The notes under the pieces: generated by a model | The model's database searches: none | What the model was told of the DNA's origin: nothing | What the model saw: only the letters and a program-made list of their open reading frames with translations | Shown here: positions 1 through 64,000 of the stretch, piece after piece | Numbering within the stretch: position 1 is the stretch's first letter | Layout: the number at the start of each line of letters is the position of its first letter | Translations under genes and position numbers: made by a program | Assembly (NCBI GenBank): GCA_020137815.1 | Contig: CM035350.1 | Location: 6,696,001-6,760,000 of the forward strand | DNA: 64,000 nt | Origin: Hormiphora californensis | Lineage: Eukaryota; Animalia; Ctenophora | Reading direction: 5' to 3'

Positions 1-1442
1 ACTCTACCAAAGCCGCTGGAGCTTGATTTAACAGAGTTCACTGAGAAAACTGTCCGTGATTTTGTCAGTCTTTGCTACGGCGGAGGTCATTCCACCATGT
101 ATATTGGAGAAGAAAACCGCCGAGAGTTTTTCAAGATTGCTAAAGATCTAAAGGTCGAATGGATGGTTAGACATGTCTTAGAGGAATACGAGGAAGGTTG
201 GTGGACCCAGACGTTTGAAAAGGACTGGAGTAGGTTCTGTGAGGCAGCCTGAGTTACTTCACATGTACGGCTGGGACAGTGAACTTTTTATTACACCATT
301 AATTACCGAAGAGGACACAACTTTAGCGTAATAAGCTAATCAACCATGCTATGCAAAAGAGGAACGAGCTGCCGGGAAACTGCATAACTCTGTGTACACG
401 GTTATCTCTTTTGCAAACGTTCACCTGAGTTCCTCACGCTAAAAGTTCCGAATGAACCACTGTACAGTGAACGAGCGACTCCTTTTCACAGAGAGATACC
501 TTGGGGATCTGAAACTTGTTGAAAGATGGAAATGAGGTTTTCAAAAAGGTCGTGGAGTTGGCTAAGACTTTTAACGATATAGAGACCAAAGCAGCGGTTC
601 AGAAAGCTCTCAAGCGCAAGCGATTGCCTACAAAGAAAGGCGGACCGAAATCTCTAACATCATCATCTAAGCGTACAGTTCCAGTTCCAACTTTTCTAAA
701 TGGAGCCGAGTTGCTAAAGTGTACCAATCCGGTCGACCTACTTGAGGCGTTGCTTAAGGATAAACGAGTGACCACATTCCAATTATTTATTGATGCTGTT
801 CTTTTCTGGGAGTTTTTCAAGGGGTTTGAGTTTGATAGGAGCACCGGTAAATCGTCATTAAAAAGTCTTCTATGGTTATTCAGCCCAGATGCACGGCGGC
901 TTCTGGCGAAAGCGGCGGCGGATAATAAACTTGGGATAACTAAAACTTCGGTTCCCTTTGAGCTATTTAATAACAACGGGCAGACTTTCAGTAGAAAATG
1001 CTGGAATCTCTTTCGTCCTTCGAATGATTGTAAAATGAGTTGCTTTACTGCTCTGAAGGGAACCTTAAAATTTTCGATTTCGGACTGGATGATACAGATG
1101 GCTTACGGATTCCCACTTACTCGGACGGAAAAGAAGGGTGAACCTTGCGAAGCGGGATCTGGGGAGTGCCGAGTAATGTTTTATTTCAATTGTGGACACT
1201 CCAAACCTATCATTATCAGAAATTTGGGGCATGATGATCCAGCAAAGGACTGCCACTATCACAAGTTAGAGAACTTTCATCTCTATCTTCATATTACGGG
1301 TGTTGAAGATGGTTTCACTTATCTGCTACCACTTTCCTGGTGGAATGGAGACTGGCAAGTCTTTGAAAAGATTGTTCAGATCCCAGGGATGGAAGCTGAG
1401 CTGTACTTGTGCCTGCCAGAAAACTCCTGGGACGATAACTAG
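1..1442 (+). CDS. Putative BTB/POZ-like domain protein of unknown function; 5'-partial, interrupted by stops/frameshifts at ~231-515 (sequence error or pseudogene)
   Basis: Frame 1 from base 1 reads TLPKPLELDLTEFTEKTVRDFVSLCYGG..RREFFKIAKDLKVEWM, a BTB-like C-terminal helix pattern. The 308-aa ORF 516-1442 continues on the same strand. Confidence 0.4.
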
Positions 1443-3770
1443 TAGAGCGTTCTAGTCGGACAGGCGGTTTTATAGGTGTTTCATGAAATACGTTTTAAAA
1501 TCTGTTTTATAAAGCCTGTTGTCTGGCTCCAATTAGACTGGTAGCATGGTATTCAAAGCAGGACAGATGATCTGGGCCGGGGCATGATGATCCAGCGGAT
1601 AACTGCCACTATCACAGGTAGCATACAATAATGCCTACGGTCAATAATGCCTACACCCTAAAACACCTAATTAGAGGTGGAGGGTAGGCAAAACTGCTTG
1701 TAGGCATTATCGTCAACACCAGGGGGGTAAACCGCAGTTTTGCCTACGGTACATAATGCCTACCATGTAGGCAAAACTGTGATTTTACCACTGATGTTGA
1801 CAATAATGCCTACGAGCAGTGTAGGCAGTATTGCATTGCAGTTGACAACTCGCTAAGGATATCTCGATTCGGTATATATTTACCAATCTTTCATTCTCTT
1901 TTCTATCAATATATAGAAATATATATATTGATAGAGACTGAAATAGAAGAGAGAGAGAGAGAGAGACTGAAAATAGAAGAGAGAGAGGAGGAGGAGATAG
2001 AGAGGAGAGAGCTCTCTTCTCTCTCATCGCTTCTCTCTCTCTCTCTCTCTTCTACTCTCTCTCCTCTCTACTCTCTCTCTCTTCTCCTCTCTCTCTTCTC
2101 TCTCTTCTCTCTTCTCTACTCTCTGCTCGCTCGCTCTCGCTCTCTCCATTCTCTCGCTCTCTCTTCTCGCTCTCTCTGCGTCTCGCTCTCTCTCTTCTCT
2201 CTTCTCGTCTAGAGAGAGAGAATTAAAACAAGCCCTAGTTAATTCTTATAAAACCCTGAAATACCACTTGAATTTTACACAAGTCATCTGCTCAAGATCT
2301 GCTGCAGTAAATGGGCAAGTCGCGACAGTTCCGTAGTTCATGATGGCTTTCTGATACTCTCCTTCAAGGTCCCGATACTTCTTCCTCCTCTAGCTCGTAA
2401 GGCGGCAGGAACGTGGTGGCGGGGTCTCCTTTACTACTGCAACTGGTTTCATCGAGGGTGGTAGTTAGTCGTCCGTACAGTTTGGTGTGAACTGTTTCCG
2501 GTCCTTACAGGCCTAGTGCTGGACTTTTCCTGGTTTTCCTGTTTCCACAGTAGAGGTATCCATTATAGGCGGCCTGTCGTCCACCTTTAGAGCCCCAGTC
2601 AGGAATTGAAGAGAGGATGTGACAGGAGGAGGAGGGGTAGGTAGGGTAGGTGTAGCAGGCGGAGGAGGAGGAGGGGTAGGTAGAGTAGGTAGGGTAGGTG
2701 TAGCAGGAAGAGGAGGAGGAGGAGTAGGTAAGGAAGGTGTAGAAGGATCAGGATGTGGTGGAGGAGGAGGAGGAGGAGGAGGAGGTGTAGTATCGAGTAG
2801 GGAGTCCATTGCTGTTCGAAGAGCTGTTGATAATGGTAGAGACATGATTGTTAGTTGTGGCTGTGTGACCTCGACCTTTATACCTCTTTGCCACCGTTAG
2901 ATGAACTGCCCATATCACGTATCCGGGCATCCGATCCAACCGATTAGCATAGTGAATGAGACATGAGAGCTCCTCTAATCGTTGTAACAAGCCGTTAGAT
3001 AAACCGCCCATATCACGTATCCAATCCGACATGAGACATGAGAGCTTAAGCCTTACCGATTAGAGGAGCTCTCATGTCAATCGGTTTACTCCAATAACTA
3101 ACGAGCCATATCTCCTATATCGTATTGGTGCCGCCCTCAGGGTCACGTTACCAATCGGGATATGATGATTTGACGCTTGTAGGCATTATCGCCATATCAA
3201 CAATAATATTGACGCTTTTGCCTACACCCAATCACCCCTGTAGGCATTATCGCCATATCAACAATAATATTGACGCTTTTGCCTACACCCAATTATCAAT
3301 AATGTAGGCATTATTGATCGTAGGCATTATCGTACTTTATCGTAGGCATTATTGCCACCGTAGGCATTATTGCCGTTTTGACGGTTTTGCCTACACCCAA
3401 TTATATATGCCTATATACCCTGTAGGCATTATTGACCGTAGGCATTATCGTACGTAATCCTATCACAAGTTAGAGAACTTTCATCTCTATCTTCATATTA
3501 CGGGTGTGGAAGATGGTTTCACTTATCTGCTACCACTTTCCTGGTGGAATGGAGACTGGCAAGTCTTTGAAAAGATTGTTCAGATCCCAGGGATGGAAGC
3601 TGAGCTGTACTTGTGCCTGCCAGAAAACTCCTGGGACGATAACTAGTAGAGCGTTCTAGTCGGACAGGCGGTTTTATAGGTGTTTCATGAAATACGTTTT
3701 AAAATCTGTTTTATAAAGCCTGTTGTCTGGCTCCAATTAGACTGGTAGCATGGTATTCAAAGCAGGACAG
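1226..3770 (+). repeat. Tandem duplication of the 3' end and 3'UTR of the first gene (copy 1 1226-1566; copy 2 1579-1616 + 3461-3770, split by a transposon)
   Basis: 3461-3770 is near-identical to ~1257-1566; 1579-1616 matches 1226-1263. Confidence 0.9.
1617..3460. mobile_element. Non-autonomous TIR DNA transposon (~1.84 kb) with 7-8 bp TSD
   Basis: Left end ggtagcatacaataatgcctacggtcaataatgcctaca versus right-end reverse complement ggattacgtacgataatgcctacggtcaataatgcctaca. TSD (c)tatcaca at 1609/1610-1616 and 3460/3461-3467. The empty site is visible in copy 1 (tgccactatcacaagttag). Many subterminal aatgcctac/gtaggcatt motifs. Confidence 0.85.
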
Positions 3771-4675
3771 GGAATTTTTAATTGTTTTTATCAACTTGTT
3801 TCTATTAAAACCGCAGAACTAATTTTTAATCAATCATCTTAAATTATTCAATCAGTATAACATCAAACATGACTCATTTTTTATCAAATCAGTAACTTTC
3901 TATATAACAAATAACCTTATTCAACTTTGTTTTCATTCTTTACCGTCATATCCCGATCTCTTGTGCAATCCAAAAACTCCCCCCACCATGCGGATGTCTT
4001 CCTTTTATCGTGGCCTATGTTGATTGTTACTCTCAGCTCTGCCGAACAAGAGCAGTGTTCTGTGTGAGCTACACAAGGTTCATACAATATGTGGAGGGTG
4101 GACAGTGTACAAACGCAAATGTTCAGGAAATAAGTTTTAGAATGTGAAGGGCCATGAAATTCAAAACGTAAATGTGGCACTTGTCAGTTAAGGAAAAGAC
4201 AGTACTTTTTCCATCTACAGGTATGCCTGAAGGGGGGGGGGGGTGTTATCACAACAAGATAATCGCACCGGCCGAGGGCCAGGAAGAAATGGATATTTAA
4301 AGTAGACATACCAATATAAAGCAGAGAGCTTGGAGAGGTTAGGCCTTGTCAGTACAAACTATAACCCCACCATTTCAACGGGACCAAGATCCTTTGCTTG
4401 CTGAGATGATTAAAGGGTTTACTATAATCCCTTTTATTCCTCGTCTATCACTCCTCATCATAAATAGTTCCCCCTCCCAAGATTGTATGTACTCCCGGTT
4501 CTTTCTCGCCAGTAACACTTGGGGAAAGAGAGAGCTAACTGTGTTACGATAATGTATATTGGCTATTGTTGTACGCTACAAAATTCGCTCTAAATGCTCT
4601 CCCCCTTAATATCTATCAGAATAACTTGAGATCTCGTTCTTGTGCTTTGCAATAAAAGTATAACATCTACGAAAG

Positions 4676-5452
4676 ATGTTTTTCGTTTTTTTTTCTGTTT
4701 CCTGCATGCTGTGCAGGAAACCAACAAAAATTGGAATTCAAGTCCGGAGAGTTGTCATCAGTGTATAATGGTCGATCACCTGGGTTCGCCTTTGATGGAG
4801 ATCTGACAACTAAGGCCCACTCGAAGTGCAACTGGGCAGGAAATGAAATCTGGATGATTTTAACTCTCAACAATCTTGCAGCGGTCACTAAACTGACCGT
4901 TTGGCCAACCCACTTGTTTAATTCTAATAAGTGGAGGTTCTGGGGTACCAAAGTCTACGTTCGGGTTGAAGAAGGAGAAGAAGGATATTGTGGAACAGTC
5001 ACCATCCCTACTAAATCTGGTCAGACCAGTTCTGATATTGTTTGTGAATCTCCTATCTTTGGAAATGAGGTGGTGTTCCGGCTGCAAATGGAAAAAGGAA
5101 AAGAGACTTGTATTCATGTGTATTACGGTTTTAAACCAAGTAAGTACTAGCTGTAACCATCTGAATATACCTAATCTCTTGCAACTCGCAAATGCTGGGT
5201 ATTCAGGAACTTTCGCTATTGCAAATGCTGGGCGTTCTGTATAGCTGTAACCTATATCATACTATTATTAAAGCAAATAGGGAAATCCAGTGTAACGTTT
5301 TTTACCTTATATGGCATTTAGCACGTGCAGGTTTAGAGCCTAGAGGTGAACTGTGGAGTACTATTGGAGTGGGGCCAGGAGTCGGAGCCGTTGCCAATGG
5401 CATGGTTGCTACTGTTATACTGCACGTGCACGTGCATTTGATCTTGCTTTAG
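4676..5452 (+). CDS. Secreted/GPI-anchor-like protein with an F-type lectin / F5/8-type-C (galactose-binding-like) domain; exons ~4676-5139 and 5331-5452
   Basis: SSVY..SPGFAFDGDLTTKAHS..IWMILTL..V..L.VW..RF.G..V.V..CG..IVCE..I.GNEV.F matches the fucolectin-fold pattern. Phase-1 intron gtaagt(5140)..tgcag(5330) joins in frame to a hydrophobic C-terminus (..GAVANGMVATVILHVHVHLILL*). The signal peptide from ATG 4676 needs a 1-nt correction in a poly-T run. Confidence 0.6.
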
Positions 5453-6487
5453 TCTGTTTCACTGTTCCAGCTAATTATATGCTCTCTTCAACAACTCTTG
5501 ATATACGACAGCGACAATTGGAGTTATTCACGCAAGATCTCACCGCTATTCTCTACTTTTCCATACACTGAGGGGTTCAAATGCAGCATCACCAAAAGAA
5601 GTGCAGAGAGAACGAACAAGACGTTAGAGGTTAAACAGAACCGATGATCAATCTCAGAGATTAAGGCAGATGAATACTGCAAGCAGACGAAATAGTAAGT
5701 TCTTTTATAACTTTGATCGCCGGATCATCATTTGACGTTCTGAAACCAGAAACTCGCAGCGATCCCGCCTGAGCTCCTTCTAAGGTACCGTTACTTAAGA
5801 TGGGATAGTGCATGTCATTAGTTAGACTGATGATGTCAGTGTTCCCTATTCCAGCTACCAATACCATTTCCCCGAAATTCGCCCGTAGGGCGAACGGGTT
5901 TACTAGTAAAGATAATAGGACAACTCAGATATGAAAAATAGAAAAGATAAACTGGGGAGACACTCTTGGATGCGTCGGCTGTACAAGTCCTCTTCTATGA
6001 GTAAGTAGTAAAAAGTTGTTAGAAGACCATGACCCACTCCCAGTAGTAGTAGCAGCGGATAGAGGCAGTTTCCACGTCAGGCTGCCGGAGCATTGGCCTG
6101 ACCCTATTCTCATTTCTTCAAACACGCGAGAACTGTGGTCAGAACATTGGCAGCTGACAAGGAGTCATGTTTAAACAAGGTTCTACCGCCTGGCCCAAAA
6201 ACACTGTGTTGGTCTTTATATCACTCAGAATTTTGACTTCAATCACTCTGATATTTTGACACAATGTTTGTAGTGGTACTCACTCGAGGAATCCGAAGTT
6301 TCAGCCCTCACCCGAATGAATATTGAATGAACACTAAAACGATGCTATATTTCGATACCGAAATTTCACAATGTTGTTTGGCTATCGTTTTTCTTTCCAT
6401 ATATCAGAGTGGTATGTCCCTTCCATGTGTATAGTGTATAGTGTATCAGTATGGGATGATGTAATACTGATGTAATACTGTAACACA

Positions 6488-6539
<52 letters not shown>

Positions 6540-6900
6540 ATATATCCCTCTTATTTATCATCTGTCAAATCTGACGCTGTATATTTCAACTAAATATTGT
6601 TCATTCATCGTTGACTTCTTGTCCCGGTATAATAGTGGTGGTAAGGCTCGTTTTAGCGTGCCCAAACGGTAGGGGTAATTTCGTGAGTAAGTGTTGGGTA
6701 GTGTTTTTGGTCTGGAGCATGAACACAATGACCTAGTATATGATTAGATGACTGGTTAAAATGGTCTATTAGTTAATTAATACTTCAATAAAAAGTTGTT
6801 TCTGTTTAAAGATTTGTGTTTATACATTAAATTAAAATTGTTTAAGTTAATAATAATTAATACTAAAAGTAAGAGGAAGTCGATCGGTTCAAAAATCAAA

Positions 6901-7803
6901 TCATACAAAGCTAAGAATTGTAGTCATTTTGCGTCTGACCATTACTTTTAAATCTCTACTGAAAAGTGTGTATAATATTGGGTTGCCAAAACAGTTCAGA
7001 AAAAAGAGGTAAATAGTAGCTTTAGAGAGTGAGGGATGCGTGCTGGATAGTCCCCCGAACCGTTTTGTCAACCCTGGGAGCCAGGAGATAGTGAGTAACA
7101 GCGATAAACTCCCCACTGTAATGGTCGCCTGTCTTCGTCGCTGTTCCAACAGCATCTTAATACCCAATTTAGTTATTCTGACTTGGTTGTTTTTGCGGAT
7201 TCTGTGGGTATACAAGATAGTCTTGCTGACCAGAATAACATTGCAAACTATGATAAGAGAGAAAGGGATGATGATAAAGATGAAGGAGAACACAATGTTT
7301 TCCACCCCGCTGTAGTTGTATTGGACAATACAGGTAGAGATGAGGGGTATGAAGGCTGCCTCTGTGTGAACAAAGAAACTCCTCAGCGCAAGGATGGAAG
7401 AGTAAACCCAAAGGAAATAACAGAAATACTTGGCTGTCCTCTTGAACAGGAGAGCACTTCTCAGGGGAAACAGCAGGAGAGATAACCGGTAAATGGTTAA
7501 CGTTGCTACTATGTTAACATTAGCTATTGCAGATACAGATGCAGTCATGGCTGATATAAAGCACAGTTTGTCCCCAAATACCCACTGTCTAGTTAGATTG
7601 TTCACCGTGACTGGAAATACCCTGGTGATGATATACAACAGATCCGAGATGGAGAGATTCTTCATAAACTGCATATTAACCGTGTTGACAAACTTGTTGT
7701 CGCCGCTTGAGGTCAGGAGTAGAACGATAGAGTTTCCAAATCCTCCCAGAAGGAGAGTTAACAGGGAGTAGATGAACAAAACACATTCCTCCAAGCCCAA
7801 CAT
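6901..7803 (-). CDS. Rhodopsin-like (class A) GPCR, single exon
   Basis: Seven hydrophobic segments; GN in TM1, NLSISD in TM2, WVFGDKLC, YRL in place of DRY, SWLP in TM6, NPILY in TM7. Confidence 0.9.
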   Translation of the reverse strand: MLGLEECVLFIYSLLTLLLGGFGNSIVLLLTSSGDNKFVNTVNMQFMKNLSISDLLYIITRVFPVTVNNLTRQWVFGDKLCFISAMTASVSAIANVNIVATLTIYRLSLLLFPLRSALLFKRTAKYFCYFLWVYSSILALRSFFVHTEAAFIPLISTCIVQYNYSGVENIVFSFIFIIIPFSLIIVCNVILVSKTILYTHRIRKNNQVRITKLGIKMLLEQRRRQATITVGSLSLLLTISWLPGLTKRFGGLSSTHPSLSKATIYLFFLNCFGNPILYTLFSRDLKVMVRRKMTTILSFV

Positions 7804-8311
7804 GCTGCCTACTGGAGGGATTGTTTAGAGAAGTTGTAGTGAAAACAAAGTACAAACTAATAGATATGAAATGAGTTCATTATAGGGGGATGGGGATCGG
7901 GGTAGTCGAAACTTTGTTGTACAACCATTGGTTATACCGTATATAACCAGTGGGTATACAAAAAAGTTTCTACTATGAACTTTTTGTCATTTTAACCCAT
8001 TACATTTCATATTTATTAGTATAGCTTGTTTTTAAACTTTAGCTTCTCAACCAGCAAAAGCTCATAAAAATGTCAAAACGATGGCGCTCTGACCTCCGTG
8101 TGATCACTTTTATCTGCTTACCGGTTAGTTATAAAGCTGTCAAACTACTGTAACAAATCAACTTTACTAAAACTGCTAGATTTACGTAAGCGAAGACTCG
8201 GATCGTATCGCGAAGTAAACTAAACCAGTAACTGAACAATTTCTTAAAATAGTTTTGTTTCATAACGTCATTCTAGCGAGTCTCTCATATTTTATTCTAG
8301 ATCCCGATGAA

Positions 8312-10725
8312 ATGGCTAGAACGACAGAGAGGTTAGAATGGCTTGACATGCAAGAAGCAACGTTGGTAAAGATCTTTTCTAAATGGCTAAAATTCCCATA
8401 AAATTTAAACATTTGAGCAGCTTCAAAAGGTTACCTTGGGAACCTTGGCTATACAAAACACATTTGAGCATGCAACTAATAAATATTTGATTAATACGTT
8501 AAAACATGTTCAATAGCAATATATAATGTTTGATGACGCCGATTGCACATATGAGGAGGCAAAGCCTATTCTGGATAAATTCCAGGAGATAGGGTTGAAA
8601 CCCTTTGGAAAGGACTGGAGAAAGGAAATGGATATGCATCCACTGTTCATGGATGACGTACCACAGGAAGTTATTGACGGTAAGGGGCAGGGGTGCTACT
8701 AATACTGACGGTAAGGGGCAGGGGTGCTACTAATACTGACGGTAAGGGGCAGGGGTGCTACTAATACTGACGGTAAGGGGCAGGGGTGCTACTAATACTG
8801 ACGGTAAGGGGCAGGGGTGCTACTAATACTGACGGTAAGGGGCAGGGGTGCTACTAATACTGACGGTAAGGGGCAGGGGTGCTACTAATATACTGTCGGT
8901 AAGGGGCAGGGGTGTTACTAATACTGACGGTAAGGGGCAGGGGTGCTACTAATACTGACGGTAAGGGGCAGGGGTGCTACTAATACTGACGGTAAGGGGC
9001 AGGGGTACTACTAATACTGACGGTAAGGGGCAAGGGTGCTACTAATACTGACGGTAAGGGGCAGGGGTGTTACTAATACTGACGGTAAGGGGCAGGGGTG
9101 TTACTAATACTGACGGTAAGGGGCAGGGGTGCTACTAATACTGACGGTAAGGGGCAAGGGTGCTACTAATACTGACGGTAAGGGGCAGGGGTGTTACTAA
9201 TACTGACGGTAAGGGGCAGGGGTGTTACTAATACTGACGGTAAGGGGCAGGGGTGCTACTAATACTGACGGTAAGGGGCAGGGGTGCTACTAATACTGAC
9301 GGTAAGGGGCAGGGGTGCTACTAATACTGACGGTAAGGGGCAGGGGTGTTACTAATACTGACGGTAAGGGGTGTATTAGTTGGACATTTATAATGGGTGA
9401 TGGGTTTAGTAAAAACAGGGGCCTACTTTGTGTAGGGGAATGCAGTCAGATCCTTTCAGGTGAGCTGGACAGAAAGAAGTGGCCAGTGTTAGCATCACAT
9501 CTAGACATCATGTATGAGGATGACGATGATCCCGTTGGATCTGCTCAGTCTTACAAAGAGGACGGTAATAAGGAATACGTTAAGAAAACAAAGGAAGGCT
9601 ACTACAAAGCTATCATTTCTTATTCGGGTAGGTCTGTGCAAGGACTTTCTTTCCCCTTATTTGGGATGTTATTGGATTGGTATATATCGCCACGTTTTCC
9701 CACGTGGGTGTCAACTTGATGTCAACTTGGCGGGTGGTGGAATTTAAATTGAACTCCCCCTTCTTTTCCTACTCTAGAGGGGTTGAGTAAGGACTGTAAA
9801 GATAAGGAGTTAGATTCCCAGTTATATTGCAACAGAGCCGCGGCACAATTCTGTATTGGAAACTACAGGTATGTATTGTTCACTAGTACCAGTTAGTTTT
9901 TAGACAATCACTAAAAGGTGTTGTTAATGAAATTACCCCTCCTCATTATAATAGCTCACAGAGCAATATAATAACAGCAGTATAATAACAGGGGTGACTT
10001 CTTAACCACTAAAAGGTGTCTATCTAGTGTGACCACGTTTGAACAATACAAACTAAAAGGGCGCTAAAACCTTTTTGCTGTTCGTTATATTAAAACTGTA
10101 TTAAAACTCGAGCCGCTAAAAGCTAAAATACTTTGTCAGGAGAGCTACCGAAGACTGTGAGAAAGCTATGGCATTAAATCCCTCCTACCTAAAAGCGGTG
10201 AATCGAGCTATCGAGTGCCAACTGAAACTAGGTGAGAATCCAGCTCGATACTCTTTATACCCCAAACAATATTGCAACACCACCATTATATCACCATGAG
10301 CAACCAAGTACCCGATACCCATTATACACCATTATATCTCCATGTGTTATTCCTAGGAAGGACCGCGGAAGTTTTAAAGTGGATCGAGAGAGGATTAGCG
10401 ATAGACGGTGGCAATAAAGAATTACTAATAGCGAAAGATAAAACTCAAAAGGTATAGTAGAGTGGGGAGGTAATAAGTGAAGGTAATGGCGGGGGCCGAG
10501 GGATGAACAAAGATTTACGTGACTGCTGATGCAGTGCTCCATTTGAATTGACATTAAAGTGATCGATAAACTCTTTTCTGATAGCGACTAAAAGAGGAAC
10601 AGAGAGACGAGAGAAGACGGACGGCCGCTGAGAAAAAACGACGTAATGAAGAAAGAGATTTACTTGCCGCCATTAATTCACGACATCTCAAAATTTTCTT
10701 GCCGTCAGGTACTAAAGAAAAGAAT

Positions 10726-10771
<46 letters not shown>

Positions 10772-12038
10772 TGTCTCCCTATTTCTCTCGTTTACTCACT
10801 CTCCACGTCGCGTGCGAGTGACAAAGTGCGACAAATTTCACTAGACGAAGAAGGCAGCGAGGATCAGAGGACACTTGACAGCCTGTCTGTGGGGAACAAA
10901 AAAAGGGTCTTCATATCGGAGGATGGAGTACTAACTTGGCCTGTCAAACTGATTTATCCTGAACACAAGACCAGTGATTTTATTGAACAGTTCAGAGAGG
11001 TATTATATAAACTAACATAATATATGTCTTGTCTAGTGACGTATAAGATCTAGATGATTGAAAGTATATCTGATTTATGGTGCGTATCTGATATGTCAGA
11101 ATACAACCTTTAATTCGTGAGTCACGATACAACGTCACGAATCGTGACGTTGTATCTCTTTCTCTTTCTATCTCTCCCTATCAAAGAATTTTATCATAAT
11201 CAAAGAAAATGAGCGAGAGATATAGAGAGAGAGGGGGAGAGAAGAGAGGGGGAGAGATGTAGACTGAGAGCAGAGATATAGAGAGAGATATATGTTGTGG
11301 TAAGGACAATAATTATTACGACATAAAATGCTGATAACTCATTATAATATGATATGTCGTAATATTTCTTGCCCTTATCAAGACATACAGCTACTTAGGC
11401 TCCGTCATATTGGCCGCCCTCATAAAGTGTTGTCCACGAAGTCTAGAAGTGGCAGTCCGCTGACATTGAATGCTTTTTGTGTGTCTTCTAGACGTCGTGG
11501 ACAACGCTGCGGGCGGCGCTGTGCTGGCGAAGCACCACTACTGTAACTCATTTTGATCTTCCTCTCTTTCTCAGGATACCACACTCGGAGAGCACCTTGG
11601 GATCATGTTCCCACCCCATGGAGAGAGCCCTCCTTGGGATAAAGAGGGCACCTACATTCTACCCAACCTGACCGCTTTGTATGATGGTATGTGTTGCAAC
11701 ACCCCCCCCCCCCCCCCCGATATAGAAACGAAATTGCAGCGGCATCCCCCTGCTGATACTAATGCACCTGAAATTATTGAACCATTTCCATTATCATTTC
11801 CATTATCCGCCCTCTCTATTTTAAACTATTCTTTTCCGGGTAATGAAATTACCCCACCGCGAAATATAAAATAATAGGGGTGACTTCGTAACCAAATTCT
11901 TTCGCAGGTACTGAAGGAAAGGTGGAACTAAACCTGGACGATCCTCTACTGATCCTACTTCAGAAACACAACGTCATCATATCAGCTGGCACCCCAACCT
12001 TTGAAATACACTGCAAAAGTAAACAAGCCGGTAGTTGA
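8312..12038 (+). CDS. TTC4: Tetratricopeptide repeat protein 4 (Cns1-like Hsp70/Hsp90 co-chaperone), ~10 exons
   Basis: Spliced exons give WRKEMDMHPLFMDDVP, AQSYKEDGN..YYKAIISYSEGL, LYCNRAAAQFCIGNYR, LTWPVKLIYPEHKTSDFIEQF and PPWDKEGTY, all characteristic of TTC4. Introns are GT-AG; stop TGA at 12036-12038. Confidence 0.9.
8676..9371 (+). repeat. 31-bp minisatellite (gacggtaaggggcaggggtgctactaatact) x ~22 spanning a TTC4 exon/intron donor
   Basis: Direct tandem copies. The first copy includes the exon end GACG|GTAAGG at 8679/8680. Confidence 0.95.
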
Positions 12039-12346
12039 AAAGAGGAGAGACACTTTTAAATCTTTTTAGTTCGCTATAGAAGAAAGGAGTTAGTGTGTCG
12101 CACCTTCGAGTCAAAACTAAATTATTTTCTTGGGTTTTATTAATTTATTTTTTTCTGCTGGCTGATAGTGATAATTTGAGTTCATTTATCATTGACTTTG
12201 TTTTACAAGCACTCGCTTTCCTTTTCACGCGTCACCTTACATCGGTGTAGACAAGAGTAGGAGAACTATTATAACGGGATTATAACGGACTATTTGTATT
12301 TCTAGTGCCAATGTAACAAGGCCGTGTCTCACTGAGATCAAGCTAG

Positions 12347-15576
<3,230 letters not shown>

Positions 15577-15704
15577 TTCCGTTTTTGGAATGTTGTGTTG
15601 TTTGGCATTAATCAAGGACCTAACAATTTGACGTGCCATTTCTCTCTCAACTAGTGTGGTGGTGTACTATTTCTCATTGATAAATTATTTATTTTTTAAT
15701 CCAT

Positions 15705-16197
15705 TTTAAAATGAAGTGTCATGGTGCGTCCAATTCTGCAATTCCGAGTTCTATGGGCTGCAGGGAATCAGCAAATATACGATGGTGTAACGCGCGAGTA
15801 CTCGTACACAAACTATTACGCGCAGTTTGGCGCGAGCATTCTCTCTCTCCGCTCAGAAGCCGTACCGTCGATAGTTCGGCCCTCACAGAGAGAACTTTCT
15901 AGAAATCTCCTTTTCAGGCTTTATGACCCACTCAAATGGAGTTCCCTCTGGCCCTGAAGAGCTATGTACCACACAAATGCTGCCTATCGCACCTTTCTCT
16001 TGTTCCCGCCTCTCCACACGCTCCGCGCGGCTCCTCAAATACTGACAAAATTGGCTTGATTTACCAGTGGAATTTGCGCGCACTACATCATCCCGCTCAG
16101 TCCCTTTCTTTGGCATGTCCGATTGTCCAACCCCAGATCGAGAAATATCCAGGAAAAGAGAGGTGGCCGTTTTATAGGGCCAATTGTTATAGTACAT
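15705..16197 (-). CDS. Possible small protein-coding gene, unknown product (ORF 15883-16197; 3' end uncertain)
   Basis: 104-aa ORF with an acceptor-like caaatcacag 10 nt upstream of the ATG, in the same orientation as and ~300 nt downstream of SUMO. No family recognised. Confidence 0.3.
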
Positions 16198-16512
16198 CCG
16201 TTGAGGGCTGTGATTTGTGAAAACATTCGTTAAACTCGCATATAAAGTGATTTAATCCGTCAAATAGGGGGGAGAAACAACATTTTGCACAGCAGATCAC
16301 TAGGTAATATATTTGTGGGATATATTCAGCCGTTATATCTCCTTAAAAGGAACCAAGGATTTCATGTGTGACAACACTCTTTGTTAGGAAAGAACTATAT
16401 ATTGTTGGTGCTCAGCAACAGATTATTAATAATTTGGGGGGTAAATTTAAAAATAAGAGTCTCTCTCTGGAACAGTTCTGCAGGTTTGTGTTTTGGTTGG
16501 GAGGAGTTTCGC

Positions 16513-16816
16513 TCAGCAGGAGGAGCCACCCGTTTGTTCCTGGTACACTTCAATTGTGTCATTATCCTCCATTTCTAGATCTTTCGGGGCCTGCTCGTCG
16601 TTGATCCTAGCTCCCTCAAACAGGAATCGGACAGAGTTGATGGGAATTCCCTGGGAGAGCGAGAGAAGGGGGTTAGCTAGCGGAGAACTAGAGAGTTGAA
16701 TTGGTCATACTTATGATTTTCTTGCGAGAGAGTCTGAACAAGAAAAATATAGAGGTAGAGTAGGAAGATAGAGCAGAGAGAGGAGAGAGAGAGAGAGAAA
16801 CAGAGAGAGAGAGAGA

Positions 16817-16856
<40 letters not shown>

Positions 16857-17074
16857 GAGATAGAGAAACAGAGATAGAGAAACAGAGATAGAAAGAATCA
16901 GAAAAAGAGGCCCTATTTTATCACCTGTCGTTCACAGAATGCAGCCTTGAGCTTCTTCATTTGTGTTGTCTTCTTGATACGGAAGTGCACCTCACTGTTA
17001 TTCTGGCCAATAACCCTCAGATTGATATGGTCACTGTCTCCACCGGCAGGCTTGGTCTCATCTTCTCCAGACAT
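16513..17074 (-). CDS. SUMO: SUMO precursor (SUMO1-like), exons 17074-16925 and 16650-16513, 95 aa
   Basis: [50 protein letters not shown]|[45 protein letters not shown]; phase-0 GT-AG intron. Confidence 0.97.
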
Positions 17075-17102
17075 GGCGAGGGTTACGAGAGCTATAGATA
17101 AT

Positions 17103-17472
17103 GAGGTGGGTTAGTGGGGAGCTGAGAGGTGGGTTAGTGGGGAGTTGAGAGGTGGGTTAGTGGGGAGCTGAGAGGTGGGTTAGTGGGGGAGTTGAGAGGT
17201 GGGGAGCTGAGAGGTGGGTTAGTGGGGAGCTGAGAGCTGGGTTAGTGGGGGAGTTGAGGGGTGGGTTAGAAGGGAGTTGCGAGGTGGGGAGCTGAGAGCT
17301 GGGTTAGTGGAGTGCTGAGAGGCGGGTTAGAAGGGAGTTGAGAGGTGGGGAGCTGAGAGGTGGGTTAAAAGGGAGCTGGGAGGTGGGTTAGTGGGGAGCT
17401 GAGAGCTGGGTTAGTGGGGGAGTTGAGAGCTGGGTTAGAAGGGGTACGAGAGGTGGGTTAGAAGGGTGGGTT
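17103..17472. repeat. G-rich ~23-bp minisatellite (gaggtgggttagtggggagctga)n immediately upstream of the SUMO 5'UTR acceptor
   Basis: Degenerate tandem copies. The sense-strand unit contains CACTAAC. Confidence 0.9.
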
Positions 17473-17673
17473 AAGGAGACAAACACATAAACTCGTTACA
17501 AGAGGGGTTCGGGATAGGCAAAACAAAAATATTGATATAAAGAGATAATAAATCGGTTGAAAGTTCAGTGAAAACAGACAACATTGGTAGAACGGAATAT
17601 GTAACAGCATGATTTTAAGAGAAAAATACTTTCCGTTAATCACACACAAAGAAACAATAAAAAAATGAAATGT

Positions 17674-18873
17674 TCACCGTTTTTTCGACCTCTTTTTCTT
17701 TTTCACATCTTTTGATGGCGATGGTACCTCGAAATCTGAACTGTCTGAGTTTTTCTTTTTCTCTGTAGACTCACTATCACTCAATGAATCGTCTTTCTCT
17801 TCACTGACTGGGGCGTCACTCTCAACTACACTTTCCCCTAGATCAACCTTTTTCTCTAACAGCTCATCAGCAGAACTATCCCCCGTACGCTCCTCCTCTT
17901 CTTTTTCCTTCTTCTCTTTTTCATCACTTGAGTCATCACTAACTTCCTCTGATTTCTTCTTAGAATTCTCTTTTTTATCTTCAATACTTAGTGAATCGGG
18001 TGAATCATCACTAATTTCCTCTAATTTCTTCTGCAACTTTGCTTTCTTCACAGGTTTCTTTACAGGTGTTTCCTCTTCTTTGTACTTCTTTTTCAGTGTA
18101 AGTTTCATCTTCTTTTTCGGTTTCTCTTCCTCGCTCTCCACCTCTTCTTTTTCCTCCTTCTTGGGCTTCCTTTTTAAAGTCAGCTTCTTCTTCTTCATCT
18201 TTTTCTCGGACTCAGAGGAACTCTCTTTCTCTTCACTTTCACCATCACTATCCCCCTCTTCTGGCATCTCATCCTTTTTCTCCTTCTGCATATTGCTTAC
18301 ACCCCGTTTGTAGTTCTCTCTCCTCAGCCTTATTCTCTCCTTCACAAAATCATCCCTATCTGAGTCGTTCAGGTCAGTTTCACCTTGGAACACAGCTGTA
18401 CACATCTCAAACAGCAGCTCAGAGGGCTCACCAAAATTCTGAAAATCAAGGGCAGCTTTGGTGATTGTCCTGATCTCTTCTATCGGGCTTGGCTCACATG
18501 CGAAGCATTTCCAGACATCCTGGTCGCCTAACGACTCAAAATAGTCTGCACTGACATTCCGGGTGATACACTCCTGACATATTGGTGCACGACACTCGTC
18601 GCAGCACGTCAAATTACCCAGTTCTGAACACCACATACAATAAATATCGTATCCGTCATTGTCTTTTGGGATGAGGTCTGAGTGGCTAAATATTAGACAC
18701 TCCCGGCACACTCCCACTTGAAGGAAGGGGTGACAGAGAATGTTCCGTTTTCCCTGGACGAGAAGCTGCGGTTGAGCACATGATGTACAATTGAAAACCA
18801 GGGATTCTTCTTTCTTTTTGCTCGTCCTAGCTTTCTTGTTACGACCTGACTTCGTGTTCTTCTGACGTACCAT
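17674..18873 (-). CDS. Stand-alone ATRX-DNMT3-DNMT3L (ADD) domain protein with a long acidic/lysine-rich tail, intronless
   Basis: CTSC..HPFLQVGVCREC..KDNDGYDIYCMWC..GNLTCCDECRAPICQECITRNV..WKCFACEP matches the ATRX-type ADD. No SNF2 helicase follows before the stop. Confidence 0.85.
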   Translation of the reverse strand: MVRQKNTKSGRNKKARTSKKKEESLVFNCTSCAQPQLLVQGKRNILCHPFLQVGVCRECLIFSHSDLIPKDNDGYDIYCMWCSELGNLTCCDECRAPICQECITRNVSADYFESLGDQDVWKCFACEPSPIEEIRTITKAALDFQNFGEPSELLFEMCTAVFQGETDLNDSDRDDFVKERIRLRRENYKRGVSNMQKEKKDEMPEEGDSDGESEEKESSSESEKKMKKKKLTLKRKPKKEEKEEVESEEEKPKKKMKLTLKKKYKEEETPVKKPVKKAKLQKKLEEISDDSPDSLSIEDKKENSKKKSEEVSDDSSDEKEKKEKEEEERTGDSSADELLEKKVDLGESVVESDAPVSEEKDDSLSDSESTEKKKNSDSSDFEVPSPSKDVKKKKRSKKR

Positions 18874-19717
18874 CTGATGTATGGTGGTTAGTGGGATTCC
18901 AGGGGGAAACAATTTTTACTTCCGGATTTTTCCCGACACTGTTAGACTGAAGACTAAAAAGCACCAACACAAGTAAAATCAAAAGCATTAACAAAAGCAA
19001 AAACTAATTATAATGAGGGGATGGATGTGACACGATTCTGGGACGCCTTATTGGCAGTGTGAGACGATACCAGGTACGAAACACAAGCCGGGCGCATATT
19101 AGGAGTTTAAATTTTTTCTAAAAGGGGGTTAAAATGGTATTAGATAACAATATCAATATGAAAATACCGGTCTCCCATGGGGGAGAAGATTAGGAGTTTA
19201 AACAATCAATGTGGTGGATTTAGATTTTAGGTCGTTTCAACTTTCACCCCTCAATTTTCCAGTCTACCAATGTGATAATGAGACTTTTGGTACACAGACA
19301 CAATCATCGGACAGGCACAACAGTGGAAAGTTAATTTTAAGCGAAAGCTGGGGTACCGGTTCAACAACTTAACAGTGGACGGAAAACGTCGAAAGTATTT
19401 AGAAACAGAAAACCGCAACAAAGAGAACCGACGCTCCGTTTTTTAATTTTTACGACGCGAGTTGTGTCCAGGCCATTTTTAGGCTGCAGCGCGGCGTCTT
19501 TATCGACACCGCGCCGCGGTTTTATATTTGCGCGGTTTACGAGTGCTGAACAAGTTTACTTCCATCACCATTGTTTCCGCGCGCGAGCCAAAGTCTGTCG
19601 TTCTGTTTTGTGACAAAAGCTGCGTGAATTGGATCATTTGCCAATTGCACCATTTCACAAACTCGTCACGCCTGAATACTGGAGATCAACAACAACTGTG
19701 TAGTTTTGGGGAACTGA

Positions 19718-20746
19718 TTAGAGTAACGCTTGAACATGCATTGATCTACTACAGTAGGGACACTCCCCAAAAACAGTCCCAAAACTCTGTCTCACGTTAC
19801 TGAGCCCTCTAAACCACTCCAAAAGACAATCAAGGTGAAATAATTGTTTACACGAACTGCTATTACAGCTTATCTCAGGTGTCTTTCCTTCCATTTCATG
19901 ACAATAACAAACCCCACACTCGCATCTTGATTCCTCCCCGCCAGTAGGCCCACTCGGCAACTCGACATCCAAAATATTGCCCAAATTATCCACAATACCC
20001 ATTCCGCTGTCCCAATCTTCTGAAAACTCATCCAACCTATCTTGGTACTCTACAATGGCAGAGGGAGATCCAAGAAACCGACACCGGGGTAGTGATGTTG
20101 GTTGTTGAGGGTCCAAGTTAATAATAATACTAACATCTGGTGTCACAACAATCCGGCGATGTGAGTGTTTCCGTGTCCCTTTCTCGGGTTCTACGACCCA
20201 ACATTTGGAGTCAATCTCATCAAGGACATCCCAAAGAGTCTGATGCTGTTCTACTATTGCTGATACCTGATCCAGTATATCTCTACACGAGGTGGAGGGA
20301 TGGGGTTGGATGGGCAGGTCACACGAAATAACGGGACCGGGGAAATTGAGCGTTATAACGTGATTCCGATCAGCGTCATCATGTACTTGTAATGTCACTG
20401 AATTGATATCAACCCGTTTAACTGATTCACTGGGTAGATTAGAAACTTGCCGGATAACTGACAGGATCTGATCATGGCATGGGGAGGGAGGTGGTGGGGT
20501 GGTATGTTTCTCAAGTAGGGCCACTAATTGCCCCACAAACCATTCCTTGTTTTCACTTTCGTTGAGTAGGCTCTTAAGTTGGGCTTGGAGGGGCTGTAGG
20601 GCTGACTGTAGTTGTACATCTGGGGTGAAGGAGGGAGGGGAGGTAGAGTGATCGAGGGATATGAAGTATTCAGTGCCGGTAGAGAGAGTTAGGTAGCCCA
20701 TGAAGGAGGTAGGGGTAACGGGGACTAGTTGGGGCTGACATAGCAT
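19718..20746 (-). CDS. FANCL: E3 ubiquitin ligase FANCL, intronless
   Basis: LWDVLDEIDSKCWVVEPEK..RRIVV..I.LDPQQPTSLPRCRFLG (DRWD domain) and C-terminal RING CGVCY..PEISCN..CKQLFHLDCLLEWFRGL..RQSFGTVFGECPYCS. First ATG at 20746. Confidence 0.95.
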   Translation of the reverse strand: MLCQPQLVPVTPTSFMGYLTLSTGTEYFISLDHSTSPPSFTPDVQLQSALQPLQAQLKSLLNESENKEWFVGQLVALLEKHTTPPPPSPCHDQILSVIRQVSNLPSESVKRVDINSVTLQVHDDADRNHVITLNFPGPVISCDLPIQPHPSTSCRDILDQVSAIVEQHQTLWDVLDEIDSKCWVVEPEKGTRKHSHRRIVVTPDVSIIINLDPQQPTSLPRCRFLGSPSAIVEYQDRLDEFSEDWDSGMGIVDNLGNILDVELPSGPTGGEESRCECGVCYCHEMEGKTPEISCNSSSCKQLFHLDCLLEWFRGLSNVRQSFGTVFGECPYCSRSMHVQALL

Positions 20747-20968
20747 TTCCTTGTTGAGGAGGATAGTGGTATATTTTAATCCGGTGAGAGATGGTCGAGC
20801 AAGCAAGAGCTGTGTAAATTAGGAGAGAGAAACAACGGTCTAACAACAATGAAGGAAAGTAATAACCAAAGGCAAAACACATTTCACGTTCATAGAACAA
20901 CTAAATTCTCTAAAATATACAAGCACACGTTTTAGGAGATGTTAATAAATTATAACTGTTTGTGTAAT

Positions 20969-21186
20969 CTAAAGCATCTTTTGTAGCGATCCGTTTTTAA
21001 AGGCAGCCTCAGTCTCGTCTCCTCCACCCAGGAATTTCCCATTTATCCACACCTTTGGAACAGATCTGGAGCCAGCAATTTTAGCACAGTAGTCCTGGAT
21101 AGCAGCACAGTCCTTCCTGTCCTCTATCTCAACGATCTTGCAGTCCTTAAATCCTGGAGGGGGAGAAATGGTGATCATAGATAGAG

Positions 21187-21239
<53 letters not shown>

Positions 21240-21245
21240 TGAGAG

Positions 21246-21326
<81 letters not shown>

Positions 21327-21543
21327 AAGATAGTGAGAGAGAGAGTGGTGGGATGGGATGTAACATGTTTAATGGTTATAGCATGTAACATGTTACATAA
21401 CATTAACACATTTGTGTGAATTATTTACCTGCTTGATCGAGATACTTCCTTGCCTTGACACAGAAAGGGCAATAAGACTTGCTGATCATAAAGACTTTGT
21501 TGTTTTTAATTCCATTGTCAACAAACTCCTGCACTTCAGCCAT
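20969..21543 (-). CDS. GLRX: Dithiol glutaredoxin (CPFC), likely cytosolic; exons 21543-21429 and 21153-20969
   Basis: MAEVQEFVDNGIKNNKVFMISKSYCPFCVKARKYL..RSVPKVWINGKFLGGGDE. Confidence 0.93.
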
Positions 21544-21769
21544 GTCACTGCTACTGGAAATACCTATCTTGCTAAAGAAATATTTTATTTTTTTGGGTGG
21601 GTTGAGTTGCCTAATATAATAAAAACGAGCATCGGTGGTATAATGGGCAAACGAACGGATGGATATAATACAGTCTAAATAAGGAAACTCGCAAATAACA
21701 AAGATAAAAAATACTCAGTAAAAACTCTTCAAGAAGCCCACAATATTGTACACTCATCAAGCTGTGTTT

Positions 21770-22703
21770 TCACTGCTGCTTTAGTTTATGGACAGTCCCG
21801 TCTAGTAAAGATCCCACGAGCTCATCATGGCCTCCTATCAACCGACCCTTGATCCATATCCGGGGTACAGTTCGGGCTCTGGTGAGTTCCCTGGCATAGT
21901 CCAGGATATCTTCCCCGTCTCCCTCTTGACGGCGATCTACCTCTACAACTACACCTTGGAATCCTGCACAGAGAGAAATAGTTGTTAGAATCACAAGCAA
22001 TGAGATGGCAAACACTGGGTTGTTATATTCTAACCCTCCTTCCGGGTCAGAATTAGATGCTACAAGCAATGAGATTAGAGATGGCAAACACTGGGTTGTT
22101 ATATTCTAACCCTCCTTCCGGGGTGCAGTGAAACAAAGCCGAGTAAGTCAATCACTGGTTGAGCTAAATAAACACTTGTATGTATCATGGCCCATCCTAC
22201 CAAGGGAAATATGACACGTGCATATCATCAGCCGCCTACCTTCTTTAGCTAATAGCTGTTTTGCCCGTATACAAAATGGACACGTTGACCTGCTAATCAC
22301 AAACACATCATTCTCTGCGATACCATTATCAACGAATGATTTCACCTCCGGGGTAAGGAACCTGAAATACCAAACGGTAAGAATATATCCTGATGAAGTG
22401 TTGTGTAGGGGGTAAAGAACTTGGAAAAGGTGGGTACAAGTGTGAAACAATTGGATTGCCCCCATTGTTCAATGAACCGGGGAATGAGTTAATCCAGGGT
22501 AACCGGGGGAGAGTGGTAACAACCAGGAACCGACCGTAACAAGTAAACAACCAATCAGAACTAGTTATTTAGGTCACGTGACTGGTTATCAGCCAATCAG
22601 GGACCAGTATTTCCTGATTCGGTCGGTTCCTGGTAACAACTCACCTTGGTGAACATACCTTGGTTGTTCTAAAGAGGAGTCCTGCCCCGAGTCTCAGAGC
22701 CAT
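21770..22703 (-). CDS. Second dithiol glutaredoxin (CPFC) with a putative mitochondrial presequence; exons 22703-22645, 22361-~22240, ~21963-21770
   Basis: MALRLGAGLLFRTTKVCSPR|FLTPEVKSFVDNGIAENDVFVISRSTCPFCIRAKQLL..RTVPRIWIKGRLIGGHDE; splice phases are consistent. Confidence 0.88.
22524..22632. mobile_element. hAT-like MITE (109 bp)
   Basis: TIR caggaaccgaccg/cggtcggttcctg; 8-bp TSD gtaacaac (22516-22523, 22633-22640). A second copy lies at 47014-47101. Confidence 0.9.
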
Positions 22704-22754
22704 ATTATACCTGTCTTCCGAGGGATTTAGTTAGTGGGGGAGATGTCAGGACGT

Positions 22755-23510
22755 TGGGAGTAGTGGGGAGTAGTTGGGAGTAGTGGGGAGTAGTGGGGAG
22801 TAGTAGGGAGGTAGTAGGGAGTAGTGGGGAGTAGTGGGGAGGTAGTAGGGAGTAGTGGGGAGTAGTGGGGAGTAGTAGGGAGTAGTGGGGAGTAGTGGAG
22901 AGTAGTAGGGAGTAGTTGGGAGACGTTGGGAGTAGTGGGGAGTAGTGGGGAGTAGTGGGGAGTAGTGGGGAGTAGTGGGGAGTAGTGGGGAGTAGTGGAG
23001 AGTAGTGGGGAGTAGTGGGGAGTAGTTGGGAGTAGTGGGGAGTAGTGGAGAGTAGTAGGGAGTAGTTGGGAGACGTTGGGAGTAGTGGGGAGTAGTGGGG
23101 AGTAGTGGGGAGTAGTGGGGAGGTAGTGGGGAGTAGTTGGGAGTAGTTGGGAGTAGTGGGGGAGTAGTTGGGAGTAGTAGGGAGTAGTGGGGAGTAGTTG
23201 GGGTAGTAGGGAGTAGTAGGGAGTAGTGGGGAGTAGTGGGGAGAAGTTGGGAGTAGTTGGGAGGTAGTAGGGGGTAGTTGGGGAGTAGTGGGGAGTAGTT
23301 GTGAGTAGTTGTGAGTAGTGGGGAGTAGTGGAGAGTAGTGGGGAGTAGTGGGGAGTAGTGGGGAGTAGTGGGGAGTAGTGGGGGAGTAGTGGGGAGTAGC
23401 GGGGAGTAGTGGGGAGGTAGTAGGGAGTAGTAAGGGAGTAGTGGGGAGTAGTGGGGAGTAGTGGGGAGGTAGTGGGGAGTAGTTGGGAGTAGTGGGGAGT
23501 AGTGGGGAGG
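22755..23510. repeat. G-rich ~10-bp tandem repeat (ggggagtagt)n between UTP6 and glutaredoxin 2
   Basis: Direct tandem degenerate copies. They give rise to the spurious [13 protein letters not shown]. Confidence 0.95.
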
Positions 23511-23650
23511 TATTTAACAAAAGGGTAGGATTCTGGGAGAAAGGAGAAAAAACACTGAGAATTTCTGGATATAATAAAACGGTTAAAACAGTAAATAAGT
23601 TACACTCCCCTAGCTAATTGTCACCAACACGGCCTGTCTAAACACACATT

Positions 23651-25278
23651 TCACAGAATTTCAGCAATATCAGAGTCGCTGTAAAGTTGTTTACATTTCC
23701 ATATGACGTCACTTATCTTCTCAGGTAGCTCCTCCCTACAGAATTGAAGGAACTCCCGCCAGTTGGAAAGAGAGTTATAGCTGGTAACCAGCTCACTGTA
23801 CATCTGGAACACCTGGTCTGGGTTAGACTTCTCCTTCTCAAACGATAGCATGGCCTGGTACCCACATTCAGGGACTGAATTCCAACTTTTCAGCTCTTTA
23901 AACGCATCCCGGACACCCTTCAAGCCCTCTCGGGTAAACACTGATTGGAGGTAGAGGGCGGAGAGGGAACCGGAGAAGCCCTGCTTCATTACCTCTCTCC
24001 ACTTATCTGCACACTTCTCAGGGTCGGAGTTAGAGAGGAATGTGAGATACTCCCTCCATATATCACTGTCCTCAGGTAGAGCACTAACTGCTAATTCGTA
24101 GTCAGTCAGCCCAGCTCCACTTGATAAACTGGCCAACCACAGGGGCTTCGAATCTGGGAATTGAGACAGAGCCTGGCTGAGAATCGCAGGGAACGAATCA
24201 TCCAAACCGACCATCTCGAGTGCCAAACCAAGAGAGAGGATCCGTGTCTGCGGATTTGGCGGGAAATGGGGAATCTGGAAGGAATGTGGCAACCACTTTA
24301 GAGAGGTCCTGTGGGAGTCTGCTCTCTATAGAGTGAAGGAGTTGTATAACTGCTAACAGACACTCAGCCGTTGGTATCAGAGTCAGGGAACGTCTGAGAA
24401 GGGATACTGCTTTCTCAATGTCTTTCTCAGCGACATGACCTGCCAGGCAACACCACACACTGGCATCCCTGGTATGTGCTAGAGAGAGTCTTGTCAAAGA
24501 GGAACTGAGTCAAGGATTCAGATTTAGTAGCCACACTGGCAACCCCAACAAACCGCCTCAATAGTTCCCCTCCCATAGTTATGCTTTTAAGGGCACTTGT
24601 GAAAACAATTTTAGCAGTTTTGTACTCCAGAAACTCAGCTTTAGTGTTTGTTTCCAGTGTTTTGTCGCATGCAGCCATCAGCTCTTGCCTTTTTAACATT
24701 TTCTCCACATGTAATACCTCCAGCCTGAAATACTCCACCCATAGATCTGAAGAGGAATCGTTGAATTTGAGAGCTCGCAAAAATATAGATCGAGCAGAGG
24801 TGATATTCTTGTTGGTTTCCATCTCGTTCTTGGCGCTCATAATCCATATCTCAACAGCTGTGGGGTTGTGTTTAAGGGCCTCAACAAATGCAAATCCGAG
24901 TGCTCGGGAGCTGCTCACTTTCTTGCAATACTTGATGTACTTTATCCAAAGTGGCACATCTGACTTGTATTTGCGGAGACACTTTTGAAAGATGAAGTGG
25001 ATCCGCTGCAGACTCCGATATTTAGTATGCTTCACTGACCTCGCCTACTCCCAACTTCTTGATTCTAGCCTGTTTGAGCTGTTTCAATTTTCAGCTCATA
25101 CTCAATAAACTTGACAAAATCCAGTTTCTTCGAAATTCGACGTCTCATTTTATATTCAAAGTCGGTACGGGTTTTGAATGACTGATTTGGCTTCCTCAGG
25201 TGACAAGACTCCCAGATGCTGGAGCTCGTAAACCTCGGGAAGCATGTCCTCCACATGACTTTGCACAATCTCCGCCAT
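23651..25278 (-). CDS. UTP6: U3 snoRNA-associated protein 6 (HAT repeats), apparently intronless, with several probable sequencing frameshifts
   Basis: MAEIVQSHVEDMLPEVYELQHLGVLSPEEAKSVI..RTDFEYKMRRR..DFVKFIEYE; RIHFIFQKCLRKYKSDVPLWIKYIKYCKK; ALKHNP..IWIMSAKNEME..SARSIFLRALKFN..LWVEYFRLE. Confidence 0.88.
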
Positions 25279-25687
25279 CTCTAATGATGTGGAAGCCGGA
25301 AGGGTTAAAAAACATCAAACCAATATTGTTTTAAGGGGTTGGAGGTGAAAGAGGATGGGGGGGGGGGAAGAGATGAGGGAAGAAAAAGGGGAAGTATAAT
25401 TTGATAATGTGTTGGAGGTAAAAGGAAGGGGGTATTACAAGAATCATTCGATTAAAACTAGAATGTTTTTAAAAATAACGTTATCCTGTTGGAAATAAAT
25501 TAATTGATATAATGCGTAATAAAGAGTATAAAATAGATTAAGAAACCAACTGTCCAACATTAAAAATAATAAGTTAATTGATTAAAAAACAACTTTTCCA
25601 GAATATTCCAGAATTAAAAAACAACTTTTCTCCAATATTATCGGACCAATCATTTAAGTTTTCAGTGTCCTTGCTCCCCTCCCGGTC

Positions 25688-27120
25688 CTAATCTCTTTCT
25701 CCCTCACCCTCTTCTCTTTCACCGTCATCACCACCATCGGACCAATCTGAATCATCGGATTCCGCAGGCGGATCGGGGACTCGATCAACAATAATACAAG
25801 ATGGACATGACTCAAGATACTGTCCATCGACATTTGAAAGTGCAGATTGTTATATAGAGCTTGGGTTCTTTTCGCACAATGTTTCTGCAGGATTGTAAAA
25901 ATTGCCCAGTGAGGGAAGTGCATCCAACGAGTTTAAGAACCTCCAAATCAGGGTTAGATTTGATTAATCCCTCCACTTCAGTGTCAAAAATATCGTGATA
26001 GCTGAGGTCAATGTTTCGCAGATTTTTGCACAGTGATAGCCACCGGTAATTCACCACATATTGTTCAAGATACATAATAGGTTCTCCAACGGGAGCTCTT
26101 AGAACCTGGAGATGCTTTAATCGGGAAATTAACGCCCATGCTGAAGTTGGTGCGACTGTTTTCGTTCCATTCCCGAAACGTCTAGGTGTGTCAGCCTCGG
26201 ACAATATTTAACCGCACATTTCATTACATTTCGGAATGCATAGGGATTTCTAACACTCAGCTTTAGTAGGTTAGGTGTTAGTTTTGAGCATTTTGTGAAC
26301 ACCTTCGAGATAAATGTCCTCACGTGAATAGAGGAAAATCTCCGCCAAAATCAGTTCAGTTAGGTTTGGTAGTAAAGCTTGGGAGTTTTCCGGGGATTGA
26401 TGTACCGAATCCACAATACCAAGAGCAAGGGGCTACAGCTAACCATTCCAGGGTTGCTTGGTAAGTGTTTATGATATGTGCGATCACAGATTGCTTTACT
26501 TCTTTACACAGGTAAAGGCTAACTGCACGAAGAGGGTTTTCTTGTAGGCTTTCCACAATTGAACTACCAATAATATTTCCACACGACAGGCAATGCAGTT
26601 CTTTGAGCTGCGGTAAGTCAAATAAAATCAGTTTGAGCCTTCTTTCAGTTAGTGAACCACATGAATTGAACTTCAGAGTTTCAAGGAGAGGAGGTGAGTT
26701 GTTCGAAAAAGTGGACGCAAACTTAGTTGATATCTCCACTCTCGTCAAAATTAGTGAAGTCAAACATTTGAAATCACCAATCGGTAAAGATAGCTTTACA
26801 GGTGGACTATCAAAACACGAGTACCTTTTATAATCGCAAAATTCTTCAAATGGAACAGTTTCAGGGCAATCTGCAGTGATTGAACCGCTGGTATTGATAT
26901 CAAGATGGTGGACGTTAAGTAGTGGACGGAAAGCCATCTTGGAAAGGTTATTCCACCGTTTACACACCTCACCACATTTTCCAACAGTAGAGAGCGGCAG
27001 ATATCTGAAAATCTCAAGGAGTACGTCATCTAGTAGTTGATGTAGAGATGGAAGTTGGTGTTCAATTCTTTCTACACTCCACACTGGAAACCGTGGAGTG
27101 ATCTCCTCAATCAAATCCAT
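25688..27120 (-). CDS. F-box/LRR-repeat protein with an acidic tail (frameshifted in this assembly)
   Basis: F-box LHQLLDDVLLEIFRYLPLSTVGKCGEVCKRWNNL followed by LRRs (LKELHCLSC, LRNIDLSY, LEVLKLVGCTSLTG). ATG at 27120; the acidic tail ends in TAG at 25688-25690. Confidence 0.8.
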
Positions 27121-27410
27121 ATTGACCTGATTTGAAAGATAAATAGTGATGCAGCAAACTGAAGTGAAATGTGATTCTAATAAAAGTATAACAATAATCA
27201 CTCCGCTGGCAAGCGCAAAGGTGGCCCCAAACGTTGGGGGTATGCACTGGATACGATTAATATCCAGGGATGAGGGAGGCTCTGTAAGGAACTGGCACCG
27301 GTGTAAAGAAGAAGAAACTGCCAGTGGGATTATCCAGCGCTTCAAAATCCAAAGTTAAAAGTCTCTTTAAATTAAAGTTGGCAAACGCTGCCATGCTGGC
27401 CCCCGCATTT

Positions 27411-28536
27411 GGTCATTTTTTTTTTAACTTGTGCAACTACCAAATTTTTTCAAATGATCATAGCAAAATAGCTGTGGCCACTGGAAATTTACTCAGCACC
27501 TCAAAAAATCGAGAAATATTAAAAGTTCAATTTAGTGAAAGAACGAAGTCTCTAGCTTACTCCAGTGAGGTGCTATAGCATTTCTATGCCGTGAGGTGCT
27601 ATCGTGAGGTGCCCCCGATTTGTAGAAATACCGTTTGATCAAAAATCTCCAAACTTTCAGAAATGGTGGGGATATTTCTCACTCATCAGATGAGGTGAAA
27701 ACCATGGAAAAATTTACTCATTTGGTGAGGTGCAAGCCGATTTTAGAGCTAAAAGTTTACTCACTAGGGGTCAAATGAGTAAATAAAGAATTGAAACTTG
27801 GCATAAAGCAAGATTAGACAATTTCCCTCCTGATTTACCGAAAATTTGCTCTAAAAATTACTCAGCGAGTGAGGTGCAGACCCTCAAAAAATGACATATT
27901 TTACCTACTTCTCCAGTGCACCTCACAGGTTGAGCAATGACCTTGGAATCGATTAGGTAGTGTTTGGGGATGTCATATGAGCAAATTAAGGCCACTTTCA
28001 GAACTATATACTCACTGAGTGAGGTGCAATTAGCGTTTGAAGAAAATACAGTTTTTTGGGTGCACCTCACTCATTGAGCAAAATTTTTGGAACTTTTTTG
28101 GTACAAATGATGGTTTTGAGTCTACTGCAAGTATCTAGCTAGGAAAAGTCGTGAAACGTGAGGTGCTACGGGCTTAAAAGTAGCTGTAAGTATACAGTGT
28201 AACTTTAAACACCGGTTGCACCTCATATATTGAGTAAGTTTGCTTACATATTTTAATGGTGTTTATTATGGACATTTTTCAGCATATTTTCGAAAATTTT
28301 AGGAAAAAATATTAAAATTTGACGGAATGGCACACGCTTTTGCAAACATGGTCACCGGCACCTCACGAGGTGAGTTTTTAATTTATTTTGCCTGTAAATC
28401 TATTCCCTATACACTTTTACACATAATATTCGTTGGAAAATAATATTTTTTGACAAAAACTATGATAAAAGTCGAAAAAACTGAACTTATGTCATTTTCG
28501 GAAAAAATTTTGCACAAGTTAAAAAAAAAAATGACC
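27411..28536. mobile_element. Non-autonomous TIR DNA transposon (1126 bp), 4-bp TSD ATTT (Sola1-like AWWT)
   Basis: TIR ggtcattttttttttaacttgtgcaa at both ends; attt flanks at 27407-27410 and 28537-28540; about a dozen internal tgaggtgc/gcacctca motifs. Confidence 0.8.
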
Positions 28537-28549
28537 ATTTATAAAAAAA

Positions 28550-28778
28550 CTCCATTTTTTTCAATTGTTCATCCCCCAAAGTCGTGCGACGTGCGCGGAA
28601 TTGTTTTGCGCGTTTAATAATAGTAATATACTCCTTTTTTATTCAACTGTTCACCCCCCAAAGTCGTGCGCAGAATTGTTTTGCGCATTTATCACATGTT
28701 AACGTGTAGCGTGCGCAGCGTAAATTAAAATATCACACACGGACGAGTTGAGGGGTGAACAGTTGAAGAAAAATGGAC
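28550..28778. mobile_element. Degenerate MITE-like element; a related right-end fragment recurs at ~30536-30610
   Basis: tccattttt(t)tcaa(c/t)tgttca(c/t)cccc versus ggggtgaacagttgaagaaaaatggac. The segment acatgttaacgtgtagcgtg..ggggaacagttgaaaaaagtggac is repeated at 30536-30610. Confidence 0.55.
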
Positions 28779-28910
28779 TTTAATAATAATATATACATTT
28801 GATATACCGCTTTTATGCGTTATAAATGGAGGAAACACCTAAAAAACCTAATGGCTAGTGTTGTATGAACATCTCTCCACCGTCTTGGAATAATAGAATA
28901 AAAAGCTATA

Positions 28911-29194
28911 GGGATCCCTAAAAAAGTTCAGTATTTACACAGCGTTTACACAGTCTTTACACAGTCGTTACACCCAGAGCGGCGCGTGCTGCGTTTTTCT
29001 AAGAAAATATTGGATTGTGTGCTGCACAATTGGGTAAATTGAGCGCTGCGGCGAAAAAAGTTTCCGAAAACGCTGCAAATCGAGTGCGAAAGACGCAGTC
29101 TTTACACCCAGAGCGGCGCGGGCGCTCTGGGTGTAACGACTGTGTAAAGGCTGTGTAAACGCTGTGTAAATACTGAACTTTTTTTAGGGATCCC
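28911..29194. mobile_element. MITE with ~70-bp TIRs and TA flanks
   Basis: gggatccctaaaaaagttcagtatttacacagcgtttacacag...ctgtgtaaacgctgtgtaaatactgaactttttttagggatccc. Confidence 0.85.
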
Positions 29195-29420
29195 TATGCT
29201 TAGATAATCATCATCATCAATATACATTTAATATCCCGCTTTTTAGCACATATTACAAACTAGCACTAACATAAAGATAAACCTTAATGGATAGTTTAGA
29301 ACTTTCTAAAGCGGCTTCCTTAGATCGAGATTGGGTTAATAGTCTAGGACTGTAGATAAGAGTTCGTGCTCACTATTTTATACTCTATCATATCCCATCG
29401 GCACTCACACAGTATTCAAA

Positions 29421-30419
29421 TCAGGTACCCTCAACCACCTCATTCCCACGGATTATGTAGTGTTTGTCAGGATACCTCTTAGCCATTTGTTTTAGCCGAT
29501 CTACCAACTGTTTCCTAACATTTCTTTCCTCCGGTGTTCGATCCGGTGAAATATATACTTTATCATACTTTTCAGTCCCTCTCAGCTGCGATTTTTTCGA
29601 CAGAATCGACTTCTGAGCATCCCTGTTTCGTAGCACTACTTTCACTGGTCTGGCAGTTTGAGACTGCTTTCCCAATCGCACTAATGATGTCACAACCGGA
29701 GCCTCTTCCAGCTCAGCAAAAATGGATTTCACTTGAGTTTCAAGCTCATCACTCTTGTCATTCAGTTCGTCCAAACCATGGATGATGATGTTACAGCCAC
29801 GATCATCAGATGCTGCAGCAAGAGCCGACTGTATCTTCTTTGGGGCCAGGGCAGTAGCACATTCTTTCTCCAGAACAGATGCAAAGCTCTGTATTTCCTG
29901 CTGTGCCGTTGTCTGAACAGCGGTGATTTCAGATTCTCTCTTTTCGAGTAGTTGTCTCTGCATTTTTAGCAGCTCCTCCTGTGCAGCTACCAGATCTCTC
30001 TGGGTTTTGATTAACTCTTCACTTCGCGTTTTGAGCTCCTTCTCGAACTTCTTCACCCGTAGTGTATCATCACCCATTGAAAACAGCTCCGCGATAATAG
30101 GAAAAGTCTGACCCATCAGTATTTTGAACGCACTCTCAACAAGACCTACGAGTTCTGGCTTTTTCAGTGAGTTATTGAGTTTATCCCACGTCGGAAACTC
30201 CAGATTGTTCCAATCATCAGCAGATAGTCCGTACCGATTCTCTACATTATCCGGGTCATAGATTATTTTATTCGGGTCTACCTTCCCAAAACCTCCAGTT
30301 TTCGTCAGGACCTCTCTCACCCACTCGACCGTTAGTTCTTGGCAGTAGGTGACATCAACTTGTTCAGCGACGTCTACTCCCAGGTAAAATCGTGGATCTT
30401 CATAATCAGATTCAGTCAT
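29421..30419 (-). CDS. LINE (L2/CR1-group) ORF1-like protein: coiled coil plus RRM-like/CTD region
   Basis: Coiled coil (KKFEKELKTRSEELIKTQRDLVAAQEELLKMQRQLLEK) followed by NIIIHGLDE..RLGK..RPVKVVL..VYISPDRTPEERNVRKQLV..YIIRGNEVV, typical of LINE ORF1. Confidence 0.85.
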   Translation of the reverse strand: MTESDYEDPRFYLGVDVAEQVDVTYCQELTVEWVREVLTKTGGFGKVDPNKIIYDPDNVENRYGLSADDWNNLEFPTWDKLNNSLKKPELVGLVESAFKILMGQTFPIIAELFSMGDDTLRVKKFEKELKTRSEELIKTQRDLVAAQEELLKMQRQLLEKRESEITAVQTTAQQEIQSFASVLEKECATALAPKKIQSALAAASDDRGCNIIIHGLDELNDKSDELETQVKSIFAELEEAPVVTSLVRLGKQSQTARPVKVVLRNRDAQKSILSKKSQLRGTEKYDKVYISPDRTPEERNVRKQLVDRLKQMAKRYPDKHYIIRGNEVVEGT

Positions 30420-30468
30420 TTCGTGTCTATCTGCCCTTTGGGGCGGTCACATAACGTACATCTTCCTG

Positions 30469-30510
30469 CTCAAATTAATTTGTTTAAAGTAGTGTTGAAA
30501 AGTTTGAAAC
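30469..30510 (-). other. Ctenophore spliced-leader exon sequence (genomic retrocopy, not an SL RNA gene)
   Basis: Minus strand reads GTTTCAAACTTTTCAACACTACTTTAAACAAATTAATTTGAG, matching the Pleurobrachia/Hormiphora SL as I recall it (from memory, not searched). It is followed by CAGGAAG rather than a GT donor and Sm site. Confidence 0.75.
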
Positions 30511-30803
30511 ATGTTATCATGTTTATCATGTTTATTACATGTTAACGTGTAGCGTGTGCAACAAAAATTCTAAATTTCAGTTTTTAGGGGAACAGTTGAA
30601 AAAAGTGGACTCTGTGACCAATCGTGGTGTGCGTTTATTATCTGAGACCCCGGTGTCGGCTTGGGGCGCGATTATAATCTGGGTGCCTTGCAGCCTGTTT
30701 ACAGGTGCGCGCTACCAAAAGAGTATACCGACTTTTTTCAAACGGCTATAGCCATGGAACCAAATGGCCGATTTGAGTAAACTAAACGGTATCAGTTAGA
30801 GAA

Positions 30804-30920
30804 TCATCATCATCATCATCACAAAATACTTAATATTCCGCTTTATAGCTTTTACTTGTCAGAAAAGTTCTTACATATGCTAGAAAACACACAGACTAAA
30901 CTAACGGCTTTCAAAAGCGG
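30804..30920 (-). mobile_element. Short 3'-end fragment of a related LINE/SINE with a (GAT)n tail; a third similar tail at ~28780-28830
   Basis: catcatcatcatc..ttaatattccgcttt...aaaagcgg has the same architecture as 29207-29313. taataataatatatacatttgatataccgctttt occurs at 28781. Confidence 0.55.
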
Positions 30921-30998
30921 TGGAGCCTACTTCGAATCACCCGAGATCACACACAAATTGTGTATGGGTCCAAGCCATTCGAAGGAGGCTCCAATATA

Positions 30999-31216
30999 CT
31001 CGGATTTTTTGAAACTGTCACCCCCCTGAAATAACAAAATTTGTCATATCACCGGTTCCTGATAAGATATAGACTTGAAATTTGGAGGTTCGGAAGAACT
31101 TAGCAAGATCTTCGTAACTTCCAAATTTCAAGTCTCTATCTCATCAGGAACCGGACTTATGGTCATTTAAAGAAATTTGAAAACTCTAGGGGGGTGACAG
31201 TTTCAAAAAATCCGAC
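30999..31216. mobile_element. Foldback MITE
   Basis: tcggattttttgaaactgtcacccccct / agggggtgacagtttcaaaaaatccga, plus an inner palindrome ccggttcctgat..agacttgaaatttgga / tccaaatttcaagtct..atcaggaaccgg. Confidence 0.8.
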
Positions 31217-32144
31217 TTTACCTACAACTCAAGAAACTACTATAAATATGAAATGTCTGTTGTCAATAATGTCCTGTACAGATACATTTCCTGCAACTAT
31301 TAGAGTCATGATCTTCATTTAGTTAGTTAAATAATAAGTTAAATAATAAGTTAATTAAAAACACACACACACACACACACTTCACACTCTATTCTCAATT
31401 ATAACCACGTACGACCATTATAATTACAAACAAAAATTAACAAATTTCACATAGTTTGTCATTATCCCGGGATCAATAAACATTGCATCATTGTTTTAGG
31501 GATGTACATTTATCGTTTCCTTTCCCTTATACGTCCACTCTCTCCTATCCTAGAGAATCTGTCCGTGCCCCGTGATGATGTATGGAAATAGGAATCTTAA
31601 AATCTTTAGAATCTTGAGGAAACCTGACTACTGAAAAAGGGGAGAGAAACGGCCCACTTATGGGTGTTAGGGTTACGTGTTAGTGGACAGTAAACTGTCA
31701 AGAAGGGTATGCTACTAAGGAGAACTGAATTAATGGAACTGGAGATACGAGGTTCGAGAGTCAATAACTATATACTTGCCCTAATCAATGTAGATCAATC
31801 CATGCTCTTCAGTAAGTATAAGATCGAAGATATCATCAATCGATATGGATATCAGGATCACGGATTATATCAGGATCACGGTCTCGATATATCTGAAAAT
31901 AGGGCGCACCGGAGGTGGTTTCAACAGTCAGTTTGAACCTCCAGATGCTAGCTGATACCATCTATTGCACCATCTAAGACTATGCAATAAATGGCACCAT
32001 AATGTCAGACGTTGGGTCACAGGGTAAACTACAGTCATTGTCGAGTCAGTCTGCAGGGGAAGGGAGGGGAGGTTTTTTTTTTTTTTTTTCAATTCTTTTT
32101 CTGTCTTTTATCCTGGCTCTTTTTTTCAATGGGGGTGGGGGATT

Positions 32145-32540
32145 TTTTTTTTTTTTTTTTTAACTTAGCCGAGGAGGTCCAAAATCACCAAAGAAACGAA
32201 ATAATTCTCTCAGAAACCAACTCGCTCAAACTCGGGCTCCAACACTCTTGAAACAACTCTTCAATAAATTCCAGTCTCTACCAAACATCACACACGTACA
32301 TACATGTAAACAAATAGACAATAGAATACAATTGCACTTGCACTGTTACAGTCCATACGCCTTCCGGAAAAGATGTGTTTTGAGAAGCTGCTTAAAAAGC
32401 ACCTCCGAGGTTTCCTCCCTGATCTTCCTTGGCAGTTCATTCCACAATTTAGGCCCAGCTATTGACAGCCGCCTTTCATTAATTTTGTACCTCACTGTAT
32501 GCGACTTCTTTACCAGTAGTATGTGATCGTCATCAGCTCT
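32145..32540 (-). mobile_element. 5'-truncated L2-like LINE (ORF2 C-terminus, 3'UTR and poly-A)
   Basis: ..ERRLSIAGPKLWNELPRKIREETSEVLFKQLLKTHLFRKAYGL*, a classic L2/CR1 ORF2 end; poly-T on the + strand at ~32145-32161. Confidence 0.8.
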
Positions 32541-32866
32541 TAGGCCGTGTGTTTAGAATCGATAGCCCTAACCGATAACCCCTAACCAAACCCTAACCAG
32601 ACCCTAACGGATAGCCCTAACCCGTCGCGCGCCCCAAAACTACGAATTGCTAGCAATGAAAGGCACCCAGATTTTAACGTTTTCCGTTGGCTTGTTGTTT
32701 CTTCAAGAGAAAAAAAAAAACTTTAAACAGGAAAATTTTTTAAATTTGAGAAAACAAACTTCATGATCATGCAAAACTTCATGCGCGTTTGCGCGGCATA
32801 GTAAATGCAAGATAAACTGTAACTTTTCGCCACTGACTACTTATGCGCGCGCGTGCGCCCTAAATT

Positions 32867-33160
<294 letters not shown>

Positions 33161-33549
33161 GACTAGACATATTATAAAAATCATTTTTATTTTAAAATCA
33201 CGAATAAGATATTATACAAATATTCAATTTACAATCGTTTTTAACCCAAAGTGAACATGATCCTCTCTGACTTTCAAGAAGCAACTCCTCTTTCATTTTT
33301 CAATCTCAGCTCCAGTAAATTAGGTCCTGAAGTAATCACATGTCACAATCAATATACTGTTACCTACAGGCCATGACAGTACACATAACTTTCGAATTTC
33401 CACATCTCGATGGACAAAAGCCTCAAATTAATAAGCTCAATGAGCGGCTCAAAACCATATTTTGTCTGACTTTGTCTGGAGGCGGTGACACCGTTTTGAT
33501 TTTGATCAGATCGCTCAGACTGGATCTCCGCCACCAGACAAGGTTTTCC

Positions 33550-34211
33550 CTACTTTATTTTCAAGCTGCTGGCTTGATCAACACCGTGGTCACACTGCAA
33601 AGTAATGTTGATGAAGATGGGTTGCGTGTGACAGTGGCAACACGCCGTTTTCCTGACTCTCCTTCTTGATTTTGAGGATTTTGTACTCTCTGCTTTTGAT
33701 TTTCTGGAACACGACTGTGAAAAAGGGGAATTGGAATTAGACTCGATCATTGACCAAGAAATTGGCTACTTAAACCCGCCTAAAAGATTGTCACAATGTC
33801 CCGAACGCCTAAACTAAGTTTCGTGTAAGCAAACCCCAAGAAAGTATAGGCCGCAATTTTGGGGTCCGCGTAGCCATGGTGATTGGTGACACTTTTTTAG
33901 TGTCACCCATGACTACCCCAGATATCCAAATATCCCCAACACCCACACACAAAACCAAAGAAACCTACGCTCTTAAAGGATTTCTCATCCTCACTATCGA
34001 CAGGGTGAAACTTTCCATCTCTCAGCTCCAGCTGGATCATACTTGGCCCATCTGGGTGGACCTGCAGCTCCACGGGCTCTGTTCTTGAGGGTGTTTTGGA
34101 CCGTGACCCCCGGCTGCTCCTCCTAGACCGGGACGACCCACCCTTGGTCTTCCTGCTGTGGGCTGAGCTAGATCTCCTTCTTCTCTCTACCGCTGTAATG
34201 TCTTCTGACAT
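33550..34211 (-). CDS. Putative small Ser/Arg/Lys-rich protein, two exons (34211-~33969, ~33716-33550), unknown function
   Basis: ORF MSEDITAVERRRRSSS..FKS|gtaggt spliced to tcacag|SCSRKSK..CCHCHTQP..KIK*. Confidence 0.4.
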
Positions 34212-34636
34212 TATGTTAAATCAGTGTAGAGGTGTGAGACTGTAATGGAGCTGCAGCTGTAGGAGTTCTATTAGGACTTTTGCAGCACGAGTCAGTATAT
34301 AGATCGTGTATCGTGGTGTGGAGAGTGGTGGTTGTAAGATCAGCTGCTGATGGGTGACAAAACAACAAAGTGCAAGGAATTATGCGATGTGACGTGTGAA
34401 TGCGATGTTGTGTGAATGTTGTGTGTGTGTTGTGATTGCTGCATACTCGTTTCAGTGCAACATCACACGCAGAGGAAAAATATCCTACCCCGATAGACTC
34501 GATAAACAAACACACTTTTAGCAATTAATTCAAGTAACCTGTGACAGGTTAATAAAACAAACAGTATATACACAATTTAGCCCTGAAGCCTGAACATATT
34601 AATTTCTTATGAAATGTCTCATTTAGTGGGAGAAAA

Positions 34637-37600
34637 TCAGGACTTTTTGTCACCCCTTTTCTCCTCCTTCCTATCCCTATCCCTTTTCTCATCCTTTCTA
34701 TCTCGACCTCTCTTTTCATCTTTTCTATCTCTTTCTCTCCTCTCCCCTTTCCTATCTCTATCTCTCTTCCCATCCTTTTTATCCCTTTTGCTTCTCTCTT
34801 TCTTCTTGTCGTCTTTTTTCGAGTCCGTATCTTTTTTCGAGTCCGTATCTTTTTTCGAGTCCGTATCTTTCATATCGGATTTCTTGCAGGAAGTGTCGCA
34901 GTTGGCTGATTCACTTTGCTCCTCTTTGCTCTCCACATTCTTATCTCCACCTTCCTTCAGAGAGAGATTTCATATGAAGGGTAGTAGGGCAGGTGCTGTG
35001 ATCTGATCCCGTGGTGCTATGGAACCATCCTGAAACGACACGGACACAATATCTTCCCAGGGGACTTTACACACATTGTAGCAGCACAGAAAGATAGCAA
35101 GGTGGTAGCAGAGCGGTATACTGTTCAAATTGAAATGCTCTAGCTTCAGAAGAAATGCAAATGTCACATAACAACAACACATTTGCAGCTTGCTCGATCC
35201 TCTCTTTCTCAACATTAGCAGCAGATGAAGATACGGCAAGAGAGCTAAAGAGAAAAGAACATTCCCAAGGTCACGTATCCCCAAATACTACAAAAGTGCA
35301 GTAGAGATTTTTCACAGTCAGCCAGCTGAAGTCTTTTCTGCAGGTCACTTGTTAGCAACATATTCGATAGCTTAGGCACCACCAACAGCAGAGCTCTTTA
35401 CCTTTCTACGCTCAACTGCCTCGATTAGGTCGTTAGTCAGCTTTGGGTCAGTGCCAATTTTCCGTTGAGATCCTCCGTTGCCCACATTGAGGGGAACCAC
35501 CTCGACTTGGTGGCCCTCTTCCCACTCAACATTCCTTCCCAGTTCCTCGCCCAGTGAACCATTGTTTTCCTGTATCACTTTCACTAGCTCCTCCTCTGCT
35601 TGTTGTGCCTCCTGTACCAATGGTACATCCTCCACCTGTGTCTCTTCTATCTGTGTCTCTTCTATCTGTACTTCACCTAATGGTGCCTCCTCCCCCTCGA
35701 TATTCTTCTCCTGGGTTTCTGCCCCGTGCCTGGACTCACAACAATGACATGATTCATCTCGTATCTCTTCCTTGAAAATAGGTGGAGGGATCTCCTCCTC
35801 TTCTACCAGTTTGATATCTTCTTGGATCAGTTCATCTTGTCCCACTAAAGGATCAGTGCCCCTTTCCAGTTCTTTGGTGTTGTCTTTATCGGTATAATCA
35901 AAGACATTATCCAGCATAGAGGGGGAGGCGGGTGTGTTGGGCGGTACAACCGGTCCTCCAACGCTGCTAGTGCTACATGTAGACATTGCTGCTGGTGGGC
36001 GTTCCTCTGATTGTGATACCTAGTGACATACATTGGGATTTAGAATTAATAATCGTTAAATGTTAGCAGATTTTAGAAACCAAATCGCAGAAATAAGTTC
36101 AGACATTAAGATCTATCTGTCGAGTATTAGAATAGGATTTCAAAAGGTGAAAATACTGCGTGGATACATTGGACGAGTGGGGTGGGAGGGGGTAAAGTGA
36201 GGTATATAGCTACACAAAATGAGACACTGTCAGTGTCAATGACAGCATAGAAGAGGCTGATGCGACCTGTATGGAGTTCATTATGAAGGAGTGTGTGACA
36301 CAAATTAGACTCTGAGTAATAAGATCATCTAGACATGCTAGCAGCAGCACAAGATGAGATATGAGAGAGATGAGAGATGGAAGACAGAGATATCATCTCA
36401 TCACAAAGATAGATAGATACAGAGAGGGAGAGATATCTCATCAAAGATAATGGACACCACAGAGTGCACTCAGTAAGAAAGCAGCATACAGCTCAGGCTA
36501 TAACAATTACCCCAGTGCAAGATAGAACACACTCTGAAAGGTGCTAATGCTGGACAAATAGACAGAGCTGGTGGGGTGGTGGGTGGGGTATTTATATTTT
36601 AACTAGGTGCTGTAGTACAACTAGGGGAATTATATTTGTTGGGTAAGGGGTGGCTCAACACGGAATTATAGAACGTTACACAACAATCAAACCTATAAAG
36701 CCTCATGAAGAAACACACTGCCACAATGATAGAGCATGTAAAATGTGTACAAAGGTTTACACGCGTTGAAGCAGCTCAGTTGAAGCACCGTGTAGAACAA
36801 GTGCAGTGTATCTGGTGCCCACATAACTCGATGCAGACAACACACGGTACATGACACACGGACTAATTGGTACACATAACACAAGCAAAAACAGAAGAGA
36901 GAAAAAGTGAATGCCAGTAGAGACAAGAGAATGAATAATTGCGGTTGATATATAATTGCGGGCCGGTTGCTAACTACACTATAGATTCTGATTGGTGAGT
37001 TAATTGGCAGTTCATAGATTGGCTCGTGGTCAATCGTGCAGTAATTGGATTCATGCCCAAAATCTAAAAATAATGAGATCTAGTTTCTAACAATGCAGAT
37101 TCCAGAATTGTCAGGCCAATCATGCTCTGACTGAGTTACTGAGAATAGGGTCAGGCCAATGCTCTGACAGGATTACAGGTACTTACTTATTCCTAACGAT
37201 GGTTGCTGGCTGGCTTGTCAACTGGATCAGAGTGCAAGAAAAGAAGGGAAGGGTTGCTTGCACGTGCATTTCTGAGTCACTAACGACTAGCAATCTCCAG
37301 GGATACACATCTGTTGTCTTACTACAAAAACCTAACATTGTCTATTTTGTACTTGAGCCTATAAAGCCCTTCTTGAACTCTCTCTCAGAGTAGATCAAAA
37401 GGGAACGAAAGGGAGAAGGCAGATCAGCTGCCTGTTATGGAGCAGTCAGTGGACTATAACGGGTGACAACTAAAAATTGTCCCTAATTTGAAACGGCTGT
37501 AGAATTTTTCCCTTTTGAGATACAGCTTCTGGCCAGTGATAGAACGATATTTCAGACAATTTTGAATCGGAACAACATGCCGGCAAAGACTAAAAAGTTC

Positions 37601-38807
37601 ATTTTCATTGCGATATCGCATCATTTCCTCTTGCCCCACCAAAGCATGAAGTACGTGAAATCAACACATTCTTCTAACACATCTAGCGCCTGTTCTGTTT
37701 GAGATACAGCTTCGGGATAGTGATAGAATGATTTTTCAGACAATTTTGAACGAAATTAACTTTGTTTCAAACTACGTTAATCTCAATTTCCTGATCAGAA
37801 TCTTCTGTAACAAAGTGTAGTTTACAGGTAATTTGAGAAATCGCCATTTAGAGGATCTCTTGAAACATTAATGACGTGGAAAACCAACTTCCTAGTGAGC
37901 TGAAATTTTCAAACTTGGCAGTTATGTTGGTTATGGCATGAACAACTAAACTTCCAATTTTGAGAATTTTATCTCATCGGTAAGTTTGTTTTTGATCAAA
38001 TAGAAATCTCAAATCTCCGTACTACATGCTTTGGAGGGACAAGAGGAAACGATGCGATATCGCAATGAAAATGAACTTTTTAGTCTTTGCTGGTATGTTA
38101 TTCCGATTCAAAATTGTCTGAAAAATCGTTCTATCACTGGCCCGAAGCTGTATCTCAAAAGGGAAAAATTCTACAGCCGTTTTAAATTAGGGACAATTTT
38201 TAGTTGTCACCCGTTAGAGGCTACAACAAAACGAAGAGCTTGAGCACCGTACCATTGTTCCCATGGTAACGAAAGAGGGGTCTACAGGATAATGAGGTGA
38301 TGATAATCACCGCGGTGCTCAAGCTCCCATGATCTGAATGAGGGTCTTTCTGTTATACACTACCATTGATATGGCTTCATTAAGAGTTCCTGTCAGTGGT
38401 TCAAACGGTGTCATGTGACATTCAATGTGACCCGTTTTCAACCAATAGGGGGTGGAGATGTGAAGTGTGAATGTAATGTGGAATGGGGGGGGGGTGCGGA
38501 GGTTTGGGAATTGATAGGATCTCTTGGGTCATCTAAAACTTCGAACAAATGTGAGAATAAAAAGTAAAGAACCAAATTGGAATAAAATCACGTCCTTTGC
38601 TTTCGTGAACCCGAAATTGAATAATTGCTGATGGAACCCTGCTAGAGATAGAAGAATTGACTCTCTCCCTCTCACAATCTCACACATTCTCCCCTGATGA
38701 TGAAAAACAAGTCCAGCAGGAAAATTTCTACGGGTCCATTCTCAAGTGGATTCCAAGCTAATTCAGCTAAACCTGGTCACATGTATGATGTACTCACAGG
38801 TACCCTT

Positions 38808-38896
<89 letters not shown>

Positions 38897-38980
38897 AGGG
38901 AGAGAGACAGAGAGAGAGAGACAGAGAGACAGAGAGAGACAGAGAGAGACAGAGAGAGACAGAGAGAGACAGAGAGAGAC

Positions 38981-39015
<35 letters not shown>

Positions 39016-41291
39016 CAGAGACAGAGACAGAGAAAGGGTACCTGTGACCAGGTTTAGCTGAATTAGCTTGGAATCCACTTGAGAATGGACCTGTAGAAAT
39101 TTTCCTGCTGGACTTGTTTTTCATCATCAGGGGAGAATGTGTGAGATTGTGAGAGGGAGAGAGTCAATTCTTCTATCTCTAGCAGGGTTCCATCAGCAAT
39201 TATTCAATTTCGGGTTCACGAAAGCAAAGGACGTGATTTTATTCCAATTTGGTTCTTTACTTTTTATTCTCACATTTGTTCGAAGTTTTAGATGACCCAA
39301 GAGATCTCATCAATTCCCAAACCTCCGCACCCCCCCCCCCCCCATTCCACATTACATTCACACTTCACATCTCCACCCCCTATTGGTTGAAAACGGGTCA
39401 CATTGAATGTCACATGACACCGTTTGAACCACTGACAGGAACTCTTAATGAAGCCATATCAATGGTAGTGTATAACAGAAAGACCCTCATTCAGATCATG
39501 GGAGCTTGAGCACCGCGGTGATTATCATCACCTCATTATCCTGTAGACCCCTCTTTCGTTACCATGGGAACAATGGTACGGTGCTCAAGCTCTTCATTTT
39601 GTTGTAGCCTCTATACCTGTCAAAGTAACCATGATGCACCATCCTACAACCAGGAGTACCTGTCAGGCCAATGCTCTGATAGAGGAGTACTAAAAGGAGG
39701 GAGAATGTAAAGACATATGTGCCAATAAAGATCGCCACTATGATGCAGTAGGGGAGACCTGTCAGGTCATTTCCCTGACAGGGGGAGACTGATCAGAGAA
39801 TACCAATAATACACTCTGGACAGCTATAATACCTTGTTGAGTAAGGGGTACTTACTTACTCAACAAATAATACCACCATCATGGATGCCAGACGTCAGGG
39901 AAAATTGAATATTCCACCTTTCTAATGGTCAAAAACTTAAAACATTTTACTCCTACAATTCAAAACTACGATTCAATACTTCTAGACCGGAATTTTAGCG
40001 ATACTAGTTGAGCTTTAATAACCACCATGGTGGTTTGGCAGAGACAGATCATTCCAGTAGAGAGATTCATTAATTCTTAACTCATGTCCAGTCTGAGACT
40101 GTGTCTCATTTCCCCGTCTGGGGGCAGAGCCCGTTTTGAGGAAATCAAAGCGCTCAGAATGGACAACGGTGCCTCCAACACTGATATAGACACATGCTCG
40201 AATATTTGAGGGATGAGTTTATTCACTATCAAAGACAAGAGTGTGATAAAAGTCTCATAAAGTATACTGTTGTACGAGAGCTATACTCTATACCACTAAA
40301 TGGTTTAGTATACTATTCTCAGTCATTCAAACCATTCAGTAGTAGAATTTAATCAAGGTGGAGAATTAAAACCGGACAACGGAAAGAGACATAGCCAAAT
40401 GTTAGAATTTACTTTATATAGCGGATCCATGATAGAACTACAACCAGAAAAAAAACTCAGCAGTGCAATTCAATGGGGGTATAACAGCTGTGAGTTGGAA
40501 GTGGGAGGCACAGACAACTGAAATGGGGGAATTGGGAAAACTTACCAATGATCCACCTTCGTAAAACTTTGCCAACGCTCCAACAGTGCCCTTCCGAACC
40601 AATTGGCCCTAAAAGAACAATGTACAGTTAGGATTTGTTGAGTTGATCAACAAATTAGGATTAGTGAGTACAATTGTAGGGTCATGTATATACAAACTAG
40701 CATCGTCTGAAATGTGTAGACACAATATATTTTAATTATACAACATTACAAGGGTCTAATGTCAGGCCAATATGCTCTGACAGAGGTTCTACGTGATCTA
40801 CCAGACCCTCACAGAGAGCATTATGAGCTATAACACAAGGTTCTACTGCTGTTGGAGAAAGAGATCCTAGAGAGAGCAATAAGACATGTGCAGAAGAACA
40901 AAGACAGACTGGTCAGTGAAGCAAGTGTAAGAGAGAGAATGTAGTATGAGCTAGGGAGAGAGAGTGAGGGAGAGAGAGCAGGGGAATTAGAATAACAAAT
41001 GCAGTGTTGGCTTGTTCAAGCTGCTAGGTGCACTCTCCAATGTGTGTGCTGCTGCAAGTGAGGGTTTCAATATAATTACCACCGACCAATAGTGTACCGA
41101 CCAAGATGACCAACAATAATTATAAAGTTGAACATAAAGATCAGAGAGGTTGAGAATGAGATGTATGAACTTTTCATTGTTCATTACATCTCGTTGACTA
41201 TGAGACTATGAGTATAATGAGTACAAATGTAACAGATTCAAATACCTACCCTGTTAATTTTCACTGATGGTTTGTTTTCTTGTTCAGCCAT
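34637..41291 (-). CDS. Putative multi-exon low-complexity acidic/charged protein, unknown function
   Basis: Phase-compatible exons 41291-41250 (MAEQENKPSVKINR), 40608-40546, ~36019-35402 (Glu-rich) and ~35028-34637 (KKDTDS and RDRKDE repeats; in-frame TGA at 34970-34972). Confidence 0.4.
37457..38216. mobile_element. Non-autonomous TIR element (~760 bp, ~200-bp TIRs), TA TSD
   Basis: taacgggtgacaactaaaaattgtccctaattt.. versus ..aaattagggacaatttttagttgtcacccgtta; mirrored pseudo-ORFs at 37454-37642 and 38031-38243. Confidence 0.88.
38217..39611. mobile_element. Foldback element (1.4-kb near-perfect palindrome, GAGG..CCTC ends, TA TSD) inserted in the terminal TA of the preceding element
   Basis: 38217-~38780 is the reverse complement of ~39044-39611. 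The centre holds (CT)n facing (GA)n/(GAGACA)n, flanked by cacaggtaccctttct / agaaagggtacctgtg. Confidence 0.85.
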
Positions 41292-42643
41292 ATTTCACAG
41301 TCACTTTTCACGCACACAACTATATTTAGGGGAAGGGAAAGAGACGGTCAGATATAATGGATTCATGGTCAAACTGGAGAGATATCTCCTCGCCAGTATC
41401 AAATGAATTCATCCTGAAAAATAGTCATGAAAGCATGAACATGGTACAGAATGGATACGATCATCAATATCATGGGAAACTGGACATGTCTAAATTGCCC
41501 GTAAGTGCTGCAACTACAAGTCATTATGTACTGCTTAGCACATGTCAGAGATATGGGAGTGTGATCTACAGCTACAATTTGAGGTATTGAAGGACGTGGG
41601 CGAAAGAGAAAGGGAGAGAGTGAGAGAGAGTGTGTGTGTGTGAGAGAGAGAAAGATTAGAGAGAGAGAGAGAGAAAGATCAGAGAGAGAGAGAGAGAGAG
41701 AGGGGGGGGGAGAGAGAGAGAGAGAGAATGAGGTAAAAGAGATGAGAGAGAGGAGAGAGAAGAGAGAGAGAGAGAGAGAGAAAGAGGCAGAATGAAAGAG
41801 ATCGAAAGGAGGACTCTAATCTGAGTATCGATCGACGACTTAGAGACGAGCTGATGTGATGTGAGGAGTTACTGGTGAGACGATCTTTGATGTGTGGAAA
41901 TAGCTGAGTCCTGGGCAGCGTTTCTCGTTGGCCCTTCAGACTCTCGGTACTAGGGAGATGAGAGAGATAGATGAACCCGAAGAGGAGAGAAAGATCAGAG
42001 AGAGGGCTATGTTTTACAAGGCAATGCTAACAGGGCCAGGGGCAGCAAATGAACCCGAAATAGCTGCTGCAACCGTTAAACCATCACATTACTGAACATG
42101 TTCAAGAGAGAGATAATGAGAGAGAGATAATGATCACATCTACTGCAATCATAACAACTAATATATATATCTGCTGACTTGTACAACTAATATGTTATCT
42201 TGCATTATATGTGGATGATTGTGGCACAATTATCAGTGAAGAGATATTCCATGGAGGCGCTGTAAGAGAGAATCATGTACAGAGATTCAGTAGAGAGGTT
42301 GAATGAAAAGCACAATTATAAGATGGTATCTGGGATGAAAGGGAAAGAATGAACGAGTGTGTGCGTGTAGCAGTGCATATAGGCATGATACAGTGTGCTC
42401 TAAAACCCCCCCCCCCCCCCCCCCGTTTACAAATGAGGGGGAGAGGGCATAGTGTTTAGACCGACTACTAAACATACACAAGTTTAGTTCAGAGCTTACA
42501 ACTACGGGGGACCCCGTAATTGTATAATTTAGAGGGTATCTGGCTGTATAATTGGTACCATGTTGCTACCTCTCTGCTTGAGCTTCGGAGCTCAATCTCG
42601 GTCGGTCGAGGTGTCAATGTCACCAAGCTGCCGAGGAGGAGTA

Positions 42644-44004
42644 GGGGAGCCACAGGTAATATGGGAAATTTGGTAAAATGGGAAATTGTTTTTTTGAAAA
42701 GATTGGCCATGTTACAGGCTCATAAATAGTTAATAACTCTTATTAGTGATCTTAGATTAGTTCTGAAACCGTTTATAGCCTTGATGGGAAGTGTTTAGAT
42801 GGTACACTAGCACCCTCGTCATCTTAAAATACGAAAAGTAAAAATTCAGGCCACTTTTTTCATTTGGTACACACGTCTCTGTTTCTTTGAGAAATTATCG
42901 ATTGGCTTAGTTTATGAGCAAGATATTTATTAGCGATACCTGAAGAGATCAGAGCATCAGAATGAACGTGTCTAATTATAATTAGCTAATTATAAAAACT
43001 CATGATTTTGGTATAATGGGATACTTTTATTTTACTGAAATGGGATACCCCATTTTACCAAATTTTCACTATCCCATTTTTCCAAAACATGTTTTTGAAA
43101 AATGGGATACTGAAATTTTGGCTGTTTAAACGGTCATTTTAAACGCAAACTTCTCAGTTACGATTATTAATATAGCCTATTTCGTTCATAACTCGAAAAA
43201 ACTTGTATTCTCTGAAAAGAATGCATCGAGTGACAACTGCAGAATACGACTACACGTGTGGATATAATTATTCAATTCTCATTAATCTAATCTTCTATTA
43301 TAGACACCAAAAGGTTTCTGGTATCCGTGTAGCTTTCTTAGTTTAGCAATTACTAAATATTATCCACATTTATGTGTTAACGATCAACTCTTTGGTCCCC
43401 AATTCTTTAGCAAATTTTAGAGAATTTCTAAATGTTGGACCTGTCTGAACTTAAATATACAGGTAGAACCCCGCTAGGAAATGAACCTATTCACGCTTTT
43501 ACCCCTCCTGTTGAACTTAGTAGTGTAAAATGAGGCTTTAGGGACCCGTTGGTGAAGAAATTAGGTAGCTTGTTCCTAACTTTTCATGATTTCACGGCTG
43601 CCGGCTATTATAGGGCCTTCAGACCATTTACTTATTATAAACAAAACTTAAATACCATTACGAACTAATTTAATCCAAGCAAAGTGCAACTTAAAGTTAC
43701 CATATTTTGAGGAAAATTAATTTTTATAAAATGGGATACCAATTTTTTGATAAAATGGGATATCCCATTTTCGTTAAAAATGGGTATCCCATTTCACCAA
43801 AATAAAATTCCACTGCAAATTTTCAAGGTAATATGGGATAGTGCCAGATCTCCGTTGTGGAGCATTCGTTGGGGTAATTTTGGTGGTTATGTGTTAGCCT
43901 GGTCCAAATAAGGCACACCTATGAAGACGGCGTGACTTTATTGTCATCTGAAAAAAATTTATGGCCAAAAGTTGTTAGGTATCCCATATTACCTGTGGCT
44001 CCCC
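42644..44004. mobile_element. Non-autonomous TIR element (1.36 kb), TA flanks
   Basis: ggggagccacaggtaatatggga / tcccatattacctgtggctcccc; internal repeated aaaatgggata(c/t) motifs. Confidence 0.85.
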
Positions 44005-44727
44005 TAACTCTCATCTTTGACGAAATTAGAGATATATGTAGAGAGAGAGAATTTGAAGGTTCAAAGATGAGAGTTATATTAGATTTACAAATTGAAAATC
44101 AAGATATACCAATTTGACAGTTTAATTAATTAGAAAATGTATAAACGTGGTATATATTTTGAAGGTGAGCGTGGTGATACAAAGATCATTAGATGAATAA
44201 AAAATAAGCTCGTTCTGTTTCACATATTATTGTCTATATTATATACCCTGCTAACTTAAATAATGCGCCAGTGGCGAGAAGTCCCACTGGCGCGCTCTCA
44301 ATAAACAGCTAGTCCAGCGGCAGATTATTTCCCACTGGCAGGTTATTTATTTTTAACTCCTATGCAAAATTCAAAGTGTGTGTAAATGATCAGTTCTTAC
44401 TAAAATACAAAGGGAACACTATGTGCAACACTTACACACTACATTGGAGAGAAAGAAAGGACACCTTCCGTCAATTACTCTCTCTTTATCTCCCCTTTTG
44501 TCTCACTATCTCTTCCTCTGTGTTATGTGTGACATGCCCCTTATCAGGCTATTTCTTTCACTCTCTTTCCTTAGCAACTGCTTAGTAACTGTTACCAAAC
44601 AGTGTACACTCAATTATGAGGTGTTTTTGACTGTTTCTCAGTTCTCTTTGTGTGTTTTGAGTAGTGTTCTCTCTCTTGTTAGTGTGTAATACTTGAAACA
44701 AACAACTAAAGCAGGGTATATAACCTA

Positions 44728-44911
44728 TAAACTCTTGTCACTGGCACGTTATAGGTTTAAACCCCTCCGCCTCTCCCTCGGCTACGCCTCGGGATCGTCG
44801 TCGTGATTTAAACCAGTTTATCCGCCAGTGGCGGATAAACTACAGCTAGCTTCTCCCAGCGGCGCGCTGGGAGAAAGCTATCTGAAATAACGTGCCACTG
44901 GCAAGAGTTTA
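44728..44911. repeat. Small inverted-repeat element
   Basis: taaactcttgtcactggcacgttat / ataacgtgccactggcaagagttta; related gccagtggcg motifs at 44265-44345. Confidence 0.6.
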
Positions 44912-44931
44912 TGCCTCATATATATCTCGAT

Positions 44932-49253
<4,322 letters not shown>

Positions 49254-50116
49254 TCTGTAAAATGGGTAAAGAGAAATGAGAAATTTGGGGAGGAGAGGGG
49301 AGACCTTATCAGCAGCTTTCTCGGGGCGGCGGCCTTCTCTAATTTCGGTTTCCTGCAGCCAGCAAACCCTTGAACGGAGTAGGAAACGTGATTAGGCCGG
49401 GGATAGCAAGATTATACCCAGTCAGAGCTGCCCCTCCGGCTTTAATTTGTCTAATAGGATTACTCTGTGTGTGTGTGAAGTTGAACCAGAAATATTATCA
49501 CGCTCCAGACAGCAGGAAACGTGTGACGTCACGACACGTACAAACCACACACTCTGACACAGGCTAGCGGCTAACTAGGATCCTATCAAACGGAGGATCG
49601 CGACGTGAGACCCTGAGACCCTGGCACTGACAGTTGGCACTGGCAGTGTTTGGCGCAAACCGCCCGAGGACACAATTGTGAAGTGCACGAGGGAAAATCG
49701 AAATGTGTGTTTCAGAAATCAAAGGACAAGTTTATTATAGGTAGGAAGGGAGAATTAAAAGAGGACTAAGAAAACACTGTCGCAGGTCTTTGAGTAGGCG
49801 ACAGCCTATTCGGATTTCTCTCTCTCCTCTCTTCTCTCTCTCTATCCCTCTCATCTCTCTTCCTCTGCGCTCCTCCTCTCTCTCTCTCGTACTCTCTATA
49901 TATCTCTCTCCTCTCTCTTTTTCTCTCTCTCTTCGTCCTTCTCTCTGTCTCTCACTCTCTCTCTCCCTCTCTCTCTCCTCTCTCTCCTCTCTATGCTCTC
50001 TCTCTCTTCTCTCTCTCTCTCTCTCTCTCTCTGCTCTCTCTCTCTCTATCATCTCCTCTCTCCTCACTCTCTCTCTCTCACTACTATACCTCACTCTTCT
50101 CTCTCGCTCTCTCTCC

Positions 50117-50148
<32 letters not shown>

Positions 50149-50566
50149 CTCTCACTCTCTCTCTATCTCTCTCTCTTTTTCTCACGACCACTCTCTTTGT
50201 TCCTCTCTAAGGTAAACACACGGCTGCAGGACACAAGACAAACATGAGCGCTCCATATAAGATGAACCTGATGTTACGCCAATACGACCACCAACGACCA
50301 GCGGAGAATTAGGATGAGAGAGAGAGAGGGATATAGAGAAAATAAGATATTTCTTGCAGGCGACCGGAGAAACGAAAAGAAGAAATAGAAATGAATGAAT
50401 AGATGAGCCGGGTTTTATTTGCAGCATACACAATTTAATTATTTGCGGTGTTCATACTTCGTCTGGCTATGGCATATGCAAAGCTATGCTCAGCGCTCTC
50501 CCATTCGGCCATTCTCCTGATTTATCTCTCTTGCTTTATTTCCCCTAACTTCCCTCCTCTTCTCTA

Positions 50567-50602
<36 letters not shown>

Positions 50603-51145
50603 AGAATGACTCGACACAACGATTTTCCCACATAAAAGTTTCAACTTTTCAAAACACCATGCAGCGCTGTTCAGCCATGTGTCCCACAGCTAATTCATGG
50701 GTCAATAAGAGAATTCACATGTGTCAAATAGAACATATGTCTTGTGACACATGGCCCTTATCTTCGAGTTGTTCCGGCCTCTCCTTGTTCAGGTAAATTG
50801 TTGAGAAACTGATAACGAAAATCTTACGGGGGTTCGCAAAAAATTAGACCAACAGTTGGATATATATTGAACAACATAAAACAAAGAAGTGTCTCTCGGC
50901 TCCTGTCTCATAATATACAAGTCTCTCTGACCTCTGTACAAGTCTCTAGAATTACTGGTTTGAAATAGCTGTTGTACGAGGACACCAAAATTCCAGGGAG
51001 CACTATTATCGAATCAAAACATGTGGGTGTCTCTCTCTCCCCTTTTTATCCTCTCTTCTTATTTGTCCTCTCTCGTCTCCTGCTGCACGTCATGCTGTTC
51101 GGTCAGCCGTCCTAACAAAGTTATGAGGGTTACTGGGGAGTGGGG

Positions 51146-51242
<97 letters not shown>

Positions 51243-52353
51243 CAGTGATAGAGACAGTGAGAGAGAGAGAGAGACAGAGAGAGAGACAGAGAGAGAAAAC
51301 AAATATTTGACACACCCTCATTTGACCAACTGATAACGCCCACAAGCATGACAAGGAATCTAATTCGGTTCGATAATTTCACGCTGCTGGCAACACCGCT
51401 GTATGATGCTGTAATCCTTGGTAATTCTTTGCCAACGACAATTACAATGTCTTCTAATTACATAACTATTACAATCATCTGATTTCTACTATAGACAGTT
51501 TTTCAAGCATCATGATCTGAATTCTAAGTTAGAATTTCTAACCCGTTCCAAGGGTGGTTCCTTTAGAACTGCACCAAGATGAGCCTGTTGAATTCTCTCA
51601 CCTGAACAGCGTTCCAGTAGCGGCTGTCCACAGTAACAAGTTACACGCGATAGCAGCTCCACCCATTACACACACACTCGCCAGACCCTCCTCCGGATCT
51701 CGGGGGTTTAGGAGGTAGTGGAGAGGGGAGGGAGAGAGCATAGAGAGCTGCTGACCCCTTCCATCTGCCAGTTAGAGGGGGAGGGGTGGTGGTCGAGTAG
51801 GATGCCGTTATCTTTGGCATTACATGGGGTAACCTGCGGGAGAGACGGAATAATATATTATGGAGAGTATAATTCAATTTTAAATATTGTGATTTCTTAA
51901 TATTCCGACAACGCGACGGCGTATATTGTGCAGGTAATAGGGCCGCGTCATGTTCTTTCCCGTTGCAGAAAAAAAACACCCGGGGCACATATGAATATGA
52001 AATTTATGAATTCACGGACGACTTACTGATTCGCGGCCTGTTCATCAGGAACAGCTATTGCCGGTGAAGTCTGGCTAGGTCGGGGGTTGAACAGCTCTGC
52101 CGCATCAAGCAATATCTCCTCTTGGGCAGGGGTAATCAGTTCCCCAAAGTGTTCCTTGTAGTGCGCCCGTAACTGACACTTCTAAAGTATAGAGGTAGTG
52201 TTTATAATGGTGGGGCAATAAACATAATGTGTCCCACACCAATTGGAGTCCAATTTGGACTACTAGGGAAATCCGGAAAATACTAACTCGTGTTGGGGAA
52301 ACGCGAAATTTGGCATTTGGATGTCCAAATGAACAGTTGGTCAATGGTCATAC

Positions 52354-53835
<1,482 letters not shown>

Positions 53836-54093
53836 CTGAAATAACACACGTGGTGGGGTAATTAATGGGATTGGAATGATTGAACGATCTCTGGGATTGA
53901 ATTGTGTTTCGATTATCAAGAAGTGTTTCTATAGAGGGCATTGTCCTCACTATAGGTGCATGCAGTGATCGATATAATGAACGAAGATAGAAAGGATTGA
54001 AAGGATGGAGGAGGAGGGATCAGAGAGAAGCTGGGTGATAGGTGATTGATTGAGATCGGGATTTAATTAATGCACACGTGTTACAGAATCTCT

Positions 54094-54169
<76 letters not shown>

Positions 54170-55642
54170 ACTTCTTTTCTGATTTCTCTCAATACAAGGT
54201 CAACCACTAACGGGCCACTAACAGGGCACGTGGCCCCGATGGTAAAAGTGTATCGATAGAGAGAGAGAGGGTGAGAGAGAGATAGAGAGAGAGGGGAGAG
54301 AGAAAGCGAGAGAAATAGAGAACCTATATCGGGGGGACATGTGCCACACGGAATACCGGTCACACATGCCCAGTGACTACCCCTAAATTATAGCACAGGG
54401 TACTAAAACACATGTATCAGTGTGTGTGGGGGACCTATCAGCTCGCCCTGAAAAACGATTATCGGCCATCATCACTGACACCCATGTGGACTCACTCACA
54501 CAATGGACCCTCAAGACAGGAATCGGGCACAAGAGCTATATAATGAGAAAATGATAGAGAGAGGATAGAGGGGAGATAGATGGGAGAGAGAAGGGAGAGA
54601 GAGAGGAGAAAGATAATAAGTGGATGGAGTGAAAGAAAAATGAAGATCGATTTGAGAGGGAAATAATAAGGAATAGATTATTGAAGAGCGTTTATTATTT
54701 AAAGGGTGTGGAGAGAGGCCCCCCGGATATTGCGGAATAAGAGTGGGAAATTAAACTTGTCAAAGCTAGGTGATGAGAGAGAGAGAGTCTATAATTGCCA
54801 ATTATTGCTTGACTAAGTGCACTTTGTCAAATACAGATATATATGGGAGCTAACACACAACTGCATATTTATTTAGAGTAGACAGGTATAATTACAGTAT
54901 TTAGATCTCTCCTTGTTAGGAGTGCCCTGGCTACTAAAAACTTAGGGTGAAGTTGGAGGGAAATTGGGGGAAAAGGAGTAAAGTGTGAGTGTTGATCGTC
55001 ATCGGAATAAGACATGCTATGATATTGACTCGCAAGAATCAGTCAGTTCTTGCCGTGCTAGTCGCAAGAACCCAATAATTCTTCTGTTGCCCAACAAGCC
55101 TATTTTTATACACTCGTTGGGCACTAAGCTGCACTAATTGGAAAACACCGCTTTGAATTGTGTAGACAAATGGGACTGGTCACCCAAATGACGCTGCATA
55201 GTTACAAAACCGAACTCTACATTAATTGGACACTCCGATCCCATCACTGCTGCACTAACCTGTGGTTTAGGTGGTGGATCAAGGCCAAGAAGGACGTTAG
55301 TCAACTGTTTTGCAGTGGGGTACGGTTCATCCTTGTGTAGTCGGTAGCTCTTGCTGCTACTACTGCTAGCACCAGTAGCTCCACTCATGATATAGCTGCA
55401 GGAGGAACTAAGCTAGGGTTATTGGATGGTAACTAAGTTACCCCTTCCTCGCCAGAGCGCAAAGGGGTTAACATAGGTGAGTGAGATGGAATTGCAGCCT
55501 GTGTCAGTATGGTAATACCAGTACTGATATATGATCTAACAAACAAGCTATAAACTGATTGCAGGATTGAAGGGGTGAAAAGGGACTGAAGTTGCATCTA
55601 GATGTGTGTGTTCTGAACCCAAGTTCCAAAGGATGAGATATA

Positions 55643-55726
55643 CAGTCGGACCCCTTGGGGGAAGATTATCATGCCGTTAAATCGGGGTGCCGTTAAATCG
55701 GGGTGCCGTTAAATTGGGGTCCGACT
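55643..55726. mobile_element. Tc1/mariner-type MITE (degenerate)
   Basis: cagtcggacccc..ggggtccgact; same family as 60629-60711. Confidence 0.7.
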
Positions 55727-56003
55727 AGTTAATTAGATACTCAAACTCCCAGCTATTTTACCACTGAAAAGTTCAGAAAGGTTTATGTCCTTGTGGTTAT
55801 GCGTAGAGACGGTTTACGCATGAGCAGCTTAGTAATAGTGGGTTTAGGTACGTAGTGCCAGCTGAGACGCAATTCAACTTGTGACAAACCAGCTAGTTTG
55901 TCAACAAAATTAGAATTAATGGAACGCTGATTGGTTATAGCTTAGTGCTGAAGTGGGGAAATTGGAAGCTGGAAGTGAAAATACAGCACCAAGGTAGGCT
56001 AAG

Positions 56004-56367
56004 GATACCCTAGAATGAGGTTAGATACCCTAGAATGAGGTTAGATACCCTAGAATGCGGTTAGATACCCTAGAATGAGGTTAGATACCCTAGAATGAGG
56101 TTAGATACCCTAGAATGAGGTTAGATACCCTAGAATGAGGTTAGATACCCTAGAATGAGGTTAGATACCCTAGAATGAGGTTAGATACCCTAGAATGAGG
56201 TTAGATACCCTAGAATGAGGTTAGATACCATATAGAATGAGGTTAGATACCCTAGAATGAGGTTAGATACCCTAGAATGAGGTTAGATACCCTAGAATGA
56301 GGTTAGATACCATAGAATGATGTTAGATACCCTAGAATGAGGTTAGATACCCTAGAATGAGGTTAGA
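56004..56367. repeat. 20-bp minisatellite (gataccctagaatgaggtta) x ~18
   Basis: Direct tandem copies with no unique spacers. Confidence 0.95.
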
Positions 56368-57181
56368 TTTATCAATTTTCTAGCCACGTGTAACATCAGC
56401 TCAAAATCAAATGTGATCAGGGGAGATGATCTTGGCCATACAGTGTCTAATATAATGTCTATCCGCTGTGATTAAAACAGAGTGATTAAAAAAGATAAAC
56501 GTTTAGGGTGTGAGGATATAGTCATTGACACGCGGGTGAAATGATGGTCATCATGAGTGAATTTCATGTCTGAAGAATTGAGTGATCCATAAATCTTGAT
56601 ATTAAATCATGCCCCATCATCATTGAATGTTTTAGGAATGAATGCGGATCAACCGACGGTAATTGTTCATAGACAGTGACTTGAAAAGCCCCCCAACTCT
56701 AATATGATAATCCCATAATTTGTTTCGAAGTTCGATTAAAAATAATGGTGATAGATGGTGATAGATGGAACCGGTCCACTACAGCTTACAAGCAGTTTGT
56801 TTGTAACTATGTATTTACCTGTTTTATTCGGACGATCCTCAAGGAAATTGCAAATATAAATCAAGTTCAGGAAGTGTTTTCAAGTTCAGAAAGTGTTTTC
56901 AAGTTCAGATATATCGAGACTGCACAGAATACCGGGGATTGGATTATGGGTTGTGTTAGGTGGAGGAGGAGGTGCTGCATCTCCAGCATCAGGTCACGTG
57001 ACATGGCGCCGCGTGGTCACGTGATCTTGTCAAACCACGTGCCAACAGAGAGCTATTAATCTCAATACTCAGTGATCAAGGACACTTGTTGAGAATAGAG
57101 AAGGGGAACGCGTTGCTACTGCTAGGAGCTGCATCCGTTTGTGCTATAATCACGAGGGAGAGAGAGTGAGAGAGAGTGTGT

Positions 57182-57213
<32 letters not shown>

Positions 57214-59305
57214 GGAAGGTGGAAGGGGAGAGAGAGAGAAAGAAAGGGGAGAGAGGAGTGAGAAGATGTTGACTATAATTGAGCGTAGATTTTAAACCTC
57301 CCACGCCCAAACAAATCCTTGCCAACGGGTCAAATTTGTACTAAGGTATTATCTGTCACTACCCCTTGAGCAGTGATCTCAGGAGTCATGACAAACCCCC
57401 CCCCCTCCGGGTTTTAAACAGCCCCTGAATGACCCCCCACCCCCTTGGGGGGGGGAGTAGGCCCTTTGACCCAAACACAAACCGTTCTTCTCTCTCGGAG
57501 AAATCGCGCAATTTGGGCGGCCGCCACGCGGTCCTTAAAAAGGTGACTCAGGTTTTTTTTTGAACGTTTTTTTTTTTTTTAAATTGGGGGCCGCTCATTA
57601 AGGAACTCTGGGAGGATTCAAGAAGTTTAAATTTCTTTTCTGGCTGGTAAGGTGTTAAAAATTTCCCCCCTTTTTTTAAAATTTTGGGACGGCCCCGCTT
57701 TTATTTTTTTCCCCATTTTTGGGGGAAATTCTCTTTTTTCTCCCTTTTTCTCTTTTTCTCCCTTCTCTCCCCTTTCTTTCTTTCTCTTTCCCCCTTCCTT
57801 CCCCCTCTTTTCATTAAAAAGGGGTTTTAACTTTTTTGTTTTGGAAGGGGAAGCCCAAATTTGAGGGAAAGGCGAGAAAAGTCGGGGGGGAGGGGGGGGA
57901 AGGAGAGGGCTTAAAGGGGAAAAGAATATAAAAAAGGGAAAGAAAAGGAAAAGGGGGGGGGGGGAAAAAAAAAAAAAAAAACCCCCGAAAAAAGGCACAT
58001 TTTCCTGAAGGGAAAATTCCTCGACCCTCATGCCAATTCCTCCGCTTTTCAGCTCCTCTTTTATCTCGGGGAAAACCCGATAGTAAAACCCTATTTAAAA
58101 TCTGCTGCAGTGCAGGTTGATTTCTCCCACCCAACAAAGTTCGGTCAACTTGAAGTAGAAAATGAGAAGCTAGAGAGAGGGGAGGATGGCTGATCATATA
58201 AAATTTTTATTCATTGATTTTCCCATATGTAAAATAAAGGGAGAGTTTGGCGGGGGAAGGGGTTAAAACATGATTCCTCAGTGACACTTTACCATACAAT
58301 CCTGCAGCTACTACATTGTCCGACAGATTTGGACCAACAGGGGCTTTGTGACTGAAGGTTTATCCGTGGGGGTTTAAAAGGGGGCCTGGAAACGATTGCC
58401 ATGGTTTTTATCGGGGAGGGAGAAGAGAGGGGGAGAGGAGAGAAAGAGGAAGAAGAGAGAAGGAGAGAAGGAGAAGAGATGGGAGAGAGAGGAGAAGAGG
58501 GGAACTACTATTCATAACACCATACAAACAATCATAGCCGACAAGAAGACGATCATTATCATCAGCTTCTATCTTTCACTCTCTCTCTTCTCTTTTTTTT
58601 CTTATTCTGTCGTTTTTTATCTTTTCCCCCTTCTTCCTCTCTTTCTATCTTTCTTCCCCACTATTTACCCCTCACTTATCTTTCCCTTTCTACCGAAATC
58701 TTTTTCGGATTTTTAACTAAACGGTTATGGGGGGTAAAGTCTCTCTCTTTTTCCTCTCTCTCAAACTTTTTTTTTTTAAAATTTCTTCGGGGGTTTTCAC
58801 AATGCCCAAAATGAAACAGTATTATAGAGGGAAAGATAGAGATTAGAGATAGAGAGAGGGATAGAGGGGAAAAGAGGGAGATAGTATTTATTTTTTAAAA
58901 AACCCAAAAAGGGGGTGGGGGTCGATTATTTGCTTTTGAGGACCCAACAAAGTTCCCTTTTAAAAATTTTAAATTTTTAAAACCCCCGAATCGTTCAGCG
59001 TTACAAAATTTCAGCCATGTATGGAGCGGTGTGGTTAAAACAGCGCAGTTTTACCATGTCAGCGGAACGAGAATATATTCTTATTATAGCTGGTATATTA
59101 TACAACACAGATGATAAATTATCAAATAAAAACTAAGAACTCCTGATCCTGTGTTCATCTATAAAGAAGTGGAACTGAACTTGCGATTTGAACTTGTTGA
59201 GTATATTTGGTTTATCGTCTGACAAAGCATCCCCGTTGGATAGATCTTGCCAGTGGACCATATTTTTCCTTGATCGACCACCCTCTCTCTCCCTTTTTCA
59301 ACAAG

Positions 59306-63244
<3,939 letters not shown>

Positions 63245-64000
63245 AGTAATCTAGAATATCAGCAGCTGAAGAATAACAACATTATTGTCTAATAATTGAC
63301 CGTGACTGTCGGTTCAGAAATTCTGAAACACTGAGGATCGAAAATGAAATCGCTTGCTCTCACGCATGCAACAACTGCAACAAATAAAAACTAATAGTTG
63401 TGCGATGAGATTGAGAAACAAACAGCTCTCAGTGAGAGAGAGAGAAATGGGGGGTGTTCAACACCACAAACCACCTCAAGCTATAGCTCGGTATGGGCTA
63501 ATGGGCGAAGCGCGGGGGTGGTTAATAGCTGTAGCTAGCTCGAGAGGAGCGGGGGGTGGAGAACAAAGGCAGGGAGAGACACTTCTCACCACGAGAGTGA
63601 GAGTAAATGCAGAAATAGATGGAGATGTAACCATCGACCCTGGCTCACGCCCCAAGTTTGTTGAGTAAGGGGGGCCCTTACTCAACCACCCCACGTACTG
63701 TTAATAACAGTGTTATGTAGCTACATCCTCGATACTCAGTTTGAGGCCATTAATTGTACGTGCAAGCAGTTTGCATTATCATGCACTACATTTACCACAC
63801 CATATTCGACTTCGATTTGTTAGCGGGCAACCTAACGTTGTCCTGCTATGTTATAGCTCGAATCGAGCTGCTCGATAGCCTCTAGAAACCCATTGAAGGT
63901 ACATTGTACCCAGGGCATCTCCGGCGGAGCTGCCTAAAGAATGTATATGGTCTGTATTCAAAGTATAAAACTCATGGGTTTTTTGCCTAAAAGAAGTCTT

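Follow-up and report, generated by a model that had tools for sequence, protein, structure and literature searches.

We believe that positions 29207-30510 (minus strand) of a 64,000-nucleotide stretch of the genome of the ctenophore Hormiphora californensis, here called the window, very probably hold one full-length member of a family of non-LTR retroelements that is non-autonomous and limited to ORF1, and whose trans-spliced RNA was reverse-transcribed by a LINE reverse transcriptase (RT) working in trans. The copy starts with a host spliced leader (SL) and ends in a microsatellite tail, and its leader is the key to the argument that follows.

The element in the window and its leader

The element reads, in order, SL, 5' UTR, ORF, 3' UTR and tail. 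Its first 42 nt are a complete, DNA-encoded SL exon of the type we call SL-A (30469-30510). Directly joined to it is a 5' UTR of 49 nt (30420-30468) that begins CAGGAAG and contains a small GCCC/GGGC hairpin (30433-30444). An uninterrupted ORF of 332 amino acids plus stop comes next (29421-30419; ATG at 30419, stop at 29421-29423). The 3' UTR (29219-29420) carries a conserved 3' module made of CCGCTTT (29314-29308), about 65 nt of intervening sequence, and AAAGCGGGATATTAA (29242-29228), which includes AAAGCGG (29242-29236), the second arm of a 3' stem. The (GAT)4 tail at 29207-29218 is the 3' end of the element. Neither the ORF list nor Pfam reveals an RT ORF within it, and the layout given in the preliminary description is confirmed throughout. 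Other SL-headed families, one of them an autonomous LINE, have this hairpin motif in their 5' UTRs as well; the predicted fold of the 5' region as a whole is no better than that of shuffled sequences. Two neighbors of the element deserve mention. About 300 nt upstream lies the 3' end of a heavily 5'-truncated relative from the same superfamily (30806-30849, minus strand; AAAGCGGAATATTAA followed by (GAT)6; repeat D3). On the tail side the element is adjoined by a MITE-like element (28908-29197, unstranded) with 62-nt terminal inverted repeats that are 98% complementary (repeats I1 and I10).

The preliminary description took the 42-mer for a ctenophore SL, and rightly so: it is identical to nt 3-44 of the SL published for Hormiphora californensis (PMC8527503). 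It is also the entire exon of genuine SL RNA genes that we located in the genome. These genes number 15 for SL-A and one for SL-B in the assembly. In them a conserved promoter precedes the 42-nt exon, which is followed by a GTAAGCTGA donor and by two hairpins with the Sm-like CUUUUGG between them. The preliminary description was also right that the window locus is something other than an SL RNA gene. Its SL continues CAGGAAG whereas the genuine genes continue GTAAGCTGA, and neither a GTAAG donor nor an Sm site follows the exon. The promoter of the SL genes, which ends ...CCATCAGCA just before exon nt 1, is absent as well; the flank in the window ends ...ATGATAACAT. In the window the SL is thus joined at its donor boundary to sequence that is not SL intron and stands outside SL-gene context, as in an SL-tagged retrocopy.

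The same situation is found across the genome. Allowing 3 mismatches or fewer, a search finds the 42-mer 475 times and a reversed control 0 times. SL-headed copies number in the hundreds, are spread over all 13 chromosomes and have flanks of their own. An earlier report listed 718 'leader loci' in the Hormiphora californensis genome. We find the structure of an SL RNA gene in only 16 SL copies, about 3% of the roughly 600 counted in the assembly. The mismatches in genomic SL copies cluster at SL nt 1-3, which we read as run-off at the 5' end of the RNA.

That this family is mobile and multi-copy, as the preliminary description supposed, is evident from its copies. A genome search with the window element gave 69 matches from 676 candidates. 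The youngest subfamily has only about 5-6 copies, 97-98% identical, with 5' truncations at query nt 26, 172, 322 and 331 and flanks that are all different. Tails range from (GAT)4 to about (GAT)9, and three copies are identical across the 620-nt stretch used for the tree. Related copies run to hundreds in several subfamilies, with near-identical bursts, and deeply diverged ORF1-only families coexist with this one (L082/L083, L085 and L086). The many dispersed copies, with their common 3' end, variable 5' truncation and unrelated flanks, have the pattern of a non-autonomous, LINE-derived non-LTR retroelement. In 14 full-length copies inspected by eye, clear target-site duplications were not seen, only possible microhomologies of 4-5 nt that run into the (GAT)n tail. 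A clean empty-site allele was not found in the assembled contigs, where the joints seen fall between flanking repeats.

Two leaders on near-identical bodies

About 13 of the 42 nucleotides distinguish SL-A from SL-B, and SL-B is encoded by its own genuine SL RNA gene. The window copy carries SL-A; a copy at C8:7535191, 97% identical to it, carries SL-B, and both are joined at the same point, GAG to CAGGAAG. Another pair, L010 with SL-A and L011 with SL-B, has bodies that are 98.8% identical. Overall, either leader is found on bodies 97-99% identical at the same junction, and on the tree SL-A and SL-B are interleaved inside clades of at most 1-2% divergence. Older subfamilies have both SLs at each of two alternative acceptor positions. 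In the CAAATGTCTATG subfamily the junctions are SL-A to TTTCAG (9), SL-B to TTTCAG (10-11), SL-A to CAAATG (2) and SL-B to CAAATG (2). The leader is not inherited together with the body, which is the mark of acquisition after transcription. At one and the same junction, copies with nearly identical bodies bear either of the two SLs, and we take this to show that the SL is re-acquired by trans-splicing in each transposition cycle. The junction itself is also telling. It falls after ...TTTGAG in every family examined, exactly at the exon/intron (splice-donor) boundary of the SL, and this holds in more than 10 unrelated families. All full-length copies begin at SL nt 1-3. The first 18 nt of the window's 5' UTR occur at only three places in the genome, and all three are joined to an SL.

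The explanation most worth arguing with is that the SL entered the family by one or a few ancient captures and has been inherited as DNA ever since, with an internal promoter starting at SL nt 1 and no current trans-splicing. We consider this unlikely, though it has two points in its favor. Internal promoters are frequent in LINEs, and the start of every full-length copy at SL nt 1-3 is what such a promoter would give. In addition, the GAG at the end of the SL would be a weak acceptor by general rules, a G at position -3 normally making for a weak 3' splice site. However, if the SL were inherited as DNA its type would track phylogeny, and leaders this different are instead interleaved on nearly identical bodies. 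The two junction positions also combine freely with both SLs, which inheritance does not explain. A single retrocopy, or a domesticated host gene derived from an ORF1, is in our opinion highly improbable. The intact ORF, its purifying selection and the small size of the youngest subfamily would all suit it, but the hundreds of related copies, the 5' truncations, the unique flanks, the variable tails and the near-identical bursts would not; copy number and the pattern of truncation contradict it.

Two further ideas put the SL at the front of the element by another route, and we give almost no credence to either. Elements that target SL genes are known in trypanosomatids and nematodes, so a site-specific insertion of the CRE/SLACS/NeSL type into SL RNA genes, with the SL as target DNA co-transcribed from the SL promoter, has precedent. 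It is contradicted here by the lack of SL-gene sequence on either side of the copies: the upstream flanks differ in all of them, 0 have the conserved SL-gene promoter, and the SL intron lies downstream of none. The exact boundary in so many unrelated families argues against it too. The RT might instead have switched templates from element RNA to free SL RNA, as in the U6-L1 chimeric pseudogenes of mammals, where LINE RTs are known to jump onto small nuclear RNAs. Such a jump is scarcely believable as the source of these copies, whose junction is at the splice donor of the SL rather than at the 3' end of the ~110-nt SL RNA, and whose element side is joined at fixed positions, not at variable truncation points. 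Least probable of all, with a chance close to nil, is that the assembly is at fault, through cDNA contamination or a chimeric read. Only the cDNA-like look of the copy speaks for it. Contigs from the source sample bridge the boundary between flank and SL with 0 mismatches; the SL-headed copies are far too many and too widely scattered; and the structure reappears, between genomic flanks, in independent assemblies (locus L090).

Trans-splicing of the element's RNA, renewed in each cycle, is therefore the reading we prefer, and it agrees with the original proposal on this point. The proposed cycle would run as follows. The host SL would be trans-spliced onto element RNA, and the capped, SL-headed mRNA would be reverse-transcribed and inserted by a LINE RT supplied in trans. 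In this way the SL would become the opening 42 nt of the element in DNA. The next question is where new RNA comes from. The preliminary description raised the possibility of a source locus with an outron in place of the SL; a pattern search upstream of the UTR start found no outron-bearing copy in either subfamily. Since every copy that reaches the start of the 5' UTR is SL-headed and none has an outron, SL-headed copies are most likely the templates. They would be transcribed by read-through or from a promoter, which may lie inside the element, and the RNA would then receive a new SL by trans-splicing. As acceptor it would use the AG that closes the resident SL, whose sequence has no other AG, or in some subfamilies the TTTCAG just downstream. 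Re-use of the acceptor would rebuild a complete capped 5' end in every cycle and would spare the RNA from carrying a promoter. RNA data from an oligo-dT metatranscriptome include a 154-nt contig that covers the 3' part of the SL, the UTR and the start of the ORF with 1 mismatch, and which may derive from DNA carry-over or another copy. These data are assembled contigs, in which RNA starts are invisible.

The preliminary description understated the scope of the phenomenon, since the window family is one among many SL-headed retroelement families in the genome, autonomous ones included. We would give even chances to a more general view, that in pleurobrachiid ctenophores the SL exon supplies an entire community of retroelements with a portable 5' module that renews itself, capping any read-through transcript at the terminal AG of the resident SL independently of promoters. 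This community would consist of autonomous LINEs with APE and RT domains, several ORF1-only families, and families with a hammerhead-like motif. If this is true, the 5' ends of retroelements make up about 97% of some 600 SL copies that were once counted as leader loci. Rfam (E<=0.01) finds no hammerhead ribozyme in the loci with SL+CTGATGA...GAAAC. The sub-threshold, miRNA-like Rfam matches at these loci are caused by head-to-head SL palindromes. One real SRP RNA is among the Rfam matches.

The protein, the 3' module and a candidate donor

The ORF was described as LINE ORF1-like, a claim upheld by fold and left without a match in Pfam. Its N-terminal part is helical; a long coiled coil follows (about aa 87-190), and the C-terminal domain is RRM-like (about aa 207-332). 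In the AlphaFold model (pLDDT 75) aa 87-190 form a long helix and the C-terminal domain has the topology beta-alpha-beta-beta-alpha-beta. The best 10 Foldseek matches are all human LINE-1 ORF1p, with E from 3e-5 to 7e-4, headed by the ORF1p trimer (2ykp/2yko/2ykq, E 3e-5) and including 2w7a (TMt 0.69). Pfam gives no Transposase_22 match at E<1, only coiled-coil noise, and a profile search against PDB sequences gives nothing at E<10. The fold of the model thus shows a predicted architecture of the LINE-1 ORF1p type, coiled coil plus RRM. At least 8 diverged copies keep the ORF intact, and in every subfamily some 200 nt separate its stop codon from the tail. Between subfamilies its dN/dS is 0.11-0.27, which indicates that it is held under purifying selection. 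The presence of ORF1, the absence of ORF2 and the conservation of the ORF through amplification are the features of a HAL1-like element. Among homologues of the ORF, the cluster members include one EukProt entry from Pleurobrachia bachei, and homologues are encoded on ENA contigs of about 1.2-1.5 kb.

A family without RT needs a donor, and the preliminary description suggested an autonomous LINE with the same 3' end. The stem module of such an element exists; the tail does not agree. The LINE in question, L081, is autonomous and SL-headed, with an ORF1 and an ORF2 that has APE (Exo_endo_phos) and RVT_1 domains; homologues of its ORF2 carry APE, Exo_endo_phos_2 and RVT_1 domains and bear no clade names. 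The L2/CR1 group, to which the preliminary description assigned the RT, is a possible placement. The CCGCTTT...AAAGCGGGATATTAA module is common to L081 and the window family, and both blocks are invariant across the subfamilies and L081 while the sequence between them diverges. The tail of L081 is (TGATT)n versus (GAT)n in the window family, and BLASTP finds no similarity between the window ORF and the ORF1 of L081. We regard L081 as a candidate RT donor on these sequence comparisons, and its identity stays provisional because the tail repeat and ORF1 differ. The minimum free energy fold pairs the CCGCTTT and AAAGCGG arms with a z-score of -0.73, no better than shuffles, and the stem has no covariation, both of its arms being invariant. 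We presume that the ORF1p-like protein would coat its own RNA in cis and hand it to the donor's ORF2 protein by way of the shared 3' stem and tail.

Significance and comparison with known systems

LINE-like elements lose their 5' ends in reverse transcription and are thought to survive by means of internal promoters or host promoters nearby. Host SL trans-splicing that both defines and caps the 5' end of an element would be a third solution to this problem. It would also connect trans-splicing and retrotransposition, which are usually separate fields, in an early-branching animal. There are practical consequences as well. With so few SL copies built as SL RNA genes, the 718 'leader loci' need to be read again. 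SL-bearing cDNA that is mapped to the nearest genomic SL would create false shared first exons at the heads of retroelements. The type of SL and the acceptor site together would make a natural tag for each event, with which independent retrotransposition events could be counted. The system also opens to experiment the question whether an SL exon lying within a pre-mRNA can act as a trans-splice acceptor.

We found no published description of an SL-headed, ORF1-only retroelement family, but several known systems share parts of this one. HAL1 of mammals also encodes a protein of the ORF1p type without an ORF2, relies on an autonomous LINE and keeps its ORF intact during amplification. The window family differs in lacking sequence membership in Transposase_22, in ending with a 3' stem module and microsatellite repeats where HAL1 has poly(A), and in having a host SL at its 5' end, not the LINE-1 5' UTR promoter. 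In Hormiphora californensis, moreover, several deeply diverged ORF1-only families exist side by side. The 3' module and short-repeat tail common to L081 and the window family resemble the LINE/SINE pairs of the stringent type (CR1/L2-like), except that the tail units differ and the non-autonomous partner codes for a protein.

Other systems bring a leader and a retroelement together. In Hydra about 30% of TE Iso-Seq reads have a trans-spliced leader, so there too TE RNAs use the host SL machinery; in the accessible part of that report the SL is described on RNA only, not on the genomic 5' ends of TEs, and with no swapping of SLs (PMC12220107). CRE, SLACS, CZAR and NeSL-1 are retroelements that adjoin an SL exon in the genome, and their transcripts begin with SL nucleotides. 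They sit at a fixed internal position of the exon with half of the SL gene on either side, whereas in the window family the SL itself makes up the 5' end of the element, with the junction at the splice donor and unrelated flanks around it.

A parallel in DNA comes from dinoflagellates, where a relict SL is re-used as the acceptor in a further round of trans-splicing. There too a trans-spliced leader stands in genomic DNA at the head of retroposed mRNAs, as the DinoSL relics encoded at their 5' ends attest (PMC6050394, PMC5585692, PMC12014239). The dinoflagellate retrogenes are copies of host genes with truncated tandem relics of the SL, whereas the window family is a self-propagating transposon with a complete SL, and its host is an animal. 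Unlike the dinoflagellate leader, the SL of Hormiphora regularly heads retrotransposons, both autonomous and non-autonomous.

The element and its family

The copy in the window (G000:C1:6696001-6760000) lies on the minus strand (29207-30510, 1304 nt) and begins with a 42-mer spliced leader (SL) sequence, SL-A (30510-30469), which abuts without a gap a 49-nt UTR starting CAGGAAG (30468-30420). It continues with an ORF of 332 aa (ATG at 30419, stop at 29421-29423), a 3' UTR of about 200 nt carrying CCGCTTT (29314-29308) and AAAGCGGGATATTAA (29242-29228), and a (GAT)4 tail (29218-29207); there is no reverse transcriptase (RT) ORF within it. A small GCCC-loop-GGGC hairpin at 30433-30444 sits inside a motif of the form GATGTRAC-GCCC...GGGCAG, which is also found directly upstream of the ORF1 start in the 5' UTRs of other sampled genomic stretches (L009, L025, L043, L048, L077 and L078). 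It is common to diverged SL-headed families, one autonomous LINE among them, and is possibly a packaging or translation signal.

Adjoining the tail at 28908-29197 is a MITE-like element bounded by 62-nt terminal inverted repeats that are 98% complementary; it contains 11-nt tandem repeats and, judged from contig depth, is part of a very high-copy repeat. Two further retroelement 3' ends, strongly 5'-truncated and with an AAAGCGG-ATAT-AA module, lie at 30806-30849 and 28780-28813; one has a (GAT)6 tail and the other (ATT)n. Elsewhere related elements often sit inside one another's tails, as in the flanks of L002 and L003.

The preliminary description proposed a mobile element, and a search of the 110.7-Mb, 45-contig assembly does find a multi-copy family (69 scored matches from 676 first-look candidates) with different flanks, 5' truncations and varying tails. 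The youngest subfamily, whose members are 97-98% identical, consists of the full-length window copy, C8:7535193 (truncated within the SL) and further copies whose 5' truncations fall at query nt 172, 322 and 331. Their flanks are all different and their (GAT)n tails are of unequal length. No clear target-site duplications were seen, only 4-5-nt matches merging with the tail. Older subfamilies at about 80% and 70% nucleotide identity, some of whose copies form near-identical bursts, are about 1.2 kb long and keep the layout of SL, short UTR, ORF, 3' UTR of about 200 nt and tail. The junction between flank and SL is bridged exactly by contigs from the source sample. The databases yield just 31 homologues of the ORF, carried on contigs some 1.1-1.6 kb in length; Pleurobrachia bachei is among their sources, at 91% identity. 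Contigs from a related species (organism B) carry the family at 90-99% identity, and elements of this type also occur in environmental assemblies, one of which includes genomic flank ahead of the SL.

Leader genes and leader copies

The 42-mer, which the preliminary description identified as the pleurobrachiid ctenophore leader, matches exactly nt 3-44 of the SL published for Hormiphora californensis, present on 56% of Iso-Seq reads (PMC8527503). It occurs 475 times in the genome at no more than 3 mismatches; the reversed control occurs 0 times. The exon-intron junction of true SL-A RNA genes is found at only 15 places in the assembly, among them a cluster at C13:3181466-3195481 (L061-L066), inverted pairs at C9:4528099-4529060 (L072, L073), C11:221671-222709 (L074, L075) and C5:6431344-6432004, and a gene at C12:4023261. 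In all of them a conserved promoter ending ...CCATCAGCA precedes the 42-nt exon, and after the GTAAGCTGA donor an Sm-like CUUUUGG lies between two hairpins. The window locus has neither donor nor intron, and its upstream flank is unrelated to the SL-gene promoter, so the preliminary description was right to reject an SL RNA gene here. The genome paper counted 718 leader sequences and took them as leader loci (PMC8527503); given 15 SL-A genes against 475 SL-A copies, most of these are not SL genes.

Our censuses combine pattern counts with 30+30 sampled loci and 28 genomic stretches. Among 30 exact SL copies sampled by position (L031-L060), none is an SL gene. A homologue of the window ORF comes next in 9, a CTGATGA...GAAAC motif in 8, and varied sequences in the remainder, several of them found at more than one locus. 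Mismatches of genomic SL copies cluster at SL nt 1-3, as run-off or slight truncation at the RNA 5' end would give.

In the motif-bearing loci (L031, L032, L037, L039, L044, L045, L049 and L052, with the SL near position 1501), CTGATGA or CTGAAGA, a short hairpin and GAAAC follow the SL directly. This resembles the hammerhead core of Penelope-like elements or retrozymes; Rfam at E<=0.01 called no hammerhead there. Several of these loci have an inverted SL head-to-head just upstream, making long palindromes. About 300 nt from one such palindrome is a gene for metazoan SRP RNA (Rfam RF00017, 240 bits; L052:1815-2110, minus).

A second leader, SL-B, is 43 nt long, about 70% identical to SL-A and ends ...TTATTGAG (L088:143-185, G000:C13:2741192-2741234). 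Its one genuine SL RNA gene shares the promoter end, GTAAGCTGA donor and Sm-like site of the SL-A genes, and the leader occurs 129 times in the genome. It falls outside the genome paper's criterion of >90% identity, so it may be unreported for H. californensis.

How the element acquires its leader

The two leaders are swapped between nearly identical bodies. Within the youngest subfamily, SL-A heads the window copy and its C8 relative, 97% identical, has the 3' part of SL-B, yet the GAG|CAGGAAG junction is the same in both. In the CAAATGTCTATG subfamily all four combinations are present: TTTCAG is joined to SL-A in 9 copies and to SL-B in 10-11, and CAAATG to each leader in 2 copies. Two copies with unrelated flanks, L010 headed by SL-A and L011 by SL-B, share 98.8% identity across 1187 nt of their bodies. 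A maximum-likelihood tree built from the ORF region shows leader types interleaved within clades of no more than 1-2% divergence.

A leader inherited as DNA should track this tree, which is not what is seen. Had the RT switched template onto SL RNA, copying would have run past the splice donor, where the junctions in fact stop. CRE, SLACS and NeSL elements target SL genes, but insertion into such genes would leave SL-gene flanks, which are absent here. Trans-splicing of the element RNA before each reverse transcription, as the preliminary description suggested, accounts for all these observations, the SL being added anew in each cycle.

The source of the pre-mRNA is a separate matter. The search for a locus with an ordinary outron, meaning non-SL upstream sequence, found none among the youngest-subfamily copies described above, to which the CAGGAAG UTR start is confined in the genome, and none in any copy of the CAAATGTCTATG subfamily. 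All copies with a preserved 5' UTR start are SL-headed, and the source copies would then be SL-headed as well. Since SL-A is replaced by SL-B at the same junction, we infer that the acceptor must be the terminal AG of the resident SL, which by inspection is the sole AG dinucleotide in either leader. A new SL spliced there would renew the full junction; splicing at TTTCAG, six nt further along, would give the shorter type. Regeneration at the terminal AG, already raised in the preliminary description, is favored by the comparative data, although G at -3 makes a weak splice acceptor by general rules. A promoter inside the element is also possible. In an oligo-dT metatranscriptome, one 154-nt contig connects the 3' part of the SL to the ORF with 1 mismatch, and another covers 3' UTR sequence.

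The protein, a candidate RT donor and known systems

The ORF was called LINE ORF1-like. By sequence this found no backing, since Pfam gave nothing real and a family profile matched no PDB sequence, but at the level of predicted fold the label holds. An AlphaFold model from ten family members (pLDDT 75) has N-terminal helices, a single long helix spanning aa 87-190 and a beta-alpha-beta-beta-alpha-beta domain. The best ten Foldseek hits in the PDB are all human LINE-1 ORF1p; they include the trimer entries 2ykp, 2yko and 2ykq (E 3e-5) and 2ldy, an RRM-CTD entry, and are followed by 2w7a, an isolated RRM (TMt 0.69). At least 8 diverged copies have kept the ORF intact. Between subfamilies dN/dS is 0.11-0.27, and even for the window copy against its 97% relative it is 0.12; selection has therefore maintained coding capacity in the lineages that continued to transpose.

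The autonomous partner that the preliminary description proposed to look for, sharing the 3' stem and (GAT)n tail, is found in part. L081 (G000:C1:7438400-7445400) is an SL-headed autonomous LINE with a 410-aa ORF1 and an ORF2 of about 970 aa containing Exo_endo_phos (an APE-type endonuclease by Pfam) and RVT_1. Two invariant 3' blocks, with about 65-70 diverged nt between them, are shared by L081, all subfamilies of the window element and the fragment at 30806-30849. However, the L081 tail is (TGATT)n, and its ORF1 has no detectable relationship to the window ORF. We therefore regard L081 as provisional: it demonstrates that such RT donors exist without naming the actual one. The 3' blocks pair in the MFE fold but no better than shuffles, so conservation, not folding, argues for the putative stem.

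Other SL-led elements are headed by ORFs that share about 30% identity with that of the window element. L082/L083, L085 and L086 represent three more SL-headed families with ORF1 alone, each about 1.2 kb long, whose tails are (TAAAA)n-like, (TAA)n and (TTATGT)n; ORF1-only organization is old and has diversified. L087 (G000:C2:5705700-5712900) is a presumed autonomous LINE, SL-headed, with ORF1 and a 973-aa ORF2. With both L081 and L087 SL-headed, the SL heading is a general feature of the retroelements here rather than a trait peculiar to ORF1-only elements. A contig joint at 29242/30480 (run X1), where the SL is followed by 16 other letters and then directly by the 3' module, suggests a tiny SINE-like SL-headed element with little beyond the SL and a LINE 3' end.

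Both halves of this arrangement have precedents. HAL1 elements are known ORF1-only LINE derivatives, as the window element is. The SL-tagged retrogenes of dinoflagellates resemble it as SL-tagged retrocopies (PMC6050394, PMC5585692, PMC12014239), and in Hydra TE transcripts are reported to carry SLs (PMC12220107). Our full-text search of an incomplete literature collection found no retrotransposon families with SL-starting genomic copies in ctenophores or other animals. The SL-headed retrotransposon family is a variant of these two separately known kinds, and apparently a new one.
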